In this document: positions 1 to 62,454 of the stretch, one piece after another
How the letters are laid out: the number at the start of each line of letters is the position of its first letter
Numbering within the stretch: the first letter of the stretch is position 1
Assembly (NCBI GenBank): GCA_964448715.1
Contig: CAYUWX010000001.1
Span: 1 to 62,454, forward strand
Direction of reading: 5' to 3'
Source of the DNA: Candidatus Woesearchaeota archaeon
Lineage (GTDB): Archaea > Nanobdellota > Nanobdellia > SCGC-AAA011-G17 > PNOQ01
Length of the DNA: 62,454 nt
Translations under genes and position numbers: made by a program
Notes under the pieces: model-generated
Told to the model about the DNA's origin: nothing
Database searches by the model: none
The model's input: only the letters and a program-made list of their open reading frames with translations

Positions 1-444
1 ATTTATTTCATCTGTATCATATTTTTGACACATGTCTTCATAATCCACAATCTTAGTTTCAGGAAACCCAAGATAATCCAGCAATTCTTTTTCCAAATTT
101 TTCAGATCTTCAATTCCTCCTTTAGACTCAAATTCAAACATAGGAAAAATTTTATCATGTCTTCCAGGTTTAGGATTAGGTTCATCTCTATAACTAGTTG
201 TCTGACAATATACTCCATCAACATCTGGATTTTTTAATAATTCATATTCTAACCACATTTGCCCAGTCTGAGGTAAAGGATATTTTATACCACTAAAAAC
301 AAATGGAGAAATTGTTTTTGGATCTTCACATGCTGCCAATATTGAAAGTCTCGATTGTGCAGGAACTTCAACAAAATTCTTCCTGCTTCGGAAAAAATAA
401 CTCAACCGTTTTGAGATATAACTAAATGTTTTTATGTCTTCCAT
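1..444 (-). CDS. Class II aminoacyl-tRNA-synthetase-like catalytic core, AsnA/AsnRS-paralogue type. Only the N-terminal 148 aa are present; the gene runs off the window start.
   Basis: Open-ended, so absent from the ORF track. Reverse-strand translation from the ATG at 444-442 gives MEDIKTFSYISKRLSYFFRSRKNFVEVPAQSRLS...LPQTGQMWLEYE...YCQTTSYRDEPNPKPGRHDKIFPMFEFE. This looks like class II motif 1/2 (R-x-E ... RH ... F-x-M-x-E-x-E) with no anticodon-binding domain in front. Confidence 0.5.
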   Translation of the reverse strand, partial: MEDIKTFSYISKRLSYFFRSRKNFVEVPAQSRLSILAACEDPKTISPFVFSGIKYPLPQTGQMWLEYELLKNPDVDGVYCQTTSYRDEPNPKPGRHDKIFPMFEFESKGGIEDLKNLEKELLDYLGFPETKIVDYEDMCQKYDTDEIN

Positions 445-552
445 TAAAAGAAATAAACTCTAAAAATAGATTTAAATAGATTTAGAAGATTTAACATAAA
501 TTTTAATATAACTATATATTAATAAACAAAAAAACACAATATAATATTTTCT

Positions 553-3500
553 TCAATCAAACCATTTACCTAATCCTTCTTGTTTTTCAGGATCCTTACC
601 AAAAACACTTTCTATTCTTTTTTGAGTTAATTCTAAAGTTTGTTGTAAATACATTGGCAAATTATATTTTTCAGCTAAATCTAAAGAAGGTTTCAAATAT
701 TTAATAACAGATCCTTCTGAAATTGTAAAAATTAATTTTCCCCCACATTTTTGACATTTTCCAAGTAAGGGTGGTCTTCTATACTTAGAATTACATCCGA
801 CACATCTAAATTGTTGCATACTAAATTTTCTTAAATTTCCTTTTATATCTCTAATAAAATGTTTTTCTATAATTAATCTTGCAACATCTGAAGTATCAAC
901 TGCATTCACTTTTTCTGCAATAGCCATTTGACCCAATACTTTTTCTTGCATAGTAGGTAATAATTTATAACTACTATATCTCACTCCATCATTAATATTA
1001 GAAGTATCGTGAGTAAAACCATATCCTTCAAATTGTTTTTCTTTATTTAAATTATCATTTAATTGTTCAATTTTTATATCCCATGGCATTTTATTTTTTT
1101 CACAAGATTCATAAAATTCTAAGGGATATTCCCAAACAGTATCCATATCAAATACCATATCATCAACTTCACTAGGAATCAGATTAGTAGTTAAAACTAA
1201 ACATGCATCTTGAGTAGATCCTCTATGAGACGGTAAAAATTTTCTTGAAAAATTTAAAAATCCATCCATTAAAAGCATTACTCCATTTTCATCTCCATCG
1301 CAATCTCTTCTTTGTGCAGAATGCCATAGTGGATGGGCATAACAACCTTGAGTTTTTGAAAAACCTATAATTCTTCCTATTATTCCTGCAGAAGTGTGAG
1401 GGGCTAAACTTATTATTAATTGTCCAACTAAATCTTCTTTTGTTTTAATGTTATAAAAAGGATCTAAACCATAAAATTTAGTCAATAATTCGTCTATAAA
1501 TTTAGAAATTTTAAAAAAAACTATATCTGCACCTTCTTCACTCGCTTCATCACATGAAGGAAGAATTACATCTTGAGGTTTTAACTCTAATATTTGATTT
1601 TCATCATTTAATTCATTATCATAAATATCTAATAAATAACCTATTTCTTTTAATTTTTTTATACTAGTTCCTACTTCAATTGGTTTAAAATGAGTAATGG
1701 GTAATTCTGTCATATCATATCGTATTGTACCATCTTTACTAACAAAAACATCATATGAAGATCTTAAAATTGCTTTTGTTAAATTTTCGGGAGTATGATC
1801 TGCATTTGAAGTTTCTTTTACTCCTTTAATTAAAGGAGGTAAAGTATTTATCTCTAATTTATTTTTTGAATCATTAATATAATCTAAAATATTTATACTT
1901 AACAAACTATACTCTTCTGATTTTTCTCTTATTGTTTTAGAATTACATTTATGACATTTAGGATAAACACTTATAATATCACATTTTTCACATTTATATG
2001 TTGGAAAATTAGAATTTATTTTACCATATTCCATAGCTGATTGAAATGATTTTAATCTTCCTCCTTCATTTCCAACGGGAAATAATCCATGTGGGCTCCC
2101 TGTAAGTTTTCTCATTTTTGCCTTTTCTGGTCTACCCATTCTTGCACCTATAAAGATTCCAGATTTATCTTTAATTTCTAATTCTGAAAATTTATTTATA
2201 GTTTTTAAAATATTTTTTCCTTCTTTAACTCCATTTACTAATTCAGATAAATTAATATTTTTTTTATAAAATCCTAATGCTACCATAAATCCTATTGCCC
2301 ACTCTTTTTCAATAGTAATATGTTCTTTAGAAACAATTTTATGGGGTACGCCTAATTCTTCTAGTATTGTTTTTAATTCTATATTTTTTTCCTTAGATTC
2401 ATAAGTTAAAGGCAAAATTATCTTATAATATTCATCTTTTTTAATTACAGCTTTATTTAACCAATCTAATAATGCTAAAAATTTAATTTCATTTAAATCA
2501 TTCCAATGGAATGTGAATTTAGGATGTAAGGGGATGTTTAATTTATCTGAAATTTTAAAAGAATCTAATATACTTAAATTATATTTTAAAGGATTATTAA
2601 ATAATTTTTTTAAAATTGGTAATTTAACATCTACTAATTTTGATAATTCTTCAGGAGAATTACATTTTTCTTTTAATTGAACAAACCACCATTCTTCACA
2701 ATATCCTGGGGCAACTAATACATGTGCTCTATTAAAAAAATCTCCATAAGGTATTAAAATATCTCCTAAAAATATTATTTCTTTAATATAATTTTTTATT
2801 TCTTCATAATTTTCATTAGTTACAAATAATACATTTCCATTTTTCAATTTAACAATTGGTCCTTCTATACTATCACATGCACCTAATGCAGTTCCTTTAC
2901 CTGGCCTTTCCATTTTTAATTGAGTACCTATTGCAATAAAATCATTAAGAATTTTCATGGTTAAAGGATGAATTGAGGTAGAACTTAATCCAGTATTTCT
3001 ACCTCTACCATATCTTAATCTAAATCCTCCTTTTCTCATAGGATGAGTTAAAACTGGTCTACCTGCAACTAAATCTTTAATAAAAGTTTGATCTTTTTTT
3101 ATTAATTCATCATCTGAAGATGAATCTTTAGACTTAATTTTCTTTTGTAATTTTACAAATTTTTCTAAAAACTTCCAATCTTTTAAATCAAAATCCTTTC
3201 CCCATTTATCGACTTGCTTAAATACTTTAGGTGCTTTTTGTGCTAAACATTCTGCAACAACTAAACAAAAACCATTTCTAATTCTATTAGTTCCTATCCT
3301 ATCAAGATCTTTATAATTTGATACTTCTTTATCTTCTGAATAAGGTCCATCAATTTGGACAGGTAAATGAGAAACCATATATTTAGTCTCTTCTTCCGAA
3401 GGATAATATTGTAAATTTGTAATCCTATCATGATAATCATTAACTTCAGTAATAGATCTATTAATTTCATTTTCAGTAGGATCATATACTTCATATCCCA

Positions 3501-4038
3501 TTTCTTTTCTAATATAATCTGCAATTAATACGCTCACTGAAGCACCTGTACCTCCTGCACTTCTTATTGGTCCAGCATATTTTAATGCAAAATATTCTTT
3601 TCCATCTTTTTTTCTTTTTCTAATATCTACTCCTATAAATCCTTCTAAAGGACTTGCTACAACTCCTACTGTTACATATGCAAAACCTGTTCTTATACCT
3701 ATATCTATTGCTTCATTTTTAGAATCAAATTTACAAAATTTCTCTTGGGCAACTTCTAATGCAATAGATAATGCCACTCTCCAATCTAATTTACCATATT
3801 CTTTTTCAAACTCCATTATTCTTTGAGAAATACCTTTTCCAACTATTTGAGGTGAAGCTACAGAAATAAGTCCCTCTACTCTTTCGGCCATATTTTTAGC
3901 CAACATAATTTCAACATTTTCAGTAGGATCATATCCTTTAGATCTAGCTTGTTTTGCAAGATTATATCCTTTAATTACTTCTTGATCTATTTTTTCAAAA
4001 TATGATTGTATATCTTTACTCTTTTCCATCTTTTTCAT
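553..4038 (-). CDS. polC: DNA polymerase II (PolD) large subunit DP2
   Basis: 1161-aa ORF with continuous similarity by eye to archaeal DP2, including Cys clusters (CEKCDIISVYPKCHKC, FRCVGCNSKYRRPPLLGKCQKCGG). It overlaps the upstream DP1 gene by 23 nt. The length gives no sign of an intein. Confidence 0.9.
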   Translation of the reverse strand: MKKMEKSKDIQSYFEKIDQEVIKGYNLAKQARSKGYDPTENVEIMLAKNMAERVEGLISVASPQIVGKGISQRIMEFEKEYGKLDWRVALSIALEVAQEKFCKFDSKNEAIDIGIRTGFAYVTVGVVASPLEGFIGVDIRKRKKDGKEYFALKYAGPIRSAGGTGASVSVLIADYIRKEMGYEVYDPTENEINRSITEVNDYHDRITNLQYYPSEEETKYMVSHLPVQIDGPYSEDKEVSNYKDLDRIGTNRIRNGFCLVVAECLAQKAPKVFKQVDKWGKDFDLKDWKFLEKFVKLQKKIKSKDSSSDDELIKKDQTFIKDLVAGRPVLTHPMRKGGFRLRYGRGRNTGLSSTSIHPLTMKILNDFIAIGTQLKMERPGKGTALGACDSIEGPIVKLKNGNVLFVTNENYEEIKNYIKEIIFLGDILIPYGDFFNRAHVLVAPGYCEEWWFVQLKEKCNSPEELSKLVDVKLPILKKLFNNPLKYNLSILDSFKISDKLNIPLHPKFTFHWNDLNEIKFLALLDWLNKAVIKKDEYYKIILPLTYESKEKNIELKTILEELGVPHKIVSKEHITIEKEWAIGFMVALGFYKKNINLSELVNGVKEGKNILKTINKFSELEIKDKSGIFIGARMGRPEKAKMRKLTGSPHGLFPVGNEGGRLKSFQSAMEYGKINSNFPTYKCEKCDIISVYPKCHKCNSKTIREKSEEYSLLSINILDYINDSKNKLEINTLPPLIKGVKETSNADHTPENLTKAILRSSYDVFVSKDGTIRYDMTELPITHFKPIEVGTSIKKLKEIGYLLDIYDNELNDENQILELKPQDVILPSCDEASEEGADIVFFKISKFIDELLTKFYGLDPFYNIKTKEDLVGQLIISLAPHTSAGIIGRIIGFSKTQGCYAHPLWHSAQRRDCDGDENGVMLLMDGFLNFSRKFLPSHRGSTQDACLVLTTNLIPSEVDDMVFDMDTVWEYPLEFYESCEKNKMPWDIKIEQLNDNLNKEKQFEGYGFTHDTSNINDGVRYSSYKLLPTMQEKVLGQMAIAEKVNAVDTSDVARLIIEKHFIRDIKGNLRKFSMQQFRCVGCNSKYRRPPLLGKCQKCGGKLIFTISEGSVIKYLKPSLDLAEKYNLPMYLQQTLELTQKRIESVFGKDPEKQEGLGKWFD

Positions 4039-5539
4039 AAAATTTCAATATTTTTGATTCTCTTGTTTTTAAATTTATTATAGGAACTCTTCCTGGCTCA
4101 GGTTTATGACCAACTTTTAACTGAAAAGGAGTTATAGATTGCCAACAACTTCCTGCAACTTTAGTTACTTTTCCATATTGGGTAATATTTGATTTATGTA
4201 TATGGCCAGATATAAAAAAATCAGGAACAATATCTATAATTAAATTATCTTCTTCTTTATTTGGAATGAATAGAGTTGAACCATGTGTTGGTGCTAAATG
4301 TCTTTTTTGTAATAAAAATTTCATAACTAAATTAGTTCTATCTGAAATAGTTTCACCAGAAAATCTTATACTTTCTACATTTTCAGAATAATTATCATAA
4401 CTATAACCATGATATAATAATACATTAAATCCTTCAAAATCTTTTGTTTTTGAAATATTAACATAAGAAGGGTTACTAACTAAAATTACATTTTCCATAT
4501 CATATAAATCATTAATCATATCTCTTCCTAGACTCGGTTGAGGTTCTGCAATTCTAACCGCATCATGATTTCCTGGACAAATAATAATATTAATGTCTTT
4601 TCTTATAATTTTCATTAATTCTATTACTTTTTTATATTGTAATTTTATATCAGGTATATTTTGTTCATCATCTTGATTGGGATAAATACCAACTCCATCT
4701 ACTAAATCACCTACAATAAATACATATTTTATTTTTTTTGCTACTTCTTTTTGTTCTTTTGTTCCGCTTTTAAGATTTAACCAATCTATAAATTTTAAAA
4801 ATTCGGATTCTAAAAATAATTCAGAACCAACATGAAGATCAGATAAAATTGCAATATATTCTTCTTTTGAAGATTTTTTTATATCTGTATTTTTTAGTAT
4901 ATCTGGGAAAAAAATATCATCAACAAAAATAATTTTATCACCATTAACTCCTTTAATACCAATAACTTCATCTAAAACTACATCTTTAGCTTTTTCAAAA
5001 AGTTCTTTTTTCGAATTATTAATTAAAATTGGAATATTTCCAGTATTATCTTCAATTATCAAAAGTAAATTATCATTTTTAGTATATCTTTTTTCAAAAA
5101 CAATACCTATTGTAGAAATTTTTTCCTTATCTTTTTTAGATAAAATTCTATTTATTGACAAAGGTGCCAATAATTCTGTTCTAGATTGTAATAATTTTCT
5201 TAATTGTTCATATCTTCTTGTATAGTGGGACGTGAAATCATTAACTTCTAACTTTTGAGATTTTTTATCAAAAGATTTTACAATTTCTACATTTGATTTA
5301 GTGTTTAAAACATTAATTTCAGGTTCAATTAATTGTTTTTTTTCAGTATTTTGTTTATGTTCAGAAATTAATTTATCTAATAATTTTTTATCAAACATTA
5401 GCATTTCACTAGAATTATTTTTTTCTAAATATTTATCTAAAATTTCAAATTCTAGTTTATTATTTTCTAAAAATGAAGAATCAATTAAATATCCTCTATT
5501 TAAAATTAATTTAATAATTTGTTTTATATGTTCAACCAT
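4016..5539 (-). CDS. polB: DNA polymerase II (PolD) small subunit DP1
   Basis: 507 aa with calcineurin-like phosphoesterase motifs (DLHVGS, GDLVDGVG, PGNHDA, GHIH) and an OB-like middle region. It sits in an operon between cdc6 and DP2. Confidence 0.9.
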   Translation of the reverse strand: MVEHIKQIIKLILNRGYLIDSSFLENNKLEFEILDKYLEKNNSSEMLMFDKKLLDKLISEHKQNTEKKQLIEPEINVLNTKSNVEIVKSFDKKSQKLEVNDFTSHYTRRYEQLRKLLQSRTELLAPLSINRILSKKDKEKISTIGIVFEKRYTKNDNLLLIIEDNTGNIPILINNSKKELFEKAKDVVLDEVIGIKGVNGDKIIFVDDIFFPDILKNTDIKKSSKEEYIAILSDLHVGSELFLESEFLKFIDWLNLKSGTKEQKEVAKKIKYVFIVGDLVDGVGIYPNQDDEQNIPDIKLQYKKVIELMKIIRKDINIIICPGNHDAVRIAEPQPSLGRDMINDLYDMENVILVSNPSYVNISKTKDFEGFNVLLYHGYSYDNYSENVESIRFSGETISDRTNLVMKFLLQKRHLAPTHGSTLFIPNKEEDNLIIDIVPDFFISGHIHKSNITQYGKVTKVAGSCWQSITPFQLKVGHKPEPGRVPIINLKTRESKILKFYEKDGKE

Positions 5540-6732
5540 TTTAGAAGATCTCCTTTTAATACAGGAATTTCTGTATCAGGAATAGTCATTTGTATTTCTC
5601 TAGTTCTGCCATATCTTCCTTTACTGATAACTTTTGCATTAATAACTCCTAACATATCTAATTCTGCAATTAAATCAGACATTCTTCTTTGAGTTAAAGG
5701 TTTTAATCCTATTTGATTTGACAAAATTTTATACAAATTATATACATCTCCTGTAAATATTTTATTAGAATTAGATTCATATAAATTAAAAGTAGCTAAT
5801 AAAACTAATTGAGATTGTTTAGGTAATGTACTTACTACATCAGATATTAAATCTCTTTCAATTTTTTCTTCGGCAATATCAATATGATCTATTAATAATT
5901 TATCGGAATTATTTCTTTCCGCCAATTCTCCTGCAACTCTTAATAAATCTAATGCACGTCTAGCATCTCCATGTTCTCTTGCAGCTAATGCTGCACATTT
6001 TTCTATAGCTCCTTGTTCTAATACTTTATCTTTAAATGCATTTTTAGATCTTTCATGTAAAATATCTTGAAGTTGTAATGCATTATATGATGAAAAATTG
6101 ATATCTTCTTCAGTTAAAGAAGATTTAACTCTAGGATCTATATCATTTGCGAATCTTAAATCATTAGATATACCTACAAAAGTTATTTGAGTATTTATTA
6201 ATTCTGAATTTAATCTTGTTAAATTATATAATATTTCATCTCCTGCTTTTTTTACTAATTGATCTATTTCATCAAGAATAAGTATAATATTTTTTTCTTC
6301 ATTATCTATACTTTCGATAAAAATTCTATAAATTTCATCGGTAGGTAATCCTGTTACAGGAACATTCTTACCAAAATTTCTTGCCAATGTTGCAATGAGT
6401 CTATATTCCGTATCTGCAACTTTTTTTAATTTACAATTCAAATAAAATATTTCTAAAGATACTTTTTTCTTTTTTGCAATTTTTTTTAATCTATCAACTA
6501 CATGTATAACTGATAAAGTTTTCCCTGTTCCAGTTTTACCATATAAAAAAAGATTAGATGGCTTTTCTCCTCTCAATGAAGGTGCAAGCATACTTGCTAT
6601 TTCTTTAATTTCTTTTTCCCTATGAGGAATAGTATCAGGAGTATAACTAGATTGCAAAACTTTTTTATCTTTAAATAATCCATCCTTAGTTAAATAATCT
6701 TCAAAAAATTCATTTATATCTGATTTTACCAT
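5524..6732 (-). CDS. cdc6: Orc1/Cdc6 replication initiator
   Basis: 402 aa with AAA+ Walker A (GKTGTGKT), Walker B (LILDEID) and a C-terminal winged helix. It lies immediately next to the ORB-containing intergenic region. Confidence 0.9.
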   Translation of the reverse strand: MVKSDINEFFEDYLTKDGLFKDKKVLQSSYTPDTIPHREKEIKEIASMLAPSLRGEKPSNLFLYGKTGTGKTLSVIHVVDRLKKIAKKKKVSLEIFYLNCKLKKVADTEYRLIATLARNFGKNVPVTGLPTDEIYRIFIESIDNEEKNIILILDEIDQLVKKAGDEILYNLTRLNSELINTQITFVGISNDLRFANDIDPRVKSSLTEEDINFSSYNALQLQDILHERSKNAFKDKVLEQGAIEKCAALAAREHGDARRALDLLRVAGELAERNNSDKLLIDHIDIAEEKIERDLISDVVSTLPKQSQLVLLATFNLYESNSNKIFTGDVYNLYKILSNQIGLKPLTQRRMSDLIAELDMLGVINAKVISKGRYGRTREIQMTIPDTEIPVLKGDLLKWLNI

Positions 6733-6799
6733 CTTTCAAATAGTTTTGATTCAAACAAATATAAATATTACTATTCTAAAAAATAGAGACAGAGACCTC

Positions 6800-6814
6800 T
6801 ATTTCATTTGGAGA
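6800..6814 (+). repeat. ORB-like box 1 (TATTTCATTTGGAGA)
   Basis: Matches box 2 at 13 of 15 positions. It is preceded by a C/T-rich string (agagacctc), which reads as a G-string on the other strand, as in canonical ORB elements. Confidence 0.6.
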
Positions 6815-6848
6815 TAATTTTTTAGAAAAACAGGTTATCTCTTCCTTT

Positions 6849-6863
6849 TATTTCATATGGAAA
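6849..6863 (+). repeat. ORB-like box 2 (TATTTCATATGGAAA)
   Basis: Internal dyad TTTC-ATATG-GAAA, 49 bp from box 1, preceded by ctcttcc. Confidence 0.6.
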
Positions 6864-7088
6864 ACATATATATTATATTATATTATTATATAATATATAA
6901 TATATATAATAATAAATCTTATAAATAAAATTTTAATTTAAAATTCAAATTTCATAAATACTAGATTTCTAATAATTAAATTTTTAAGAATTAAGAATTT
7001 AATTTAATTCTATAGAAGATAACAAAATAAAATTAACTTACAAAAAATAAATTATTAAAAACTCCAAAAGAAATTTATTATAAAAATT

Positions 7089-7103
7089 ATTCCATCAGAA
7101 ATA
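7089..7103 (-). repeat. ORB-like box 3, inverted (reverse complement TATTTCTGATGGAAT)
   Basis: Matches box 2 at 12 of 15 positions, in opposite orientation on the far side of the A/T-only tract. It is flanked by ggtgagaggg, the G-string equivalent. Confidence 0.55.
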
Positions 7104-7168
7104 AAGGTGAGAGGGTGTATCTAAAATAAAACAAACAATTTATATATTAATTAATATATAATATTAAT

Positions 7169-7477
7169 ATGGATATATTATCTATAATATTAATAGCAGG
7201 ATTAAGTTTATTCGCATTAGAATTAATTAAACATATGTTTACAAAAACAATTTTAAAAGTTATAGTTATATCTATAGTGGGATTAATAATATTTTTTACA
7301 GTAATTAATAGTTTAGATAAAGAAAATGTGATAGATAATGATAATAAATATATTCAAGCAGGTGCAGTAATATCTCAAAATTTTGAAAATCAACCTCTCT
7401 GGGAAGATATAATGAAAAAATTTAAATCATTGATAATAAATATAGAAAGTAAAATTTCAGAAAAAATAGGAGAATAG
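7169..7477 (+). CDS. Hypothetical small membrane protein
   Basis: 102 aa with two predicted hydrophobic helices at the N-terminus. No recognisable family. Confidence 0.4.
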   Translation: MDILSIILIAGLSLFALELIKHMFTKTILKVIVISIVGLIIFFTVINSLDKENVIDNDNKYIQAGAVISQNFENQPLWEDIMKKFKSLIINIESKISEKIGE

Positions 7478-7536
7478 TATAAGAAAATTTTATAAAGAAG
7501 ATATTACTTCCTTATTATTGGAGGCAGTCCTGAAAA

Positions 7537-7800
7537 ATGACAAATAATGATAAAAAATATTCAAAACAAATTCTAGGTAAAACTATTGTAACAAAAACAG
7601 GGAAAAGATTTGGTGAATTAGGAAATATTTTATTTGATACTAAGACAGGTGAATTATTACAATTAGAATTAAAAAATACAACTTCTTTAGCAAACGGATT
7701 AGATCTAGAAAGAACTGAAAATGGACAATTATTAATACCTTATAGTGCAGTAATTGCAATAGGTGATTTTATAGTTGTTGCAGAAGAAGATATTATTTAA
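7537..7800 (+). CDS. PRC-barrel domain protein
   Basis: 87 aa. LGKTIVTKTGKRFGELGNILFD...TGELLQLEL...LIPYSAVIAIGDFIVV matches the PRC-barrel pattern. Confidence 0.6.
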   Translation: MTNNDKKYSKQILGKTIVTKTGKRFGELGNILFDTKTGELLQLELKNTTSLANGLDLERTENGQLLIPYSAVIAIGDFIVVAEEDII

Positions 7801-7829
7801 TTCTTTAATTTTTTATTTAATTTTATAAA

Positions 7830-9680
7830 ATGCCTAAATTTATTGAATCTACAAAGGAAATTAAAGTACCTACTACTATAAACAATCAAGTAATAGGTCA
7901 AAATGATGCATTAGAGATAATAAAAAAGGCAGCAAAACAAAGAAGACATGTTCTTTTAATTGGTGAACCAGGTACAGGAAAATCAATGTTAGGTTTATCT
8001 TTAGCAGAACTATTATCTAAAAAAAATTTACAAGATATTTTATCTTTTGAAAATTTAGATGATGAAAATGTTCCAAAAATTCAAACATTTTCAAGCGGCA
8101 AGGGAAAAGAATTAATTAATAAATTAAAATTAGAAGAGATAAATTCTATGAAGGGAAAAAATATTTTCTTAATTTTAATCTTAATTTTATCTATGTTTTC
8201 CCCATGGTGGGTAAGGCATTCATATGGTGATATCATGGGTGCAGCATCTTTAATTGGATCTATGATATTTTTAGGAATTTTTATTATTTTTATGAATCTA
8301 AATAAAAAAATGAAATTAAATGGAAAGAGTTTACCTAAATTATTGATAAATAGCAATTCAAATAATAAAATATCTTTTTTTGATGCAACTGGTTCTCATG
8401 CAGGTGCATTATTAGGAGATATATTACATGATCCTTTTCAATCAGGAGGACTAGGAACACCTGCCCATGAAAGAGTAGTACCAGGAATGATACATAGAGC
8501 AAACAAAGGAGTTTTATTTATTGACGAAATAGCAACTCTTAGGCCAGAAACACAACAAGAACTTTTAACTGCATTACAAGAAAAAAAATATCCTATAACT
8601 GGTCAATCTGAAAGGTCTGCAGGTGCAATGGTAAGGACAGAACCAGTTCCATGTGATTTTATTTTAGTTGCAGCAGGAAATATGGAAACAATAAAACATA
8701 TGCACCCTGCATTAAGATCTAGGATTAGAGGATATGGGTATGAAGTTTATATGAATAATGAAATGGAAGATACAGAAGAAAATAGAAAAAAAATAGCAAT
8801 TTTTATTGCACAAGAAGTAAAAAAAGATAAGAAAATACCTCCTTTTTCAAATAATGCAATTAAAGAAATAATACAAGAATCAAAAGTAAGATCTGGAAAG
8901 TCAAATAAATTAACATTACACTTAAGGGATTTAGGTGGATTAATAAGAGCGGCAGGAGATGTAGCTTTAGAAGAAAAATCAAAATTAGTAGAACCTATTC
9001 ATATAGAAAAATCAAGAGAATATGCAAGAACATTAGAAAAACAAATAGCAGATAAATATATTGAAAATAAAAAAGAATATGAAATAATTAAAACAAAAGG
9101 CCATGCAATAGGAAGGGTCAATGGATTAGCAGTTTTAGGAAGTACTCCTCATTTTTCAGGTTTAGTTTTACCTATAGAGTCTGAAGTAACTCCTGGTGGA
9201 AAAAAGGCAGAAATTATTGCAACTGGATCACTGGGAAATATTGCGAAAGAAGCCATAAAAAATGTATCTGCAATAATTATGAAATATTTTGGAGAAGATA
9301 TAAAAGAAAAATATGATATTTATGTCCAATTTTTACAAACACATGAAGGAGTAGAAGGAGATTCTGCATCTGTAGCAGTAGCTACAGCAGTTTTTTCATC
9401 ATTAAATAAAATTCCAATAAGACAAGATACTGCAATGACAGGTTCTTTATCAGTAAGAGGTGATGTTTTAGCAGTAGGAGGAGTAAATTCAAAAGTAAAA
9501 GCAGCAATAGAAGCAGGAATCGAAAGAGCAATAATTCCAAAATCAAATGAAAAAGATATAGTTTTATCAAAAGAAGAAAGAAATAAAATAAAAATTATTC
9601 CTGCAAAGAATATACAAGAAGTTTTAGAAAATGCCTTAGATTTAAAGAATAACAAAACATTCTTAAATAAGTTTAAATAA
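7830..9680 (+). CDS. lonB: Archaeal membrane-anchored Lon protease (LonB)
   Basis: Walker A GEPGTGKS, a transmembrane insertion within the AAA+ module ([11 protein letters not shown]..., [13 protein letters not shown]), Walker B LFIDEI, and a protease domain with GDSAS and the [10 protein letters not shown] Ser-Lys dyad context. Confidence 0.9.
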
Positions 9681-9689
9681 AAATATTCT

Positions 9690-11348
9690 ATGGATTATAA
9701 AAAAAAGATAATTAATTTTCTAAATAAAGAATTAAATGAAAAATTAAATACTAATATATTAGAAATCCCTCCTTCTGAAGAATTAGGAGAATATTCTCTT
9801 CCATGTTTTATTTTTTCAAAAAAATTAAAAAAAGACCCAGTAAAACTAGCAAAAGATTTAGAAAAAATAAAATTCCCTAATTTTATAGAAAAAGTAAAAG
9901 CAATTGGGCCTTACTTAAATTTATATTTAAATAAAGAAAAAATTCTAAAACAAATTTACAATAAAAAAAAGGATTATGGTAGAAATAATAAAAAAGAAAA
10001 AATAATGATAGAATTTTCTAATCCTAACCCTTTCAAAGGTTTTCATATAGGGCATTTAAGAAATGCAATTATTGGGGAGAGTGTAACAAGATTACTTAAA
10101 TTTCAAGGATATAATGTAATGCCTGTAAATTATTATAATGATACTGGTAAACATGTTACAAAAACAATATGGGGTTTAGAAAATTTAAATATACCAAAGC
10201 CAGAGGACAACGATTTAGGAGAATGGTTAGGAAATATTTATTCAGAAAGTTCCAAGAAAGGAAAAGAAGAAGATTTTAGTAAAATTCATCAAAAATTAGA
10301 AAACAAAGATAAAAAATACATAAAATTATTCAAACAAGGATTAAAATGGAGCGAAGATCATTTTGATAATATTTACAAAGATTTAGATATAAAATTTTCA
10401 AAAATATATTATGATTCAAATTATATACTTAAAGGGAAAAAAATAATAAATGAATTATTAAAAAAGAAAATAGCTAAAGAAGATGAAGGTGCAATAATAT
10501 CAAATTTAGAAAAATATAAATTAAATACATTAATTCTTTTAAGATCAGATAAAACTTCTATGTATATAACTAAAGATCTTGCAATGGCAATAGATAGAAT
10601 AAATAAATTCAAATTAGATAGTTCTATTTATGTTGTAGGAAGTGAACAAAAATTACATTTTCAACAATTATTCAAATTATTAGAATTATATGGTTACAAA
10701 CAAGCAAAAAAATGTTACCACTTATCTTATGGATTAGTAAGTTTACCAGAAGGAAATATGTCTTCCAGATCAGGAAATATTATTTTATATAAAGAACTCA
10801 AAAGAAAATTATTAAATTTATTGGAAAAAGAAATAGAAAAAAGACATAAAGATAAATCTAAATTACAAAAAGAAAAAATAATAAAAGACATTTTTTCGGC
10901 AGCAATAAAATTTGATATGATTTTACATGATACAAATAAAGGAATAACATTTGATTTAAAAAAATCAATATCTTTTGAAGGAGATACTGGGCCATATATT
11001 CAATATGCACATACTAGGGCAAATTCTATTTTAAAAAAATCAAAAATCAAAATTACAAATAAAGTAGATTATAGTTTATTGACAAATAAAGAAGAACAAA
11101 ACTTAATTTCAAAATTATCTATGTTTCCAGAAATAACAAAAAATGCAGCAGAACAACATAAACCAAATATACTTGCTCAATATTTATTAAAATTATCTCA
11201 TCTATTCAGCGATTTTTATCATAATTGCCCATGTATAATAGAGGATAAAGAAATTCAAAAAGCAAGAATTCTTTTAGTAGACTGTACTAAACAAGTATTA
11301 AATAAAGGATTATATCTCCTAGGAATAAACGCACCTATAGAAATGTAG
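9690..11348 (+). CDS. argS: Arginyl-tRNA synthetase
   Basis: 552 aa with SNPNPFKGFHIGHLRN (HIGH region), an MSSRSG KMSKS-like loop and the typical C-terminal ...IEM ending. Confidence 0.9.
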   Translation: MDYKKKIINFLNKELNEKLNTNILEIPPSEELGEYSLPCFIFSKKLKKDPVKLAKDLEKIKFPNFIEKVKAIGPYLNLYLNKEKILKQIYNKKKDYGRNNKKEKIMIEFSNPNPFKGFHIGHLRNAIIGESVTRLLKFQGYNVMPVNYYNDTGKHVTKTIWGLENLNIPKPEDNDLGEWLGNIYSESSKKGKEEDFSKIHQKLENKDKKYIKLFKQGLKWSEDHFDNIYKDLDIKFSKIYYDSNYILKGKKIINELLKKKIAKEDEGAIISNLEKYKLNTLILLRSDKTSMYITKDLAMAIDRINKFKLDSSIYVVGSEQKLHFQQLFKLLELYGYKQAKKCYHLSYGLVSLPEGNMSSRSGNIILYKELKRKLLNLLEKEIEKRHKDKSKLQKEKIIKDIFSAAIKFDMILHDTNKGITFDLKKSISFEGDTGPYIQYAHTRANSILKKSKIKITNKVDYSLLTNKEEQNLISKLSMFPEITKNAAEQHKPNILAQYLLKLSHLFSDFYHNCPCIIEDKEIQKARILLVDCTKQVLNKGLYLLGINAPIEM

Positions 11349-11394
11349 AAACACTTATAAACATATTAAAAATCCTAAACTTTGGTGATGCCAA

Positions 11395-11799
11395 ATGCCT
11401 ATAGTAGGATTTAATTTCGATAAAATCGGAGCAAAGAAAGATAATAAGATAACAGGAAAAGTTCAAATAAAGAATAATATAAATATCTCTTCAGTAGAGC
11501 AAGAAAAATTATCTGTAACTAGTTCAGAAGATATTTTAAAATTTAATTTTGAATTTAAAACGACATATGAGCCAAAAATAGGTGGATTACAAATTAATGG
11601 ACATGTATTATATATGGATGAACCCAAAAAAATAGAAGAAATAATGAGTTCTTGGAAAAAAAATAAATCTTTACCTAAAACTCTTTCACCATTAATAATA
11701 AATACTGTTTTAGCAAAATGTAATATCAAGGCTTTAACTTTAAGTCAGGATGTAAATTTACCTCCTCATATTAAACTGCCTATTGTTAAATCAAATTAA
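11395..11799 (+). CDS. Hypothetical protein with weak SecB-like resemblance
   Basis: 134 aa. The C-terminal LAKCNIKALTLSQDVNLPPHIKLP segment loosely resembles the SecB C-terminal region. Not verifiable here. Confidence 0.4.
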   Translation: MPIVGFNFDKIGAKKDNKITGKVQIKNNINISSVEQEKLSVTSSEDILKFNFEFKTTYEPKIGGLQINGHVLYMDEPKKIEEIMSSWKKNKSLPKTLSPLIINTVLAKCNIKALTLSQDVNLPPHIKLPIVKSN

Positions 11800-12069
11800 A
11801 AGAATTCTTTAAGTTCTTTTCTTTCTTTTTCTCTTTTTTGTGCTTCTTCCCAATCACACTTTTCATCCTTCATTATATTCAAAATCTTTATTTCTTTGTT
11901 CATACTTCTATTTTAAAAAATTCATTTATATATATTTTCTATATCCATCATATCTATTTTCATGTGTATATTATACTCCGATATTACTCTTAAATTAATA
12001 AATGAATTCGTCAATTAAAGTAATAAAACCAATAGAAAATTTTTTAAATAGTTAAAATAAAAAAAAGGT

Positions 12070-12954
12070 ATGGATAGAAAATTAGCAGTGATATTATCTG
12101 CAATACTAGTTGCATTAATAGGTCCGATTATAAAGATAATTTCTCCTAACATCCACCCCTTAAGTATAAATTTTTTTAGATTACTTTTTGCATTTTTATT
12201 TTTATTAATCTTAATGCCCTTCATGGAAAAAAATGTTTTTAGGGTCTCAAAAAGAGATATAAAAGAATATATTTTTATGGGGTTCTTAATAGCATTAACA
12301 TTTAGTTTATATGTTTTAGCACTATCTTTAGCCCCTGTATCAAATGTAGTAGTTATAAGTGGATTCAGCGTAATTTTTGTAGCAATATTATCGTTATTAA
12401 TTCTTAAAGAACATTTAAAATTTAATCAAAAAATTTCAATTTTTATTGCAATAATAGGTTTAGCAATAATTAATCCATTTAATTTAAGTAATCAATATTT
12501 TTTAGGAAATATGATTGCATTTTTTCAAACTATTTCATTTAGTTTTTTAATAGTATATCTTAGAAAAGAAGAAAAGAAACATTCTTTAAGTTCATTAATG
12601 TGGTTCTTTCTTTTTGCAACATTATTTTTATCGCCAATGGTATTTATATTTGGAATAGGTACAAATTTTTTAAATATATTGCCTTATTTAATTTTTTTAG
12701 GAATATTTACAACAGGAGTAGCATACCTTTTATTATCATATGGTGCTCAAAAATTACATGCCGATTTAGTTTCAATAATAAATATGATCACCGTTCCTTT
12801 AGCAGCAATTTTATTTGCAATGATATTAATTAATGAAACGCCAAGCATAAGAATATTAATTGGAGGAACCATATTAATTAGTTCAGGAGTAGTTTTACAT
12901 TACATAAGAAAGAAACATATAAAAGCGATTAAAAAACAATTACATATATGTTAG
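12070..12954 (+). CDS. EamA/DMT-family transporter
   Basis: 294 aa with about 10 hydrophobic helices in two repeated halves, as expected for the drug/metabolite transporter superfamily. Confidence 0.7.
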   Translation: MDRKLAVILSAILVALIGPIIKIISPNIHPLSINFFRLLFAFLFLLILMPFMEKNVFRVSKRDIKEYIFMGFLIALTFSLYVLALSLAPVSNVVVISGFSVIFVAILSLLILKEHLKFNQKISIFIAIIGLAIINPFNLSNQYFLGNMIAFFQTISFSFLIVYLRKEEKKHSLSSLMWFFLFATLFLSPMVFIFGIGTNFLNILPYLIFLGIFTTGVAYLLLSYGAQKLHADLVSIINMITVPLAAILFAMILINETPSIRILIGGTILISSGVVLHYIRKKHIKAIKKQLHIC

Positions 12955-13463
12955 ATGAAGAATTAATTGATAATCCAAGGTGGAAAAAAGTTTTAATAGG
13001 AATAACAGGTTTATTTTTATTGTTTTTAATTCTATCTTATTTTTTAATTAGTTATCCTGTTTATCCTATTTTAGCTAGTTTATTTGAATCAAAAGTAGCA
13101 GAAAATAAAACAATAGAGTTTGATAAATTTTCAATAATTTTCACAGATGATAATTATGATAGATTACAAACATATTATCACCATGATCTATCTGTGGAAA
13201 TGGTAGTATGTCTTAAAGGAATAATAGAAAATAATTATATTATAGATGAAATATATCAACCAGAAATAATAGAACAAACATATAATCACGTAACATTTAA
13301 ACCTTGTTCGTCAGATACATTAATTTTATTGCATTCACAACCATTTAGACATTGTATTGCTTCAGAACAAGATATGAAAACTTTAGATATAATAAAAAAT
13401 AGAAATAAGGATTCAATAATGGTAATAATGTGTGAACCAGATAGATTTTCTTTATACACTTAA
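12948..13463 (+). CDS. Membrane-anchored JAMM/MPN-like domain protein with a variant metal site
   Basis: N-terminal transmembrane helix followed by SVEMVVCLKG ... LLHSQPFRHCIASEQD. Spacing is identical to the JAMM motif E...H-x-H-x7-S-x2-D, but Gln replaces the second His. Confidence 0.4.
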   Translation: MLDEELIDNPRWKKVLIGITGLFLLFLILSYFLISYPVYPILASLFESKVAENKTIEFDKFSIIFTDDNYDRLQTYYHHDLSVEMVVCLKGIIENNYIIDEIYQPEIIEQTYNHVTFKPCSSDTLILLHSQPFRHCIASEQDMKTLDIIKNRNKDSIMVIMCEPDRFSLYT

Positions 13464-13495
13464 AATTTATATACTATTAAATTTTTAATTTAATT

Positions 13496-13969
13496 ATGTT
13501 TATTAGAAAGAAAAAAATAAGTGGAAAAGAATATGCTTATTTAATTAATAATAGATATAATAAGAGAAAAAAACAATCAAGACAGAAGTCAACAAAATAT
13601 TTAGGAAAAGTTATTAAATTATCAAACTTCGACAATCCTACACATGCTTCGACAGTCAGACAATCAATAATTAATGAATTTTCACAAAGAGGATTTAAAT
13701 TAAATAATAATAAATTAATCAATAAAGATATAATGATTGATTTAGAAAATTTAACTGTAACATGTAAGAATAAATCTATTTGTTTAGAATTAAACGAAGG
13801 ATTCTTATGTGATCATACTCTCATAAATTTAATCAATTTTAATGATGAAGATTTAAATCAAAAAGAAATGGTTCACAAATTTGCAGATGCATTTGTATCT
13901 GCAGGTATAAATTTACATCATGACTCTTTTATAGAATTATTTAAAAATAGATTAAACCCTCAAATTTAA
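13496..13969 (+). CDS. Hypothetical protein with a basic N-terminal beta-hairpin-like motif
   Basis: 157 aa. The N-terminus MFIRKKKISGKEYAYLINNRYNKRKKQSRQKSTKYLGKV resembles the N-termini of IS1634-type transposases and some archaeal element proteins. The gene carries two CGACA boxes (13626-13666). Confidence 0.45.
   Translation: MFIRKKKISGKEYAYLINNRYNKRKKQSRQKSTKYLGKVIKLSNFDNPTHASTVRQSIINEFSQRGFKLNNNKLINKDIMIDLENLTVTCKNKSICLELNEGFLCDHTLINLINFNDEDLNQKEMVHKFADAFVSAGINLHHDSFIELFKNRLNPQI
13626..13666 (+). repeat. Composite CGACA-box motif, copy 1 (ACTTCGACAATCCT + 8 nt + CTTCGACAGTCAGAC)
   Basis: Both half-motifs recur exactly at 14038-14065. Confidence 0.8.
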
Positions 13970-14013
13970 CCATATAATGCCTTATTCTCTCATAATTTAA
14001 GGATTTAATAATA

Positions 14014-14844
14014 GTGCCTAATTCTAAAAAACTCTCACTTCGACAATCCTTCGACAGTCAGACGACACAAAATAGACACTTCGACAACATAAAATCTTAT
14101 ATAATGAATATGATTACTCTTTTTGAATTAAAATTGGTGAATTTAGTATCAATAAAGGGTTCTTTTAAGAGAATTAAGGAAGAGATTAATAACTCAAATG
14201 CTAAAATAACGTCATTAGAAGACCAAATAAGGAAAATTAACTATAAATTAGATACATTATTAGAACAAAAAAACAAAAATTTATCTAAAAAATCGCTTGA
14301 TTTTAGTAAATTTGAAGGTTTAGAGGCCCCTAATGTCCAAATTAATAAAAGTTCCACAGGAAATGAAGGGGTCCTACGCCGACAATCAGACGACAAAGAG
14401 ACGACAATCAGACGACAAAGAGACGACAATCAGACAATAAAAAGCCGACAATACGACAATAAAACTATAAAAAAATTAGATAATTTTTATGATATTAAAA
14501 CATACAAAAAAGAACTAGAATCTAGGTTTTTAAGCCTTACAGATGCACAATTTAGGGTTTTTATGGCTATATATAGAATAGAAGAAAGATCAAATAATTC
14601 AGTAACTTATGCGGAAATAGCGTCGGAATTAACATTATCTCAAAGTTCTATAAGAGATTATGTTAGTGATTTATTATTAAGAAAAATTCCACTCACCAAA
14701 CATAGTTCTCCAAATAGGAAAGTGTTCTTATCTGTCCAAAAAGAGTTCAAAAACTTAAATATTTTAGAAAATTTACATGCATTACGAGAAAAAGATCTCT
14801 CACAAACTAGATTATCTGGTCAATTACATAATTTCTTGCACTAA
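14014..14844 (+). CDS. Coiled-coil / winged-helix DNA-binding protein, paralogue A
   Basis: 276 aa with a GTG start in the track; the internal Met at MNMITLF is an alternative. It has an N-terminal coiled-coil-like segment, a low-complexity linker encoded by 22-bp DNA repeats, and a C-terminal wHTH (LTDAQFRVFMAIYRIEE...VTYAEIASELTLSQSSIRDYVSDLLLRKIPL). Confidence 0.6.
   Translation: MPNSKKLSLRQSFDSQTTQNRHFDNIKSYIMNMITLFELKLVNLVSIKGSFKRIKEEINNSNAKITSLEDQIRKINYKLDTLLEQKNKNLSKKSLDFSKFEGLEAPNVQINKSSTGNEGVLRRQSDDKETTIRRQRDDNQTIKSRQYDNKTIKKLDNFYDIKTYKKELESRFLSLTDAQFRVFMAIYRIEERSNNSVTYAEIASELTLSQSSIRDYVSDLLLRKIPLTKHSSPNRKVFLSVQKEFKNLNILENLHALREKDLSQTRLSGQLHNFLH
14038..14089 (+). repeat. CGACA-box cluster at the 5' end of paralogue A (composite motif copy 2 plus two further boxes)
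   Basis: ACTTCGACAATCC-TTCGACAGTCAGA-CGACAC...ACTTCGACAAC. CGACA cores at 14042, 14053 and 14064 are spaced 11 bp apart; a fourth lies at 14083. Confidence 0.8.
14380..14467 (+). repeat. Tandem 22-bp repeat x4 (two exact, two degenerate), with an 11-bp sub-period
   Basis: Copies 14380-14401 and 14402-14423 are both CGACAATCAGACGACAAAGAGA. Copy 3 is CGACAATCAGACAATAAAAAGC and copy 4 is CGACAATACGACAATAAAACTA. Confidence 0.9.
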
Positions 14845-14874
14845 TTTAATTAAAATTAATTATTTATTAAGATA

Positions 14875-15495
14875 TTAACTCTCACTTTTTATTTTTTTTA
14901 ATGGTTTCTTTGTATATTTAATTAATATTTCTCTCTTTTTTATATCATTTATAAAAAATCTTTTCTTACCATTACTTTCACTTTTTTCTTCTAAGAGTCC
15001 AGGAATTTTCTTTTTTATATTATTTATTTGCCCTCTCACCGTAGATTCATCTTTTCCAAGTATTCTAGATAGATCTTCATAACTAAGCACTATATCTGTA
15101 TTTAACAAACTCCATACTATTGTTCTTTCCATTGCAGTTAATCTAAATAATTCTTTCTCCATATCTGTTTGGACAGATATTTCTTGTTGTTTGGACACAC
15201 TGTCCGTTTGTTTTGGACAAACAACTGTTTGTATTTGTTTGGACAGCTGTTTGGACACATCTTCTTGAGGTGTTTGTTCTACAAGATTTAACATAAACTC
15301 TTCAATAATTTTTAATCTAGAATCCATATCTTCTAAAATTTCACCATGAGTAGTTTTTGTTTCATCCAAATGTTTAATCCATTCTCCGACACCACTCATA
15401 TCTTCTTTTATTTTAGAAAAAGAATCATTTAAAGTATCATGTAAATGAGAAAACTTTTTTTCAAGATCACCTTTTTTTCTAAAAAAATTAAACAT
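14875..15495 (-). CDS. Coiled-coil / winged-helix DNA-binding protein, paralogue B
   Basis: 206 aa with the same architecture as paralogue A: coiled-coil-like N-terminus, a Q/K/S-rich linker encoded by TTGGACA boxes, and a wHTH (LTAMERTIVWSLLNTDIVLSYEDLSRILGKDESTVRGQINNIKKKIPGL). It shares the S-x-[IV]R...KIP[LG] pattern with A. Confidence 0.6.
   Translation of the reverse strand: MFNFFRKKGDLEKKFSHLHDTLNDSFSKIKEDMSGVGEWIKHLDETKTTHGEILEDMDSRLKIIEEFMLNLVEQTPQEDVSKQLSKQIQTVVCPKQTDSVSKQQEISVQTDMEKELFRLTAMERTIVWSLLNTDIVLSYEDLSRILGKDESTVRGQINNIKKKIPGLLEEKSESNGKKRFFINDIKKREILIKYTKKPLKKIKSES
15166..15257 (+). repeat. Array of five direct TTGGACA boxes plus one inverted copy
   Basis: Cores start at 15169, 15191 and 15213 (22-bp spacing), then at 15239 and 15251. 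An inverted TGTCC at 15201-15205 forms the palindrome GGACACACTGTCC. Confidence 0.9.
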
Positions 15496-15589
15496 ATTAT
15501 ATTCTTAGAATAACTTATTATTAAACTTTTTGTTTTTTTCCATAAAATTTATATATATCAATAATTAAAATATAAAAAGAGGAGGAAAA

Positions 15590-15775
15590 ATGCCTAGAAA
15601 AAAAATAAAAAAAAGAAATTTTGAATTGCCAGATGGTTTAACATTAGCATTATATTTAATATCTTTTATTCTTATGATTTTTGGTGCATGGTATCATAAA
15701 ATAAATTGGATATTATTAGGATTTATACCATTTATAGTATCATTATGGTATCAATATATGAATCTACATTTATAA
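15590..15775 (+). CDS. Hypothetical small membrane protein
   Basis: 61 aa with two hydrophobic helices. A strong Shine-Dalgarno sequence (GAGGAGG) lies 5 nt upstream of the ATG. Confidence 0.4.
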   Translation: MPRKKIKKRNFELPDGLTLALYLISFILMIFGAWYHKINWILLGFIPFIVSLWYQYMNLHL

Positions 15776-15849
15776 TTTTTCTTTTTTTCTTTACTTTTAA
15801 GTTGTAACAAATAGAAAGGTTTTTAAATCATCAATTCTAAAATTTAAGT

Positions 15850-16113
15850 ATGGTACATGAAATACACACTTTAGAAAATAGAACACAAATAATTGAAGAT
15901 AAAGTATGGCATTATACTTGTAATTCTCCAAGTTTAAAAATATTAAATAAATATGGTATTGATCCAATAGGTGACAAATATAATTGTCATGACCATAGGG
16001 AAGTTTTATTAATTCCACTAAAAGTATATCATAAATTAGGATTAGTTCCTACAAATGACATGAATGTATTAACCATACAAAGCGAATCTCTTTTAAAAAA
16101 ATTAGATTCCTAA
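15850..16113 (+). CDS. Hypothetical protein
   Basis: 87 aa with no recognisable family. Preferred over the overlapping antisense ORF 15797-16018 only because it is co-oriented with neighbours and has less low-complexity content. Confidence 0.3.
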   Translation: MVHEIHTLENRTQIIEDKVWHYTCNSPSLKILNKYGIDPIGDKYNCHDHREVLLIPLKVYHKLGLVPTNDMNVLTIQSESLLKKLDS

Positions 16114-16135
16114 AACCTTTAATCAAAACTTAAAA
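16112..16135 (+). repeat. Single copy of the TTTAATCAAAACT unit plus flank, abutting the ATG of ORF 16136
   Basis: AAAACCTTTAATCAAAACTTAAAA matches 17407-17430 at 23 of 24 positions. The 18-mer TTTAATCAAAACTTAAAA is exact. Confidence 0.8.
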
Positions 16136-16447
16136 ATGAAAAAATCAACTATAATATACTCTAAAAAAGATTTTTTTTCTAAAAAAGATTTAGAAAAAAT
16201 AATCAATTTTTCAGAAGAAAAAGAAAAGATAGAAATAATTAATGATAAAAGAGGATTCATCTATTTATATAGAAATAGTCAAACAAAAAGAAAGATCAAA
16301 CCAACTTATGTTTCAAATTTATCAAAATATAATTTTTCTGAGGATAATATCAAAAATTTATTAAATCAAAAAAATATCAATTATGTTAGAATATTTACTA
16401 AACCAAATGATTTAGAAATTAGTGCAGGAAATTATTGCAATTTTTAA
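16136..16447 (+). CDS. Hypothetical protein
   Basis: 103 aa, lysine-rich, no recognisable family. It lies immediately upstream of the recombinase. Confidence 0.4.
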   Translation: MKKSTIIYSKKDFFSKKDLEKIINFSEEKEKIEIINDKRGFIYLYRNSQTKRKIKPTYVSNLSKYNFSEDNIKNLLNQKNINYVRIFTKPNDLEISAGNYCNF

Positions 16448-16470
16448 TTTTTAGAAAGATTTTTATAGAA

Positions 16471-16505
16471 TTATTCCAATAAGGTTAACTATTATTCCAA
16501 TAAGG
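16471..16505 (+). promoter_or_regulatory. Two exact copies of the 14-mer TTATTCCAATAAGG, 21 bp apart, upstream of the recombinase gene
   Basis: Copies at 16471-16484 and 16492-16505. Each contains the dyad TTATT-CC-AATAA. They lie 64-98 nt upstream of the recombinase ATG. Confidence 0.6.
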
Positions 16506-16568
16506 GAACCCTTTTTGGAAGTCATTAAACCTACAAATTAGGGCAATACTGGCCAAAACAAGCAAAAA

Positions 16569-17351
16569 ATGGGTGATACTAAACTTAAAACTGCAATCTA
16601 TGTAAGAGTTTCTACAGATGAGCAAGCAAAAGAAGGAATTTCTATGGATGCACAGATTCAAAAGTGCAAATCTTATTGTGATGCAAGAGATTGGGAAGCA
16701 ACTCAAATATATACAGATGCGGGACAATCTGCAGGAACAATGAATAGGCCTGCAGTTCAACAATTAATTAAAGATTTAGATCACGGAAAATTTCAAAATA
16801 TATTAGTTTACAAATTTGATAGATTTTCTAGGAATCTTAGAGATCTTATTTCATTTTTAGATAATATAAAAAAGAAAGGAATTAATTTTACTTCTGTAAC
16901 TGAAAATATAGATACAACAACCGCAATGGGTGAAGCATTTTTTCAAATGATAGGTGTTTTTGCACAATTAGAGAGAGGAATGGTAAAAGAGAGAGTTAAA
17001 TTAGCTTTCGATAAGAAGGCAGAAGATGGAGGGGCACTCAATAGGCCGCCATTTGGATATAGATTTAGGCAAAAAAAGATGATACCTCATGAAAATGAGT
17101 CAGAAATAGTTAAAGATATTTTTGAAATGAGGTCAAGAGGGATAAATTATAAAGATATTTCAGATAAATTTTCAATACCTATATCAACATTATATAACAT
17201 AATTAAAAATCCTGTTTACGTCGGTAAAATAAGATATAAGGGTAAATTGTATAAGGGGGCACATAAGGCATTAATCAAAGAAGAAATTTTTTCAAAAATA
17301 AATCCTAGTCATTTAGGGGAACAAAAACTTTTAATCAAAGATAATAAATAG
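16569..17351 (+). CDS. Serine recombinase (resolvase/invertase catalytic domain plus a short recombinase-domain/HTH tail)
   Basis: AIYVRVSTDEQ (catalytic Ser context), GISMDAQ, FDRFSRN, and a C-terminal PPFGYRF...IVKDIFEMRSRGINYKDISDKF...IIKNPVYVGK. At 260 aa it lacks the zinc-ribbon/coiled-coil of large serine integrases. Confidence 0.85.
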   Translation: MGDTKLKTAIYVRVSTDEQAKEGISMDAQIQKCKSYCDARDWEATQIYTDAGQSAGTMNRPAVQQLIKDLDHGKFQNILVYKFDRFSRNLRDLISFLDNIKKKGINFTSVTENIDTTTAMGEAFFQMIGVFAQLERGMVKERVKLAFDKKAEDGGALNRPPFGYRFRQKKMIPHENESEIVKDIFEMRSRGINYKDISDKFSIPISTLYNIIKNPVYVGKIRYKGKLYKGAHKALIKEEIFSKINPSHLGEQKLLIKDNK

Positions 17352-17364
17352 TATGCCTAAATAA

Positions 17365-17430
17365 TTTAATCAAAAATAAAAATATTTTTAATCAAAACTT
17401 TTAATCAAAACTTTTAATCAAAACTTAAAA
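17365..17430 (+). repeat. Tandem 13-bp repeat TTTAATCAAAACT (three exact copies plus degenerate copies)
   Basis: Exact copies at 17387-17399, 17400-17412 and 17413-17425. A degenerate copy lies at 17365-17377, and a partial copy lies inside the recombinase 3' end at 17330-17340. Confidence 0.9.
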
Positions 17431-17475
17431 TAAAATTAACAAAAAATTTATAAACAAATTTTAATAAAAATAAAT

Positions 17476-18063
17476 ATGATTCAATTATCGCCCCAAGGAG
17501 CATATAATATTATAGAACCCTTACTATTGTTTATAACAGGATTAGCAGTTTATTCGATTTTAGTATTCAATTTATATAAATTTGTAGCAAGGAGAGATAT
17601 TTTTGATTTAAATTTAAGACAATATAATAGATTACAACATAATTTTTTATATAAAACATATGCAGTTTTTTTATATTTTTTAGAATATTTATTATTTTTT
17701 CCATTATTTTTAACAGTTTGGTTCATTGCATTTTCTATAATGATAATATCATTGACAAAACAAACAGATGTTGCAATAGTATTATTGATATCTATGGCAA
17801 TTGTATCTACAATAAGAGTATTATCTTACTACAAACAAACTTTGTCTAAAGAAGTTGCAAAACTTTTGCCTTTTGCATTATTGGCTGTTTTTTTAATGGA
17901 CATTTCTTTTTTCTCATGGAAAAAATCATGGAATTTATTAGTTCAAATTCCTACCCTAATAGACATTTTAATTTATTATTTTGTATTTGTAGTAGCTTTA
18001 GAATTCATTTTAAGAATATTTTATTCAATTTTTAAGGCACTATCTTCTAGAGACGAAAAATAA
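17476..18063 (+). CDS. Hypothetical polytopic membrane protein
   Basis: 195 aa with about 5 hydrophobic helices. Confidence 0.5.
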   Translation: MIQLSPQGAYNIIEPLLLFITGLAVYSILVFNLYKFVARRDIFDLNLRQYNRLQHNFLYKTYAVFLYFLEYLLFFPLFLTVWFIAFSIMIISLTKQTDVAIVLLISMAIVSTIRVLSYYKQTLSKEVAKLLPFALLAVFLMDISFFSWKKSWNLLVQIPTLIDILIYYFVFVVALEFILRIFYSIFKALSSRDEK

Positions 18064-18138
18064 TCAATTTCTCGACGGAAAAAGATAAGATTTATATACT
18101 ATTATTTTCAAAAATTAAGTATTATTTTTAAAAAGGAG

Positions 18139-18324
18139 GTGAATAATTTGGGAAAAATTATTGTTAAAAATGTTGTGGAAAGAAAATCTGGTTATCTTTA
18201 CTATGTAGATGGAAAAGGAAATGTTTGTGAAGCAAAGATGGCAAGAGGTGGCAAAAAGAAGAAAAAAGCCGCTAAGAAAAAACCTGTAGCAAAAAAGAAA
18301 GTAGCTAAGAAAAAGAAAAAATAA
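18139..18324 (+). CDS. Small basic protein with a poly-lysine tail
   Basis: Sequence ...KSGYLYYVDGKGNVCEAKMARGGKKKKKAAKKKPVAKKKVAKKKKK. The Shine-Dalgarno AGGAGGTG overlaps the GTG at 18139, so the TTG at 18148 is the more likely start. Confidence 0.5.
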   Translation: MNNLGKIIVKNVVERKSGYLYYVDGKGNVCEAKMARGGKKKKKAAKKKPVAKKKVAKKKKK

Positions 18325-18344
18325 ATTTATTTTTAATTATTTTT

Positions 18345-18755
18345 TTATTTTTCTTTAAAAAAACTTGTTAACTCTTTATTTGATTTCTTTTGAATTTTTT
18401 GAACCTTTCTATATCCTACTAATTCTAATTTAGATCTTTCTCCACAAGAAGGACATTTTGTAGGGGAGTCTTTATCTGTAGTATTAGACATCCATTCCCA
18501 ATTACAATTATGGCAAAGCATAGTATATCTAATCATATTATCTCCAGATAAACTAGCAGGAATACGATTTAAACCATTATAGACTAACAAAATTTTTAAG
18601 AGTAATAATACTAGTGCAGAATAAATCATAGCTAAAATGTATTTATTTTGAATAGTATCTAATAATGCTAATGCAATAAATATAATAATAAAACTAGTAA
18701 CAAAAATACTTATTCCTGGAACAATTCTTACTTTTGCTAAATTATCAAATGACAT
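18345..18755 (-). CDS. Membrane protein with a C-terminal zinc ribbon
   Basis: 136 aa with two transmembrane helices followed by CHNCNWEW...CPSCGE. Confidence 0.5.
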   Translation of the reverse strand: MSFDNLAKVRIVPGISIFVTSFIIIFIALALLDTIQNKYILAMIYSALVLLLLKILLVYNGLNRIPASLSGDNMIRYTMLCHNCNWEWMSNTTDKDSPTKCPSCGERSKLELVGYRKVQKIQKKSNKELTSFFKEK

Positions 18756-18785
18756 AAAAAAGAAAATCAGGAGTAATTTATAAAA

Positions 18786-19493
18786 TTAACCCATATAACT
18801 AACTTCTTTTTCAGTTTTATGTTCTTTTATTTTTTTAGTACTTTCTAAAATAGTTTTTAATTTATTTTCAAATTCTTCAGCTTTTTTGATTAATGGTTTA
18901 TAATCTACTTTTAATCCAAGATATTTATCAAGAACTTTTATTGTTTTAGCAGCAGCTCTACTATCTGGAAATCCTGAAGCAGTTTCAACAAATATGCAAG
19001 ATATAGGATATTTTTTCAATTTTAATATGAGGCTTGCAGTTGGACCAATTACAATTCCTTCTTTTATTGGATCAATATCCATTTTATTCCATTTAGTTTT
19101 ATTTTTATTACTGTAATAATAAGTCTCACTTTTTTTATTTTTTCCGCCAACACCCTCTATGCAAATTAATTCTTTGGCATTTAGTTTTTTAGTTATTTCT
19201 TTTACAGCTAATGCTATTTTCCATTCCATCCCTGCAACATTTGTAATTGCATGAAGAAGTACTAAGTTATATTTTTTAGAATAAAATATTCCGAATGGGT
19301 CAACAATTTTACTATCATGAATTGCAATAATAGGATTCATTTCAGAAAACCAAACTGATCCAATAGGTTCTGCAACTAAATGTTCAATTAAATATTCACT
19401 AGTAATAGTTCCAACAAGTCCAAATCCAGGAAAACCACAAACTATTTTCACATTTTGTGGTTTTTTATTAAATTCTATTTTCATATATAACAT
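18786..19493 (-). CDS. PAC2-family (proteasome assembly chaperone-like) protein
   Basis: GFPGFGLVGTITSEYLIEHL near the N-terminus is typical of the PAC2/PbaA-PbaB family. The C-terminus ends ...EVSYMG. An alternative start is Met4 (19484). Confidence 0.65.
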   Translation of the reverse strand: MLYMKIEFNKKPQNVKIVCGFPGFGLVGTITSEYLIEHLVAEPIGSVWFSEMNPIIAIHDSKIVDPFGIFYSKKYNLVLLHAITNVAGMEWKIALAVKEITKKLNAKELICIEGVGGKNKKSETYYYSNKNKTKWNKMDIDPIKEGIVIGPTASLILKLKKYPISCIFVETASGFPDSRAAAKTIKVLDKYLGLKVDYKPLIKKAEEFENKLKTILESTKKIKEHKTEKEVSYMG

Positions 19494-19571
19494 TTTTATA
19501 AAGATTATTTATATAAGTTTCTATAATCAAAAACAAAATATATATAAAGAAAAAATTCTAAAAAATAACTA

Positions 19572-20324
19572 ATGGTTGATTTTAAATTAGTGAATTATAT
19601 TAAAGAAAATAAAAAAAAAGGATATAATAAAAAAGAATTAGAACAAATTCTTAAAAAAAATAAATGGTCTCCTTCCGAAATTTCTGAAGCATTTAAATTT
19701 ATAGAAACTCAAACAAAACAAATTTCTAAACCTAGAGAAATACAAAATAAAGATAAAATTCTTGTAACTTTTATTAAAACTTCTTTAGATAAAGGAATAT
19801 CTGAAGATCAAATAAAACAAGCACTTATGGCAAAACATTGGCCAATAGAAAAAATAAATGATTCTTTTAATATTGTAAAACAACAAAAAATAAAGAAAAA
19901 AATAAAGAAAAAAAATAAAGTTGAAATAAAAACAGAAACTAAACAAGAAAAATTTAATTTTAAAAAAATAGGATTATATTTTATATGGCTTGTAATAATT
20001 TCAATAATTTTATCATTAAGTGTAACAATGTTTTTTTATATTCAATCTATGGTTTCTTATGAAGCAGTAAATCCTAATACTGGATTAATTCAGAAAGGAA
20101 TTTGTTTAAATGAGGATTGTTCCGATATGAAGAACTATATATATGATCAAATAAATCCTCAAATATGGTTAATACTAACAATTGCATTATCTCTTACTTC
20201 ATTAATTTTAATTTCCCATGTATTAATACCTAAAAAAGAATTAGTTATATGGTCATCCAATATAATTTTCTTTTTATATTTAATATATTTATTTTATTTA
20301 TGGTTTATTGGAACAAAGATATAA
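19572..20324 (+). CDS. Hypothetical membrane protein with two N-terminal helical repeats
   Basis: 250 aa with a repeated motif (KKGYNKKELEQILKKNKWSPSEISEAFKFI / DKGISEDQIKQALMAKHWPIEKINDSFNIV) followed by transmembrane helices. Confidence 0.5.
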   Translation: MVDFKLVNYIKENKKKGYNKKELEQILKKNKWSPSEISEAFKFIETQTKQISKPREIQNKDKILVTFIKTSLDKGISEDQIKQALMAKHWPIEKINDSFNIVKQQKIKKKIKKKNKVEIKTETKQEKFNFKKIGLYFIWLVIISIILSLSVTMFFYIQSMVSYEAVNPNTGLIQKGICLNEDCSDMKNYIYDQINPQIWLILTIALSLTSLILISHVLIPKKELVIWSSNIIFFLYLIYLFYLWFIGTKI

Positions 20325-20365
20325 TAACAACATTTTTAAATTAAATTTTAGTTCTTTTTAATATT

Positions 20366-20440
20366 GGGTCCGTAGCTCAGTTTGGTGGTAGCACTTGGCT
20401 CTTAACCAAGGGGTCGTGGGTTCAAATCCCATCGGGCCCA
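20366..20440 (+). tRNA. tRNA-Lys (anticodon CUU)
   Basis: Folded by hand: acceptor GGGTCCG/CGGGCCC, anticodon stem CTTGG/CCAAG, loop CTCTTAA, T-arm GTGGG-TTCAAAT-CCCAT, discriminator A. No encoded CCA and no intron. Confidence 0.9.
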
Positions 20441-20733
20441 AATTTCTCATCAAATTTTTCTTTTGCCATTTCTTCTTTTTTATACACAGTATGGCTAGCT
20501 CTTTTTTCAAATAAAGAAATAGCAATTCTCACAACATCACTTTGATAATCATTCATATTATTATCAGAAATAATTTTTCTAGCATCTTCAATACACTCCC
20601 TCATAAGGAAAATAACTTCTTTTTTAGAATTTAATTCAACTTTTTTTTCTTCATCAGCATTTAAATAAATTTCTTCCCAAATAGGATAACTACTTTTTTC
20701 AGTAGTTCTTGGAAAAGTTTTAGAAAAAACCAT
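20422..20733 (-). CDS. Hypothetical protein
   Basis: 103 aa. Its last 19 nt, including the stop, overlap the 3' end of tRNA-Lys on the opposite strand. It forms an overlapping pair with the upstream wHTH gene. Confidence 0.4.
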   Translation of the reverse strand: MVFSKTFPRTTEKSSYPIWEEIYLNADEEKKVELNSKKEVIFLMRECIEDARKIISDNNMNDYQSDVVRIAISLFEKRASHTVYKKEEMAKEKFDEKFGPDGI

Positions 20734-21002
20734 TATAATAAATTTCTTATTCTATCTATATGGTCAGCCACTTGTTCACCAGATTCTGTTAATTGAATAG
20801 TTTTAATTCTACCTTTTTTTTCAAATTGAACTAATTTATTTTTTTCCATTTCCTGTAGAATCTTTACAGCATGAGAATATGTGCAATCAACTTCTTTAGC
20901 TAAAACAGAACCATATCTATTTTTAGAATTATTTCTTAAAGCAACCAATATCATGGCTGGTTTTTTTCTAAAAAAAACTTCGAATATATCTTTTTTTATC
21001 AA
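20733..21002 (-). CDS. Small winged-helix transcriptional regulator (ArsR/MarR-like)
   Basis: 89 aa. RYGSVLAKEVDCTYSHAVKILQEMEKNKLVQFEKKGRIKTIQLTESG is a typical wHTH. Confidence 0.6.
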   Translation of the reverse strand: MIKKDIFEVFFRKKPAMILVALRNNSKNRYGSVLAKEVDCTYSHAVKILQEMEKNKLVQFEKKGRIKTIQLTESGEQVADHIDRIRNLL

Positions 21003-21134
21003 TATTAATCCCTCGAATTGTATAACATATTATCTATATTTAAATGTTTATATTTTGTAGCATCTATTTAAATTATATGTTCAAAATAAGGGAGTAACAA
21101 AACATTTATATAACTATTTTTTTTATTTTTAATT

Positions 21135-22421
21135 ATGTTATATGCTAACTTTATAAAAAAGAATAAAGAAAAGTTAACAGACTCTTTAAAAAAAAGAGGA
21201 CAAGAAGATAAAATAGAGTGGTTGAATATAATTCTAGAAAGAGAAGATAAATGGAGACTCTTAAAACAAAAATCAGAAAAATTAAGACATAAAAGAAATG
21301 AATTAACAGAAAAAATTAGAGTACTTAAAACACAAAACAAATCATTTGAATCAATTTTAAAACAAGCTAAAGAAGTTCCAAAAAATATTGCAATTATCGA
21401 AGGTGAAATGAAAGAATTAAAAGAACAAATAGATTCATATCTTCAAAGGATTCCAAATATTTTATATGACAATGTCCCAGTGGGTAAAGATGAAAATGAC
21501 AATATCCCATTTAGATTTTACAAAGAAAGAAAAACAAAGAATTTTGAAATATTAAATCATGGAAAGTTATTAGAAAAAACAGATTTGGCAGATTTTGAAG
21601 TTGGCAGAAAAACATCTGGTCAAGGATTTAATTATCTTAAGGGAGAAATGGCACAATTAGATTTAGCCCTGCAAAGATATGGTATTGATTTTTTAATAAA
21701 AAAAGGATTCCAAGTAATAGTGCCCCCAATTATGTTAAACAAAAAAACAATAGGTGGGACTGTTCCTTTAGAAGCATTTGAAGAAGAGATATATAAAATA
21801 GAAAATGAAGATTTATATTTAATAGGAACTGCAGAAAATTCATTAGTTCCCTTATTTCAAAATAAAGTATTTGATAAGGAAAAATTACCAATTAAAGTAT
21901 GTGCAGTAACCCCCTGTTTTAGAAAAGAAATTGGATCTAGAGGTGTAGACACCAAAGGGTTATTTAGAATGCATCAATTCAATAAAGTTGAACAAGTTAT
22001 GGTATCTAATCATGAAAATTCATATGAATTATTAGAAGAAATGGAATCTATTTCAGAAGAATTTTTTAAAAAATTAGGAATCCCGTTTAGAGTTATAGAA
22101 ATTTGTTCAGGAGATATTGGTCCTAAACAAACTAAACAATATGACATGGAAGCATGGTTTCCAAGACAGCAAAAATATCAAGAAATAACTTCTGCAAGTA
22201 ATACGGAAGAATATCAATCATCATCATTAAATATTAAATATCAAGATGGAGAAGAAAAAAAATATTGCCATATGTTAAATAATACTATGGTGGCTACATC
22301 TAGAGCAATGGTAGCAATCTTAGAGAATTTCCAAAATAAAGATGGATCAATTTCTATTCCCAAGCCATTAAGAAAATATATGAATGGAAAAAGGAAAATT
22401 GGAGGTATAAAAAATGAATGA
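21135..22421 (+). CDS. serS: Seryl-tRNA synthetase
   Basis: 428 aa with an N-terminal coiled-coil arm and class II motifs (FRKEIGSRGVDTKGLFRMHQFNKVEQ, NNTMVATSRAMVAILEN). Confidence 0.9.
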   Translation: MLYANFIKKNKEKLTDSLKKRGQEDKIEWLNIILEREDKWRLLKQKSEKLRHKRNELTEKIRVLKTQNKSFESILKQAKEVPKNIAIIEGEMKELKEQIDSYLQRIPNILYDNVPVGKDENDNIPFRFYKERKTKNFEILNHGKLLEKTDLADFEVGRKTSGQGFNYLKGEMAQLDLALQRYGIDFLIKKGFQVIVPPIMLNKKTIGGTVPLEAFEEEIYKIENEDLYLIGTAENSLVPLFQNKVFDKEKLPIKVCAVTPCFRKEIGSRGVDTKGLFRMHQFNKVEQVMVSNHENSYELLEEMESISEEFFKKLGIPFRVIEICSGDIGPKQTKQYDMEAWFPRQQKYQEITSASNTEEYQSSSLNIKYQDGEEKKYCHMLNNTMVATSRAMVAILENFQNKDGSISIPKPLRKYMNGKRKIGGIKNE

Positions 22422-22665
22422 AAAAGAAGAATTCAATTTATATAATGAAGAAAATGCAGAAAAATTAACTGAATCAGACGAAATACAACCTGAAGAAGAA
22501 GGATTTATGCAAGGTTATAATGATGAATATAATCCCTCTGAATGTGCTAATTGTGGAAAGGTTTTAGAAAAAGATTTTATAGAAGAACAAATTAAAGAAG
22601 AAAAATATAAATTCTGCTCTGAAGAATGTGCTTCTAAATTCGAAAAAAAAAAAGAACATCTTTAA
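22414..22665 (+). CDS. Small acidic TRASH-type zinc-finger protein
   Basis: CANC-x20-CSEEC fits the TRASH pattern C-x2-C-x19-22-C-x3-C exactly. Confidence 0.5.
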   Translation: MNEKEEFNLYNEENAEKLTESDEIQPEEEGFMQGYNDEYNPSECANCGKVLEKDFIEEQIKEEKYKFCSEECASKFEKKKEHL

Positions 22666-22720
22666 TTTTTTATTTTTTTTCAAAACATTTATATAAATTT
22701 ATTTTTAGACATAATTCTAG

Positions 22721-24793
22721 ATGGTAGAATTAATCATAACTGAAAAACCTCAGGCTGCATTAAAAATAGCGACGGCAATTTCAGATAAAACACCTATAAA
22801 ACATTCTAAAGGAAAGGCAGTATATTATGAAATAGTCCATAAAAACAAAAAAATTTATGTAGGTTGCGCAGTAGGTCACTTATTTGGATTAACTGAAGAA
22901 GTAAAATCTAGGTGGGCAGATTATCCAACTTTTGATATAACTTGGAAACCTAAATATGAAATTGAAAAAGGTTCAGATTATATTAAAGCATATTTATCGA
23001 CGCTAAAATATTTAGGGAAAAAGGCAGATTTGATAACTGTTGCAACAGATTATGATATTGAGGGTGCAGTAATAGGATATACTACACTAAAATATGGTTT
23101 GGGAAAAGATAATGCAAGGCGTATGAAATTTTCAACACTTACAAAAGATGAATTAATTAAATCATATGATAGTGCCCAAAAAAGTTTAGACCTTGGAATG
23201 GTTAATGCAGGAATTGCTAGGCATCATTTAGATTGGTTTTATGGAATAAATTTAACCAAAGCATTAAGTATGTCATTAAAAACTTCTAGTGGTTATTTCC
23301 AAGTTTTATCGACGGGAAGAGTACAAGGCCCAACACTTAAAATAATAGTAAAAAGAGAAGAAGAGATACAAAAATTTGTTCCAGAAAAATATTGGGAAGT
23401 ATATTTAGATGGATTATATAAAAAAAATAAGATTTTAGCTAAACATAATGGAAATAAATTTTCTGATAATAAGAAAGTTAAAAAAATTTTAAAGAAAACT
23501 AAGGGAAAACTTGCAATTATTGATGAAATAAATAAAAAAACATCTAATCAGGCACCCCCCTTTCCATTTGATCTCACTTCTTTACAAACAGAATTTTTTA
23601 GGCACTATAAGGTATCACCTAAAGATACATCTAATTTAGCTCAAGAACTATATATTTCAGGTTTAATCTCATATCCAAGAACTAGTTCCCAAAAATTACC
23701 TGATTCAATAGGATATGAAAAAATACTTAAAAAATTAAAAAAACAAAAAGAATATTCTTCGAATTGTGAGAGTTTACTTAAGAAAAAATTAAAACCTAAT
23801 GAGGGGAAAAAGAAAGATCCTGCCCATCCTGCAATTTACCCTACAGGGGAACCTGCAAATTTATCAGGAAGGCAAGCAAAACTTTATGATTTAATAGTTA
23901 GAAGATTTTTAGCAGTTTTTGGTGAACCTGCAAAGAAGCAAACCCTTTCTATTTCAATAGATGTCAATAAAGAAATATTCAAATTAACAGGAACAACAAC
24001 AATTGATCCAGGATGGCACATTCTTTACGGAAAATATGCAAAATTTAAGGAAGAAGAATTACCTGAAATGAATAAAGGGGAAGAAATCAAAGTAAAAAAA
24101 ATATTAGATGAAGAAAAAGAAACACAACCGCCTAATAGATATAGCCAGGCTTCAATAATTAAAGAATTAGAAAAAAAGAATTTAGGAACTAAATCTACAA
24201 GAGCATTAATTTTAGACACATTATATGAAAGAAATTATATTCAAAATCAACCAATAGAGGCAACAGAATTAGGAATAAAATTAATTAAAACTTTAAAAAA
24301 ATATTCTCCAGAAATTATAGACTTTAAATTAACTAAAGAAATAGAGGAAGATATGGAAAAAATTAGGCATAATAAATTAAAAAAAGAAACAGTAATAAAA
24401 AATGTTAAAAAGATTTTAAAAGAGATTTTAACAAAGTTTAAAAAAAATGAATCAAAAATTGGTAAAAATTTGGCAGAAGCAGCAAAAGAGACAAAACAAA
24501 AATCTAGTGAAGTAGGAACCTGTATGATTTGCAAAAAAGGGAAATTAAGAGTTATTCATTCTAAAAAAACAAGAAAAAGATTTGTAGCGTGCGATGCATA
24601 TCCTAAGTGTAAAACAACATATGGGCTACCTCAACAAGGGTTAGTAAAACATGTAGAGAAAGTATGTAAACATGATGAATTTCCTCAAGTTATGATAATA
24701 AGAAAAGGAAAAAGACCTTGGATATTATGTTTAAATCCCGATTGTCCAGGAAGGGAAGAGTGGGAAAAGAAATCAAAAAAGAATAAATCCTGA
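22721..24793 (+). CDS. topA: Type IA DNA topoisomerase
   Basis: Toprim motifs (IITEKP, DYDIEG), active-site Tyr context (GLISYPRTSS), and C-terminal Cys4 zinc fingers (CMICKKG...CDAYPKC). Confidence 0.85.
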   Translation: MVELIITEKPQAALKIATAISDKTPIKHSKGKAVYYEIVHKNKKIYVGCAVGHLFGLTEEVKSRWADYPTFDITWKPKYEIEKGSDYIKAYLSTLKYLGKKADLITVATDYDIEGAVIGYTTLKYGLGKDNARRMKFSTLTKDELIKSYDSAQKSLDLGMVNAGIARHHLDWFYGINLTKALSMSLKTSSGYFQVLSTGRVQGPTLKIIVKREEEIQKFVPEKYWEVYLDGLYKKNKILAKHNGNKFSDNKKVKKILKKTKGKLAIIDEINKKTSNQAPPFPFDLTSLQTEFFRHYKVSPKDTSNLAQELYISGLISYPRTSSQKLPDSIGYEKILKKLKKQKEYSSNCESLLKKKLKPNEGKKKDPAHPAIYPTGEPANLSGRQAKLYDLIVRRFLAVFGEPAKKQTLSISIDVNKEIFKLTGTTTIDPGWHILYGKYAKFKEEELPEMNKGEEIKVKKILDEEKETQPPNRYSQASIIKELEKKNLGTKSTRALILDTLYERNYIQNQPIEATELGIKLIKTLKKYSPEIIDFKLTKEIEEDMEKIRHNKLKKETVIKNVKKILKEILTKFKKNESKIGKNLAEAAKETKQKSSEVGTCMICKKGKLRVIHSKKTRKRFVACDAYPKCKTTYGLPQQGLVKHVEKVCKHDEFPQVMIIRKGKRPWILCLNPDCPGREEWEKKSKKNKS

Positions 24794-25393
24794 ATTGCAT
24801 ATGTTAAATTTAATTTCACTAATTTCAGGTTTTTGAATTTGAATTTTTCTTGGATCTAATTTAAGTTCAATAATAGAATTAGCAAAATTTCTAATCATTT
24901 GGCCACCAACAGTTTTTATTTGATCATCCTTATCAGAATAAACTTGATTAGTAATTAAAACAGGAACTCCTAAATCTACAACATGTTTTAAACCCTTTAA
25001 TATTTCAATAGTTTTTTTATTAACTTCTTTATATCCTAGGTTAGGTAAGGCATGTCTATAAAATATTCCAAAACTATCTATTACTACATAATTAAAATTT
25101 CCTATTTTTACTAATTTTTCAATATCTTTTAATTTTTTTATTTGATCTTCAAAACTAATAACATTCATAACAATAATATTTTCTAATAATTTTTCATAAT
25201 TAGGATTCATCAATTTAATACGATCTATGGAAAAACTTTTTTCAGTATCAAAAAATAAAACTTTACTTTTTTTTGAAATTTCTAATGAAGTTTGCATAGC
25301 TAATGTGCTTTTACCGCTAGCTGACGGGCCATAAACTAGTGTTAAACCATTGATATTTTTTAAAAAATTATCAAGTTCATTATTCAAAATCAT
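24773..25393 (-). CDS. radB: RadA paralogue, RadB-like
   Basis: 206 aa with Walker [10 protein letters not shown], Walker B-like VVIDS and no N-terminal HhH domain. Its convergent 3' overlap with topA is 21 nt. Confidence 0.6.
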
Positions 25394-25441
25394 ATATTTA
25401 ATGATATATATTCTTTTAAATATTTTACCAATATAACACCT

Positions 25442-26569
25442 ATGAAAAAATTATTCACTTCAGAATCTGTGACAGAAGGACACCCTGATAAAATATGTGA
25501 TCAAATATCAGATACTATTCTAGATGAATGTTTGAAACAAGATTCTGAATCAAGAGTTGCAGTAGAATGTTTAGTAAAAAATAACAATGTGGTCATTGCA
25601 GGAGAAATAACAACAAAAGCACAATTAGATGTAGAATACATAGCTAGATCAGTTTTAAGAGAAATTGGATATACTCAATTAGAATATGGGATAGATGCAG
25701 AATCTTGCAATATTCAAACAATTATAGAAAAACAAAGTCCGGATATCTCACAAGGAGTTACAGAAGGAGAAGGATTACACAAAGAACAAGGTGCAGGTGA
25801 CCAAGGAATGATGTTTGGTTATGCTTGTAATGAAACAGAAGAACTAATGCCTTTACCAATACATTTATCTCACGAATTAACAAAAAAATTATCTCTAGTA
25901 AGAAAAAATAAAGAAATATCTTATCTAAGGCCAGACGGAAAAGCTCAAGTAACAATCGAGTATGAATATTCTAAACCAAAAAAAATACATACTATAATTG
26001 TTTCTTCACAACATGATGAAGGAATAGAACATGAAAAATTAAAATCAGATATTTTTGAAAAAGTAATAAATCCAATATGCGAAGATTTGATAGACGAAAA
26101 TACTAAATTCTTAATTAATCCTACTGGAAAATTTGTAATTGGTGGGCCAGAAGGAGATGCAGGAGTAACTGGAAGGAAAATAATAGTTGATACTTATGGA
26201 GGAATGGGAAAACATGGAGGAGGAGCATTCTCTGGAAAAGATCCTTCCAAAGTAGATAGAAGTGCAGCATATGCTGCAAGATACATTGCAAAAAATTTAG
26301 TTGCAAATGACATTTGTCAAAGATGTGAAGTAGGATTAAGTTATGCAATAGGAGTAGCAGAACCAGTGAGTATATTTGTAGATACTTTTGGAACTTCAGA
26401 ATTAACAGAAGAAGAAATAATTAAAATAATAAAGAAAAATTTTCCGTTAAAACCTGCAGAAATAATAAAACATTTCAATCTTAAAATACCAATATTTAAA
26501 CAAACTTCATCTTATGGACACTTTGGAAATAAGAATTTTCCTTGGGAGAAAATAATTTCACTAAAATGA
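25442..26569 (+). CDS. metK: S-adenosylmethionine synthetase, bacterial/eukaryotic type
   Basis: [51 protein letters not shown]. These are signatures of bacterial-type MetK, not the divergent archaeal MAT. Confidence 0.9.
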
Positions 26570-26874
26570 GTAGGTCAAAAATCATAAATTCTAAACACGA
26601 TAAAAGATTAACAGAAATACTAAGATCGGAAATAAGGCAAGAAATAAATGGAATAAAAGTAATTGCAAAAGAAACTCAATTTTGGAGAGGAAATAATTTA
26701 ATTGCAGAACCTGATGGATTAATCTGGAATGGGGATGAACTTTATATTATAGAATACAAATGTAGTGAAAAAGGAATAGATAAAGCATACAGACAATTAA
26801 AAAATGCACAAAGATTTATGGAAAATGATTTAGGAATTTATGTTCCATATAAACATATAGTTAAGTGTGGTTAA
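26566..26874 (+). CDS. Small PD-(D/E)xK nuclease-fold protein, Hjc-like
   Basis: [19 protein letters not shown] parallels the Hjc pattern D-L-V-A-x-x-G-x3-L-x-I-E-V-K, with an upstream acidic residue in LRSEIRQEI. The ATG at 26566 overlaps the metK stop (ATGA); the track's TTG at 26542 is less likely. Confidence 0.45.
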
Positions 26875-26923
26875 TTCTACAGAAACATTTATATATAGTT
26901 TGTATATATCCTGCGTATACACG

Positions 26924-27283
26924 ATGAAAGATATATTTGATACAACAGTTTTATGTTCTCGATGTAAAACTCAAATGGATAAAAAATTACAATTAAAAGA
27001 AGGACATAAATTAAGATTCTTCAATTGTTCAAAATGTTCTGAAAAAATTTATCACCCTTTAGATATTAAGAAATTTGAAGATTTTCAAAAATTAAAACAA
27101 AGAGAATTCCGAGTTAAATTAAGAATGGTAGGAAATTCATTTTCAGTTACCATTCCCAAAGAAATAATTGAATTTGAAGAACAATTTACAAAAATGGAAA
27201 GAGAAATGGATAAAATGATGAGATTAAGTTTAGAAGAACCAGGAAGAATAAAATTATGTTTTAGGAAAATGTTGGAGGAATAA
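26924..27283 (+). CDS. Zinc-ribbon plus AbrB/SpoVT-like swapped-hairpin domain protein
   Basis: CSRC...CSKC, then [23 protein letters not shown]. The ATG at 26924 is preceded by TATA-like tttatatata; the track's GTG at 26867 is less likely. It ends 2 nt before cdc48. Confidence 0.5.
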
Positions 27284-27284
27284 A

Positions 27285-29573
27285 ATGGCAAATAAAGAAG
27301 TTGAATTAAAAGTTATGGAAGCAATGCAAGAAGAAGCATATAAGGGAATAGTTAGAATTGACTCTCAAGATATGAAAGAAATAGGAATTCATGCAGGAGA
27401 TATTATTGAAATAGAAGGTAAAAGAAAAACTGTTGGAATTGCAGATAGAGCATATCCTACAGATGTAGGCGAGTCAGTTATTAGAATGGATGGAATTTTA
27501 AGAAGAAATGCTAAAACTAGCATTGGTGAATCCGTTAAAATAAGAAAAGTACAAGTAAAAGAAGCTAAAAAAATAACAATTGCACCTGCACAACAAGGTA
27601 TGATGGTTCAAGCAAATCCTGCAATATTTCAAAAAAGTTTACTTGGAAGAGTGGTATTAAAAGGAGATATAATTTCTTTAGGTGGAACAACTAGAAGAAG
27701 ATCCACATTTTCGGGCGGGCAATTTGAAGATATATTTTCAGATATTTTTGATCAATTACAATCAGGTTTTTTAGGAGGATTAGGAAGTTTAAAATTTGTA
27801 GTTGCAGATACTACTCCTAAAGACGCAGTTATTATTACGGAAAATACCCAAATACAAGTAAGTTCTAAAGCAGTGGAAATTACTGAAGAAGCACCCATAC
27901 CTGATGTAACTTATGAAGATATAGGTGGACTATCTGATGAAATTAGAAAAATTAGAGAGATGGTAGAATTACCTATGAAACATCCTGAATTATTTAATAG
28001 ATTAGGTATTGAACCTCCTTCAGGAGTTTTACTTCATGGCCCTCCAGGAACTGGAAAAACATTATTAGCTAAAGCAGTAGCAAATGAAACAGATTCTAAT
28101 TTTATGTTAATTAATGGTCCGGAAATAATGAATAAATTTTATGGAGAATCTGAAAAAAAGATTAGACAAATATTTGAAGAAGCTGCAGAAAAATCTCCTT
28201 CAATAATTTTCATAGATGAAATTGATGCAATTGCTCCAAAAAGAGAAGAAACAAGAGGAGAAGTTGAAAGAAGAGTTGTAGCTCAATTATTAACTATGAT
28301 GGATGGTTTGAATAAGAGAGGAAATGTTACAGTTATTGGTGCAACAAATAGACCAAATGCAATTGATGAAGCATTAAGGAGGCCGGGAAGATTTGATAGG
28401 GAAATTACTTTTGGAGTGCCAGATAAAAAAGGAAGATTAGAAATATTAAATATTCATACTAGAAATATGCCTTTGGCAAAAGATGTAGATAAAGAATCTT
28501 TAGCAGAAATAACTCACGGATTTGTAGGTGCAGATTTACAATCATTAGCAAAAGAAGCTGCAATGAATGTTCTAAGAAGAGTCATACCTGAATTAAATTT
28601 AAAGGATAAAACTGAACTTTCTGAAGAATTATTAAGTAAATTGATAATTAATGATAAAGATTTCAAAGATGCACTAAAAGAAGTAAGACCTTCTGCATTA
28701 AGAGAAATTTTAGTTGAAAAACCAAATATAAAATGGACAGATATAGGAGGTTTAGAAACAATGAAACAAGAACTTAAAGAAGTTGTAGAGTGGCCAATGA
28801 ATAATCCTGATGCATTTCATAGGATGGGGATAAAAGCACCTAAGGGAGTATTATTATATGGTCCTCCAGGAACTGGAAAAACATTATTAGCTAAGGCAGT
28901 AGCAAATGAAACAAATGCTAATTTTATTTTAGTAAAGGGTCCGGAATTATTATCTATGTGGATGGGTGAATCTGAAAAGGGTATGAGAAAAATATTTGAA
29001 AAGGCAAGACAAGCTTCCCCTTCAATAATTTTCTTTGATGAAATAGATTCAATTGCTTCACGAAGAGGGGCCGATCAAGGTAGTTCAAGAACTACTGAAA
29101 GGATGGTAAATCAACTTCTTACTGAAATGGATGGTTTAGAAGAATTAAATGATGTAGTAGTTTTAGCTGCAACAAATAGACCAGACATTATGGATCCTGC
29201 CTTACTAAGGCCAGGAAGATTTGATAGAATTTTATTAGTAAGTACACCTGACAAAAAAGGGAGAGAAGCAATTTTCAAAGTACATACAAAAAACATGCCT
29301 TTGGCAAAAAACGTTGATATAAAAGAGTTAGCAAACAAAACAAATAACTATGCGGGTTCAGATATAGAAGCAGTATGTAGGGAATCTGCAATGTTAATGT
29401 TAAGAGAAGATCTAAATGCTAAAGAAATTACAATGGAATATTTTGAAAAAGCATTAGAAAAAGTTCAACCTTCTATTAGAGAACAAGATATCAAAAAATA
29501 TGAAGAAATTGAATCTAAATATCTAAGAACTGCAAGGGGTGCAGCAATTCAAGATACAAACTATATGGGTTAA
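27285..29573 (+). CDS. cdc48: Cdc48/VCP/VAT-type double AAA+ ATPase
   Basis: 762 aa with an N-domain and two AAA modules, each carrying [17 protein letters not shown] plus DEID Walker B and RPGRFDR. The C-terminus ends ...DTNYMG. Confidence 0.9.
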
Positions 29574-29627
29574 CTTTAAAAACTTTTTTTTCTTTTTTAT
29601 ATTATATAATTTTCAAGGGGGTGAAAA

Positions 29628-30017
29628 ATGGCAGATATAACCTATAGGAGTGAATTATTAGGTGCATTTACAGGAGTAATATTATTTATTGGATTGGCAG
29701 TATATATTTATACAGCATTAGTTTTAATGACTATTGCAAAAAAGACAGAAACTGAATATCCTTGGTTAGCATGGATTCCATTTGCAAATCTTTATTTAAT
29801 GACTCAAATAGCAAATGTTCCTTGGTGGACATTTTTAATAGTAATTGCAGCATCATTCATACCATTCGCAGGACAATTAATTGTAATGGGTATGTTAATT
29901 TGGTGGTGGTGGAGAATTGCTGAAGAAAGGGCAAAACCAGGTTGGCTAAGTTTATTAATGTTAATCCCAATAGTTAATTTTATTATAATGGGAGTTTTAG
30001 CATGGTCAGATAATTAA
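29628..30017 (+). CDS. Hypothetical small membrane protein
   Basis: 129 aa with about 4 transmembrane helices. Shine-Dalgarno GGGGGTG lies upstream. Confidence 0.5.
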   Translation: MADITYRSELLGAFTGVILFIGLAVYIYTALVLMTIAKKTETEYPWLAWIPFANLYLMTQIANVPWWTFLIVIAASFIPFAGQLIVMGMLIWWWWRIAEERAKPGWLSLLMLIPIVNFIIMGVLAWSDN

Positions 30018-30931
30018 ATATTTAAAATTTTTTTTATTTCTTTTTTATTTCTTGCTTGAGATAATTTCACTCTAAGTAAATTACCTCCCTTAACACCTTT
30101 AGTTAAATAAATAGCATGATCTTTTACATATTTCAAGGCAGGTTTATATTTATTACTTAATTCCAAATACTCTCTAAAAAATTTTAACTTATTTTTAAAA
30201 TTAATTTCCTTATAATTTCCTTTTTCCAAATAATCATTAATTTGTTTAAATATAAATGGATTTTTAGAAGCGGCCCTTCCAATCATAACATAATCGCAAC
30301 CAGTTTCCTCAAACATTCTTTTTGCATCTTCAGGAGAATTAATTCCACCATTCCCTACAACAGGAATACTTACACTTTCTTTAACTTGTTTTATTATATT
30401 CCAATCTGCCTCAGAACTTCTATCTTGAGTTTTAGTTTTTCCATGAATCGTAATAAATGCACACCCTTCTTCTTCAGCAATTTTAGCTATTTCTACAGCA
30501 TTGATACTTTTTTTATCCCATCCGGAGCGAATTTTTATAGAAATAGGTTTATCTGTAATAGATTTAGCCACTCTAATGATTTCCCTAATTTTATTAGGCC
30601 TTTTCATTAATGCAGCACCATTCCCCTGTTTAACAATTTTTTCAACAGGACAACCCATATTAAAATCAATAAAATCCACTTTATTTTCAACAAATTTAAT
30701 AGCCTTTTTTATGTCTTCTAAATTTTGTCCCATTAATTGAATCCCTATAGGTCGTTCTTGTTCTTGCACATCAAATAATTTAAGAGAATTATTATTTTTT
30801 CTAGCTAATGCAGTAGCAGAAATCATTTCAGTAAAAGTTAATCCTACCCCATATTTCTTACATAACAATCTAAATGAAACATCTGTTACATCAGCCATTG
30901 GTGCTAAAAAAAGATTAGATTTAAATTTCAT
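30014..30931 (-). CDS. dus: tRNA-dihydrouridine synthase
   Basis: LAPMADVTDVSFRLLC, GVDFIDFNMGCP, ITIHGKT. This is the Dus TIM-barrel pattern. Confidence 0.8.
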   Translation of the reverse strand: MKFKSNLFLAPMADVTDVSFRLLCKKYGVGLTFTEMISATALARKNNNSLKLFDVQEQERPIGIQLMGQNLEDIKKAIKFVENKVDFIDFNMGCPVEKIVKQGNGAALMKRPNKIREIIRVAKSITDKPISIKIRSGWDKKSINAVEIAKIAEEEGCAFITIHGKTKTQDRSSEADWNIIKQVKESVSIPVVGNGGINSPEDAKRMFEETGCDYVMIGRAASKNPFIFKQINDYLEKGNYKEINFKNKLKFFREYLELSNKYKPALKYVKDHAIYLTKGVKGGNLLRVKLSQARNKKEIKKILNI

Positions 30932-30946
30932 TTTTAGAATATAAGC

Positions 30947-30992
30947 GTGTTGAAAATGAAAAGAATCCGAAAATTCTAATCAAAATCAACAC
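30947..30992 (-). terminator. Nested hairpin between map and dus, a possible terminator
   Basis: Outer stem GTGTTGA/TCAACAC and inner stem AGAAT-ccgaaa-ATTCT, downstream of the map stop. Function is not established. Confidence 0.25.
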
Positions 30993-31052
30993 ATAAATAA
31001 GAAAATATATTAAATATATAAAGGTTATGTTACTACTAAAAATCAAGTAATT

Positions 31053-31946
31053 TTAGAGTTTTGTAGTAATTTTTTCACCAATAATAACCGTATGTTCCGA
31101 TTGACTAACTAAGGAGTTTTTTCTTTTTTCAGATAAAATTCCAAATTCATGCAAAATTCCCTCTTTTTTTAAAGAAAGTAAACCCATACTTAATTTTAAT
31201 TGATTAAAATCTTTAATTAATTGCCTTTTAGCAAAAGGAAGAGTTTTATATTTTTTTGAAATAAATTTAAAAATTTCTCTTCCTGATTCTAATCTTACTT
31301 TTTTTTGATTATTAATTATTTGATAAATTTCTGAAGATTTACTTTCATAAATCATACCTTCCCCATTACTAGCAAAAGGTTCAATAGCGATAATCTGGCC
31401 CTTGGTTAATTTAGTATTATCTCCGTTAGCAAAATTAGGTACACTTGGAGCAGTATGTATTTGCCACCTATCTAAACCATGGCCCCCTAAATTTTTTACA
31501 GGCTTAAACCCTAATCCATTAATTTCTTCTTCAATAACTCTTCCAATATCATTTAAAGTTGTTCCAGGTGTAGCAATATCTAATGAGGCATTTAATGCAT
31601 TTTTACTAGCTTTAATTAATTTTGAATTATCTCCTAAATCTATAGTAATTGCAGTATCTCCAATTGCACCATTTATATGAACGCCTACATCAAGTTTAAT
31701 TACATCCCCTTCATGAAAATTATAATCAGTATTTATTAAAGAATTATAATGTGCAGCAATATTATTTGCAGAAATTTGAGTAGGAAATGCCAACTCTCCA
31801 CCTAGTTCTAATATTTTTGCTTCAATTTTTTCAGTAGCAACCCTATGGGATCTTCTAGGTTTTATCCATTTTTTACCATATTCTCTTGCTTCTGCCGCAA
31901 TCTCGCCAGCCTTTATCCAGTCTTTCATATAATTAAGTAAGAACAA
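31053..31946 (-). CDS. map: Methionine aminopeptidase, type 2 (archaeal)
   Basis: 297 aa. The pita-bread fold metal ligands are spaced as in archaeal MetAP, with an inserted helical subdomain. An alternative start is at 31928 (MKDWIKAG). Confidence 0.85.
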   Translation of the reverse strand: MFLLNYMKDWIKAGEIAAEAREYGKKWIKPRRSHRVATEKIEAKILELGGELAFPTQISANNIAAHYNSLINTDYNFHEGDVIKLDVGVHINGAIGDTAITIDLGDNSKLIKASKNALNASLDIATPGTTLNDIGRVIEEEINGLGFKPVKNLGGHGLDRWQIHTAPSVPNFANGDNTKLTKGQIIAIEPFASNGEGMIYESKSSEIYQIINNQKKVRLESGREIFKFISKKYKTLPFAKRQLIKDFNQLKLSMGLLSLKKEGILHEFGILSEKRKNSLVSQSEHTVIIGEKITTKL

Positions 31947-31978
31947 ATCTTTAAAAATCTAACCCCCTTTTTATAAAT

Positions 31979-34288
31979 ATGAAAGGATTTATAATTTTTT
32001 CAACATTAAAGGTAATTAATGAAAAACCCCATATATTATTATATGGTAGATTGGAAAATAATGAATCGTTTTTAACAATAAATCAATTTGATCCATATTT
32101 TTTTATTAAAACTAATGATTTAAAGAAAGCAAAAAATATAGAAAAAATAGAATATGAAGAAACAAAATTAACTAATTTTCAAAAAGAATTAATGACTAAA
32201 GTAAAATTAAATCATCCCAAGGAAATTTCAGAATTAAGAACAATTTTTGAATCTGAAAATATTAAAACATATGAATCTGATATAAGATTTCCAACTAGAT
32301 ATTTGATAGATAATAATATTCAAGGTTCAATAGAAATAGATGGAGATTATGATTGTGCAGAAACAATAGATAGAGTTTATAAAAATCCTGAAATAAGTTC
32401 AGTAGAATACACTCCAAATAATCTCAAAATATTATCGTTTGACATTGAAACTAATAAAAATGCAAAAGAAATTTATTGCATTTCTATGTTTTCCAAAAAC
32501 TACAAAAAATCATTAATTATTTCAAACAAGAAAGTTAAAAATGCAATATCGTGTATTGATGAAGAAGAATTATTAGAAAAATTTCGAGAAGAGATTATAA
32601 ATTTTGATCCAGACATAATTACAGGATGGAATGTAATAGATTTCGATTTTAAAGTATTAAGAGACAAGTTTAAGGAAAATAAAATTAATTTTATATTAGG
32701 AAGAGATAATTCTCCTTCAAAATTAAGATTAGAATCAAGTTTTTTTAGGACAAGTAAGGCAGATATTTCTGGAAGAGTAGTTTTAGATGGAATAGATTTA
32801 ATAAAATCTTCTTTTATAAAATTAGAAAATTATAAATTGAATACTGCCGCAAAAACACTACTAGGAAAATCAAAACTTATACAAAAATTAGGAACTAGTA
32901 AATCTGAAGAAATAGATAGACTATACAAAGAAGATAAAGAATCTTTAATAGATTACAATCTTCTTGATGCAGAATTGGCATATAGAATAATCACTGAAGC
33001 AGATTTAGTAAACTTAGCAATACAAAGATCCTTATTAACAGGAATGCCTTTGGATAGAGTTAATGCATCAATTGCATCATTAGATTTTCTTTATTTACAA
33101 AAAGCAAGAAAAAAAGGATTAGTTTGTCCAACAAATCTTAATTCAGACAGAGAAGCAAGAATAAAAGGAGGATATGTTATGGAATCTCTCCCAGGAATTT
33201 ATGATAATATTTTAGTTTTAGATTTTAAATCCCTATATCCTTCAATAATCAGAACTTTCAATATAGATGCAGCTGCATACTTAGAAAAAAAGAAAAAAGG
33301 AGCAATAGAATCACCTAACAAAGCATATTTTGAAAATAAAGATGGAGTTATGCCAGAAATAATCAAAGAATTATGGGCAGAAAGAGAAATAACTAGAAAA
33401 GAAAAAAATGAATTAGGAAGATATGCAATTAAAATTTTAATGAATTCTTTTTTTGGAGTATTAGCAAATCCTTCTTGCAGATTTTACAATCTTAAAATGG
33501 CTAATGCAATCACCCATTTTGGTCAAGAATTAATTAAAGAAACTGCAAAAAAAGTAGAAGAATATGGATATAAAGTAATATACTCAGATACCGATTCTGT
33601 TTTTATAAATACAAAATTAGATTCTAAAGAACAAGCAGAAAAAGCAGGAAAAAAATTAGAAAAAGAAATTAATGAGTTTTATGACAAAACAATAGAAAAA
33701 AAATACCATCGAAAAAGTTATTTAGAATTAGAATATGAAAAAATTTATTTAAGATTTTTAATGCCAAAAATTAGAGGAAAAGAAACAGGTGCAAAAAAAA
33801 GATATGCAGGTTTATTAATTAAAGATTCAAAAGAAATTATAGATTTTGTGGGTTTAGAAACAGTAAGATCCGATTGGACAGAAGCAGCAAAAATATTTCA
33901 AAAAAAAGTATATGATAAAATATTTCATAAAAAAGATCCAACAAGTTACATAAAAGAATTTGTAGAAGATTTGAGAAATGGAAAATATGATAAAGAATTA
34001 ATATACAAAAAATCAATTAGAAAAGAGTTAGGAGAATATATTAAAATAACTCCTCCCCATGTAAAAGCTGCAAGAAAATTAAAAAAATTAGAATCAAATA
34101 TAGTAGAATATTATATTACAACAGGAGGGCCAGAGCCAATTCAAAATTTAAATAATAAAATAGATTATAATCACTACATAAACAAACAGATAAAACCCAT
34201 AGCAGATACCATCTTAATGTTTTTTGATACAAATTTTAATGATTTATTAAAAGGGACAAAACAAACTTCTCTTTTTTCTTATTCATAA
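31979..34288 (+). CDS. pol: Family B DNA polymerase
   Basis: Exo I FDIET, motif A LDFKSLYPSII, motif C YSDTDS and a KxY region. At 769 aa it is uninterrupted. Confidence 0.9.
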   Translation: MKGFIIFSTLKVINEKPHILLYGRLENNESFLTINQFDPYFFIKTNDLKKAKNIEKIEYEETKLTNFQKELMTKVKLNHPKEISELRTIFESENIKTYESDIRFPTRYLIDNNIQGSIEIDGDYDCAETIDRVYKNPEISSVEYTPNNLKILSFDIETNKNAKEIYCISMFSKNYKKSLIISNKKVKNAISCIDEEELLEKFREEIINFDPDIITGWNVIDFDFKVLRDKFKENKINFILGRDNSPSKLRLESSFFRTSKADISGRVVLDGIDLIKSSFIKLENYKLNTAAKTLLGKSKLIQKLGTSKSEEIDRLYKEDKESLIDYNLLDAELAYRIITEADLVNLAIQRSLLTGMPLDRVNASIASLDFLYLQKARKKGLVCPTNLNSDREARIKGGYVMESLPGIYDNILVLDFKSLYPSIIRTFNIDAAAYLEKKKKGAIESPNKAYFENKDGVMPEIIKELWAEREITRKEKNELGRYAIKILMNSFFGVLANPSCRFYNLKMANAITHFGQELIKETAKKVEEYGYKVIYSDTDSVFINTKLDSKEQAEKAGKKLEKEINEFYDKTIEKKYHRKSYLELEYEKIYLRFLMPKIRGKETGAKKRYAGLLIKDSKEIIDFVGLETVRSDWTEAAKIFQKKVYDKIFHKKDPTSYIKEFVEDLRNGKYDKELIYKKSIRKELGEYIKITPPHVKAARKLKKLESNIVEYYITTGGPEPIQNLNNKIDYNHYINKQIKPIADTILMFFDTNFNDLLKGTKQTSLFSYS

Positions 34289-34319
34289 CTTTTAAATAAT
34301 AAAATAACTTCATATAATT

Positions 34320-35315
34320 ATGGGCGTAGCAATATCTTCTTTAATTTCAAAAAAAGAAATTTCTTTACAAGATTTAAAAGGAAAAAAATTAGCAATCGAT
34401 TCTTCTAATGTGATTTATCAATTCTTGGCTTCAATAAGACAAATGGATGGAACCCCATTAATGGATTCTAATGGGAATATTACTTCTCACTTATTGGGAC
34501 TTTCTACGAGAATTCCAAAATTAATGGAAGAAAATATTAAATTAGTATTTGTATTCGATGGGAAACCTCCTACAATGAAATTTCAAGAATCTCAATTAAG
34601 AGAAGTAAGAAAACAAAAAGCAGAAGAAAAATTAAAAAAAGTAGATAAAGAGGATATTGAGTCACAATCCAAATATAAAAGACAAACAATAAGATTAACA
34701 AAAGAAATTGTACAAGAATCAAAAGAATTTATTCAAGCATTAGGTTTACCCGTAATTCAGGCACCTTCTGAAGCAGAAGCACAAGCTGCATTCATGGCAG
34801 AAAAAAAAGATGTATATGCAATAGTATCTCAAGATACGGATTCATTATTATTTAATTCGCCAAAAGTTATAAGGAATTTAACAGTTTCTCCAAAAAGAAA
34901 AATAAAAGGAATGTACGTAAAAGTTTATCCAGAAATGATAGAATTAAAAGATGTTCTTCAAAAATTAAAAATAAATCAAGATCAATTATTAGCATTATCA
35001 ATTTTAGTTGGAACAGATTATAATCCGGGCGGGATAAAAGGTATAGGTCCTAAAACTGCATTAAAATTAGTTCAACAACATAAGTCATTTGATAAAATAT
35101 TTGCAAATGTGGAAGCAGAATTTAATTGGAAAAAAGTTTATGCAACTTTCAAAAATATGCCATTAATAAAAAATTATCAATTAAAATGGAAAGAACCAGA
35201 TTTAGACAAACTTCAAGATATTTTACAAAAACACGACTTTTCAGAACAAAGAATAGATAAATTAATGGAAAGATTAAAACCCAAAAAACAAAAAGCACTA
35301 GATAGGTGGTTTTAA
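34320..35315 (+). CDS. fen: Flap endonuclease 1
   Basis: MGV...L start, XPG-N/XPG-I motifs (FVFDGKPP, QAPSEAEAQ, SQDTDSLLF) and an H3TH motif (GTDYNPGGIKGIGPKTA). Confidence 0.9.
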   Translation: MGVAISSLISKKEISLQDLKGKKLAIDSSNVIYQFLASIRQMDGTPLMDSNGNITSHLLGLSTRIPKLMEENIKLVFVFDGKPPTMKFQESQLREVRKQKAEEKLKKVDKEDIESQSKYKRQTIRLTKEIVQESKEFIQALGLPVIQAPSEAEAQAAFMAEKKDVYAIVSQDTDSLLFNSPKVIRNLTVSPKRKIKGMYVKVYPEMIELKDVLQKLKINQDQLLALSILVGTDYNPGGIKGIGPKTALKLVQQHKSFDKIFANVEAEFNWKKVYATFKNMPLIKNYQLKWKEPDLDKLQDILQKHDFSEQRIDKLMERLKPKKQKALDRWF

Positions 35316-35340
35316 ATACTAATAATATTAATTAATAAAA

Positions 35341-35781
35341 ATGGAAAAATTTGAGGAAATGATTGGGCCCACAAGAAGATATTATATTCCTCATTATTTT
35401 CTAAATTTAATATTAATTGGTTTAACTATATACTTTCATTCCGTAATTTTTTTAGTATGGGCACTTCCTATATTAATCATTATTATTTTTATTTATACTG
35501 AAATACATCATGCATCTTTGGCAAGATTAACTGTAGATCAAGATGGGTTATTTTTAGAAAGAAAATTTCTTAATAGATCTTCAATAAATTTAGATTTTAT
35601 TAATATATATTCTATAGAACTACATCAAACAGTTTTTGGAAGAATATTAAATTATGGTAATTTAGAATTTAATGCAAGAGGGAAATCAGATAAAGGAATT
35701 AATTTAGTTCATATAGCTAATCCTGTAGAAGTTAAAAATAAAATTGATATATTGGTGGGAAAATCTAAATATAAAAAATAA
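35341..35781 (+). CDS. Membrane protein with a bacterial PH (YdbS/YdbT-like) domain
   Basis: Two transmembrane helices followed by IELHQTVFGRILNYGNLEF, typical of the bPH_2 family. Confidence 0.5.
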   Translation: MEKFEEMIGPTRRYYIPHYFLNLILIGLTIYFHSVIFLVWALPILIIIIFIYTEIHHASLARLTVDQDGLFLERKFLNRSSINLDFINIYSIELHQTVFGRILNYGNLEFNARGKSDKGINLVHIANPVEVKNKIDILVGKSKYKK

Positions 35782-35785
35782 TTTC

Positions 35786-36172
35786 TTATTGAACTGCACT
35801 TTGTCCCCAAGCACCAATTATTAAGTAGATTGAATATAGTGCTAAGATAAATTGTAATATAATTCCATTAACATTAAATACAAAAGGTAAATTAACCCCT
35901 AATCCCATTAAAAAAACATATAATCCCAAGATGGCAATTATTAATCCTAATAAAACCCAAAAAAATCTTTTTACACCGCTATCCCTTCTAAATGATTCAA
36001 ATAAAATTAAAATACCTACTACAAAAATTAAGAAGATCATTAAATTTTCTCCAATTTCAAAATTATAAGGAAATACTTCAAAAAAAGGCATAATTGCCAT
36101 ATATAAAAATACTAATCCTATAAATACCCATAATAAACTTCTTGGCCAAATAAATCTTCCCTTTTTATCCAT
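35786..36172 (-). CDS. Hypothetical membrane protein
   Basis: 128 aa with 4 hydrophobic helices. Confidence 0.45.
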   Translation of the reverse strand: MDKKGRFIWPRSLLWVFIGLVFLYMAIMPFFEVFPYNFEIGENLMIFLIFVVGILILFESFRRDSGVKRFFWVLLGLIIAILGLYVFLMGLGVNLPFVFNVNGIILQFILALYSIYLIIGAWGQSAVQ

Positions 36173-36247
36173 AATCTTATTTAATCAAATTATTATTTAA
36201 ATCTATCGAAAAATAACTTTATAAATTCAAATAAACAAAATATAATC

Positions 36248-37036
36248 ATGTTTTTCAAAAAAAAAGAAATATCTAATCATGATATTAAAAAAATTCCTAG
36301 ATCATATGAAGTAGTTGGGGATATTTTAATTTTTTCTGATTTTCCTAAAGAATTAAATAAAAAAGAAAAAACAATTGGAGAATATTTAATTAAAACTTTA
36401 AAAAATATAAATGTTGTAACAAAAAAAACAAAATCTTTTTCTGGGAAATATAGAACCCAAAAACTAAAAATAATAGCAGGAGAAAAAAGAAAAGAAACTA
36501 TACATAAAGAAAATGGGGTAAAAATAAAAGTAAATCCTGAAAAAGCATATTTCTCTGTAAAATCTGCAACTGAAAGATTAAGAATAGCCAATTTAATAAA
36601 AAAACAAGAAAAAGTACTAGTAATGTTTTCAGGAGTAGCACCATTTCCATTAACAATCGCAAAACATTCTAAAGCAAAAGAAATTTATGGGATTGAAATA
36701 AATCCTATTGCTCATAAATATGCTGAAGAGAATATTAAATTAAATAAATTTTCTAATATTAAAGTTTTCAAAGGAGATGTAAACAAAATTCTTCCAAAAT
36801 TAAATGAAAAATTTAATAGAATAGTTATGCCCTTACCTAAAACATCGGAAAAATATTTTGATTTAGCACTTAAATATATTAATCCAAAAGGAAAAATCCA
36901 TTTATACATTTTTGAAAGAGAAGATAATTTCAAAAAGTTAAAAGAAAAATACCAAAAATATAATCCTAAAATCATTAAAGCAGGTTCACCATCTCCAGGA
37001 AACTATAGAGTTTGTTTAGATTTAAATTTAAAATAA
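36248..37036 (+). CDS. trm5: tRNA (guanine37-N1)-methyltransferase, Trm5/Met-10 family
   Basis: YEVVGDILIF near the N-terminus and the SAM-binding motif VLVMFSGVAPFPLTIAKH. Size is typical of the archaeal Trm5b class. Confidence 0.7.
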   Translation: MFFKKKEISNHDIKKIPRSYEVVGDILIFSDFPKELNKKEKTIGEYLIKTLKNINVVTKKTKSFSGKYRTQKLKIIAGEKRKETIHKENGVKIKVNPEKAYFSVKSATERLRIANLIKKQEKVLVMFSGVAPFPLTIAKHSKAKEIYGIEINPIAHKYAEENIKLNKFSNIKVFKGDVNKILPKLNEKFNRIVMPLPKTSEKYFDLALKYINPKGKIHLYIFEREDNFKKLKEKYQKYNPKIIKAGSPSPGNYRVCLDLNLK

Positions 37037-37121
37037 AGTTTTCTAAAGCTTTCTAAAGTATTGAAATAAAGTTTTCTTAAAAAGAAAAAAATCAATATAA
37101 TCCCATAAGGAGGTAATTAAT

Positions 37122-37505
37122 ATGAAATCAAAATTAGTATTAGCAACAATATTTGCCGTTCTTGCATTTGCATTAACAGTATATGCATATGATTGGGATG
37201 ATTGTCCGGCAAATAAAAAAGGAGAAGATGGAAATTATTATGGGTGTGGTACACCAAAACCTACATCTGAAGAAGCAAAAGCAGCAGGTAAAGCACAAGC
37301 AGCCCTAGCATGTGAAGCAGATTGTAAGGCAAGAGGATTTGTGGGGGGAACAGTAAGTGGTTGTGTAAAGATTCAAGGACACAGCGGAGGAGGACATCAA
37401 GCACTAATGAAGTGTACAAAATGTGATTGTTCATTACTTGCCCCGCCAGTAATAGGGGATGTATCTGGTATTTTTTGGGGAATAGGGGGATTACCCCTTT
37501 CCTAA
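37122..37505 (+). CDS. Secreted cysteine-rich protein
   Basis: Signal peptide MKSKLVLATIFAVLAFALTVYA, at least 9 Cys, and a hydrophobic Gly-rich C-terminus (GIFWGIGGLPLS). A strong Shine-Dalgarno (AGGAGGT) lies upstream. G+C looks higher than in neighbours by eye. Confidence 0.5.
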   Translation: MKSKLVLATIFAVLAFALTVYAYDWDDCPANKKGEDGNYYGCGTPKPTSEEAKAAGKAQAALACEADCKARGFVGGTVSGCVKIQGHSGGGHQALMKCTKCDCSLLAPPVIGDVSGIFWGIGGLPLS

Positions 37506-37509
37506 TTTT

Positions 37510-38856
37510 TTATAATTCTAAACCTAATTCTTCTAATTCTTTTCTTTTTGCTTTTAATGCTGAAGGAGCTTCTCCCCCATGCCAAGTAAATCTAGGACGA
37601 ACATTCATAGGAAATATTCTTTCAGAATTATCATCTAAAACAATAGCAGAACCTTTCATTCTAGGTAAATTATTCATATAAGTTTGAACATCACTTAACA
37701 TATAAGTTTGCATCATATCATTTAATGCAGTAATATCTTTTTTTGCAGTTAACCTATGGCTAATAACAATATCAGATTGAGTAATAACATCTTTATGAAT
37801 TTCTCCAGGTTGTTGAGTAGCTAAAATCATTGAAATTCCAGGTTGTCTACCTTCTCTTAATAATTGAATTAAAGCATCTGAAGCAGCAGTTTTTCCTTCT
37901 TTAGGTAAAAATTCATGAGCTTCATCTAACATTAACCAAACTAAAGGCATTTGTTCCTTTCTTTTTTTTTCCTTTTCAAATCCTAAATAACTTGTACCTG
38001 TTTCAATTGCCTTTATTTCTTCTATTTTTCTAGCAGTCATCCTTTCAAGAAGTAGTTTTTTTGCAATTAAACCAGTAACTAAATTTTTAATTCCCCAACT
38101 TCCTGCTATATGGGAATAACAACTTATATCTAAAACTGAAACTCTTCCAGGCCTAATTAAGTCTTTAATTTCTGTTCCTTCCTTAGAAAATAATCCCCAT
38201 CCTTTTGTAGATTCAAATAGATTAATTGTTGCATCTTTTGTAGTTTTATCAATAGTAGAATCCTTTTCGATTAATTGAATAACATCTAATACATCATATT
38301 CTTTTTTGGTATCTTGTAATTGTCCAATAGTTTTTTCAATTAATATTCCAACAGGTTCCATAAGATTTAAATTAAAAATATTTGCCCAATCTCCAGAATC
38401 TAATTCTGAAGTTTTTATTGAAAATGGAAAATCGACAGGAATTTTCTTTTTTTTATACTGGTCAACATATCCAATGGGAGTAAAAACATCAACAGTATCT
38501 AATTTTGTTGGAACCTCATTCCATCCTGCTAATAATTCCTCTTCTTTTTGGTTAGCATATTTCATTGTCCAGAAAATTCCCATAGTATCAAACATAAGAA
38601 TTCCTAAATTTTTAGAAACTTCTTCAGGTAGAGAAGACATTTCTTCAGCCATAACACCTAATGTATAAGATTTACCAGAACCTCTCTTACCCGATATTAA
38701 AACAACATGTGCTCTAGCAACATCCATTCTAATATTAGAACTTAGAGACACGGTTTGACCCATTTTTACATAATGTCTACCTAAAAAAATAGTTCCACTA
38801 TCACCAAACTTCTTTTTATCAGATACAGTCCTACCTACAATAATATCATATGGCAT
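37510..38856 (-). CDS. HerA-like / DUF87 P-loop ATPase
   Basis: N-terminal barrel-like IVGRT...FLGRH, Walker A GKRGSGKS and Walker B WLMLDEAH. No NurA-like gene is adjacent. Confidence 0.65.
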   Translation of the reverse strand: MPYDIIVGRTVSDKKKFGDSGTIFLGRHYVKMGQTVSLSSNIRMDVARAHVVLISGKRGSGKSYTLGVMAEEMSSLPEEVSKNLGILMFDTMGIFWTMKYANQKEEELLAGWNEVPTKLDTVDVFTPIGYVDQYKKKKIPVDFPFSIKTSELDSGDWANIFNLNLMEPVGILIEKTIGQLQDTKKEYDVLDVIQLIEKDSTIDKTTKDATINLFESTKGWGLFSKEGTEIKDLIRPGRVSVLDISCYSHIAGSWGIKNLVTGLIAKKLLLERMTARKIEEIKAIETGTSYLGFEKEKKRKEQMPLVWLMLDEAHEFLPKEGKTAASDALIQLLREGRQPGISMILATQQPGEIHKDVITQSDIVISHRLTAKKDITALNDMMQTYMLSDVQTYMNNLPRMKGSAIVLDDNSERIFPMNVRPRFTWHGGEAPSALKAKRKELEELGLEL

Positions 38857-38941
38857 AAAATAATAATTATAATCTTATTTATTAAATCTTTCTAAATATC
38901 ACAATAATATTTATATAGTTATTATTTTTCTAAATCTAATC

Positions 38942-39781
38942 ATGTTTAGAGATCATTTAAAAACTTGGACATTATTGTTTAGTTTAAGCTTCATTTTACT
39001 AATTTTAGGCTTTGCTTTAGGTGGTTCTTCAGGTTTAACATTTGCATTATTATTTACTTTAGGAATGAATATAGCCACCTATTGGTATTCTGATAAAATA
39101 GCTCTAAAACTTTATAGGGCACAAAAATCAAAATATTCGGATAATGTAAAATTACATGAAATGATTAAAGATATTTCTATGAGGGCAGGAATCAAAACCC
39201 CATCAGTTTATATTATTCCTTCAAGTAATCCAAATGCATTTGCAACAGGAAGAAATGAAGATAAGTCAGTAATAGCAGTAACAAACGGATTATTAGAAAT
39301 ATTAGAAGAAAAAGAATTAAGAGGAGTTATAGCACATGAAATAGCTCACATAAAAAATAAAGATATATTATTAACAACCATTTCTTCAATTATTGCAGGA
39401 ACTTTAATGTATGTAGCAATGCTTGCAAGATGGACAGCAATATTTTCTTCAGATAGAGAATCAAATTTCGGAGAAATAATTGCACTTTCAATAATAGCAC
39501 CCATAGCTGCAACTGTAATTAATCTATCAATTTCTAGATCAAGAGAATTTTTAGCAGACGAGGTTGGTTCAAGATTAATAAAAGATCCTAGGGCATTAGG
39601 AGAAGCATTAATTAAAATTCATTCAAGTTCAAAAAAAATGGAATTTGGAAATCCCGCATTATCAAATATGTTTATTTCTAATCCATTTAGAAGTTCTTCT
39701 TTGATTAATTTAATGAGCACACACCCTACTTTACAGGATAGATTAAAAAGATTAAGAAAATTAGCATTTAAATTAGACTAA
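38942..39781 (+). CDS. htpX: HtpX-type M48 zinc metalloprotease
   Basis: Transmembrane helices plus HEIAHI and a downstream E(F)LAD motif. Confidence 0.85.
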   Translation: MFRDHLKTWTLLFSLSFILLILGFALGGSSGLTFALLFTLGMNIATYWYSDKIALKLYRAQKSKYSDNVKLHEMIKDISMRAGIKTPSVYIIPSSNPNAFATGRNEDKSVIAVTNGLLEILEEKELRGVIAHEIAHIKNKDILLTTISSIIAGTLMYVAMLARWTAIFSSDRESNFGEIIALSIIAPIAATVINLSISRSREFLADEVGSRLIKDPRALGEALIKIHSSSKKMEFGNPALSNMFISNPFRSSSLINLMSTHPTLQDRLKRLRKLAFKLD

Positions 39782-40942
39782 TTTAGTATTTATCCATTCA
39801 ATTTCATTTTCTTCTAATTTTAAATTTTTTTGAATTTTATTTATTTTTATTAAAGAAACAATATCTGGAAACATTTGAAATGCTCTTTTTTCCGAAATAT
39901 TAAAATATTTTGCAGTCTTTTTAGAAATAGATTTTCTCTTAGAATTTCTCATATTACTTTGCCAAATCATTAAACCAATAGTTGGCCTTTTATATTTAAC
40001 AATTTGACTAGATTTTTTCTCTTTTGATAGAGCTACCCCTGAACTCATAAAAAATTTCTGATAAACTAAAAACCTCCAATACTGCCATTTTCTAATTCTT
40101 CCTTTGAAAACATCCGCCTTGCTCAAATAATCAAATGCTTTACTAACATTATCATATTCATAAACTACATTTCTTTGAATCCATGCCTGTAATTCATCCA
40201 ACTTAATATCTATAAGAGAATTTTCAATTAAATTAATATCCTTTGATTTGAAAATCAATCTTAAAATATTATTTAGATCTTCTTCTCTTTTTCTATCGCC
40301 TATTAATTCTAAATCTTCTTTATCCCCATTTCTTAAAGTTTGTAAATCATTAATTGCTGCCCTCAAATCTCCTCCAGCTCTAGAAGCAATAGTTTTCAAC
40401 ATAAAATCATCTAATTCAATATCTTCTTTTTTACAAATTTCACTCAATCTTTCATTAATTTCTTTAGATCCGATCTCATCAAATTCAATTATTTCAGATT
40501 TTTTGATTAAACCAGATAATTTACTTAAAGAAATATCATTAGTGGTCATAATTATAGGAAAATTTGTTTTATCTAAAATTTTAATTATGGCCTGTGCTCC
40601 TCCTCTATCCTTAACACCAGATAAACCATCTATCTCATCTATAAGAATTATTTTTGGTTTCATAAATAAACTCATTTGATGAATAGCATTATCCATAAAT
40701 TCTCCAACATTCACTTTGTTCCTAACATCAGAAGCATTTAATTCTAATACTTCATAATTATTTTCTTCAGCAAATGCATAAATAGAACAAGTCTTACCAG
40801 TTCCACTAGGGCCAAAAAGAGTTAAAGCCTTTTTCTTTTGTTCTTTAAAATTTTTTATAAAATAGGATAATTTAGTTAGGGATTCTTTATTTCCTTTAAC
40901 TTCCTTTAATGTTTTAGGGGAATATTTATTTGTTAAAATCAT
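39773..40942 (-). CDS. rfcL: Replication factor C large subunit
   Basis: GPSGTGKT and LIDEIDGL, in an operon with and overlapping rfcS. At 389 aa it is short for the family. Confidence 0.8.
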   Translation of the reverse strand: MILTNKYSPKTLKEVKGNKESLTKLSYFIKNFKEQKKKALTLFGPSGTGKTCSIYAFAEENNYEVLELNASDVRNKVNVGEFMDNAIHQMSLFMKPKIILIDEIDGLSGVKDRGGAQAIIKILDKTNFPIIMTTNDISLSKLSGLIKKSEIIEFDEIGSKEINERLSEICKKEDIELDDFMLKTIASRAGGDLRAAINDLQTLRNGDKEDLELIGDRKREEDLNNILRLIFKSKDINLIENSLIDIKLDELQAWIQRNVVYEYDNVSKAFDYLSKADVFKGRIRKWQYWRFLVYQKFFMSSGVALSKEKKSSQIVKYKRPTIGLMIWQSNMRNSKRKSISKKTAKYFNISEKRAFQMFPDIVSLIKINKIQKNLKLEENEIEWINTKLV

Positions 40943-41871
40943 TTTGAAAATGAAGCAATTAAAGCTTCTAATTGGACATACTCATCAGAACCTTCAACTA
41001 ATCTAAATTCAATTTCACCACATTTTTCAATCATATCCAATTTTTTTTCATCATTAACATCCAAATCTAAAACTTCTCTTTGTATTTGTTTTATTAAATC
41101 AACTCCAGATAATCCATGATCTAACATAGTTCTCAAAAGTAATTTTTTAGCATCTATAAAATTTCCATTAATACTCAATTCTAAAACTTCTTTAATTTCT
41201 TTAGGTCTTGCAGCAGAAGCAATTTCATAAATTAAATCCCTAGTTATTTCCTTAGATACAACCGAACAACTTTGCAAAGTATTCTCTAATTTTCTAACGT
41301 CTCCATTACTTATTTCATATAGTGCCTCAATTGCATCATCATTAACGTTTAACTCTTCTTTTTCAGAAATATTTTTTACAATTTCTTTCATATTTTCTAA
41401 TGAAAGTGGTTTAAATCTAAAAACTGAACACCTAGATTGAATAGGATCTATAATTTTACTAGAATAATTACATGATAAAATAAACCTACATGAATTTGAA
41501 TAATTTTCCATAGTTCTTCTAAGAGCTTGTTGTGCCTCTTTTGTTAATGAATCACACTCATCTAAATAGATAACCTTGAAAGGTATATCTTTTATAGATC
41601 TAGTTCTAGCAAAATCTTTTACTTTATTTCTAATAACATCAATACCTCTTTCATCAGAAGCATTTAATTCTAAAAAATTATGATTTCTATCTTCTTGAAA
41701 TAATTCGTTGGCAATAATTAAAGATAATGTTGTTTTCCCAACTCCTGCAGGACCAGTAAAAAGTAAATGAGGCATAGAATTTGATTCAATAAATGCCTTT
41801 ATTCTTGGAATAATTTTTTCTTGCCCTTTAATATCTTTAAAACTCTTTGGCCTATATTTTTCTACAAACAT
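40939..41871 (-). CDS. rfcS: Replication factor C small subunit
   Basis: VEKYRP, GPAGVGKTT, LDECDSLT and the SRC motif (QSRCSVFRF). Confidence 0.9.
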   Translation of the reverse strand: MFVEKYRPKSFKDIKGQEKIIPRIKAFIESNSMPHLLFTGPAGVGKTTLSLIIANELFQEDRNHNFLELNASDERGIDVIRNKVKDFARTRSIKDIPFKVIYLDECDSLTKEAQQALRRTMENYSNSCRFILSCNYSSKIIDPIQSRCSVFRFKPLSLENMKEIVKNISEKEELNVNDDAIEALYEISNGDVRKLENTLQSCSVVSKEITRDLIYEIASAARPKEIKEVLELSINGNFIDAKKLLLRTMLDHGLSGVDLIKQIQREVLDLDVNDEKKLDMIEKCGEIEFRLVEGSDEYVQLEALIASFSK

Positions 41872-41924
41872 ATTTTGGAGATGGATGATTTGTTTATAAG
41901 TTTTTCTTAGCTATTTGTCAACAA

Positions 41925-43175
41925 TCATCTCCGTTTAATTTTCTTACTAGATTTATCTTTAGATTTTACTTTACTAGAATCACTTTTTTCATATGTTTTT
42001 GATATACCAGAAGATTTCTTTTTCTTTTCAGTTTTAATTTTTGGTTTTTCTCTTCTTTCATTTCTAACAGAGGGTTTAGTCTTCCTATCTGTTTTCGTAT
42101 CTCGTTTATATGTAGGTTTATCTCTTGTAGAAGGAATATATTTTCTATTCTCTTTCTCCATTAATGGCCTTTCATTAGATTTTTCAATTATTTTTTCTTC
42201 CCTATGCAGTCTATCTTTATATTTTCTATGTTCATTTACATTCTTAGTTTTCCATTTAACATCAGGAATTCTATGTTTTTTAATAGGGGCATGTCTTCTT
42301 TCCATGTGTTTATAATGTACATCCCACCAATGGTGCCAAGAATCATAATGATGGTGCCTATGGTGCCTAGAATGCCATAATGGGAAAGGATCATAACCAT
42401 CCCAATAACCATCATTATCACTATCTGGATCTCTAGGATTTGTTCCAAACCACAATTCAGAAAGATCACTTAATCCATCAAAATCACTATCCCAATTATA
42501 AGGATTTGTGCCAATTCTTCTTTCTGCCCAATTAGATATTCCATCTCCATCAGAATCTCTAAAGTCATGGTTCCAATATGAATCCCACCAAGGAGAAAAA
42601 TTATCAACATAATGTACATTTACATGCCATCTCCACCAAGGTCTTTCCCAAAATTTAAAACCAATATCCTCATAAAGTCTAGATTTATTAATTGGATCTG
42701 TAAAATAAAGTTCCCCATTAATATTTACACTTTCTAAATCTAAAATATCTTGTCTAGAAAAACTATGATCATAACGACCACTTACATAAACAGATTGCAT
42801 AGGGTGCCCTTCAGGAGAATAATTATTTATATCAATTATTTCTTCTAAATTATCCTTAACATTATCTAATAAATTTTTATTAGTTCTATCTACATCTTCA
42901 TAAATCTCAATATATTCATTAAGTTCAGGAGAATATCCGCAAATCATAAAAGTATCATTTTTTCTATATTCTACTTCTTCTGGAACGACATCAAAACCAA
43001 CCCTTTTTCCATCCATCCTTCTTAATTCATTATAACTTCCACTAGAATATTTGCTGTGATATGTTCCTGCACATCCACTAGCCAAAGTTGCAACAGCCAA
43101 AACACTTAAACCTAAATTTTTCAAACTATGTTTAATCTTACTAGATAAAGAATTATATTTCATGGTATCACCCAA
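41925..43175 (-). CDS. Putative lipoprotein with thrombospondin-type-3-like Ca-binding repeats, a His/Trp-rich block and a polybasic tail
   Basis: Lipobox-like LASGC after a signal sequence; the likely start is MKYNSL at 43163. It contains DSDGDGISNW...GTNPYNWDSDFDGLSDL...GTNPRDPDSDNDGYWDG, then HSRHHRHHHYDSWHHWW, and a Lys/Arg-rich last ~110 aa. Confidence 0.6.
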   Translation of the reverse strand: MGDTMKYNSLSSKIKHSLKNLGLSVLAVATLASGCAGTYHSKYSSGSYNELRRMDGKRVGFDVVPEEVEYRKNDTFMICGYSPELNEYIEIYEDVDRTNKNLLDNVKDNLEEIIDINNYSPEGHPMQSVYVSGRYDHSFSRQDILDLESVNINGELYFTDPINKSRLYEDIGFKFWERPWWRWHVNVHYVDNFSPWWDSYWNHDFRDSDGDGISNWAERRIGTNPYNWDSDFDGLSDLSELWFGTNPRDPDSDNDGYWDGYDPFPLWHSRHHRHHHYDSWHHWWDVHYKHMERRHAPIKKHRIPDVKWKTKNVNEHRKYKDRLHREEKIIEKSNERPLMEKENRKYIPSTRDKPTYKRDTKTDRKTKPSVRNERREKPKIKTEKKKKSSGISKTYEKSDSSKVKSKDKSSKKIKRR

Positions 43176-43245
43176 TATATCTTAAGAATAGAAAATATAT
43201 AAGTTTTTCCAATAATCTTAAATATTAAAAAAATAACAAAAAAGT

Positions 43246-44178
43246 ATGGAATGGAACGCATTTGATTTAATAAATCCTGCAATAGAAAAAACAAAATCAT
43301 TACTTTTTCCAATAAATGCAAAATATTGGTTTAGATTAGGATTTGTTTCATTATTTACAGGTTCAAATAGTGGAGGAAGTTTTAGAATACCTAATTTTGG
43401 AGGATTATCTTCAAGAAACAAAGAAATTGAATTAAGTTCAATAAAAAGCAATTTAGGATTAACAGGTTTATTAATAGGATTTTTCGGAATATTTGCATTG
43501 CTATTAAATTTCATAAGTAGTGTTTTTAATTTTATATTTATTGATGCATTAGTTAAAAAGAAATATTCGATAAAACAAAGTTGGGAAGAATTAAAATCAT
43601 TAGGATTTTCATTTTTCTTATTTAGAATACTTTTTGGATTAATATTGATATTATTGATAACCATACCAATTTTATTATTCTTTTTAAAATTTGGACAAAG
43701 TGAAAATATATTTACAGCATTAGGCCCACTTATAATTTTATTACTTATACCTTTATTTTTAATTTTAATATTACTGATAGGAATCTTCTTAAGTTTTGTA
43801 CATCATTTTTCTTTAGTAGATATGTATAAAAATAAAATAAGAATAACTCGGGCAATAAAAAATACATTTAGAAATATAAATTTACAGAAAAAAGAAAGTT
43901 TAGTTTTCATACTTGCAACAATGGTTCTAGGAATTGCAATAAACATATTATCTCTAATTGTATTATTTTTAATTTTATTAATATTGATACCAATAGGAAT
44001 TTTATTTTATTTTATATTTCTATCAAATCTAATTTTAGGAATAATATTATCTATTCCAATTCTAATATTTTTAATTTATTTCATAAATGTAGCACTTTTA
44101 CCATTATATTCTTTTATGAGATACTTTTCAATTTTATCTTATGAAAAGATATACAATCAAAAAGTTTTAAATACTTGA
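43246..44178 (+). CDS. Hypothetical polytopic membrane protein
   Basis: 310 aa with at least 6 transmembrane helices. Preferred over the antisense low-complexity ORF 43218-43664. Confidence 0.5.
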   Translation: MEWNAFDLINPAIEKTKSLLFPINAKYWFRLGFVSLFTGSNSGGSFRIPNFGGLSSRNKEIELSSIKSNLGLTGLLIGFFGIFALLLNFISSVFNFIFIDALVKKKYSIKQSWEELKSLGFSFFLFRILFGLILILLITIPILLFFLKFGQSENIFTALGPLIILLLIPLFLILILLIGIFLSFVHHFSLVDMYKNKIRITRAIKNTFRNINLQKKESLVFILATMVLGIAINILSLIVLFLILLILIPIGILFYFIFLSNLILGIILSIPILIFLIYFINVALLPLYSFMRYFSILSYEKIYNQKVLNT

Positions 44179-44194
44179 AAAATAATAAATTAAT

Positions 44195-44407
44195 ATGGCA
44201 AGTTTAGAAACAATTATTTGGTATATATTTCTTTTAGATAGCTTAATTGCAAATTTTGCAGCATGGTTTTTTCCAAAAGCATACACAAAGAAATATAAGA
44301 AAATAGCTAAACATTTCCCAATAACAAAAGCATGGTGTTTCATGTATTTAGTTTTTGTACTTTGGGTAGGATGGGCATTATTCAGATTAGCTATTTTACC
44401 CTGGTAG
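44195..44407 (+). CDS. Hypothetical small membrane protein
   Basis: 70 aa with two transmembrane helices, in a co-oriented, tightly packed gene string. Confidence 0.35.
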   Translation: MASLETIIWYIFLLDSLIANFAAWFFPKAYTKKYKKIAKHFPITKAWCFMYLVFVLWVGWALFRLAILPW

Positions 44408-44460
44408 TTTAATTAATGGAAAATCATTAGTTTTTTATATTTAGAACTCTAAAATTTGGT

Positions 44461-44649
44461 ATGGAAAAAATAACATATATTTTAACAGCCCTAATAACAA
44501 CTTTTGCAGCATCACTACATTTGTATAGATTATTAATCAATGGAGATATGATAATTGGTACATGGTTTGTTCCAGCATACTTAAGTGGAATTGCATTTTT
44601 GTTAGCAGGATATTTAGCAATATTCTTTTGGAAAAAGGTTTTAAAATGA
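44461..44649 (+). CDS. Hypothetical small membrane protein
   Basis: 62 aa with two transmembrane helices. Its stop overlaps the next ATG (ATGA). Confidence 0.35.
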   Translation: MEKITYILTALITTFAASLHLYRLLINGDMIIGTWFVPAYLSGIAFLLAGYLAIFFWKKVLK

Positions 44650-44906
44650 AAAAAAGAAAAATATTTTTTTTAATAATAATTTTAATAATTATTAGTTGTT
44701 GTCAACAAAAAAATTATGAAAATTCATCAAAATCCTGTGAAAATATTTGTAAATATCAAGGGTTTTCAGAAGGAAGATGTATACATGGAACAATTAGTAA
44801 TTATATTATATGTTACGAAGAAGAAACAGATATTGGATCAATTGATGGTTGTAATGTTGAAATTCCCTGTTTTGCAGGAGCATACAAAAGGTGTTGTTGT
44901 AAATGA
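44646..44906 (+). CDS. Small secreted/lipoprotein-like cysteine-rich protein
   Basis: In-frame ATG at 44646 inside track ORF 44562-44906: MKKRKIFFLIIILIIISCCQQ... The signal and lipobox-like SC are followed by about 10 Cys, including C-x3-C, G-x-C and a terminal CCC. Confidence 0.45.
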   Translation: MKKRKIFFLIIILIIISCCQQKNYENSSKSCENICKYQGFSEGRCIHGTISNYIICYEEETDIGSIDGCNVEIPCFAGAYKRCCCK

Positions 44907-45256
44907 ATTTTTTTAAGAAAAAACCAAGATTAGAAGAAACTCTTAGATTAATAAGAAATGAATTGCAACCAGAATTTGAAGGAAAATTAATTTTTAATCA
45001 ATTTAGATTTAATTACCATATTTGGGAAGAAGGTGCAAGAGACATAGATCTAACATTAGGATTAGAATTACAACCAAAAGTCGAAGGTTATGAAAAAAAG
45101 ATTCTTTCAGTATATGAAAATCCTTACTATTATGGGAAGTATGATTTGCATATTTATATAAGGGATAAGTTAGCAGAAAATGTTTCTTTAAAACACTTAA
45201 ATCAATACATAAATCTAAAAGATTTAGAAAATGTTAATATAATCAAAGAATTTTAA
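44903..45256 (+). CDS. Hypothetical protein
   Basis: 117 aa. ATGA overlap with the preceding gene. No recognisable family. Confidence 0.4.
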   Translation: MNFFKKKPRLEETLRLIRNELQPEFEGKLIFNQFRFNYHIWEEGARDIDLTLGLELQPKVEGYEKKILSVYENPYYYGKYDLHIYIRDKLAENVSLKHLNQYINLKDLENVNIIKEF

Positions 45257-45314
45257 GTATAGTTACCTTTTTATATGGATAAATAAACTAAAAAATTGGA
45301 GGATTTATTAAAAA

Positions 45315-45461
45315 ATGGTAGAAGGATATTGTATGAAATGTAAAAGTAAAAGAGAAATGAAAGAAGCTGAAGCTTGTAAAATGAAAAACGGACGAGATTG
45401 TGTAAAAGGAAAATGTCCTGAATGTAGTACAAAAATGTTTAAAATTGGAAAAATGAAATAA
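45315..45461 (+). CDS. Small zinc-ribbon protein (DUF5679-like), 48 aa
   Basis: Below the ORF-track cutoff. Sequence MVEGYCMKCKSKREMKEAEACKMKNGRDCVKGKCPECSTKMFKIGKMK, with GGAGG 11 nt upstream. The CxxC...CxxC and MKNGR...GTKMF-type pattern match a widespread small protein family as I remember it. Confidence 0.6.
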   Translation: MVEGYCMKCKSKREMKEAEACKMKNGRDCVKGKCPECSTKMFKIGKMK

Positions 45462-45537
45462 TTTTTCCCTTTTTCTTTTTTTAATTAAATTTATATATTC
45501 TAATTTCTTAAGATAATCAAAGGAGGTGAAGTTAATA

Positions 45538-45915
45538 ATGCATTTTAGTGCCATAGAAAACATAGCATTGATTATTATTGCAATAAGTGTAATTAAATTA
45601 ATTGTATTAACTATTGATCCAAAAAAATGGATGAATTTTGCAAAATCAATTTATGCAAATCCAGTAAGACTTAAATTAATAGGAACAATACTGGCAGCAG
45701 TAATTTTATATTATCTAATTAATGCAGGAATAACAATAATAGAAATTTTTGCAGTAATGGCTTTCTTTGCAAGTTTAATCATGATAGGATTTTCAAACAT
45801 GGGATCCGAATTAGTAAAAAAATTCAAGATTAAAAACATGTGGAAAGAATACGGCTATTATACCTTGCTTTGGGTAATATTATTAATTTGGGGAATTAAA
45901 GAACTTTTCTTTTAA
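45538..45915 (+). CDS. Hypothetical membrane protein
   Basis: ATG at 45538, 10 nt after the Shine-Dalgarno GGAGGTG; the track's GTG at 45526 lies inside the SD. About 4 transmembrane helices. Confidence 0.45.
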   Translation: MHFSAIENIALIIIAISVIKLIVLTIDPKKWMNFAKSIYANPVRLKLIGTILAAVILYYLINAGITIIEIFAVMAFFASLIMIGFSNMGSELVKKFKIKNMWKEYGYYTLLWVILLIWGIKELFF

Positions 45916-45926
45916 TTCTTCTTTTT

Positions 45927-46277
45927 TTATTTTTCAATTAACCCTATTGTCTTTTTCTTAGGTTGTTTTTTCAATTTAGATAATTTTAAAGTCAGAATTC
46001 CTTTTTCAAATTTAGTTTTAGTTTTTTCTGGATTAATCCTACTAGGCAAACTAAAAGATTTGTAAAAACTTTGATATTTTCTTTCCTTTCTAAAAAATTT
46101 CTTTTCTCTCTCTTCTTTTTTTTTCTCTTTTTCAGCACTTATTTCAATATTATCGCTATCAATCTTAAAATGAATATCTTTCTTCTTAACTCCCGGAAGC
46201 TCTAAACTAACAATTAATTCATTTTTCTTATTTTCAATATCTACTAAAGGATCCAAAGTTTTTTTATTCCAAAACAT
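45927..46277 (-). CDS. hsp20: Small heat-shock protein (Hsp20/alpha-crystallin)
   Basis: ELPGVKKKDIHFKI...IEISAEKE...F.KSFSLPSRINPEKTKTKFEKGILTLKL is the alpha-crystallin domain pattern. Confidence 0.8.
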   Translation of the reverse strand: MFWNKKTLDPLVDIENKKNELIVSLELPGVKKKDIHFKIDSDNIEISAEKEKKKEEREKKFFRKERKYQSFYKSFSLPSRINPEKTKTKFEKGILTLKLSKLKKQPKKKTIGLIEK

Positions 46278-46439
46278 ATTATTATAATTTTAGATTCAAG
46301 AATTTATAAGATTTACTCAAAAATTCATTTTTAAGGTTTATGGATTAGTTTTCTATATTTTTCCTTAACCTTCTTTATAAAGAACAAAATGTAAAAAATT
46401 AATATCCTAATAACAAAACCTCCATTAAGTATATTCTGA

Positions 46440-46458
46440 GCCAGGGAAATTCCCTGGC
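46440..46458. promoter_or_regulatory. Perfect 9+1+9 GC-rich palindrome GCCAGGGAA-A-TTCCCTGGC
   Basis: Stands out in a spacer that is otherwise almost pure A/T, between the divergent hsp20 and ileS genes. Function unknown. Confidence 0.3.
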
Positions 46459-46611
46459 AAAACACTTAAATAAATTAAATTTTCTTTAAAATTATGTTAA
46501 GTAGCTCAATAATACAAATTATTTCTATTATTATCTAGAGCTACCTCTAAAATTATGGAGGTTCTAAAAGGCAATTTATATAAATTAAAACTTCACTCAA
46601 AAAATTAAAAG

Positions 46612-49600
46612 ATGTATGATTTAAAAAAGACAGAACAAGAAATACTTGAATTTTGGAAAAAAAACAAGATATATGAAAAATTAAAGGAAAGAAATAAAGA
46701 TAAGACTCCTTTTTACTTTTTACAAGGTCCCCCGTATACATCTGGAAAACTTCATTTAGGGCAAGCTTTGAATAATACTTTAAAAGATTCAATTCTAAGA
46801 TATAAAAGAATGAGGGGATTTGATGTATGGGATAGGGCAGGATATGATATGCACGGAATTCCGATTTCTTCAAAAGTTCAAAAAAAATTAAATCTAAAAT
46901 CGAAAGAAGATATAGAAAATTATGGAATTGACAAATTTAATTTAGAATGTACTAATTGGGCAATTGAACTAGCAAAATTAATGGATAAAGATTTACAAAG
47001 AATGGCAGTTTGGTTAGATTATTCTAATCCATATTATACTCTTAACTCGGAGTGGATAGAATCTGCTTGGCATTTAGTAAAAAAAGCAGAAGAAAATAAA
47101 AGATTATACTTAGGAGAAAAAACAATGTCTTGGTGTGCAGAGTGTGAAACTGCACTAGCAAAACATGAATGTGAATATAAAAATATAATAGATAAATCAA
47201 TTTTTGTTAAATTAAAAATAAGAAATGAAAACAAACACCTCTTGATATGGACAACAACCCCGTGGACACTAGCTTTCAATTTAGCAGTTATGGTAAATCC
47301 AGATTTAGATTATGTCGAAGCAGAAGTTGAAGGAGAAACATGGATAATTGCAAGAGATTTAGCAGATCAAGTATTAAGTAAAACCCTGGGAAAAGAATAT
47401 ATTATTACCGAAGAATTTAAGGGTTCAGAATTAAAAGGAATAAGATACGAACATCCATGGGAAAATGAAATAACAGATTATACAAAATTAAAAACAGAAC
47501 ATCCTAAGGTTCATACAGTAGTCCTATCAAAAGAATATGTTAATTTACAAGCAGGTACTGGACTAGTACACTGTGCACCTGGTTGTGGACCAGAAGATTA
47601 TGAAGTAGGATATGCAAATAAAATCCCACCTTATAATAATATAGATGAAAAAGGAATATTTCCTTCTAATATGGGTTCTTTCTCAGGTTTTAAAGCAAAG
47701 ATTGATGACAAAAAATTTGTTCAAAAATTAGAAGAATCCGGAGCACTAGTAGGGACCCAAAATGTGGAACATGATTATGCCCATCACGAAAGATGTTCAA
47801 CACCAGTTATTTTTAAAACAACAAAACAATGGTTTTTCAAAATTGAAGATTTAAAAGAAAAAATGATTCAAGACAATAAAGGAATTCACTGGGTTCCTGA
47901 GTCTATGAAAAATGCATATGATTCTTGGTTAAGCAGTTTAAGGGACAATTCAATTACTAGGCAAAGATTTTGGGGAACTCCAGTTCCAATTTGGAGATGT
48001 AATAGTTGTAAAGAGTATATTGTAATTGGTTCTAAAAAAGAATTAACAGAATTGTCAGGAGAAGATTTAGAAAACTTACACAGACCATGGATAGATAAAG
48101 TTAAAATTAAATGTTCTTGTGGTGGAGAAAAACAAAGAATTTCTGACGTTTTAGATGTTTGGTTAGATGCAGGAATAGGTTCATACTCATGTTTAGATTA
48201 TCCTAAAAGAACAGATTTATTTGAAAGATATTTCCCACCAGAATTTATTTTAGAAGGAAAGGATCAAATTAGAGGGTGGTTTAATGTTCTACAAGTTTGT
48301 TCAAATATTACATTACAAAAATCAGCTTTCAAAAATGTATTTGTAAATTCATTCATAACAGATATAGAGGGAGTAAAGATGTCAAAATCGTTAGGAAATA
48401 TTATCTCGCCTTACGAATTAATTGATAAATATGGTGTAGATGCAATGAGATTATATTTATATGAATCAGAACCTGGAACAGATGTAAACTTCTCCTGGGA
48501 TGAACTAAAAACAAAATACAAAATATTATCAATTTTATGGAATGTTCATCAATACCTATTAGACTATTCAAGATCTTCGGGAGTAAATCCAAAAGAATTA
48601 CCTAAAAATTTAGAATTAGAAGAAAAATATATATTTTCAAAATTAAATAAAACAATTAGAGATGTAACAGAAGAATACGAATTTTATAATATTAATAAAG
48701 TTCCTACAAAATTAGAAGAATTCATACTAGATTTATCTAGAGAGTATATACAATCAACTAGAGATAAAATAAATGAAAATCCTCAATTAGTATTATCCAC
48801 AATTTACTATTCACTAACTGAATTTTTAAAATTATTTTCAACTATTTGTCCATTAATTTCTGAGCAAATATATCAAAATTTAAGCTTACCTTTTGATTTA
48901 GAACAAGAATCTATTGCCTTAGAAAAATGGCCAGAATATCATTCAAAATATATAGATGAAGATTTAGAAAAACAAGTTAAGATAACTCAAGAGATAATAC
49001 AAAATGGTTTAGCAGCAAGGGAAAAAGTAAAGAAAGGAGTTAGATGGCCACTTCAAGAAGCACAAATTATTTCAAATGATAAAGATGTTAAAAATACCTT
49101 AGAAAATTTCAAAGAACTAATTAAATCTAAACTAAATATTAAGGAATTAAACTTAAAAGAAGATTATCAATTTGAAGAAATAAACATTTCTCCAAATAAA
49201 TCTAAAATAGGACAAGATTTCAAACAAGATTCACCATTAATAACTGAAAAATTAGATTCAGAAAAGTTAAATGAAATATATGAAAAAGGAGAAATAAAGT
49301 TAGACAATTTCAAACTAACAAAAGAACATATTTTTGTAGATGAAATAATGCCAGAAAATTTAACATTCTCAGAATTCAAAAAAGGAAAATTAATACTTAA
49401 CACAGAAGTAAATGAAGAATTAGAAAAAGAAGGATTTGCAAGAGAATTAATCAGAAGAATTCAAGATCTAAGAAAAGAAAAAGGATTAAAGAAAAAAGAT
49501 ACAATTAATCTTTCAATAAGTTCAGATTATTCTATTGAAAAATTCAAAAAATATATCCAAGAAAAAGTTGGAGCTTCTGTTCTAGAATTTAAAGAAATGA

Positions 49601-49674
49601 ATTATGAAAATAAGGATGAATGCAAAATAAAAGGCAATAATTTCAAGATTTCATTCAATGTAATAACCAACTAA
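46612..49674 (+). CDS. ileS: Isoleucyl-tRNA synthetase
   Basis: PPYTSGKLHLGQALN (HIGH region), KMSKSLGN, a CP1 editing insertion and Cys clusters. Confidence 0.9.
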   Translation: MYDLKKTEQEILEFWKKNKIYEKLKERNKDKTPFYFLQGPPYTSGKLHLGQALNNTLKDSILRYKRMRGFDVWDRAGYDMHGIPISSKVQKKLNLKSKEDIENYGIDKFNLECTNWAIELAKLMDKDLQRMAVWLDYSNPYYTLNSEWIESAWHLVKKAEENKRLYLGEKTMSWCAECETALAKHECEYKNIIDKSIFVKLKIRNENKHLLIWTTTPWTLAFNLAVMVNPDLDYVEAEVEGETWIIARDLADQVLSKTLGKEYIITEEFKGSELKGIRYEHPWENEITDYTKLKTEHPKVHTVVLSKEYVNLQAGTGLVHCAPGCGPEDYEVGYANKIPPYNNIDEKGIFPSNMGSFSGFKAKIDDKKFVQKLEESGALVGTQNVEHDYAHHERCSTPVIFKTTKQWFFKIEDLKEKMIQDNKGIHWVPESMKNAYDSWLSSLRDNSITRQRFWGTPVPIWRCNSCKEYIVIGSKKELTELSGEDLENLHRPWIDKVKIKCSCGGEKQRISDVLDVWLDAGIGSYSCLDYPKRTDLFERYFPPEFILEGKDQIRGWFNVLQVCSNITLQKSAFKNVFVNSFITDIEGVKMSKSLGNIISPYELIDKYGVDAMRLYLYESEPGTDVNFSWDELKTKYKILSILWNVHQYLLDYSRSSGVNPKELPKNLELEEKYIFSKLNKTIRDVTEEYEFYNINKVPTKLEEFILDLSREYIQSTRDKINENPQLVLSTIYYSLTEFLKLFSTICPLISEQIYQNLSLPFDLEQESIALEKWPEYHSKYIDEDLEKQVKITQEIIQNGLAAREKVKKGVRWPLQEAQIISNDKDVKNTLENFKELIKSKLNIKELNLKEDYQFEEINISPNKSKIGQDFKQDSPLITEKLDSEKLNEIYEKGEIKLDNFKLTKEHIFVDEIMPENLTFSEFKKGKLILNTEVNEELEKEGFARELIRRIQDLRKEKGLKKKDTINLSISSDYSIEKFKKYIQEKVGASVLEFKEMNYENKDECKIKGNNFKISFNVITN

Positions 49675-49751
49675 TTACTACAAAATTTACCTATCCTTTT
49701 AAATACTTTTCCCCACATCCTTTTATAAATAAAACTTGGGGGTTTTTAATA

Positions 49752-50300
49752 ATGGCAAAATCAAAAGCAACAATAAAAATAGTTAACATTGTCTGTTCTA
49801 CTTCATTAGAAAAAGATGTTCATTTAGTTAAATTGGCAGAAACATTGCCAAATACAGAATATAATCCAGAACAATTTCCAGGGTTAGTTATGAGAATAAG
49901 AGAACCTAAAACTTCTGCATTAGTCTTTAGTTCTGGTAAAATAGTTTGTACGGGTGCTAGATCTATGAAAAAAGTTAGAGAGTCCATTAATGAGATTATA
50001 AAAAACGTAGCAAAAATAGGTGTAAATGTTACAATAACTCCAAAAATCACAGTTCAAAATATGGTTGGTTCCGGAGATATCTACATGGATTTAAACTTAA
50101 ACGAATTAGCACTTAAATTAGAAAATGCTGAATACGAACCTGAACAATTTCCAGGATTAGTTTACAAATTACCCGGTACAAGAGCAACATTCCTATTATT
50201 TAGTAATGGAAAAATCGTTTGTACTGGAACTAAATCTGAAACAAAACTAAAGGAAGCAGTAGTATTACTAGTTTCTAACCTAAAAAAGTTTAAAAAATAA
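49752..50300 (+). CDS. tbp: TATA-box binding protein
   Basis: Two direct repeats, each with EQFPGLV and SGKIVCTG. Confidence 0.9.
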   Translation: MAKSKATIKIVNIVCSTSLEKDVHLVKLAETLPNTEYNPEQFPGLVMRIREPKTSALVFSSGKIVCTGARSMKKVRESINEIIKNVAKIGVNVTITPKITVQNMVGSGDIYMDLNLNELALKLENAEYEPEQFPGLVYKLPGTRATFLLFSNGKIVCTGTKSETKLKEAVVLLVSNLKKFKK

Positions 50301-50329
50301 ACTTACTTTCCTTTTTTTATTATTTTAAA

Positions 50330-52357
50330 ATGGCAGAAGATATATTTACGCAAATAGAGAGAATTAAAGATTTTTTAGAAACAGTTTGTCAAGAAGATAT
50401 AGACAAGGTAATAAAGCAAGGAAAAAAATCTATCTTAATAGATTTTAAAGAATTTTCAAAATTTGATGTAGAAATAGCAGAACAATTGCTTAACGAACCA
50501 TTAGAAGTTATTCAAAATTTCGAAATGGCTATGGATCAAATAGAAATAACCTCAAAAAAAGATATTAGAGTAAGGTTCAATAATTTACCAGAAACTCAAA
50601 AAATAAATATTAGAAACATAAGAAGTCTTAATTTAGGCAGTTTATTAGTAACAGAAGGAATTGTAAGACAAGCATCAGATGTAAGGCCCCAAGTAACTTC
50701 TGCAAAGTTTGAATGTCCTACATGTGCAAATATATTATCTCTTTTACAATTAGATCAAGCATTCAAGGAACCGTCAAGATGTTCATGTGGAAGAAAAGGA
50801 CATTTCAAGTTATTAAAAAAAGAATTAGTTGATGCACAAAGAATAATTTTAGAAGAATCTCCAGAATCCTTAGATGGTGGAGAGCAACCAAAAAGATTAT
50901 CCATTTATCTAAAAGAAGATTTAGTTGAACCATCTTTAGAGAAAAAAACAACACCTGGTTCAAAAGTAAGAATTTTTGGAATAGTAAAAGAAATTCCAGT
51001 ATTTTTAAAAACAGGGGCACAATCTAGAATGTTTGATTTAGCACTAGAATCTAATTATATAGAACCAGTTCAGGAAACATTTGATGACTTAGATATTTCT
51101 AAGGAAGATGAAAAAAAGATACTAGAATTGGCAAAAAATCCAAAAGTTTTCACAAATTTGGTAGAATCTATCGCTCCATCAATTCTAGGATATAAAGAAA
51201 TCAAAACTGCCCTACTTTTACAATTATTGGGAGGATCAAGAAAAGTAATGGCGGATGGAGTAATTAGGAGGGGAGATATCCATGTTTTATTAATTGGTGA
51301 TCCGGGTGCAGGTAAATCTCAATTAATCCGATTTATTGGAAATGCTGCACCAAAAGGAAGATTTGTATCTGGAAAAGGAGCTTCTGGTGCAGGACTTACT
51401 GCCTCAGTAGTTAGAGATGAATTTTTGAAAGGATGGGCATTAGAAGCTGGAGCAATGGTTTTAGCAAACGGAGGAGTATGTGCAATTGATGAATTAGATA
51501 AAATGAGTCATGAAGATAGATCTGCTCTACATGAAGCACTTGAACAACAGACCGTAACAATTTCCAAAGCAAATATTCAAGCAACTCTAAGATCTGAAAC
51601 AACTGTTCTTGCAGCAGCAAATCCTAAACTGGGAAGATTTGATCCATTTTCACCAATAGCTTCTCAAATAGATTTACCTCCTGCATTAATTAATAGATTT
51701 GATTTAATATTTCCAATTAGAGATTTACCGAGCAAAGATAATGATTCAAGAATTGCATCTCACATTTTAAATGCATACGATAATCCAAAAATAATAGAAC
51801 CTAAAGTAGATCCAAATTTATTCAAAAAATATTTAGCATATGCAAAACAAAAAGTAAAACCAGTATTAACACAAGAAGCAATAGATGAAATACAATCATA
51901 TTATGTAGATTTAAGAAATGCAAATCAACAATCTGAAGATGAAATAAAACCAATTCCAATTTCTGCAAGGCAATTAGAAGCATTAATCAGATTAGCAGAA
52001 GCAGCGGCAAAAGTAAGATTATCAGACAAAGTACTTAAAAAAGATGCAAAATTAGCAACATCCTTAGTTCATTATTGTTTAATGAGGGTTGGATTTGATA
52101 AAGAAACAGGAACAATTGATATTGATAGAATTTCAACAGGGGTAACTGCATCACAAAGGAATAAGTTTATAATTGTTAAAGAAATCATGAAAAAATTAGC
52201 AGAAAAATCAGGTTCCAAAACAATTGCTATTGAAGATATTTCAATGGAGGCAAAAGAAAAAGGAATAGATGAGGATAAATTAAGAGAAACAATAGAAAAA
52301 CTAAAAAGATCAGGAGATGTGTTTGAGCCTAAAAGGGGCTTCTTACAAAAAATTTAG
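50330..52357 (+). CDS. mcm: MCM replicative helicase
   Basis: Zinc motif CPTC...CSCG, Walker A GDPGAGKSQ, Walker B CAIDELDKM, arginine-finger region SARQLEALIRLAEA and a C-terminal wH. No intein. Confidence 0.9.
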   Translation: MAEDIFTQIERIKDFLETVCQEDIDKVIKQGKKSILIDFKEFSKFDVEIAEQLLNEPLEVIQNFEMAMDQIEITSKKDIRVRFNNLPETQKINIRNIRSLNLGSLLVTEGIVRQASDVRPQVTSAKFECPTCANILSLLQLDQAFKEPSRCSCGRKGHFKLLKKELVDAQRIILEESPESLDGGEQPKRLSIYLKEDLVEPSLEKKTTPGSKVRIFGIVKEIPVFLKTGAQSRMFDLALESNYIEPVQETFDDLDISKEDEKKILELAKNPKVFTNLVESIAPSILGYKEIKTALLLQLLGGSRKVMADGVIRRGDIHVLLIGDPGAGKSQLIRFIGNAAPKGRFVSGKGASGAGLTASVVRDEFLKGWALEAGAMVLANGGVCAIDELDKMSHEDRSALHEALEQQTVTISKANIQATLRSETTVLAAANPKLGRFDPFSPIASQIDLPPALINRFDLIFPIRDLPSKDNDSRIASHILNAYDNPKIIEPKVDPNLFKKYLAYAKQKVKPVLTQEAIDEIQSYYVDLRNANQQSEDEIKPIPISARQLEALIRLAEAAAKVRLSDKVLKKDAKLATSLVHYCLMRVGFDKETGTIDIDRISTGVTASQRNKFIIVKEIMKKLAEKSGSKTIAIEDISMEAKEKGIDEDKLRETIEKLKRSGDVFEPKRGFLQKI

Positions 52358-52360
52358 AAA

Positions 52361-53053
52361 ATGGAACAACAATTAAGACAAACTGCATACAAAGTATGGA
52401 TAGCAGACATACTAAATAAAGAAATTAAAAAGGAAGAAGGAGAATGGTCTCCAAATTATATTGAAGTTAATAATAAACAAGTTTCAAGAGTTAATATTAT
52501 TGCAACAGTTGTAATGAAATATGTTTCTGAAGATAATTCTTATGCAACTTTAACAATAGATGACTCTTCGGGAGATGTACAAATTAAAGCATGGAAAGAA
52601 GATGTATCATTCTTCGATGATGTTGAAATAGGTTCACCAATACTTTTTGTTGGTAAAGTTAAAGATTATAATTCTCAAATCTATTTAACTCCTGAAATAA
52701 TTAGAATATTAGATAAAAAAGAATGGATTGAATTAAGAAAAAAAGAATTAACAAAAATTTATGGAGAAAGAGAAACAAAAATAGTAGAAACAGTTCAACC
52801 AAAAAAAGAAGAAATTATAGAAGAACCAGTTATTCAAGAAGAAACAGTAGTTGAAGAAGTAGTTTCTGGAAATGGTAGACAAAAAATCTTAAATACTATT
52901 GAACAAATGGATAAAGGAGAGGGAGCAGATATAATCGAAGTTGTTGAAGAAACAAAATTAGATGAAGAAGAAGCAAACTCTCTAATGCAAGAACTCCTAA
53001 AAGAAGGAGAAATCTTTGAAATCAAAGCAGGAAAATTAAAAATAATTGAATAA
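52361..53053 (+). CDS. OB-fold plus C-terminal winged-helix protein, RPA32/Stn1-like
   Basis: VSRVNIIATVV...ATLTIDDSSGDVQIKAW...LFVGKVKDYNSQIYLTPE is an OB-fold pattern. An acidic linker follows, then ILNTIEQMD...EEEANSLMQELLKEGEIFEIKAGKLKII (wH). It starts 4 nt after the mcm stop. Confidence 0.5.
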   Translation: MEQQLRQTAYKVWIADILNKEIKKEEGEWSPNYIEVNNKQVSRVNIIATVVMKYVSEDNSYATLTIDDSSGDVQIKAWKEDVSFFDDVEIGSPILFVGKVKDYNSQIYLTPEIIRILDKKEWIELRKKELTKIYGERETKIVETVQPKKEEIIEEPVIQEETVVEEVVSGNGRQKILNTIEQMDKGEGADIIEVVEETKLDEEEANSLMQELLKEGEIFEIKAGKLKIIE

Positions 53054-53054
53054 A

Positions 53055-53462
53055 ATGGATTATGAGAAACTATTGGAAAGAGCACAACCAAAAATTCCTA
53101 AAAAAATTAAATCAAAAGAAAGATTTGAAATCCCCAAAGTAAAGGGACATATAGAAGGTACTAAAACAATAGTTACAAACTTTATACAAATTGCTTCTAC
53201 TTTACATAGATATCCACAACACATACTTAAATATCTATTAAGAGAATTAGCAGCACCGGGAAGTATTGATGGACAAAGATTAATTCTTGGTAAAAAAATA
53301 AATTCTGCAATAATAAACGAAAAAATAGAAAAATATGCAAATGAGTTTGTTATATGTAAAGATTGTAAAAAACCAGATACTGAAATGGTTAAAGAAGGAA
53401 GAGTTTTATTATTAAAATGTCAAGCATGTGGTGCAAAGCATCCAATAATGTCAAAAATATAA
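53055..53462 (+). CDS. eif2b: Translation initiation factor aIF2 beta subunit
   Basis: FVICKDCKKPDT...LLKCQACGA C4 zinc knuckle with a typical aIF2-beta core. The ATG at 53055 is preferred over the track's TTG at 53046. Confidence 0.85.
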   Translation: MDYEKLLERAQPKIPKKIKSKERFEIPKVKGHIEGTKTIVTNFIQIASTLHRYPQHILKYLLRELAAPGSIDGQRLILGKKINSAIINEKIEKYANEFVICKDCKKPDTEMVKEGRVLLLKCQACGAKHPIMSKI

Positions 53463-53463
53463 A

Positions 53464-53754
53464 ATGTATGTAAAAATTCATGTAACTCAGGAAGCAGCAG
53501 TAACAGCAATCTGCGATGAAGATTTAATTGGAAAAACTATTTCTGATAAAGATAAAGAATTAGATATAACTGAAAGATTTTACAAAGGCGAAGTTAAATC
53601 TGATGAAGAAGTTATAGAAATAATGGAAAAAGCCACCAATCTAAATCTTGTTGGAGAAAAAACAATTAAGTTGGCTTTAGAAAATAATATAATCGAGGAA
53701 AGTGCAGTAATCAAAATTGGGGAAGTTCCACATGCACAAAGATTTGAAGTATGA
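53464..53754 (+). CDS. DUF424-family protein
   Basis: MYVKIH...AVTAICDEDLIGK is the characteristic DUF424 start. Conserved archaeal small protein. Confidence 0.6.
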   Translation: MYVKIHVTQEAAVTAICDEDLIGKTISDKDKELDITERFYKGEVKSDEEVIEIMEKATNLNLVGEKTIKLALENNIIEESAVIKIGEVPHAQRFEV

Positions 53755-54059
53755 AAAAATTTCTACCTTCGGGATATTTTGAAGCAAAATTACAAGTTAG
53801 GCCCAAAGATGAATCCCATTTAGAATGGGTTAAGAAAAAAATTAAAAAAAATAATATTGAAATAGTTGATATCAATGAATTAAAAGAAGGATATGATGTA
53901 TACATTAATTCTGCAGATTTTGCAATTAAAATAGGAAAACAATTTAGAAATGAGTTTAATATTAAACCAAAAGTTTCTAGATCTTTGACTGGTGAAGATA
54001 AGGCGGCCGGAAAAAGAATTTACAAAATAACAGTATTATTAAAAAAAGAAAAAAAATAA
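53751..54059 (+). CDS. Short NMD3-like domain protein
   Basis: YFEAKLQVRP resembles the NMD3 yfEAilQ(l/v)R signature. It lacks the N-terminal zinc-finger region of full-length NMD3. Confidence 0.4.
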   Translation: MKKFLPSGYFEAKLQVRPKDESHLEWVKKKIKKNNIEIVDINELKEGYDVYINSADFAIKIGKQFRNEFNIKPKVSRSLTGEDKAAGKRIYKITVLLKKEKK

Positions 54060-54116
54060 ATTATTTTCTATTCAAAACCTTTATAAAAACACCAAATTCC
54101 TTTATACTAAACAAAA

Positions 54117-54467
54117 ATGGTATATAAAAAACCAGTTAAGAAGAAAAAAGGGCAACAAACATTCAATTCTGAATTCATAAGAGTAAGAACACCAAAAAAC
54201 AAAGAAATTATAGGTATTGTTTTACAAAGATTAGGAAGTTCAAGAATTAAAGTTGCAGGAATGGATGGAAAAACAAGAGTTTGTAGAATACCTGGAAGAT
54301 TAAAAAAATCATTATGGGTCAGAGAAGGAAATACTGTTTTAATAGAACCTTGGGAATTTGAAGGAGATAAAAAAGCAGATGTTTTATACAGATACAATCC
54401 AACACAAGTAGACTGGTTAAAAAAGAAAGGATATCTAAAACAAATATCCGAATTTGATGAATTCTAA
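54117..54467 (+). CDS. eif1a: Translation initiation factor aIF1A
   Basis: S1-like OB pattern: IGIVLQRLGSSRIKVAGMDGKTRVCRIPGRLKKSLWVREGNTVLIEPWEF. Confidence 0.85.
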   Translation: MVYKKPVKKKKGQQTFNSEFIRVRTPKNKEIIGIVLQRLGSSRIKVAGMDGKTRVCRIPGRLKKSLWVREGNTVLIEPWEFEGDKKADVLYRYNPTQVDWLKKKGYLKQISEFDEF

Positions 54468-54469
54468 AA

Positions 54470-54988
54470 ATGTCAGAAGAATTAAAAATTCCAAAAGAAA
54501 GGGTTGCAGTCCTAATAGGTGAAAAAGGTGCAACTAAAAGGAAAATTCAAAAACAAACTAAAACCAAATTAACTATCACCTCAGAAGGAGATATAACAAT
54601 AGATTCTGAAGATAATTATAATGTTTTCATAACATCAAACATAATAAAAGCAATTGGAAGAGGATTCAATCCCTTAACTGCACTAAAATTACTTAATGAA
54701 GATTATGCATTTGATATATTAAACATTCACGAAGTTTCAGGAAAATCCAAAAAACAAGAAGAGAGAATAAAGTCAAGAGTTATAGGAACAGACGGAAAAG
54801 CAAGAAGAACGTTAGAAAAAATGACAAATACTTATATCTCAGTTTATGGAAAAACAATTGGAATCATAGGATCATTAGAAGATGTATACTTAGCAAAAAG
54901 GGCTTTAGACAAATTAATTAATGGTGCACCACACGGAAATGTCTATAAGTGGATAGACAGAGAAAAAGAAAGAGAAGAACTTTTATAA
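54470..54988 (+). CDS. KH-domain RNA-binding protein (Dim2/Pno1-like)
   Basis: Two KH modules (VLIGEKGATKRKIQ; VIGTDGKARRTLE), located directly after aIF1A. Confidence 0.7.
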   Translation: MSEELKIPKERVAVLIGEKGATKRKIQKQTKTKLTITSEGDITIDSEDNYNVFITSNIIKAIGRGFNPLTALKLLNEDYAFDILNIHEVSGKSKKQEERIKSRVIGTDGKARRTLEKMTNTYISVYGKTIGIIGSLEDVYLAKRALDKLINGAPHGNVYKWIDREKEREELL

Positions 54989-55010
54989 ACTAATTAAATA
55001 AAATAATTCT

Positions 55011-55427
55011 ATGGATATTTTTTACAAAATTATAATTGGATTAATACTAGCAACATTTTTTCCACAAACAATTAAAACAATAACTGAAATAATTAAAACT
55101 AAAAAAATTTCACTTTCTCATTTTTTTACAGATGGAGGAATGCCTTCATCACACTCATCATTTGTTTCTGCACTAAGTACTGCAATGATAATGACTCAAG
55201 GAACATCCATAATAACTCTAATAACTTTAGCATTTAGTGCAGTAATAATAAGAGATTCCCTTGGAATAAGATTAGAAGTAGGTAAACAAAAAAAGATTTT
55301 AGAAAAATTACACCCCCAAGATGCACTTAAAGAACAACTAAAAAGAGAAGGACATACAATACTTCAAGTTTTTGCAGGAATAATTTTTGGTATACTAATT
55401 ATGTTAATTATACTAAATTTACTATAA
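55011..55427 (+). CDS. Divergent PAP2 (DUF212) membrane protein
   Basis: GGMPSSHSSFVSAL ... RDSLGIR ... GHT pattern. Confidence 0.7.
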   Translation: MDIFYKIIIGLILATFFPQTIKTITEIIKTKKISLSHFFTDGGMPSSHSSFVSALSTAMIMTQGTSIITLITLAFSAVIIRDSLGIRLEVGKQKKILEKLHPQDALKEQLKREGHTILQVFAGIIFGILIMLIILNLL

Positions 55428-55471
55428 TTTTACAAAAAGATTTATAAACCCCATAAAATCTTTCCCTTTAC

Positions 55472-57052
55472 ATGCAAACAAAATTAAGTGAAAATACTCA
55501 AGAAATGAATCATGCAATAGAACAAGCAAAGAAACAAAGAAACATATCTATTTCAGAGTTTTTTACTAAAAATAGACACTTATTAGGTTTTGATAATCCA
55601 TTAAAATCACTTTCTACGACGATAAAAGAAGGAGTAGATAATGCTTTAGATGCCTGTGAAGAAGCAAACATTTTACCAAATATTAAGGTAGAAATCAAAC
55701 AAACTAGTCCAGAAAGATTCAAAGTAATACTAGAAGATAATGGGCCAGGAATAATAAAAGAACAAATTCCCAAAATTTTTGGAAGATTATTATATGGTTC
55801 AAAATTTCATAAACTTTCTCAAACAAGAGGACAACAAGGTATTGGAATTTCTGCAGCAGTTTTATACGGGCAATTAACAACAGGAAAACCGGCATTAATA
55901 ACCTCTAGAATAGGAAAAAATAAACCTGCACATTTCTATGAACTACATTTTGATACTACTAAAAATGAACCAGAAATTTCAAAAGATTTAGAAGTTTTTT
56001 GGGAAAAAGAACATGGAACTAAAATTGAAATAGAGATGGAAGGTAAATATCAAAAAGGTAAAAGATCGGTAGCAGAATACATAAAATACACTGCAGTTTC
56101 AAATCCCCATGCAACTCTAACTTTAATTGAACCAGATCAAACAAAAACAGAATACAAAAGGGCAACAACTCAACTTCCAGTAAAACCTAAAGAAATTAAA
56201 CCACATCCGGATGGAATAGAGTTAGGAATTCTAATTAATATGTTAAAGGCAACAGATGCAAGAACGTTACAATCATTTTTAACAAAAGAATTTTCAAGAA
56301 TTAGTACAAAAGCAGCAAAAGAAATTTGTGAAATAGCCAATGTTTATCCAAATGCAAGGCCATCCAGAATTGCAAAACAAGAAGCAGACAATTTGTTACA
56401 AGCTATGAGAAAAATGAAATTTATGGCTCCACCAACAGACTGTTTATCCCCGATAGGAGATGAATTATTAACTAAATCTTTAAAAAAAGAATTTAATGCG
56501 GAATTCTATACTGCAGTTACAAGACCTGCATCAGTATATAGAGGAAATCCTTTCAAGGTAGAAGCAGCAATAGCATATGGGGGATCCTTAGAAAGAGAAA
56601 AACCTGCAGAGATAATAAGATTTGCAAATAGAGTTCCATTACAATATCAACAAGCAGCATGTTCTATAACTAAATCTATAAATTCAACTAAATGGAAACA
56701 ATATGGATTACATCAATCTGGCCATAATATTCCGACAGGTCCAGTTGTAATTACGATTCATATTGCATCAGTATGGGTCCCATTTACTTCAGAATCTAAG
56801 GAAGCAATTGCACACTATCCTGAAATAATAAAAGAAATTAAATTGGCAGTTCAAGAGTGCGGAAGACAGTTAGGAAAATATGTTAGAAAACAACACAAAG
56901 TAAGAGATGAAGAAAAAAAACATTCATACTTAGAAAAATATGTTCCAGTTATAGGTGAAGCATTAAAAGAAATATTAAATTTAAAAGAAATTGATGAAAA
57001 AAAGATAAATGATAATTTAAAAGATTATTTAGAGAGGTCTAGAAAACTATGA
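55472..57052 (+). CDS. top6B: DNA topoisomerase VI subunit B
   Basis: GHKL ATPase motifs ([21 protein letters not shown]) plus a transducer domain. It overlaps top6A by 4 nt. Confidence 0.9.
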
Positions 57053-58131
57053 GTGAAGTAGTAAAAAAAATTAAGGAAACTGCAACTAAAGTTCAAAATA
57101 AAATAAATAAAAAAACTAAACCAGAAGTAGCCATACCAATTAGATCTTTAAAAAATGTTAATTATGATCCTAAGGTAGGATATTTTGAATTAAAAGGTGC
57201 TAAAAAAATTAGGGCACTAACAGTAAATACAATAAAATCTTTTGCCCAAACTCTAAAAATGATGGGGCTTTCTAAAGATGTTGTTGAAAACAATGATATG
57301 GCAACAAAGAGAGAAGCATATTATGTTTCTAAAAATTGGAAAGATGCAAGATTTAAAGAACAAGCAGAATCAGATGCAGTAATGGACGATATTGAAGCAA
57401 TGTTCATGGTTAATAGGGAGCAATTAGGATTTATTCCGGAAGAAAAAGGAGGAGATATTGCAGGAAAATTAGTAGTAATTGATAAAGATCCAACAACAAA
57501 AAAAGAAATTAAAATAGATTGTACAAAATTTGGTTCAGGTGCATATTCCATTCCTTCAGTAGTAGAGCATTTAAAATTCAAAACAGATGCAAAATTCATT
57601 TTAGCAATTGAAACAGCAGGTATGTTTCAAAGATTAGTTAAACATAATTATTGGAAAACTGCAAATTGTATTTTAATATCTATGGGTGGAGTCCCAACAA
57701 GAGCATGTAGAAGATTTATTAGAAGATTGGCAGATGATAAAAAATTACCAGTTTATGTATTTACAGATGGAGACCCATACGGATATATGTCAATATATAG
57801 GACTCTAAAAGTAGGTTCAGGAAATGCAGCACATATCAATAAATATTTTTGTGTTCCTCAAGCAAAATTTTTAGGAGTTACACCTTATGATATTGAAGAA
57901 TATAAATTACCTACTCATCCTTTAAAAGATGTGGATAAGAAAAAAATTAAAGACGTTCTAAAAAATGATCCATTTGTAAAACAACATAAAGAATGGGAAA
58001 AAGCATTAAGAAAAATGCAAAAATTAGGGCAAAGGGCAGAACAACAAGCATTAGCAGCATGGGGATTAAATTATGTTATGGAAAAGTACCTACCTGACAA
58101 AATAAAAGATATTAAAAAATTCTTACCATAA
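57049..58131 (+). CDS. top6A: DNA topoisomerase VI subunit A (Spo11-like)
   Basis: Catalytic Tyr context (REAYYVS), Toprim ([16 protein letters not shown]). Confidence 0.9.
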
Positions 58132-58171
58132 TAATAAAGTTTATAAATAAAATTAATTCACATTTCTTTAT

Positions 58172-58246
58172 GCCTCGGTAGCTTAGTCTGGTTCGAGCAG
58201 TCGGCTGTTAACCGACCGGTCGCAGGTTCAAATCCTGCTCGAGGCG
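58172..58246 (+). tRNA. tRNA-Asn (anticodon GUU)
   Basis: Folded by hand: acceptor GCCTCGG/TCGAGGC, anticodon stem GTCGG/CCGAC, loop CTGTTAA, T-arm GCAGG-TTCAAAT-CCTGC, discriminator G. A TATA-like gtttataaata lies about 25 nt upstream. Confidence 0.9.
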
Positions 58247-58247
58247 T

Positions 58248-58579
58248 TCATTTTCTAATATAATTTTTTACAGATTTAACAATTTTATTGCCTGCCTCAT
58301 AACCTACTCTAATATATGCACCATAAATTAACAATTCACTAGTATCTCCAACAAATGGACCCTCATAATTAACATTTTGCAAAGACGTTGCTAAACTTAT
58401 AACCCTTTACTAAATTCAAGATTAACTTTAGGATTTTTTGAAACTAATTTTTTATTACTTTCAAGAAAAAGATCATCAAAATTAAGAATGCCTCCTATAA
58501 TGCCAATAACACCACCTATACAACAACTACTAATCATTTTACTGCCCTCAATATCCATTAATAAATCACTTAGTTCCAT
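58248..58579 (-). pseudogene. Two adjacent small ORFs in different frames, possibly one frameshifted gene
   Basis: ORF a runs 58579-58397 (MELSDLLMDIEGSKMISSCCIGGVIGIIGG...EFSKGL*). An ATG-less open frame runs 58406-58248 (...LQNVNYEGPFVGDTSELLIYGAYIRVGYEAGNKIVKSVKNYIRK*). The frames overlap by 10 nt. Confidence 0.3.
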
Positions 58580-58580
58580 T

Positions 58581-59798
58581 TTAAATCCAATAATTTCCTC
58601 TAATAATAGTTTGATTTCTTTCGGGACCAACAGAAATATCTATGAGGACATCCAATAATTTTTCTAATCTATCTACATAGTTTCTTGCATTTTCAGGTAA
58701 TTCATTCATTTTTTTACATGAACTTATATCTTCTTTCCAACCAGGCAAAGTTTCATAATGTGGAGTTAATTTTCTTAAACTCGGTGCATCAGCAACATAT
58801 CCACTTATTTTAGAACCATTTTCATAATATGTTGCAATTTTCAAATTATCTAATCCACTTAACACATCTAATTTTGTTAATATGAGATTTTCAATACCAT
58901 TTGTTCTTATAGAATGTTTTACTAAAGGAACATCAAACCATCCACATCTTCTAGGTCTTCTAGTAGTAGCACCATATTCTCGTCCATTTTCCCTTAAATA
59001 ATCTCTAATTTCTCCGTCTATTTGAGTGACTAAAGGTCCTGCACCATTTTTATCTACTCGAGTAACATATGCTTTTGCAATACCAACAACTTTATCTATA
59101 AATTTATGTGAAACACCAGTCCCAGTTAAAATTCCGCCAACACCTGTATTAGAACTAGTACTTTCAGGATATTGGCCTAAATCTATATCCAATCCAATAG
59201 CTTGTGCACCTTCAAATAAAATATTTTTACCATTTTCTTTAGCTAAATATAATTCAAATGAAGTATCTTCGATTAAATCAGATAAATCACTATGTTTTTC
59301 TAAAAAATATTGATATGATTCAAGGTTTTGTCTTGCATCTAAATCAAATTTATCAAATTTTTTATTTAAAATATCATAAAATCTTAATCCAAATTTTCTA
59401 GATTTATCTCCATAACAAGGGGCAATTCCTTTTCCAGTTCCACTTTCACTTTTTGAATAATCAATATGTTTAGGTAAAACCATATGGGCACCAGAATCAA
59501 TACTTAGATTTTCTTTTACAGGAAAACCCTCTTTCTCTAAACCTTCAATTTCTTCTTTCAATGTAACGGGGTTGATAACCATGCCTCTGCCCATAATACA
59601 TTTTTTACCTCTAACAATTCCGGAAGGGATTTGATGGAGAATCACCTCTTTTTCTCCAACAGTAATAGTATGTCCTGCATTAGCACCGCCTTGATATCTA
59701 ACAACATAATCTGCTTTTTCAGATAAGAAATCAACTATCTTTCCTTTGCCCTCATCACCGTACTGAGTTCCGATAACTGCAATGGATTTTCCTTTCAT
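58581..59798 (-). CDS. purA: Adenylosuccinate synthetase
   Basis: GTQYGDEGKGKIVD, GGANAGHT, TTRRPRRCGWFD. Confidence 0.9.
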   Translation of the reverse strand: MKGKSIAVIGTQYGDEGKGKIVDFLSEKADYVVRYQGGANAGHTITVGEKEVILHQIPSGIVRGKKCIMGRGMVINPVTLKEEIEGLEKEGFPVKENLSIDSGAHMVLPKHIDYSKSESGTGKGIAPCYGDKSRKFGLRFYDILNKKFDKFDLDARQNLESYQYFLEKHSDLSDLIEDTSFELYLAKENGKNILFEGAQAIGLDIDLGQYPESTSSNTGVGGILTGTGVSHKFIDKVVGIAKAYVTRVDKNGAGPLVTQIDGEIRDYLRENGREYGATTRRPRRCGWFDVPLVKHSIRTNGIENLILTKLDVLSGLDNLKIATYYENGSKISGYVADAPSLRKLTPHYETLPGWKEDISSCKKMNELPENARNYVDRLEKLLDVLIDISVGPERNQTIIRGNYWI

Positions 59799-59898
59799 TA
59801 GAAAAATAGTAAATGCATTTTTATTTATAATAATTTGTTAACTTCTAAATACATATAATAGTTAATTTTATAAAAGTAAATCTTACTTCTTTTTTTAT

Positions 59899-59972
59899 GG
59901 CCTGGTAGCTTAGCCTGGTGGAGCACTCGACTGATAATCGAGAGGTCGTCGGTTCAAATCCGATCCAGGCCA
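59899..59972 (+). tRNA. tRNA-Ile (anticodon GAU)
   Basis: Folded by hand: acceptor GGCCTGG/CCAGGCC, anticodon stem CTCGA/TCGAG, loop CTGATAA, T-arm GTCGG-TTCAAAT-CCGAT, discriminator A. Confidence 0.9.
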
Positions 59973-59973
59973 T

Positions 59974-60300
59974 TCATCCAATTCTAGATCCAGATTCTAT
60001 ATCCTTATCAACAGTTACTAAAACAACATTTTCTTTAGAATCATCTGAAGCAGCTAATAACATACCTTCGCTCTTTACACCACGTAACTCTGTAGGTTCC
60101 AAATTAGCAATTACAATAATTTTTTTACCAACTAATTCTTCTTTAGAATAATGATTTTTTATTCCCGCAACCAAAGTTTTTTCTTCATCTCCAACTTTAA
60201 TTTTTAGAACATACAATTTATCTGCATTAGGATGGTCTTCAACGTCTAAGATTTCTGCTACTCTAAAATCAATTTTTCCAAAATCACCTATCGATATCAT
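59974..60300 (-). CDS. Stand-alone tRNA-binding domain protein (Trbp111 / MetRS C-terminal domain-like)
   Basis: FGKIDFRVAEILDVEDHPNADKLYVLKIKVGDEEKTLVAGI...LRGVKSEGMLLAA is the OB-fold tRNA-binding domain. Its ATG overlaps the metG stop (ATGA). Confidence 0.8.
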   Translation of the reverse strand: MISIGDFGKIDFRVAEILDVEDHPNADKLYVLKIKVGDEEKTLVAGIKNHYSKEELVGKKIIVIANLEPTELRGVKSEGMLLAASDDSKENVVLVTVDKDIESGSRIG

Positions 60301-61757
60301 TCTATTTTTTTAAATAACACCCCTTCTTTTTTAATTTTATAATTATTTACTAATCCAAATTTAACATCTTTTATATTTCCAAGTTTAACACCAAGTTGTT
60401 TATTTATTTTTTCAACACCTGAAGGTATAAAAGGTTGGATTAATATACTAATTACTCTCAAACTTTCTAATAAATTATATAAAACAATATCTCTATTTTT
60501 TTCATTTTTCCAAGGTTCTTTTTCATTAATATATTTATTCGAAGAACGAATAAATTTCCAGATTTCTTCTAATGCAAAATGTATTTCAAAATTAGACATA
60601 TATTTTTCTACTTTTCCTAAATCTAATTCCTTAAATAAACCATCATTTTTACATTTACTTAATTTTCCATCAAAATATTTTTCACATAAAGTTAAGGTTC
60701 TACTAACAAGATTTCCAAGATCATTTGCAAGTTCATTATTTAAACTATTTTTTAACTTAATTTCATTAAAATCCCCATCATCTCCAAAAGGAATATTTTT
60801 CAATAAGTGATATCTAAGTGAATCAACTCCATATGTTCCAGAAAGATAAACTGGGTCCAAAACATTTCCAAGACTCTTTCCCATTTTTTCACCATTTACT
60901 GTAAAAAAACCATGGATAAATAATGTTTTAGGTAACTTTTTCCCTAATGCCAATAATAAAGCTGGCCAAATAGTTGCATGAACTCTTAAAATATCTTTAG
61001 CCATTAGTTGAACATCTACAGGCCAATATTTTTTTTCTTTTTTTAATCCACTAATATAATTCCAAAATGCATCCACCCAAACAAAACAAGTATGATCTTT
61101 ATCAAATGGTAATTCGATACCCCAAGAAACTTTTTTCTTTAATCTAGAAATGGATATATCCTGTAGACCACCTCTAATAAAAGATAAAACTTCATTCCTT
61201 TTAGTCATTGGAAGTATTTCAAATTTTCCAGATTTAATTAAATCATAAAGTTCATCTTGAAATGAAGAAAGTTTAAACATATAGCTTTCTTCTTTTCTAA
61301 TTTCAGGTTCCTTTTTATGTAATGGACATTTCCTATCAACTAAATCACTTTTAGTTAAATATTGTTCACATCCGACACAATAACTAGATTCATATTCTCC
61401 TTTGTAAATTAATTTTTTGTCATATAATTTTTGTAAAATTTCTTTAACTTCTTTTTCATGATATTTATCTGTAGTTCTAACAAAATTATTATTAGAAATA
61501 TCTAAAGTTTTGAAAACCTCTTTAAATTTTTTAGAAATTTCATCTACAAATATTTTAGGATCTTTATTTTCTTTTTCAGCACTCTCTTGTATTTTTTGAC
61601 CGTGTTCATCAGTTCCAGTTAAGAAAAAAACATCTTTTCCTAAAAGCTTGTTCCATCTAGCAATGGCATCTGCTGCAATTGTAGTATATACTGAACCAAT
61701 ATGAGGTACAGAATTTGCATAATATATTGGAGTTGTAATATAAAATTTCTTTGTCAT
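60297..61757 (-). CDS. metG: Methionyl-tRNA synthetase (catalytic core plus anticodon-binding domain only)
   Basis: TTPIYYANSVPHIGS (HIGH region), KMGKSLGN, and the zinc knuckle CVGCEQY...CPLH. 486 aa, without the C-terminal tRNA-binding domain. Confidence 0.9.
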   Translation of the reverse strand: MTKKFYITTPIYYANSVPHIGSVYTTIAADAIARWNKLLGKDVFFLTGTDEHGQKIQESAEKENKDPKIFVDEISKKFKEVFKTLDISNNNFVRTTDKYHEKEVKEILQKLYDKKLIYKGEYESSYCVGCEQYLTKSDLVDRKCPLHKKEPEIRKEESYMFKLSSFQDELYDLIKSGKFEILPMTKRNEVLSFIRGGLQDISISRLKKKVSWGIELPFDKDHTCFVWVDAFWNYISGLKKEKKYWPVDVQLMAKDILRVHATIWPALLLALGKKLPKTLFIHGFFTVNGEKMGKSLGNVLDPVYLSGTYGVDSLRYHLLKNIPFGDDGDFNEIKLKNSLNNELANDLGNLVSRTLTLCEKYFDGKLSKCKNDGLFKELDLGKVEKYMSNFEIHFALEEIWKFIRSSNKYINEKEPWKNEKNRDIVLYNLLESLRVISILIQPFIPSGVEKINKQLGVKLGNIKDVKFGLVNNYKIKKEGVLFKKIE

Positions 61758-61798
61758 ATATTTGTCTTAAATAAGATGTTTATAAAATTTATGAAATG

Positions 61799-61811
61799 CT
61801 CCCGCCGGGAG
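61799..61811. promoter_or_regulatory. Perfect 6+1+6 GC-rich palindrome CTCCCG-C-CGGGAG
   Basis: Lies between the TATA-like elements of divergent metG and the ORF at 61873. It is the only G/C-rich block in this spacer. Confidence 0.3.
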
Positions 61812-61872
61812 TTATACATTATCCCCCCAAAAGTATACATAAACTTAAAAGTGAAATATTCTTCCCCAAAAC

Positions 61873-62454
61873 ATGGTTGTAAGTAAAGAATCATACAAAA
61901 AAAGGAAGAAAATATTCATAAAAGACGACTCAATAAAAGAGGATTATAAAGATAGTTTTCTAGAGTTTCTAAGTGATTTCGAGAACGGATTAAACCTCCC
62001 TAAGAACATCACTCCTAAGGGTCCAAGAAAGCCAGGAACCTTACTGAAGTATCTAAATAGATGTCACCCCTTCTTGAAATATATTCAAGATAAAATGCCT
62101 CTTAAAGAATTTGCACATTCTCTAAACGGTAACCTAGGAACAACAGAAAAAGAAAGAAAAGCCACAATAAAAGAAAATAAGAAAAAGATTAGAAATACTA
62201 AACTCACAGTCAAAGAATATTTTGATAATATAGGGAGAGCAGGAAAGAAAACATCCACAGACCTTAAAGTAATAAAAGGTTGGTGGCATTGGTTTATGAG
62301 AACTAAAGTAGATGAAGGCTTATTATTAATTGATTATTTTGAAGACATAGGAACTGAAGAAGATAGTCCTAAATTTGTTTTAGTAAATAAAGAAGATCTT
62401 GACAAATTAATAGAATACAAGAAAAAAGATGCCAATGGGAAAGAAGAATTTGTT
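61873..62454 (+). CDS. Open-ended ORF, possibly the N-terminal part of an integrase/recombinase-like protein
   Basis: Absent from the track because there is no stop before the window end. 194 codons open from ATG 61873: MVVSKESYKKRKKIFIKDDSIKEDYKDSFLEFLSDFENG...GTLLKYLNRCHPFLKYI... The helical, basic sequence is reminiscent of SAM-like N-domains of tyrosine recombinases. This assignment is weak. Confidence 0.35.
   Translation, partial: MVVSKESYKKRKKIFIKDDSIKEDYKDSFLEFLSDFENGLNLPKNITPKGPRKPGTLLKYLNRCHPFLKYIQDKMPLKEFAHSLNGNLGTTEKERKATIKENKKKIRNTKLTVKEYFDNIGRAGKKTSTDLKVIKGWWHWFMRTKVDEGLLLIDYFEDIGTEEDSPKFVLVNKEDLDKLIEYKKKDANGKEEFV

Follow-up and report, generated by a model that had tools for sequence, protein, structure and literature searches.

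Paired winged-helix genes with an embedded origin recognition box in a probable origin-proximal neighbourhood of tiny archaea

Is the block at positions 13464-17475 of a 62,454-nucleotide stretch of Woesearchaeota DNA (the window) a foreign insertion or part of the resident chromosome? The block combines a site-specific recombinase, many family-less ORFs and dense repeats, and an earlier note, which had placed its ORFs correctly (Table 1), took it for a ~4-kb integrated plasmid- or virus-like element. Comparison of synteny with relatives speaks against this, as every related Woesearchaeota MAG or contig examined (ArgRS identity 37-78%) has o171-o157-wHTH1-wHTH2-o61 at this locus, with conserved flanks of LonB-ArgRS-o134 on one side and o195-o61b-o136-PAC2 on the other. 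The convergent wHTH1/wHTH2 pair is present in about 65 Woesearchaeota and Pacearchaeota lineages, as a rule with orc1/cdc6 and oriC 2.5-9 kb away, and in nearly all of the 80 metagenome loci whose flanks are long enough. The order of the neighbourhood is orc1/cdc6-oriC, then o134, then o157 or a small wHTH gene, the convergent wHTH1 and wHTH2, a small membrane protein and a site-specific recombinase; in Pacearchaeota-like contigs it is PolD-Orc1-oriC-PRC-o134-small wHTH-wHTH1-wHTH2-SerRec. Among the 22 loci with at least 9 kb of flank, Orc1/Cdc6 is encoded 2.5-9 kb away on the wHTH1 side in 15, and orc1 is absent within 10 kb of the pair in the other 7. The linkage to orc1 persists across lineages where nearly all other gene order differs. 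Gene order suggests that the block is probably a resident stretch of chromosome, conserved next to the replication origin in tiny (DPANN) archaea, and we favour the view that it is the local version of an origin-proximal neighbourhood conserved in Woesearchaeota and Pacearchaeota. An extrachromosomal replicon captured anciently by their common ancestor may have been the source of the locus.

Table 1. Features of the block and of the origin region (window coordinates)
Feature	Position	Strand	Basis or remarks
orc1/cdc6 initiator gene	5524..6732	-	Pfam AAA_22, Cdc6_lid, WHD_Cdc6; outside block
Canonical oriC	6733..7168	.	inverted ORBs either side of AT-rich unwinding stretch, about 6865-6920
oriC ORBs	6801-6813(-), 6850-6862(-), 7062-7074(+), 7090-7102(+)		ORB-core search
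o157	13496..13969	+	conserved syntenic gene in the window's Woesearchaeota clade
wHTH1 promoter region	14032..14104	+	CTCTCAC box 14032-14038 and four CGACA boxes
wHTH1	14110..14844	+	AF2; Foldseek MarR/MepR; orthologue starts
TGTCCAAA boxes (wHTH2-type) inside wHTH1	14334..14341 and 14733-14740	+
Embedded ORB TTCCACAGGAAATGAAGGGGT	14352..14372	+	encodes invariant peptide S-T-G-N-E-G-V
wHTH1 internal box array	14380..14465	+	seven CGACA at 14380, 14391, 14402, 14413, 14424, 14446, 14454
Three CTCTCAC boxes (GTGAGAG on wHTH2 sense strand)	14797-14803, 14879-14885, 15033-15039	+	straddle convergent 3' ends
wHTH2	14875..15495	-	AF2; Foldseek; homologue alignment
wHTH2 internal box array	15166..15257	-	five TGTCCAAA(CA) boxes, spacings 22, 22, 26, 12 nt
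o61, small membrane protein	15590..15775	+	adjoins wHTH2; orthologues in all Woesearchaeota loci
o87	15850..16113	+	homologues in same gap of some relatives: L037 51%, L031 48%
Single TTTAATCAAAAC box	16118..16129	+	right after o87 stop codon
o103	16136..16447	+	lineage-specific; lowest GC in block (0.179)
SerRec, short serine recombinase	16569..17351	+	catalytic domain and 'Recombinase' domain
TTTAATCAAAAC repeats	17365..17424	+	3.2 tandem 13-nt units and one spaced copy, between SerRec and o195

The convergent genes, called coiled-coil/wHTH genes in the earlier note, were modelled by AF2 with a long helix at the N-terminus, then a disordered linker and finally a winged HTH domain at the C-terminus (pLDDT >90 for the wHTH domains). 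In wHTH1 these comprise a coiled-coil helix (aa 4-60), linker (aa 60-122) and MarR-like wHTH (aa 126-215) followed by a C-terminal helix, and in wHTH2 a coiled-coil helix (aa 4-74), linker (aa 75-109) and wHTH (aa 110-194). Foldseek matched both to MarR/ArsR/Lrs14 folds. The proposal that they are paralogues found no support from BLASTP but held at the profile level, for the wHTH domain only (hhalign 88% probability, E 3e-6); on these models they are distant paralogues, MarR-like winged-helix DNA-binding proteins with a coiled coil, and presumably dimeric. No Pfam family matched wHTH1, the family of which comprises 641 50%-identity clusters at E<=1e-10; the 65 wHTH2 homologues, all ~200 aa, lie on chromosomal contigs of up to 377 kb, and in their alignment the recognition helix K-D-x-S-T-V-R-G-Q is nearly invariant. 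A 276-aa wHTH1 ORF from GTG-14014 was rejected as over-extended. In three orthologues (L021, L022 and L023) the first box cluster is non-coding, lying upstream of an in-frame stop codon that parts it from the gene and just 5' of cATAAATTATTATAAAT; this places the cluster (14032-14086) in the promoter and the start of the gene within 14104-14137, at an uncertain site (ATG 14104/14110, TTG 14134 or GTG 14137). The promoter CGACA boxes (14041, 14052, 14063 and 14082, three of them at 11-nt spacing) are followed on their 3' side by a TATA-like TTATATAA at 14097-14104.

Counts across the window bore out four repeat families concentrated in the block: all five copies of CGACAATC (expected 0.16), five of the six copies of CTTCGACA (expected 0.22), and four exact copies each of TGTTTGGACA and TTTAATCAAAAC, found in the block only. 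Positions 13630-15391 hold 14 of the 21 CGACA and 7 of the 9 TGTCCAAA in the window. The internal wHTH1 array, with an 11/22-nt period and 92% matches (TRF), is kept in orthologues and in its three frames reads RRQSDDKETTIRRQRDDNQTIKSRQYDNK, and the wHTH2 array reads V-S-K-Q, C-P-K-Q and S-V-Q-T. When codon-resampled sequences were used as controls, GTCCAAA occurred 145 times family-wide against 17 expected (frames 79/13/53) and [CA]GACA 477 times against 188, in all three frames. Given this three-frame reading and the 2.5-8x over-representation, we take the repeats to be DNA-level elements rather than protein repeats. The wHTH1 boxes also vary together with the recognition helix and the promoter boxes: S[EQ]SSIRDY helices pair with GACA-type arrays, EACIRSY with (TCAC)n arrays and xGCIR[ST]Y with (ATTC)n arrays, where the promoter boxes switch too (L031, L042). 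The match is imperfect, as CCAACA-type arrays occur alongside the same SESSIRDY helix (L060, L108), and the ATTC-array group is probably one clade, so that few independent events of co-variation are represented.

Next to its internal array wHTH1 carries an origin recognition box (ORB), TTCCAnnnGAAAT..GGGG, translated as the invariant peptide S-x-G-N-x-G-V and present in 59/59 lineages, with the exact core in 55. The rare codons TCC (59/59 lineages), GGA (59/59) and GGG (58/59) are used there, and the codon before them has T as its last base in 55/59 despite a varying amino acid. Exact TTCCANNNGAAAT was found by ORB-core search at three window positions only, two oriC ORBs and 14352 in wHTH1, where its polarity is that of the oriC ORBs at 7062 and 7090; over about 700 kb of related loci, 58 ORB matches fall on the sense strand of wHTH1, 45 at oriC and 17 in other places. 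The embedded box closely resembles the Pyrococcus ORB TTCCAGTGGAAATGAAACTCTGGGGG (PMC1904270). The same search found neither a partner inverted ORB nor a distinct unwinding element adjoining it in the window. At oriC itself the cumulative GC skew reaches its minimum (6.5-7 kb), and oriC-type architecture upstream of orc1 recurs in 20 related loci. The oriC ORB at 7090-7102(+) is directly followed by the G-string GGTGAGAGGG, which is also read at the CTCTCAC box at 15033-15039. CTCTCAC occurs six times in the window, four at the wHTH pair and one in the oriC ORB; family-wide, GTGAGAG reaches 1.50/kb in the pair region vs 0.062/kb outside (24-fold), in a single orientation, and in Pacearchaeota-like loci these boxes lie within a non-coding spacer.

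On balance, we read the block as a nucleoprotein locus tied to the origin, where Orc1 and both coiled-coil wHTH proteins would bind within the wHTH genes themselves, and which may serve in replication control, as a second origin or as a centromere; both the assignment of proteins to DNA sites and the cellular role are what we infer from sequence. DNA encoding the disordered linkers would double as a set of cis-elements. The canonical ORB inside wHTH1 is a predicted Orc1/Cdc6 binding site. Since box sequence co-varies with its recognition helix, wHTH1 most likely binds the short-box arrays in its own gene, beside the ORB, and in its own promoter. The array with a CAAACAG/GTCCAAAC core in wHTH2 would match the invariant wHTH2 helix, and the unidirectional AAAGTGAGRG boxes across the convergent junction resemble the ORB G-string. 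A stretch of about 1.5 kb, 7.5 kb away from oriC, could carry a higher-order nucleoprotein complex of Orc1 and multiple wHTH dimers. Such a complex would exert feedback control on both wHTH genes and most likely couple them to replication initiation, with the locus acting either as an auxiliary or negative-control ORB site of the origin or as a second pair of replicator and initiator. There is precedent in an ORB cluster within the dp1 gene adjoining oriC, which Cdc6/Orc1 binds and which Thermococcales conserve (PMC1904270); a downstream ORB cluster has been proposed as a negative regulator of an origin, and the winged-helix initiator WhiP is encoded beside oriC3 (PMC4010727). The earlier suggestion that the wHTH/box pairs serve replication or partition fits the evidence as a chromosomal, origin-proximal feature, and fails as mobile-element cargo.

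An unlikely but serious alternative sees in the pair no more than a transcription-factor module under auto- or cross-regulation, such as a toggle of convergent repressors, close to oriC by historical accident. The folds of both proteins are MarR-like, a TATA-like element directly adjoins the wHTH1 boxes as it does archaeal operators, and the ORB-like dyad TTTCCAnnGGAAA is palindromic, as expected of the operator of a dimeric wHTH protein. Most plausibly this would be the operator of wHTH2, the invariant helix of which, rather than Orc1, could recognise the equally invariant dyad. A lone ORB core is moreover a poor Orc1 site in Pyrococcus, where a single ORB is bound weakly and no in vivo binding was seen at a lone mini-ORB away from oriC (PMC1904270). 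However, dyad and G-run match, in core and extension alike, the ORBs of the same genome's oriC as well as the canonical archaeal ORB, the core is found outside wHTH1 almost only at oriC, and linkage to orc1 has outlasted the loss of nearly all other gene order. If wHTH2 does bind the dyad, this distribution of the core would make wHTH2 itself an origin-binding protein.

The lineage-variable part of the block is confined to o103 and SerRec (right-hand end, about 16118-17424), which are missing from the closest relatives. SerRec was rightly recognised in the earlier note as a 260-aa serine recombinase (Pfam Resolvase 6.5e-42, Recombinase 1.5e-9); it has an intact RVSTDEQ motif with the nucleophile serine S15, and is without a zinc-ribbon/coiled-coil domain. 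This right-hand ~1.3 kb could be a small mobile recombinase cassette that repeatedly targets the locus and displaced xerA here and, independently, in L022, although we consider this rather unlikely. The slot holds XerA, 70-100% conserved among sister lineages and absent from the window's 62 kb, or in distant lineages a 60-64% identical SerRec, between hosts with wHTH2 just 34-42% identical; XerA occurs at 14 loci against 6 for SerRec, and never both together. In L022 a different SerRec (35% identical) is followed by a LAGLIDADG-like ORF ending in the XerA C-terminus NVLDDIEE, and in L058 and L115 HNH-endonuclease ORFs fused to Recombinase-domain fragments adjoin SerRec. Against a cassette, SerRec is more host-like in codon usage than the average gene (GC z-score 0.9), its closest viral relatives are only 30-33% identical, and its family, uniformly ~250 aa and 62-70% identical across Woese-, Pace- and Nanoarchaeia, is found on long chromosomal contigs, with members placed in this same origin-proximal neighbourhood in P0088's contig, L058, L114 and L115. 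This relative position is shared with deeply divergent Pacearchaeota-like genomes, which vertical inheritance with strong conservation fits equally. The TTTAATCAAAAC repeats were rejected as element ends: in relatives with XerA in place of SerRec this box stands at matching intergenic positions, behind the ends of genes in the equivalent gap, and is therefore not a SerRec-specific att site. SerRec thus seems more plausibly a resident, vertically common neighbourhood gene that alternates with XerA than the integrase of a 4-kb element.

Very unlikely is a reading of the arrays as slippage-generated simple sequence repeats, tolerated in the disordered linkers or selected there as contingency loci, with a frameshift on/off switch and no protein-binding role. 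Box units of 4 ((CAGA)n, (ATTC)n, (TCAC)n), 8 and 11 nt, some repeated perfectly in tandem up to about 9 times, are compatible with slippage, and the arrays coincide exactly with AF2-disordered regions, vary in motif between clades and break five short assemblies within the CGACA array. However, 20 contigs from different samples, 99.9-100% identical, show no copy-number or indel variant; wHTH2 boxes are separated by unrelated sequence, not tandem; boxes of the same kind stand in the non-coding promoter and switch along with the internal array; the cores of the motifs survive between lineages whose proteins are only 35-40% identical; and the neighbouring ORB and GTGAGAG boxes are not repeats, yet are equally constrained.

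The earlier model, with the whole of 13464-17475 a recently integrated plasmid- or virus-like element, the wHTH/iteron genes its replication or partition functions and SerRec its integrase, is almost certainly wrong even though the o61-o195 gap ranges from 1.2 to 3.3 kb among relatives, being refuted by conserved position and flanks, with the left 2.3 kb found in place in every relative, even at 37% ArgRS identity, and the wHTH pair chromosomal throughout its lineages, and by GC and codon usage, both host-like in the block. The recombinase and wHTH genes, thought to be richer in G+C than their neighbours, lie within the gene range (SerRec 0.300, z 0.9; wHTH1 0.283; wHTH2 0.271; gene mean 0.266 +/- 0.036), and the block has a GC of 0.249 vs 0.267 for the window. 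No wHTH2 relative was found among 2.9 million viral contigs, no empty site was seen among population contigs, and no att pair flanks the block, its terminal repeats being shared with relatives without SerRec; a tRNA-linked att site is indeed absent, the nearest tRNA lying at 20365. The description of the small ORFs as orphans holds for o103, which has no homologue in relatives and no family match, and not for o157, o61 and o87, which have syntenic homologues. A family search with o157 gave no significant match; its orthologues at the same position are 61-83% identical, and it carries two CTTCGACA boxes (13627-13634 and 13647-13654). In six loci (L027, L029, L031, L058, L114 and L115) o157 is replaced by a small wHTH protein of ~90 aa.

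The block at 13464-17475 had been read in an earlier note as an integrated plasmid- or virus-like element, and this reading proved wrong: gene order and flanks are the same in all related loci examined, the outcome that the note itself had named as contradicting it. In tblastn searches with the window's proteins against four related Woesearchaeota MAG contigs and eight further metagenome/Logan loci, we recovered the shared order LonB-ArgRS-o134-(EamA)-o171-o157-wHTH1-wHTH2-o61-[gap]-o195-o61b-o136-PAC2 (ORFs being named by length in amino acids) across relatives whose ArgRS is 37% to 78% identical to that of the window. The segment o157-wHTH1-wHTH2-o61 was present in 12/12 related loci with no empty site between the same flanks, and the sole variable stretch among relatives was the o61-o195 gap, of 1.2 to 3.3 kb. 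Contigs of the same population from different samples (n=20) were 99.9-100% identical over the block, with neither an empty site nor an indel. The surrounding genes are archaeal housekeeping genes, including those for Orc1/Cdc6, PolD small subunit, LonB, ArgRS, PAC2, SerRS, topoisomerase and CDC48, and the closest genome matches of the window, with a GC content of ~26.7%, are Candidatus Woesearchaeota MAGs (DPANN). The locus is a conserved chromosomal, origin-proximal module, and the block is very probably not a recent mobile element.

Base composition does not set the block apart. It had been judged richer in G+C than its surroundings, which is contradicted by a GC of 0.249 versus 0.267 for the window; the serine recombinase SerRec has a GC z-score of 0.9 and a host-like codon profile, and every gene of the block lies within about 2.7 SD and is host-like in tests of base composition and codon usage. 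The sole compositional outlier is the GC3 of wHTH1, and this is because of its boxes. A compositional island is ruled out by these GC and codon profiles. As had been noted, there is no tRNA-linked att site, no tRNA adjoining the block; tRNA-Lys(CTT), located 3 kb downstream with a spurious minus-strand ORF across it, bears no mark of having served as a site of integration. No relatives of wHTH2 were found among the 2.9 million viral contigs of IMG/VR, relatives of SerRec there are at most 33% identical, and PHROG and Pfam detected no hallmark genes in the block except the recombinase. A Pfam match of o157 to "Sulfolobus virus coat protein C-terminal" (E 0.0015) fell below cut-off and was taken as noise, and no known RNA families were found within 12.5-18.5 kb of the window. 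The ORFs listed by the earlier note do lie between 13464 and 17475 where it placed them, and its four repeat families hold up and occur almost exclusively within the block. The combination of a recombinase, ORFans and repeats is insufficient for calling an integrated element, and we judge the underlying locus more interesting than that original framing.

At the centre of the locus are wHTH1 and wHTH2, convergent genes for proteins with a coiled coil and a winged HTH domain. A wHTH2 profile identified 80 metagenome loci, and in nearly all of those with enough flank a convergent wHTH1 homologue lies just downstream of wHTH2. There are 65 wHTH2 homologues of ~200 aa each, and a wHTH1 profile searched against 1.84 billion representatives gave 641 clusters (50% identity) at E<=1e-10; the family is large, yet it is without a Pfam model, neither protein matching any Pfam family, MarR included, above cut-off. 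The two share the same architecture in AF2 models, with wHTH domains at pLDDT >90, and Foldseek places these as MarR-like, with probability 1.0 to MepR, MarR and AbfR2 and TM (target) of 0.47-0.6. Searches for sequence homology to solved structures gave coiled-coil noise and weak HTH matches alone, and matches to iteron-initiator families (DnaD_N 0.0037, DnaD_Mollicutes 0.016, phage_O_Nterm 0.053) were all below curated cut-offs. The description of the pair as paralogues holds at profile level (hhalign 88%, E 3e-6) but finds no BLASTP signal. The 276-aa ORF proposed for wHTH1 was too long at its 5' end: three orthologues have an in-frame stop between the gene and the first box cluster, and this cluster is therefore promoter DNA. 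The parts of the locus are of known kinds (wHTH proteins, ORBs, iteron-like arrays, serine and tyrosine recombinases), but no description of the wHTH family or of the arrangement was found in the literature, nor anything relevant on serine recombinases in DPANN.

An origin recognition box (ORB, the Orc1/Cdc6 site) is embedded in wHTH1 as a "peptide motif". The wHTH1 box array always starts directly after the invariant peptide S-x-G-N-x-G-V, the DNA of which is TTCCAnnnGAAAT and then GGGG, the dyad and G-string of the archaeal ORB. We took as an ORB a dyad TTCC-N-GGAA/GAAA with a G-rich string after it, provided that it matched the ORBs on either side of the unwinding element beside orc1/cdc6 in the same genome; the wHTH1 element has this sequence, the oriC ORBs reading TTCCATATGAAAT and TTCCATCAGAAATAAAGGTGAGAGGG, and it closely resembles the Pyrococcus ORB, TTCCAGTGGAAATGAAACTCTGGGGG (PMC1904270). 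The string TTCCANNNGAAAT occurs exactly three times in the window, twice as an inverted pair flanking the AT-rich stretch upstream of orc1 and once inside wHTH1. The embedded element is present in 59/59 lineages, with serine encoded by TCC and glycine by GGA in 59/59 and the second glycine by GGG in 58/59, and the preceding codon ends in T in 55/59 though its residue varies (S, I, V, T, F, G). Given a GC3 of about 13% measured in the window, the choice of TCC, GGA and GGG shows selection on nucleotides. A search for the exact ORB core in about 700 kb of related loci gave 58 sense-strand copies in wHTH1, 45 copies in the 800 nt upstream of orc1, and 17 at other places (0.024 per kb). In Pacearchaeota-like lineages wHTH1 boxes lie on both sides of the ORB, and the wHTH1 ORB points the same way as those oriC ORBs that lie between it and the unwinding element. 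No inverted ORB partner, as sought for a replicator, was found in 13-16 kb even with one mismatch, nor any distinct unwinding element by the wHTH1 ORB, such an element not being distinguishable in a 26% GC genome.

Inside and between the two wHTH genes, four classes of cis-element are under constraint at the nucleotide level. The box arrays coincide exactly with linker-coding DNA. The wHTH1 array has a period of 11/22 nt and is therefore read in all three frames, and translation of the wHTH2 boxes, TGTCCAAACA, gives VSKQ, CPKQ and SVQT. When synonymous codons were resampled with protein sequence fixed across 62 lineages, GTCCAAA in wHTH2 was observed 145 times against 17 expected (by frame 79/13/53), and [CA]GACA in wHTH1 477 times against 188 (101/181/195). 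The boxes co-vary with the wHTH1 recognition helix: S[EQ]SSIRDY helices accompany GACA-type arrays, either (CAGA)n or CGACA at 11-nt spacing, xGCIR[ST]Y helices accompany (ATTC)n arrays, and EACIRSY helices (TCAC)n arrays. The non-coding boxes that lie upstream of the promoter have also changed in the ATTC clade, to ATTCATTCA. The wHTH2 recognition helix is nearly invariant, and its boxes have an invariant CAAACAG core. Direct repeats in linker-coding DNA and promoter that co-vary with the recognition helix are what would be expected if each wHTH protein binds the array in its own gene, and the pattern points imperfectly to such binding, CCAACA-type arrays with a SESSIRDY helix being the exception. 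We consider it likely that these cis-elements are functional DNA sites. The array units of 4, 8 and 11 nt are not multiples of 3 and lie inside a coding region, as in contingency loci. We regard phase variation of the arrays as improbable, since array copy number showed no indel among the 20 assembled population contigs, though these are consensus assemblies, which hide minority variants. Five short assemblies from different runs (L009, L017-L020) end inside the CGACA array, and these breaks are likely k-mer repeat artefacts of assembly.

A further element, AAAGTGAGRG, is similar to the G-string of the ORB. It is enriched 24-fold in the region of the pair, always in one direction, and where the convergent spacer is long it falls in non-coding DNA. 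The C-terminal tail of wHTH2 and its orthologues, K-S-E-S*, is encoded by a unidirectional GTGAGAG box, and within the wHTH2 recognition helix T-V-R-G is encoded by GGTGAGAGGG, the very sequence of the oriC G-string; these may be further "conserved peptides" that reflect DNA elements. The invariant SxGNxGV and the "low-complexity" linkers would, in our view, exist because the DNA is a protein-binding site, and such dual coding calls for caution in reading conserved motifs or disordered repeats in compact genomes.

The origin itself has a textbook archaeal layout, upstream of orc1/cdc6, and the same layout is found in 20 related loci. Cumulative GC skew has its minimum here, but as evidence for a second origin it is uninformative because skew follows gene strand in this genome. 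The sequence AGAGACAGAGACC beside orc1 was considered as a wHTH1 box and rejected, being a conserved ORB extension that is unchanged in the clade with ATTC-type wHTH1 boxes. In 15/22 loci with enough flank, deeply divergent ones included, orc1/cdc6 and canonical oriC lie 2.5-9 kb from the pair, and where linked they are always on its wHTH1 side. Two other genes, o134 and an 87-aa PRC-barrel gene, are linked to orc1/oriC across Woese-/Pacearchaeota; homologues of o134 occur in 31/81 loci, between the pair and orc1 wherever the locus includes orc1, and both genes may belong to the same origin-proximal functional neighbourhood.

Coordinates of the origin, the wHTH pair and neighbouring features (window positions unless a protein or a related locus is named)
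Feature	Position	Remark
orc1/cdc6	5524-6732 (-)	
oriC	6733-7168	
oriC ORBs, inverted	6801(-), 6850(-), 7062(+), 7090(+)	TTCCANNNGAAAT exact at 6850(-) and 7090(+); 7090 followed by G-string GGTGAGAGGG
(AT)n-rich unwinding stretch	about 6865-6920	between the inverted ORBs
PRC-barrel gene	about 7.5-7.8 kb	just upstream of LonB
ArgRS	9690-11348	
o134	11395-11799	no family match
wHTH1	14110-14844 (+)	
wHTH1 domains (AF2)	aa 4-60; 60-122; 126-215	N-terminal helix; disordered linker; wHTH
ORB in wHTH1	14352-14372	reads TTCCACAGGAAATGAAGGGGT; TTCCANNNGAAAT exact at 14352(+)
CGACA array, site of contig ends	14406-14416	
wHTH2	14875-15495 (-)	
wHTH2 domains (AF2)	aa 4-74; 75-109; 110-194	N-terminal helix; disordered linker; wHTH
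wHTH2 tail K-S-E-S*	14875-14886	encoded by AAAAGTGAGAGTTAA
TTTAATCAAAAC boxes	16118-16129; 17365-17424	flank o103 and SerRec
SerRec	16569-17351	
tRNA-Lys(CTT)	20365-20441	
LAGLIDADG-like ORF in L022	17896-19224	gap positions 1181-2509
HNH endonuclease-like ORF in L058	7854-9270	
HNH endonuclease-like ORF in L115	8001-10084	

The 260-aa protein is, as had been proposed, a serine recombinase (PF00239 Resolvase 6.5e-42, PF07508 Recombinase 1.5e-9) with an intact RVSTDEQ nucleophile motif. Its catalytic domain and first DNA-binding ("Recombinase") domain align to CcrB and a phrog_95 integrase, in the case of CcrB solely to residues 8-239 of 542. Large serine recombinases such as phage integrases, CcrB and XisF are ~450-700 aa long, and the integrases are defined by zinc-ribbon and coiled-coil domains, whereas SerRec, at 260 aa, has no C-terminal zinc-ribbon/coiled-coil domain. 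Its family comprises 796 proteins at E<1e-20, with lengths of 244-290 aa among the 120 best matches listed, on chromosomal contigs of up to 511 kb; unlike typical integrases, it is kept at 62-70% identity across Woese-, Pace- and Nanoarchaeia, a whole archaeal class. In 3/4 sampled contexts and in the related locus L058, it sits in the same neighbourhood, PolD-Orc1-oriC-PRC-o134-small wHTH-wHTH1-wHTH2-...-SerRec.

SerRec fills a slot that in sister lineages is held by another enzyme. In most of these, the o61-o195 gap contains a well-conserved XerA-type tyrosine recombinase with the C-terminus ...NVLDDIEE, and no XerA was found across the 62 kb of the window. Of the 36 distinct lineages whose sequence extends 3 kb or more upstream of wHTH2, 14 have the XerA-like gene, 6 SerRec, none both, and 16 neither. 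Homologues of o87 persist in the gap in two relatives (L037, L031), which leaves o103 and SerRec as the lineage-specific part. The TTTAATCAAAAC boxes were rejected as att/res sites of SerRec because relatives that bear XerA have this box too, behind gene ends in the same intergenic places, and this recurrence makes the recombinase a recurrent resident of the neighbourhood. That SerRec is a locus-targeting cassette which displaced xerA is a rival to vertical inheritance that we regard as improbable. A more speculative and doubtful idea is that the ~250-aa serine recombinase may be a non-orthologous replacement of XerA in chromosome dimer resolution; the strict alternation at one locus raises the idea of a serine recombinase taking over an archaeal housekeeping role.

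Some relatives carry other gene combinations in this neighbourhood. Several have ORFs like those of homing endonucleases. L022 has a different serine recombinase (35% identical) and, after it, a LAGLIDADG-like ORF ending in the XerA C-terminus NVLDDIEE, as if xerA had been overwritten, and in L058 and L115 the short serine recombinase has beside it HNH endonuclease-like ORFs that carry a second "Recombinase" domain as a fusion. Relatives also have a conserved intergenic element with a 7-nt inverted repeat, located between the o195 homologue and the recombinase gene, AATAATAAAC-TAAAAG-ATTTATTAC, found as ACTAAAATATTTAATAATAAAC-TAAAAG-ATTTATTAC in L022, L023 and L034-L037. It occurs in relatives with XerA and is absent from the window; a dif-like site was considered but is disfavoured by this absence, and an archaeal dif is not expected beside xerA.

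We infer a working model in which Orc1 would bind the wHTH1 ORB and wHTH1 and wHTH2 would each bind their own arrays as coiled-coil dimers; judged from sequence, binding of this kind is somewhat favoured. Orc1 and the wHTH proteins would then build a nucleoprotein complex that feeds back on both genes and may be tied to replication initiation. A replication-linked role is put forward tentatively. The tie to initiation could be auxiliary or negative control, by analogy with haloarchaea, where downstream ORB clusters have been proposed to control the origin negatively (PMC4010727); alternatively, the locus could form a second replicator-initiator pair resembling WhiP-oriC3 or lambda O/ori. It may also act like a centromere, though no motor gene is adjacent.

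The closest precedent for an ORB in coding DNA comes from the Thermococcales, where dp1, the gene for the PolD small subunit, contains beside oriC an ORB cluster that Cdc6/Orc1 of Pyrococcus binds both in vivo and in vitro and that keeps its organisation across the order (Matsunaga et al. 2007, PMC1904270). Both cases have an ORB in a protein-coding gene a few kb from oriC, with conserved organisation. In contrast to dp1, wHTH1 holds a single full ORB, presumed to be bound, rather than a cluster, and here the host gene encodes a DNA-binding protein and arrays of another box, a lineage-specific one, flank the ORB. WhiP-oriC3 of Sulfolobus, a replicator-initiator pair (reviewed in PMC4010727), is likewise a winged-helix protein encoded beside its proposed target DNA in a replication-origin context. 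WhiP is Cdt1-like with two wH domains, and oriC3 is without a classic ORB, whereas the present proteins have a coiled coil and a single MarR-like wH domain, and a classic ORB is present.

The wHTH genes also recall two kinds of system outside archaeal chromosomes. Phage lambda O is a winged-helix protein with repeats of its own binding site in the linker-coding segment of its own gene, so that protein and site are inherited as one unit. The likeness lies in box repeats in linker-coding DNA between two domains of the same gene; lambda O has no significant homology to the wHTH proteins (phage_O_Nterm E 0.053, DnaD_N 0.0037), and the present locus differs in being chromosomal and archaeal, with two convergent paralogues and an Orc1-type ORB. 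ParR/parC of plasmid R1, TubR/tubC and ParB/parS are centromere systems with repeat arrays. Shared features are short direct repeats spaced by roughly one turn of the helix (11/22 nt in the window), arrays that would be bound by a small dimeric DNA-binding protein and, for parS/parB, a near-origin position. The arrays here differ in lying inside coding DNA with no partner ATPase/GTPase adjacent, and no actin-like, tubulin-like or ParA motor gene adjoined the pair in any neighbourhood examined.

Given the neighbouring recombinase, it is conceivable by analogy that the pair locus stems from ancient capture of an extrachromosomal element. Taken as one, these ideas would make it, on Woese/Pacearchaeota chromosomes, either a second replicator-initiator unit or an element dedicated to origin control, with an Orc1-binding ORB inside a lineage-specific winged-helix co-initiator gene, between its own iterons. 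The unit would go back to an extrachromosomal replicon captured long ago, of which the recombinase slot (SerRec or XerA) is still found alongside. This combined reading we hold to be doubtful; if true, lambda O/ori would have in this locus its counterpart on an archaeal chromosome. As DPANN organisms are uncultivated, there has been essentially no study of how they replicate and maintain their chromosomes, and the locus offers a concrete, conserved and experimentally tractable handle, with two small proteins, an ORB and defined arrays that can be tested in vitro.

The ArgRS gene beside o134 showed a separate pattern. Its identity to close relatives is bimodal, about 47% in loci L024, L035 and L036 versus 70-78% in L021, L022, L023 and L037, and flanking LonB (78-81%) and o134 (73-80%) are uniformly similar across those relatives, which suggests that argS has been replaced by a divergent allele or xenologue at a fixed locus.

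Follow-up and report, generated by a model that had tools for sequence, protein, structure and literature searches.

A near-consensus origin recognition box and a helically phased repeat array within a winged-helix gene near the likely replication origin of a woesearchaeal genome

In the window, the whole 62,454-nucleotide stretch of a Candidatus Woesearchaeota contig analysed here, a gene for a putative DNA-binding protein (gene B, 14110..14844, + strand) contains a near-consensus origin recognition box (ORB) followed by an array of short direct repeats, and this combination of ORB and array is maintained by selection on the DNA itself. From these sequences we infer, at a probability of about one half, a composite origin-proximal DNA element in which Orc1 would sit on the ORB and winged-helix proteins on arrays of their own, with regulatory consequences for the locus. 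An ORB and an array within the gene of a DNA-binding protein, close to an origin, point to a replication-control module that has not been described; a search of the literature gave no account of the gene B/gene C pair discussed here, nor of ORBs in a DPANN regulator gene. The predicted product of gene B has a long N-terminal helix (coiled coil), a disordered linker with pLDDT below 50, and a C-terminal winged helix with a MarR-type fold, unlike that of Cdc6 or Cdt1. Its family comprises at least 1276 clusters, every one of them DPANN-named, while Pfam gives only sub-threshold generic HTH matches for both B and C.

An earlier note on this DNA had reported a 22-bp repeat translated in all three reading frames, and both a reading of the sequence and TRF confirm it. 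The unit CGACAATCAGACGACAAAGAGA occupies 14380-14401 and again, without a change, 14402-14423, and is followed by CGACAATCAGACAATAAAAAGC and then CGACAATACGACAATAAAACTA. TRF gives a period of 22 with 3.3-3.9 copies, 90-92% matches and a score of 107-118, and a second period of 11 with 5.1 copies. Seen at the shorter period, the array (14380..14467, + strand), which codes for part of the disordered linker, has about eight units with 11-bp phasing: five of the form CGACAA[TA][CG]AGA, one decayed unit, and then CGACAATA and CGACAATAAAA. Successive 22-bp units begin at codon positions 1, 2, 3 and 1 of the ORF; for the 11-bp half-units the order is 1, 3, 2, 1 and 3. Compared with the long ORFs of the genome, the codons used are highly atypical (CGA makes up 1.6% of Arg, GAC 7.6% of Asp and ACG 2.9% of Thr codons). 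The hexamer CGACAA is found 10 times in the 62 kb, on the + strand only and between 13630 and 14460 only; the total is not extreme by itself (shuffles have a mean of 4.4 and a maximum of 10), but the clustering is, as about 0.04 would be expected on one strand of 850 bp. The related loci L001-L005, L011, L012 and L091 share the CGACA core together with its phasing. The unit sequences are homogenised lineage by lineage, as a comparison of the window with L091 shows, and these two have the same number of units; between the window and the other clade members there is a length gap of 33 bp, or 11 codons. Tandem direct repeats on a single strand with 11-/22-bp helical phasing are of the iteron or origin-repeat kind, and the array abuts a near-consensus ORB, all of which supports the iteron-like nature proposed earlier. 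That proposal took in neither the ORB nor the copies at the promoter, and mentioned neither an array in the paralogue nor the setting near an origin.

The start of gene B affects how some of the repeats are placed. The mechanically called ORF begins with a GTG at 14014, which is probably not the real start, as an identical database protein begins at the ATG at 14110 and homologues align with a TTG at 14134. With the start at either of these positions, the words at 14041-14087 lie upstream of the gene. This upstream block (14036..14092, + strand) has four (T)TCGACA words, at 14041, 14052 and 14063 (11-bp spacing) and at 14082, and it immediately precedes a TATA-like box, TTATATAA (14097..14104, + strand), that we assign to a putative gene B promoter on the basis of archaeal promoter architecture. 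The TATA block of the relatives is CATAAATTATTATAAAT, about 26 nt ahead of the start codon. The 14036-14092 block is nearly identical in L001-L005 and the words adjoin the gene B TATA box in all clade members; outside the clade, no promoter copies were seen in L006, L007 and L009. Two further TTCGACA words, 20 bp apart and in two frames, are located at 13628..13664 (+ strand) within gene A (13496-13969), which is restricted to the window's clade, and they are kept in five of six clade members. A search for another overlapping ORF in the module gave no alternative frame or strand that is consistently open or ATG-initiated.

Directly 5' of the array is GTTCCACAGGAAATGAAGGGGT (14351..14372, + strand), which encodes S-T-G-N-E-G-V. 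It is identical to the published M. intestinalis ORB3 at 20 of 22 positions and also resembles the archaeal consensus CTTCCAGTGGAAACGAAAGGGGT. With a PWM derived from 10 ORBs published for other archaea, we obtained a score of 35.2 of 41.8 bits for this element, compared with 14.1 for the next match in the window and no more than 14.7 in shuffles, and in all nine loci tested the top match (30-40 bits) was the gene B element. The mini-ORB dyad is present as TTCCACAGGAAAT at 14352, with the TTCC and GAA cores defined as invariant by Matsunaga et al. 2007 (PMC1904270), and a G-string, GAAGGGGT, follows at the consensus distance 3' of the dyad. All 53 non-redundant relatives have the element; in their logo TTCC and GGAAAT are invariant and the dyad centre alone varies. 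There is one full ORB per locus in the window's clade and two in the deep family. The short words beside the ORB match the mini-ORB at about 8-10 of 13 positions and do not have the GAA core. Judged by its near-consensus sequence, 14351-14372 is an ORB of the Orc1/Cdc6 type, and Orc1/Cdc6 would be expected to bind it. Scanning the window with up to three mismatches found the gene B copy alone, and the copies at oriC needed a pattern or PWM search; a strict ORB pattern has three occurrences in the window, the other two of which flank the AT-rich region beside orc1.

Gene B faces a paralogue, gene C (14875..15495, - strand), with the same architecture of helix, linker and HTH. The two are convergent in 47 of 47 loci, with an intergenic gap of 30 bp in the window and of 36-540 bp elsewhere. 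BLASTP of B against C gave nothing, and the paralogy emerged in a profile-profile comparison (hhalign probability 95%, E 2e-8, over the HTH domain). Gene C has an array of its own, five copies of TGTCCAAA(C) at 15166..15257 (- strand), with spacings of 22, 22, 26 and 12 and in three frames (SKQ / PKQ / VQT). The word family-wide is TGTYCAAACA, and it occurs at the linker position equivalent to that of the B array, so that both arrays code for the linker between coiled coil and winged helix. In all 112 units examined the CAA is kept and GTA or GTG is never used, and the preceding codon, though variable, ends in T in 109 of the 112; the C word is thus also selected as DNA. Neither B- nor C-type words are enriched inside oriC, and in the 62 kb examined they are found only at their own locus.

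The 22-bp repeat would then be the 3' part of a composite protein-binding element within coding sequence, confined to the segment for the disordered linker and consisting of the ORB (14351-14372) and about eight direct repeats on one helix face, with four more at the TATA box. We suggest that B and C are dimeric coiled-coil/winged-helix DNA binders that reside beside the chromosomal origin throughout DPANN, that Orc1/Cdc6 occupies the embedded ORB, that B binds the CGACA/GACA array both in the gene and at the promoter, and that C binds the TGTYCAAACA array. The nucleoprotein cluster so formed might feed back on B and C transcription, by occluding the promoter and by acting as a roadblock within the gene, and might hold or titrate Orc1 next to oriC, as in the dp1 ORB cluster and oriC2D (see below). 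That the winged helix of B itself binds the array, as the earlier note had it, is plausible rather than established, and for the ORB part at least Orc1/Cdc6 is an equally obvious candidate. Self-binding by B is made plausible by words that abut the TATA box of B and by the different word that paralogue C has at the same linker position, together with the paralogy of B and C in the HTH domain, the MarR-type fold of the B winged helix and the disorder of the linker. On the other hand, the recognition helix SSIRDY is nearly invariant and the words vary by lineage (TCGACA, CCAACA, CCAGCA, GACA runs), which suggests that an invariant target such as the ORB would suit B better than the words do. Inspection of the Q/E residue before SSIRDY against word type gave no clean correlation.

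Orc1 alone might bind everything in gene B, since the words are similar to the ORB's 5' half, with which they have TTC-ACA in common, and can replace it: TTCGACAG stands in place of TTCCACAG within full ORBs of L007, L019, L060 and L085. The gene B words would in that case be Orc1/Cdc6 sites, as degenerate mini-ORBs, and B just the host of a cluster that titrates or positions Orc1, with no role for binding by B or C. Every word is co-oriented with the ORB, and the dp1 gene, with a mini-ORB plus ORB3 inside it, is a precedent, but we consider this explanation unlikely, perhaps one chance in a handful. The TTCC and GAA cores, invariant according to Matsunaga et al., are missing from the words, the promoter-abutting copies resemble an autoregulatory operator, and the array of gene C is not ORB-like, yet is equally constrained at the homologous linker position.

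The setting of the composite element is an origin neighbourhood. The likely oriC (6793..7110) comprises an AT-rich stretch, at about 6866-7060, with ORB-like elements on either side of it at 6793-6814 (-), 6842-6863 (-) and 7089-7110 (+). It is beside the orc1/cdc6 gene (5524..6732, - strand; Pfam Cdc6_C 1e-27, Cdc6_lid 2e-23), after which come the PolD subunits, the small one at 4016-5539 and the large one at 553-4038, with PolC_DP2 in Pfam. In the window the B/C locus is 7.3 kb from oriC. At 15 other loci the gene pair is 1-2 kb from orc1/oriC: orc1 is divergently upstream within 2.5-4 kb, and oriC-type ORBs, co-oriented, are found 1.1-2.3 kb upstream. The oriC ORBs of the window itself score far below the embedded ORB with the PWM, which counts against the composite reading, as do the direct rather than inverted order of the embedded ORBs and the limitation of promoter copies to the window's clade. 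The B/C region belongs to the syntenic core chromosome and neither the viral-contig nor the plasmid collection yielded a relative, so we rejected a mobile element as its source. A serine-recombinase stretch is the only variable part of the region.

We also considered the possibility that the B/C locus is an initiation site in its own right, a second origin with B and C as accessory or initiator factors in the manner of WhiP, which specifies oriC3 in Sulfolobus. The pairing of replicator and initiator gene is the rule in archaea, and the position of the top-scoring ORB at gene B in every locus tested would agree with it. The embedded ORB, however, occurs singly or as direct repeats in coding sequence, and the canonical layout of an inverted pair and an AT-rich unwinding element in an intergenic region is not seen there but separately at 6793-7110, so that we place it outside the canonical origin core and regard it as ORB-type by its sequence. 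Given also the size of the B-C gap, a canonical oriC only 1-7 kb off, the MarR-like rather than Cdc6/Cdt1-like fold of B, and no relatives on plasmids or viral contigs in the collections searched, a second origin seems quite improbable.

That the DNA word rather than the peptide is conserved, another claim of the earlier note, is supported by the synonymous sites. In 46 non-identical relatives with about 30% amino acid identity, these are frozen across the ORB and the GACA run (TCC 44/46, GGA 46/46, AAT 44/46, GGG 45/46, GTT 45/46, ACA 42/42, GAC 37/37), whereas the SSIRDY motif in these genes, no less conserved, is synonymously saturated; a gene-wide profile confines the synonymous constraint to the ORB/GACA block. 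Many relatives have the ORB element twice in different reading frames, as VPQEIEG and STGNEGV, and the ORB pattern is preserved under the peptide variants GNGGV, RNRGV and GNAGV. Lineage-specific homogenisation is present as well. A peptide repeat with a 3n period in homologues had been named as a result that would speak against selection on DNA, and formally there is one, an in-frame 4-aa TDRQ unit of 12 bp in the deep family, but it does not discriminate because its synonymous sites are frozen too.

Selection of this kind might act on the transcript instead, where translation or stability would be controlled by a hairpin (AUUUCC-ACA-GGAAAU), by a CA-rich tract that stays unstructured and binds protein, or by a target site for an sRNA. 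The words are sense-oriented in both genes, the palindrome could form a 6-bp hairpin, and the gene C array folds better than shuffles (z = -3.3), as its near-palindromic word would lead one to expect. We nevertheless give an RNA-level element little credence: Rfam has no match in the module at the gathering threshold or at E <= 1, for the B array folding is poorer than in shuffled sequence (z = +1.5), the same words are present upstream of the TATA box, and the block matches an established DNA site at 20 of 22 positions, G-string included, a site that recurs at the oriC of the window. The least credible explanation, a required polar T/D/R/Q-rich linker whose DNA identity stems from recent slippage or conversion, is largely refuted, for although the TDRQ unit and the units homogenised between the window and L091 would fit, the same synonymous codons are fixed over about 50 divergent lineages, the gene C amino acid varies as its third base stays T, the copies of the element are read in differing frames, and no frameshifted allele turned up in 90 loci. 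The contingency switch that the earlier note offered as an alternative is included in this, and is not supported; length differences among the loci keep the frame.

More tentatively, and at somewhat worse than even odds, B and C could be previously unrecognised DPANN-wide origin factors whose genes double as binding platforms, the linker-coding stretch of each gene being made up of sites for its own product, and that of B having as well what would be the highest-affinity Orc1 box of the genome. If so, the locus would be a self-encoded replication-control hub that couples Orc1 availability to B and C expression, an archaeal counterpart of control of the datA/SeqA type, and prokaryotes would offer no clearer instance of a chromosomal cis-regulatory module written over coding sequence and kept throughout a superphylum. 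Most DPANN archaea are uncultivated symbionts with tiny genomes, and the locus provides a concrete handle on their control of replication: an Orc1 box better than those of oriC, a conserved regulator gene and two paralogue-specific arrays. As origin markers, both the B/C pair and the embedded ORB could help to orient DPANN genomes. As a natural case of dual coding the locus is unusually clean: one stretch of 20-50 nt is under constraint as DNA and, in a frame that differs from copy to copy, also encodes a tolerant piece of disordered linker. What passes for a "conserved peptide motif", GNEGV or TDRQ for instance, can thus be the shadow of a DNA element.

Several known systems resemble this locus in part. 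The parS site within parB/spo0J near bacterial origins is a single 16-bp palindrome, the site of an HTH protein in its own gene, conserved as DNA. Gene B is likewise an origin-proximal HTH gene with a DNA-conserved site, putatively bound by B, in its own coding sequence, but the B words are direct repeats rather than a palindrome, and no ParA-like domain was found among 20 neighbouring ORFs scanned or in the gene lists of L006-L010; we therefore set aside a ParB/parS-type centromere. RepA_N plasmid initiators (pAD1, pSK41, pLS32) have in-gene repeats of about 11-22 bp in the poorly conserved central part that codes for a linker, and the encoded protein is thought to bind them. Direct repeats of this length in the linker-coding part of a DNA-binding-protein gene are what we see in gene B, although B is chromosomal and not a Rep homologue, was not found in the plasmid and viral collections searched, and has a host-initiator ORB as part of its element. 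A plasmid or viral Rep iteron system was rejected on the weak generic HTH matches in Pfam, the MarR-like fold, the syntenic core-chromosomal position and the lack of plasmid or viral relatives in those collections. UBP of Sulfolobus, an abundant nucleoid protein of 111 aa that has over 300 sites and whose 11-bp ucm is within the unwinding element (Dhanaraju et al. 2025, PMC12141716), is, as B may be, a non-initiator DNA-binding protein with a short ORB-associated motif, and it modulates origin function; the B and C words, in contrast, are limited to their own locus within the 62 kb examined.

Nearer still are clusters of ORBs outside an origin, and the gene B element shares with them a position a few kb from orc1/oriC and conservation among related genomes. 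The intergenic oriC2D of Haloarcula hispanica has 11 ORBs and no origin activity and controls an origin negatively, for which initiator titration has been proposed (Wu et al. 2014, PMC3936714). Like oriC2D and the datA of E. coli, the gene B element would be a cluster of initiator sites adjoining, but outside, the origin; unlike oriC2D it is in a gene, with one or two full ORBs and arrays that are probably for other proteins. The dp1 gene for the PolD small subunit in Pyrococcus and Thermococcus has an in-gene cluster of ORBs and mini-ORBs that is conserved order-wide and that Cdc6/Orc1 binds in vitro as well as in vivo (PMC1904270). Both loci have ORBs with shorter related repeats in coding sequence a few kb from oriC/orc1. 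They differ in that gene B encodes a DNA-binding protein rather than a polymerase subunit and is on the other side of oriC, its short repeats are not canonical mini-ORBs, and its paralogous neighbour C has a second, unrelated word; the gene B element, known here from its sequence, is conserved superphylum-wide, with synonymous sites frozen in two frames. The dp1 ORB cluster of the Thermococcales and the haloarchaeal oriC2D are the closest precedents for the gene B locus.

The tandem repeat lies in a plus-strand gene, gene B (14110..14844). Its true start is probably not the mechanically called 14014: an identical protein in the databases starts at ATG 14110, and the alignment of homologues points to TTG 14134. 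As the earlier note had claimed, the array at 14380-14467 reads CGACAATCAGACGACAAAGAGA twice exactly and then two decayed copies, and it is translated in all three frames, the 22-bp unit starting at codon positions 1, 2, 3 and 1 in succession and the 11-bp half-units at positions 1, 3, 2, 1 and 3. TRF reported a period of 22 (score 107-118) and also one of 11. The array codons are rare in this genome (CGA, 1.6% of Arg; GAC, 7.6% of Asp; ACG, 2.9% of Thr). CGACAA occurs 10 times in the 62-kb window (G+C 26.7%), on the plus strand only and always within 13630-14460; as a total this is unremarkable beside dinucleotide shuffles (mean 4.4, maximum 10), whereas the clustering is extreme (expectation about 0.04 per 850 bp). 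Two further copies of the gene B word fall in the upstream gene A (13630, 13650) and another four at 14041-14082, of which three are spaced by 11 bp. Gene A (13496-13969) encodes 157 aa, is restricted to the window's Woesearchaeota clade, and has a basic N-terminus (MFIRKKKISGKEYAYL...NKRKKQSRQKSTKYLGKV), a weak, sub-threshold Pfam match and two TTCGACA words in its coding sequence.

The linker peptide is conserved among homologues of the gene B product, and the earlier note had held that a peptide repeat with a 3n period in homologues would speak against selection on the DNA. Such a repeat is present: distant Pacearchaeota and Nanoarchaeota relatives, at about 30% identity, read S-T-G-N-E-G-V-P-T-D-R-Q-T-D-R-Q-T-D, with TDRQ as an in-frame unit of 4 aa, or 12 bp. 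The objection nevertheless fails, because the codons are frozen. Among 46 non-identical genes from the metagenome scan, the GNEGV...TDRQ block uses TCC in 44/46, GGA in 46/46, AAT in 44/46, GGG in 45/46, GTT in 45/46, ACA in 42/42, GAC in 37/37 and CAG in 33/40. The SSIRDY motif is equally conserved as peptide in the same genes, yet its synonymous sites are saturated (Ser as TCT 14, AGC 13, AGT 13 and TCA 5; Asp as GAT 32 and GAC 14), and its region uses four Gly and six Leu codons. A gene-wide profile (n = 65) confines the third-position constraint to this block. It is not a sampling artefact, since relatives' loci L001-L010, retrieved via other peptides or exact protein look-up, bear identical nucleotides there, and members with altered peptides (GNGGV, RNRGV, GNAGV) retain the DNA pattern. 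A search for overlapping ORFs found no other frame or strand consistently open. The constraint acts at the DNA level, on the word rather than the peptide, as had been proposed. The suggested frame-switching contingency locus, by contrast, is not supported, with frameshifted alleles in 0/90 loci.

The conserved block has a recognizable identity. Many relatives carry two copies of TTCCACAGGAAAT[AG][GA]AGGGGTT, separated by about 50 bp and read in differing frames (VPQEIEG, STGNEGV). This sequence has the anatomy that defines an archaeal origin recognition box (ORB), at which Orc1/Cdc6 binds, namely the mini-ORB dyad with its TTCC and GAA cores (PMC1904270) plus a G-string; the archaeal ORB consensus is CTTCCAGTGGAAACGAAAGGGGT (PMC4153887). 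The window's copy, GTTCCACAGGAAATGAAGGGGT at 14351-14372 (+), is identical at 20/22 positions to ORB3 of 'Ca. Methanomassiliicoccus intestinalis', GTTCCAGTGGAAATGAAGGGGT, with both mismatches in the variable dyad centre. A weight matrix drawn from ten published Methanomassiliicoccales ORBs and nothing else (maximum 41.8 bits) ranks 14351(+) top in the window at 35.2 bits, with the runner-up at 14.1 and shuffled windows at 14.7 or less; in nine other loci the gene B element is again the top match, at 30-40 bits. Judged by its sequence, the block is an ORB. In several distant relatives (L031, L033, L052, L063, L064, L067 and L074) the ORB and GACA run are duplicated in frame as a unit in the gene B linker, which then reads GNEGV...TDRQTDRQTD...STGNEGV, giving up to three ORB copies per gene.

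This part of the genome belongs to the core chromosome: synteny among five Woesearchaeota MAG loci starts at LonB and ArgRS, takes in the gene trio and continues past it. The window starts with minus-strand genes for PolD DP2 (dp2, 553-4038), PolD DP1 (dp1, 4016-5539) and orc1/cdc6 (5524-6732), arranged as in the Pyrococcus oriC-cdc6-dp1-dp2 region, followed by an AT-rich intergenic region at 6.7-7.8 kb. There, ORB-like elements at 6793-6814(-), 6842-6863(-) and 7089-7110(+) flank a highly AT-rich, repeat-laden stretch (about 6866-7060). A strict ORB pattern has three matches in the window, the gene B copy and 6844(-) and 7090(+); the latter two are inverted about the AT-rich stretch adjoining orc1, the canonical oriC layout, and 6733-7170 is the probable chromosomal oriC. 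Its elements score 6-11 bits, much below the ORB inside gene B. One GACA-type run, AGAGACAGAGAC (6786-6797), lies beside the leftmost element on the opposite strand; such words are not enriched around oriC in other loci. Directly beside oriC is a gene for a small PRC-barrel protein (7538-7798 in the window, 3251-3505 in L006), which may be a further conserved origin neighbour.

Gene B and its convergent paralogue, gene C (14875-15495, -), are linked to the origin. An orc1 gene is divergent and upstream of gene B in 15 of the short-flank loci, and in at least 10 of them the strand of gene B carries an oriC-type ORB 1.1-2.3 kb upstream. The arrangement orc1 - oriC - small genes - B -> <- C is thus the ancestral one, with oriC and gene B set apart in the window's clade by about 6 kb of housekeeping genes. 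Gene C is convergent with gene B in 47/47 loci. A serine recombinase stretch is the sole variable part among the syntenic MAG loci. Copies of CTTTTAATCAAAAC(TTAAAA), one at 16118 and five or six at 17330-17430 (13-bp unit, three exact at 17386-17426), bracket a 103-aa ORF (16136-16447) and the serine recombinase (16569-17351); 16096-17430 is missing from most syntenic loci and may represent a small integrated element whose direct repeats are att-like.

Each paralogue has its own word. Gene C carries TGTCCAAA(C) five times on the minus strand (spacings 22, 22, 26 and 12 bp), translated in all three frames. Across 112 xVQT units, residue x can be A, G, P, D, S, L or V but its codon ends in T in 109/112, all 112 Gln codons are CAA, and neither GTA nor GTG is used for Val; the near-constant T under a variable residue and the uniform CAA identify TGTYCAAACA as the conserved object. 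TGTCCAAA also occurs on the plus strand within gene B (14334, 14733), perhaps by chance, as the 14334 copy is not conserved in the nearest relative, L091. All five MAG loci have GTCCAAA words in the convergent gene and plus-strand CGACA words at the window's relative positions.

In the deep family, T-y-C-r-ACA-s-ATAAT is the consensus of the words 5' of the ORB, and those 3' of it merge into the GACA run, which the window's clade has remodelled to CGACA with 11-bp phasing, accounting for invariant R/D/T columns at +0/+4/+8 codons. L091 (71% identity) has the same unit number homogenised differently (CGACAAAGAGA four times exactly), which indicates selection on word core and phasing alongside lineage-specific slippage or conversion. 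The block upstream of gene B is nearly identical in the MAG loci, where four phased words lead straight into CATAAATTATTATAAAT, about 26 nt ahead of the start codon and a putative TATA box of a leaderless-type transcript. About 20 bp 5' of these words, ATAGTGCCTAAT (14011-22; about 5870-5885 in L001-L005) is kept in all clade members and is probably non-coding.

AlphaFold models B as a long N-terminal helix (residues 4-60) joined to a confident winged helix (126-243) by a disordered, word-encoded region (61-125, pLDDT below 50), placing the arrays in the segment coding for a predicted disordered linker. The nearest solved structures are MarR-type dimeric regulators rather than Cdc6 WHD or Cdt1. 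B and C are paralogous in the HTH domain (hhalign probability 95%, E 2e-8; BLASTP of B against C gave no match). At 90% identity the family has at least 1276 clusters, every one with a DPANN name and only generic annotation; no relatives turned up among the viral contigs and plasmids searched.

We propose that Orc1 would bind the ORB embedded in gene B, that B would bind its own words, promoter copies included, and so regulate itself, and that C would bind TGTYCAAACA, the assembly modulating Orc1 availability or origin function as well as B/C expression. The short words have more than one candidate binder. The promoter position of the words and their specificity to each paralogue point to B and C. 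Orc1 is also a candidate and is favoured by some points: the short words resemble the 5' half of the ORB, as half-ORBs would, with TTCGACAG standing in place of TTCCACAG inside the full ORB in L007, L019, L060 and L085, and the recognition helix of B is invariant while the words vary. A function at the RNA level is unlikely, as Rfam gives no match, the gene B array is unstructured and some copies precede the putative TATA box.

Our literature search found no account of the B/C pair or of a regulator-gene-embedded ORB in DPANN; a 2026 preprint counts among the Nanobdellota single-copy core genes a winged-HTH regulator that may be B or C. There are precedents for the separate parts of the proposal: an ORB/mini-ORB cluster bound by Cdc6 inside a coding gene, dp1 of Thermococcales (PMC1904270); an essential ORB cluster outside an origin, oriC2D of Haloarcula, which restrains oriC2 (PMC3936714); and UBP/ucm of Sulfolobus, where a protein other than the initiator acts at an 11-bp motif of the origin (PMC12141716). 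Extra-origin ORB clusters and in-gene iterons are thus known kinds of element, against which the present case is unusual in its superphylum-wide synonymous freezing, its use of two reading frames, and its paralogous pair with an array of its own in each gene.

Follow-up and report, generated by a model that had tools for sequence, protein, structure and literature searches.

The iterons of ori-lambda lie in the coding sequence of the phage lambda O gene, in the part that codes the connector between the two domains of the protein. Near bacterial origins, parS is found within parB/spo0J, i.e., the site of an HTH protein lies in that protein's own gene, and it nucleates a higher-order complex. 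ParR-parC, TubR-tubC and plasmid Rep iterons are intergenic arrays whose direct repeats, spaced at about 11 or 22 bp, are cooperatively bound by small DNA-binding proteins. Lambda O binds its iterons (PMC3017604). In Thermococcales, the dp1 coding region hosts clusters of ORB and mini-ORB elements bound by Cdc6/Orc1, and the Pyrococcus mini-ORB, TTCCAGTGGAACT, has an invariant TTCC and GAA (PMC1904270).

Here we analyze a locus of a Candidatus Woesearchaeota archaeon in which a repeated DNA word occupies the linker-coding part of a gene (hereafter, gene B) for a predicted winged helix-turn-helix (wHTH) protein. The window, i.e., the whole stretch of DNA that was analyzed, comprises 62,454 nucleotides. 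A preliminary description had reported five direct TTGGACA cores in B and a different private box family in the convergent gene A, and had proposed that conservation acts on the DNA word and not on the peptide. Our comparison set consists of 58 related loci, with codon counts pooled over 53 loci. As the pattern used to retrieve the 54 genome loci was derived from the recognition helix of B, the invariance of that helix among them is partly circular.

The lambda O gene and B are alike in that an array of sites (putative ones in B) lies in the gene of a DNA-binding protein, in the part coding an interdomain connector, and the type-specific initiator/iteron pairs of lambdoid phages parallel the subfamily-specific words of A, B and a third subfamily, C. 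However, lambda O initiates replication and has its DNA-binding domain at the N-terminus, whereas B has a C-terminal wHTH and an N-terminal long helix; the lambda iterons are about 19 bp long, partly palindromic and adjacent to an AT-rich unwinding region; and the A/B genes are chromosomal, with a canonical Orc1/Cdc6 origin nearby and no initiator-family match for B in Pfam/NCBIfam profile searches. The dp1 clusters of Thermococcales share with the A/B locus origin-proximal repeats conserved within coding sequence. Their ORBs resemble an element in gene A, which is bona fide ORB-like, but not the B boxes, which differ further from the dp1 clusters in lying within a DNA-binding protein's gene and changing with its subfamily.

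The remaining parallels are with partition systems and autoregulators. The origin-proximal position of the A/B locus recalls parS/parB, but parS is a 16-bp palindrome and the B locus has arrays of short words; no ParB N-terminal/CTPase domain is present (HTH_ParB appears below threshold in 3/43 members), and no ParA-type gene is found among the conserved A/B neighbors. Like ParR-parC, TubR-tubC and Rep iterons, the A array of the window is strictly 11-bp phased, whereas spacing in the B family is not conserved. MarR/ArsR/Lrs14 (AbfR2) autoregulators match the fold of B's C-terminal domain, and palindromic sites between TATA box and start codon occur in several B lineages, as they do with these regulators. 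B departs from the MarR type in having a 70-residue helix and a disordered linker in place of a ligand-binding/dimerisation core, and from MarR/ArsR/Lrs14 regulators in that its principal conserved sites are intragenic and its scores stay below the curated thresholds.

Results

Gene B (14875..15495, minus strand) is an open reading frame of 206 aa, with an N-terminal long helix, a disordered linker and a C-terminal wHTH. Its box array spans 15161..15258 (minus strand) and codes linker residues about 79-111. All five TTGGACA cores were found on the plus strand, at 15169, 15191, 15213, 15239 and 15251, with core-to-core spacings of 22, 22, 26 and 12 bp. The 22-bp phasing that had been described therefore holds for the first three cores of the window; it is not a feature of the family, as 12 bp is the commonest spacing of the B word among relatives. 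Counting both strands, the window contains 16 copies of TTGGACA, compared with 7.0 ± 2.8 in shuffles, none of which reached 16. None of 300 first-order Markov simulations came close to five same-strand copies in 100 bp, the clustering maximum being one copy in 293 runs and two in the other 7. In the coding direction (minus strand), the word TGTCCAA begins at codon positions 3, 2, 1, 2 and 2 and yields SVQT, VSKQ, CPKQ, LSKQ and VSKQ in that order, in agreement with the preliminary description.

The full B word, at ~11 bp, is longer than TTGGACA and reads TGTTTGGACAG on the plus strand and CTGTCCAAACA in the sense direction. With at most one mismatch, TGTTTGGACAG occurs four times in the B array and once elsewhere in the 62 kb (14732-14742, in gene A); a half-word, CTGTTTG, lies within the array at 15225-15231. 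Box 1 is surrounded by a perfect 8+8 palindrome, ATATCTGT-TTGG-ACAGATAT (15161..15180), and box 2 forms, with an inverted partial copy (TGTCC at 15201), the previously reported palindrome GGACACACTGTCC (15193..15205), which on the plus strand is scored as a terminator-like hairpin with a T-rich tail after it. In the related loci L001-L005, the B boxes are at orthologous positions, with variable spacers and whole-word indels between copies. Some lineages have palindromic B-word pairs, TTTGGACA-NN-TGTCCAAA, as would be expected for a dimeric wHTH.

Judging from codons and frames across the relatives, the conserved unit in the B linker is the DNA word (T)GT(C/T)CAAACAG and not the peptide, as had been proposed from the window. 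In the pooled counts over 53 loci, VQT is spelled GT(C/T) CAA ACA: the Val codon GTA is absent (0/121, background 20-31%), Gln is CAA in 120 of 121 instances (background 63-74%), and neither ACT nor ACC is used for Thr (0/121). The Ser of SKQ is TCC in 31 of 35 instances (background 9-10%), and the codon before this TCC ends in G in 31/31, though it codes V, L, P, S or M. Both TCC and GTC, frozen in the B words, are rare codons. One and the same word is read in three frames inside single genes; the covariation of SK and FK between frames (C-type/T-type words) is weakly informative.

The frozen codons, the conserved flanking third base and the three frames speak against a peptide-level tandem repeat or low-complexity linker. 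An overlapping antisense ORF as the source of constraint is ruled out by the three-frame use of the word, and the antisense reading of the array is a Cys/Leu-rich by-product of stop-poor codons. Also ruled out are a CRISPR array, as the unit is ~11 nt inside an ORF rather than a 24-37 nt repeat with unique spacers, and a known ncRNA, as an Rfam search returned only tRNAs and no family matching the B words. The word is intact at orthologous positions although the proteins are only 36-70% identical; since synonymous sites should be saturated at this identity, a neutral linker is disfavored, and the fast-evolving linker without a conserved DNA word, which the preliminary description had named as its own refutation, is clearly not what the related loci contain. 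The family in which the word is conserved counts 642 representative clusters at 50% identity.

The relatives were examined as loci with flanks of at most 10 kb, and confinement of the word is meant per locus. Over 53 loci, the core CAAACAG has 168 matches in the linker bin versus about 0-2 per 200-bp bin elsewhere, and in the linkers 168 sense copies face 3 antisense ones. Binding alone would not require a single orientation; it may instead reflect the peptides that the linker tolerates.

Non-coding B words are found upstream of B in both orientations in many lineages, with 38 matches between -200 and 0. In relatives with a long upstream spacer, copies of the B word crowd the promoter of B in both orientations. 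Upstream copies extend as far as about 400 bp ahead of the TATA box, in DNA that is not transcribed or runs in the opposite direction; in several loci, a CTGTTT-N-AAACAG palindrome lies between the TATA box and the ATG of B. Because there are non-coding copies in both orientations upstream of B, the word is better regarded as acting in DNA than in RNA or peptide. In the window, a BRE/TATA-like element, AAAAAGTTTAATAA (15518..15531, minus strand), lies about 23-36 nt upstream of the ATG, and such an element recurs at the same distance in the start-aligned B upstream regions of 53 loci. The B promoter of the window, like those of the window clade, has no B boxes, the only sites lying 240-330 bp inside the gene, and simple promoter-operator autorepression is therefore ruled out in this clade.

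For both A and B, the words that a linker has in common with the promoter of the same gene are locus-specific (0/2000 permutations each), whereas those common to B linker and A promoter are not (851/2000 permutations). The private words of A recur beside A's TATA box: CGACA in the window clade, CCGCGCACATA in L013, CATTCATTAAACA in L007 and AATCAATCA in L058. A private box family in the linker-coding position of each gene, as reported before, is thus seen in both A and B, and a third subfamily adds a third word. The B recognition helix STVRGQINNIK pairs with GTYCAAACAG; the helix of subfamily C, VT(I/V)RRHINDI, pairs with CGTTCA / GTTCATGAAC, which is read in three frames and restricted to the linker in 5/5 loci; and the A helix SSIRDY and similar ones pair with other words. 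Subfamily C takes the position of B in one lineage, and the word co-varies with the host-protein subfamily, B versus C, at the same syntenic position. Within the A family, the words turn over more rapidly than the recognition helix does, and true tetranucleotide tracts that could potentially slip, (CAGA)n, (CCAA)n and (AATC)n, are present in A homologues. The locus-specific sharing between own promoter and own linker, and the way the word tracks the subfamily recognition helix, are consistent with each protein binding its own boxes.

An AlphaFold2 model of B has a helix at residues 4-74, pLDDT <50 at 75-109 and the wHTH at 121-181 (helices 121-131, 139-146 and 150-163; strands 169-172 and 178-181; pLDDT 82-95), where a three-helix bundle with a recognition helix is followed by a beta-hairpin wing. 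The word array coincides with the segment of pLDDT <50, between the 70-residue helix and the MarR/ArsR-like wHTH. Foldseek matched B to wHTH regulators of the MarR/ArsR/AbfR2 type (MepR, AbfR2, PerR, CadC and SmtB, all at probability 1.0 and E = 2e-4 to 5e-3). Among curated Pfam/NCBIfam families, none reached its gathering cut-off with B (best Sigma70_r4_2, 19.1 bits versus 25.7), and a PDB sequence search gave nothing significant in the wHTH, only coiled-coil noise. Our literature searches found no description of the A/B proteins or their words; in a 2026 preprint, a highly divergent wHTH regulator is named among the core markers of Nanobdellota, with nothing further said of it.

The convergent gene A (14104..14844, plus strand) has an uncertain start, at ATG 14104 or, by relatives, at TTG/GTG 14134/14137. 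That A and B are paralogues of the same architecture, as previously stated, is borne out, the relationship being a distant one: A and B do not match in BLASTP, their profiles align with 96% probability and E = 1e-9 over the winged-helix domain, and all-against-all BLASTP places both in one cluster. A showed only sub-threshold similarity to the DnaD_N and phage_O_Nterm models. Upstream of A, four (T)TCGACA boxes (14040..14087, plus strand; CGACA at 14041, 14052, 14063 and 14082), mostly 11 bp apart, directly precede a TATA-like CTTATATA (about 14096-14103), an arrangement also present in L001 and L004. The linker array of A (14378..14459, plus strand) repeats (GA)CGACAA at 11-bp phase, with CGACA at 14380, 14391, 14402, 14413, 14424, 14446 and 14454. 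The wHTH-coding part of A contains a B-type box, TATCTGTCCAAAAAGA (14729..14744, plus strand), complementary at 15/16 positions to B box 1, with which it forms an inverted repeat; it is not conserved in close relatives and may be due to chance. The suggestion that A and B are specificity or incompatibility variants finds no support, for they are not alternatives to one another but a convergent pair co-conserved in essentially all 53 loci.

Gene A also contains an ORB-like element, TTCCACAGGAAATGAAGGGGT (14352..14372, plus strand), which codes S-T-G-N-E-G-V and has the TTCC-N-GGAA(A) dyad core that in ORBs is often followed by a G-string; it holds the sole exact copy of TTCCANNGGAAAT in the window. 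Across 51 loci, the positions TCCA..GGAAAT...GGGGT are at least 90% conserved, whereas the two degenerate spots of the element code for varying amino acids; the element occurs once per locus and always in A's sense orientation. The B boxes themselves are ruled out as ORBs, their word TGTCCAAACAG being without this core. A further motif, AAGTGAGAGTT, overlaps the B stop codon at 14877..14887 (minus strand), coding the C-terminal KSES and the stop, and a second exact copy (14030..14040, minus strand) abuts the A promoter boxes at a position also occupied in L001-L005 (+824 to +848). Relatives have 1-5 copies of AAGTGAGAGTT at the B 3' end and in the B-A spacer, with few elsewhere, and the clustered copies are all on B's sense strand. 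Neither this motif nor the Orc1/Cdc6-type box inside gene A had been noticed in the preliminary description. Given that both are present, other proteins certainly act at the locus.

In the window, cdc6-dp1-DP2 occupies 553-6732, and inverted mini-ORB-like elements flank an AT-rich tract at about 6801-7102; this canonical cdc6-adjacent origin structure is separate from the B boxes, 7 kb away. At least 10 other loci have cdc6 at a distance of 3.4-6.5 kb from B, and the A/B pair keeps a syntenic, origin-proximal chromosomal context that includes ArgRS, LonB, cdc6 and a 134-aa protein. The A/B pair is an ancient one that resides on the chromosome, near a predicted replication origin. A mobile element, considered on account of the serine recombinase at 16569..17351, is ruled out by the conserved synteny, and the recombinase was matched by tblastn in 2/53 loci only. 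GC skew of the window tracks gene orientation and is uninformative on an origin at the A/B locus.

Discussion

Because dozens of related genomes preserve it at the DNA level and not at the protein level, the repeated word in B is almost certainly a set of protein-binding sites. We put at roughly 55% the probability that the boxes are double-stranded DNA sites, placed in linker codons, for B's own product, serving autoregulation or nucleoprotein assembly; the binder we infer from its co-occurrence with the word, and the effect of binding we infer as well. The TTGGACA boxes would then be an operator- or iteron-like array under nucleotide-level selection, and the linker peptide (SKQ / VQT / RPK) would be largely a by-product of translating (T)GT(C/T)CAAACAG. 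The most likely ligand would be the winged-helix domain of B, acting as a dimer or higher oligomer through the N-terminal helix. Binding inside B, and at the promoter where copies exist, could exert feedback control, and it could nucleate a nucleoprotein complex at the origin-proximal locus. A and the third subfamily would act likewise with their own words.

A rather unlikely alternative is that the boxes serve another protein—Orc1/Cdc6, paralogue A, a small third wHTH protein or a further factor—in an extended origin- or centromere-like architecture that merely has the B gene as its host. The origin-proximal setting speaks for it (cdc6-dp1-DP2 with inverted mini-ORB-like elements in the window, cdc6 near B elsewhere), as do the strictly conserved ORB-like element in gene A, the third motif AGTGAGAG at the B 3' end and in the B-A spacer, and the published precedent of Cdc6-bound ORB clusters within a coding region (PMC1904270). 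Yet the B word has no ORB core TTCC...GGAA and changes with its host subfamily, B versus C, at one syntenic position; its sharing is specific between own promoter and own linker and unspecific between B linker and A promoter; and the canonical origin structure of the window is 7 kb off.

We consider it improbable that the word works in the B mRNA, as local hairpins or a repeated motif acting through an RNA-binding protein, interdomain ribosome pausing or mRNA stability. Such a role would accord with the nearly uniform sense orientation of the linker copies, with the better folding of the 126-nt linker RNA than of shuffles (z = -3.5, with several small word-built hairpins), and with rare codons being the frozen ones, but direct repeats cannot pair mutually, no Rfam family matches, and rare-codon pausing leaves unexplained the three frames and the conserved third base of the preceding codon. 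Also against it are the copies in both orientations that precede the TATA box, in DNA that is not transcribed or points the other way, and the A-family words upstream of A's TATA box. Most improbable of all is a low-complexity, slippage-prone linker shaped by recent duplications, possibly with phase variation, that has no sequence-specific function: in its favor are the predicted disorder of the linker, the differences between close relatives by indels of whole repeat units, and the tetranucleotide tracts of A homologues, which could slip, but the B words are dispersed and imperfectly spaced, remain intact at orthologous positions despite 36-70% protein identity, recur in promoters and are conserved across the 642 clusters.

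The reading of the boxes as sites for B itself can be carried further, to a proposal that we offer as speculative and, on balance, doubtful. In Nanobdellota (Pacearchaeales, Woesearchaeales and relatives), the locus might constitute an origin-proximal "self-marking" chromosome module, centromere-like or origin-licensing/organising, rather than a pair of ordinary transcription factors. It would consist of the convergent coiled-coil/wHTH paralogues A and B, with C replacing B in one lineage, and their cognate arrays would be hard-wired in the DNA of their own disordered linkers, beside the Orc1/Cdc6 box in A, leaving the linker peptides as evolutionary by-products of the DNA sites, so that regulatory code would override protein code throughout the family.

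Conclusions

If the boxes are indeed sites for the proteins that they help to encode, the family would offer an unusually clean, family-wide case of coding DNA dictated by DNA-binding function, in which an 11-bp word takes precedence over codons, frame and peptide and is tolerated because the segment codes a disordered linker. It would also provide testable protein/site pairs, with three subfamilies and three different words. In DPANN archaea, cultures are scarce and almost no regulators or cis-elements have been defined. Since the predicted origin adjoins the locus and a conserved Orc1/Cdc6 box lies inside coding sequence, the locus may give insight into the links that join replication, chromosome organisation and gene control in archaea with very small genomes.

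A DNA word read in three frames of gene B

Five TTGGACA cores, starting at 15169, 15191, 15213, 15239 and 15251 on the + strand, lie within 100 bp of one another inside gene B (14875..15495, minus strand; 206 aa), which encodes a winged helix-turn-helix (wHTH) protein. The preliminary description had placed them there, and a window scan, shuffles and Markov simulations bear it out. In this window of 26.7% G+C, TTGGACA occurs 16 times on both strands combined versus 7.0 ± 2.8 in shuffles, and the largest cluster in 300 Markov simulations was 1 or 2 copies versus the 5 observed on the same strand. TGTCCAA begins at codon positions 3, 2, 1, 2 and 2 of the minus-strand frame of gene B, exactly as had been described. 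The full word is ~ 11 bp long (TGTTTGGACAG on the + strand); allowing one mismatch, the 62 kb scanned contain four copies in the array and one in gene A, the convergent paralogue of B (14732-14742).

Box 1 lies within a perfect 8 + 8 palindrome. The B-type box in the wHTH-coding part of gene A (14729-14744) is complementary to the first B box (15164-15179) at 15 of 16 positions; it is not kept in close relatives and may reflect chance or a window-specific cross-link between A and B. The strand antisense to B carries, at 15192-15206 (+), a hairpin made by an inverted copy of box 2 and trailed by a T-rich run. It has a terminator-like score in a consensus scan and could halt read-through from gene A.

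A peptide pattern from the B recognition helix served to retrieve 54 genomic loci from the species representatives of GTDB, so the invariance of this helix in the set is partly by construction. All are DPANN archaea, mostly labelled Woesearchaeota, Pacearchaeota or Nanoarchaeota, with a few labelled just ‘archaeon’, Nanoarchaeia or Parvarchaeota. The linker peptides kept across the B family (SKQ, VQT and RPK/RPN) correspond to GTCCAAAC read in its three frames. In codon counts pooled over 53 loci (52 fetched plus the window itself), VQT is spelled GT(C/T) CAA ACA: its Val is GTA in 0/121 cases (background 20-31%) and GTC in 63/121 (10-12%), its Gln is CAA in 120/121 (63-74%), and its Thr is never ACT or ACC (0/121). 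The Ser of SKQ is TCC in 31/35 cases versus a background of 9-10%, and the codon preceding this TCC ends in G in 31/31, whichever of V, L, P, S or M it specifies.

The word is also read in two or three frames inside single genes. In the window’s clade its copies occupy orthologous positions separated by variable spacers. The 22-bp phasing proposed earlier does not hold. Indels in this clade add or remove entire words, in some cases as palindromic pairs (TTTGGACA-NN-TGTCCAAA). Because of the codon usage, the constant preceding base, the multi-frame use and the orthologous copies, we reject a peptide-repeat reading of the linker. To judge from these patterns, the nucleotide sequence is the unit under selection, as the preliminary description had argued.

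The B protein and its family

The input for an AlphaFold2 model of B was a 43-homologue alignment (36-86% identity), its sequences all coming from metagenomes of Pace-/Woesearchaeota type. In the model, residues 4-74 form one long helix; residues 75-109, which coincide exactly with the box-bearing segment, have pLDDT < 50; and residues 121-181 make up a confident wHTH domain, for which Foldseek returns MarR/ArsR/AbfR2-type regulators. No curated Pfam or NCBIfam model matched B at threshold, and we rejected its assignment as an initiator, a ParB or a member of a curated HTH family. An exhaustive profile search found 642 representative clusters at 50% identity with E ≤ 1e-3 (194 with E ≤ 1e-10), so the family is sizeable and uncharacterised; the searchable literature contains no description of these proteins or words.

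Paralogous genes with private words

Of the 53 loci, 51 have an ORF of 165-310 aa downstream of B and convergent with it; of the remaining two, one stops too close to B for a verdict. This partner, gene A (14104..14844 (+) in the window, start uncertain), is a distant paralogue of B by profile-profile comparison (96% probability, E = 1e-9 over the wHTH), and both share an N-terminal (S/A)FSK(I/V)KED motif. The words in its linker are lineage-specific: the window has CGACAA, most loci have CAGACA, i.e., (ACAG)n, several have CCAACA, and, among individual relatives’ loci, L013 has GCGAGC / CCGCGCACATA, L007 has CATTCATTAAACA and L058 has (AATC)n. The same private word repeats directly upstream of A’s own TATA box, where the window has four TTCGACA copies (14041-14087); L001 and L004 look alike here, and in L013, L007 and L058 the position is filled by each locus’s own words. 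We compared 9-mers common to linker and upstream region within a locus with those in other loci, using 2000 permutations. The A linker/A-upstream and B linker/B-upstream pairings were both locus-specific (0/2000 each), while the B linker and A-upstream region showed no locus specificity (851/2000). The earlier proposal of two paralogues, each with a private box family, stands.

True tetranucleotide tracts, (CAGA)n, (CCAA)n or (AATC)n of up to ~ 6 units, occur in the A coding sequence of L012, L018, L019, L022, L038, L050 and L058; such tracts are prone to slippage, and frameshifts in them could turn A on or off (phase variation). Immediately upstream of A and in its orientation, 41 of the 53 loci (including L012, L018, L033, L038, L044 and L050) encode a third, small wHTH protein of ~ 92 aa (KISEQIL...IAxEIARDEEFTKKLL...RRxRWRLS). 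The window lacks this gene, and in its clade an unrelated 157-aa ORF (13496..13969) holds the position.

The exhaustive profile search also revealed a third subfamily, C (loci L055-L059), with the recognition helix VT(I/V)RRHINDI versus STVRGQINNIK in B. It takes B’s syntenic position, adjoining ArgRS and LonB; in L055, the 680 bp after C contain no called gene, so an A partner is not evident. The C linker peptides FMNVQ, ERS, RTF and VHE are frames of CGTTCA / GTTCATGAAC, a word present in all three frames in 4 of 5 C genes. Within 1.4-10.6 kb of DNA from each of the five loci, 26 of 28 CGTTCA copies lie inside the C gene, and one of the other two is in a promoter, at -51. Three paralogous subfamilies therefore carry three different words at the same linker-coding position, as would be predicted if every wHTH recognised the putative sites within its own gene.

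An origin-proximal locus

The window encodes, all on the minus strand, the PolD subunits DP2 (553..4038) and DP1 (4016..5539) and Orc1/Cdc6 (5524..6732). Upstream of cdc6, mini-ORB-like elements (resembling the archaeal Orc1/Cdc6 recognition box, ORB) at 6801 (-), 6850 (-), 7062 (+) and 7090 (+) flank, in inverted orientation, an AT-rich tract full of AT repeats. This layout (~ 6801-7102) is that of a classic archaeal oriC, precedes a cdc6-PolD operon, an order shared with Thermococcales, and marks a probable chromosomal replication origin ~ 7 kb from genes A and B. The distance between cdc6 and B is 3.4-6.5 kb in at least 10 further loci, which span several clades, and synteny with the A/B locus extends to ArgRS, LonB and a 134-aa protein. 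A and B form an origin-proximal core locus, not a mobile module; with A convergent to B in nearly every locus, the earlier framing as incompatibility variants is not supported.

Gene A itself contains an ORB-like element with a dyad and G-string (TTCCACAGGAAATGAAGGGGT, 14352-14372, +), whose DNA is conserved across 51 loci as well as the partners of the C lineage in L057 and L058. Its peptide S-x-G-N-x-G-V is encoded by tTCCA.aGGAAATga.GGGGT (capitals ≥ 90% conserved in 51 loci), with amino acids varying at two degenerate spots, and there is one element per locus, always in A’s sense orientation. It agrees with the published ORB/mini-ORB core TTCCAGTGGAACT, in which TTCC and GAA are invariant, and has a precedent in dp1, whose coding region harbours ORB clusters bound by Cdc6 (PMC1904270); presumably, it is an Orc1/Cdc6 site.

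A third motif, AAGTGAGAGTT, has exactly two copies in the window, both on the minus strand: one abuts the A promoter boxes (14030-14040) and the other, at B’s stop codon (14877-14887), encodes KSES*. Relatives carry 1-5 copies on a single strand at B’s 3′ end and in the B-A spacer, with five in the 680-bp non-coding stretch of L055. The B-A spacer, only 31 bp in the window, is 200-700 bp and purine-rich in many relatives, with conserved blocks TTAAACGAACTT and TTATTCGGTATAGCG (L019, L021, L030, L033, L039, L046, L050); it has no Rfam match and could be an ncRNA or a regulatory region.

Beyond gene B, a serine recombinase with Resolvase and Recombinase domains (16569..17351, +) has tblastn matches in only 2 of 53 loci (32-35% identity). 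Behind it lies a 13-bp tandem repeat, TTTTAATCAAAAC, perfect over 3.2 copies (17386-17426) and set in a larger degenerate repeat region (17324-17474); this may be a recombination site.

What may read the boxes

Across ± 5 kb of the 53 loci, the CAAACAG core has 168 matches in the 200-bp linker bin versus ~ 0-2 per bin elsewhere, except upstream of B (38 matches from -200 to 0). In many lineages, a 300-500-bp spacer upstream of B is dense with the word in both orientations. Start-aligned promoters have a conserved BRE/TATA-like element ~ 23-36 nt before B’s ATG, and several lineages carry a CTGTTT-N-AAACAG palindrome between TATA box and ATG; in the window’s clade, the B promoter has no word copies and the sites are intragenic only. 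That the word also stands upstream of the TATA box, and in both orientations there, points to sites in duplex DNA and makes action in mRNA unlikely, despite linker RNA of B that folds better than shuffles (z = -3.5). An origin of the boxes by slippage alone is unlikely too.

The main rival, which we consider distinctly less probable than recognition by B itself, is that the boxes belong to an extended origin or a centromere-like architecture and are read by another factor. The closest analogue of the array is ori-lambda, located in the stretch of the lambda O gene that encodes the linker. Lambda O binds four iterons (PMC3017604). Other analogues are the ORB clusters within dp1, although the B boxes are not ORB-like when compared with the ORB core; parS within parB, although B is not a ParB; and helically phased iteron arrays. 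The B array is a member of none of these.

The central idea of the preliminary description, a nucleotide-level word private to each paralogue, survives this analysis. We favor, with a probability of roughly 0.55, the reading in which the boxes are sites for B’s own wHTH. B, oligomerised via its N-terminal helix, would bind the intragenic array and, in lineages with promoter copies, those words too; such binding would regulate B’s expression by feedback or build a nucleoprotein complex at this locus near the origin.
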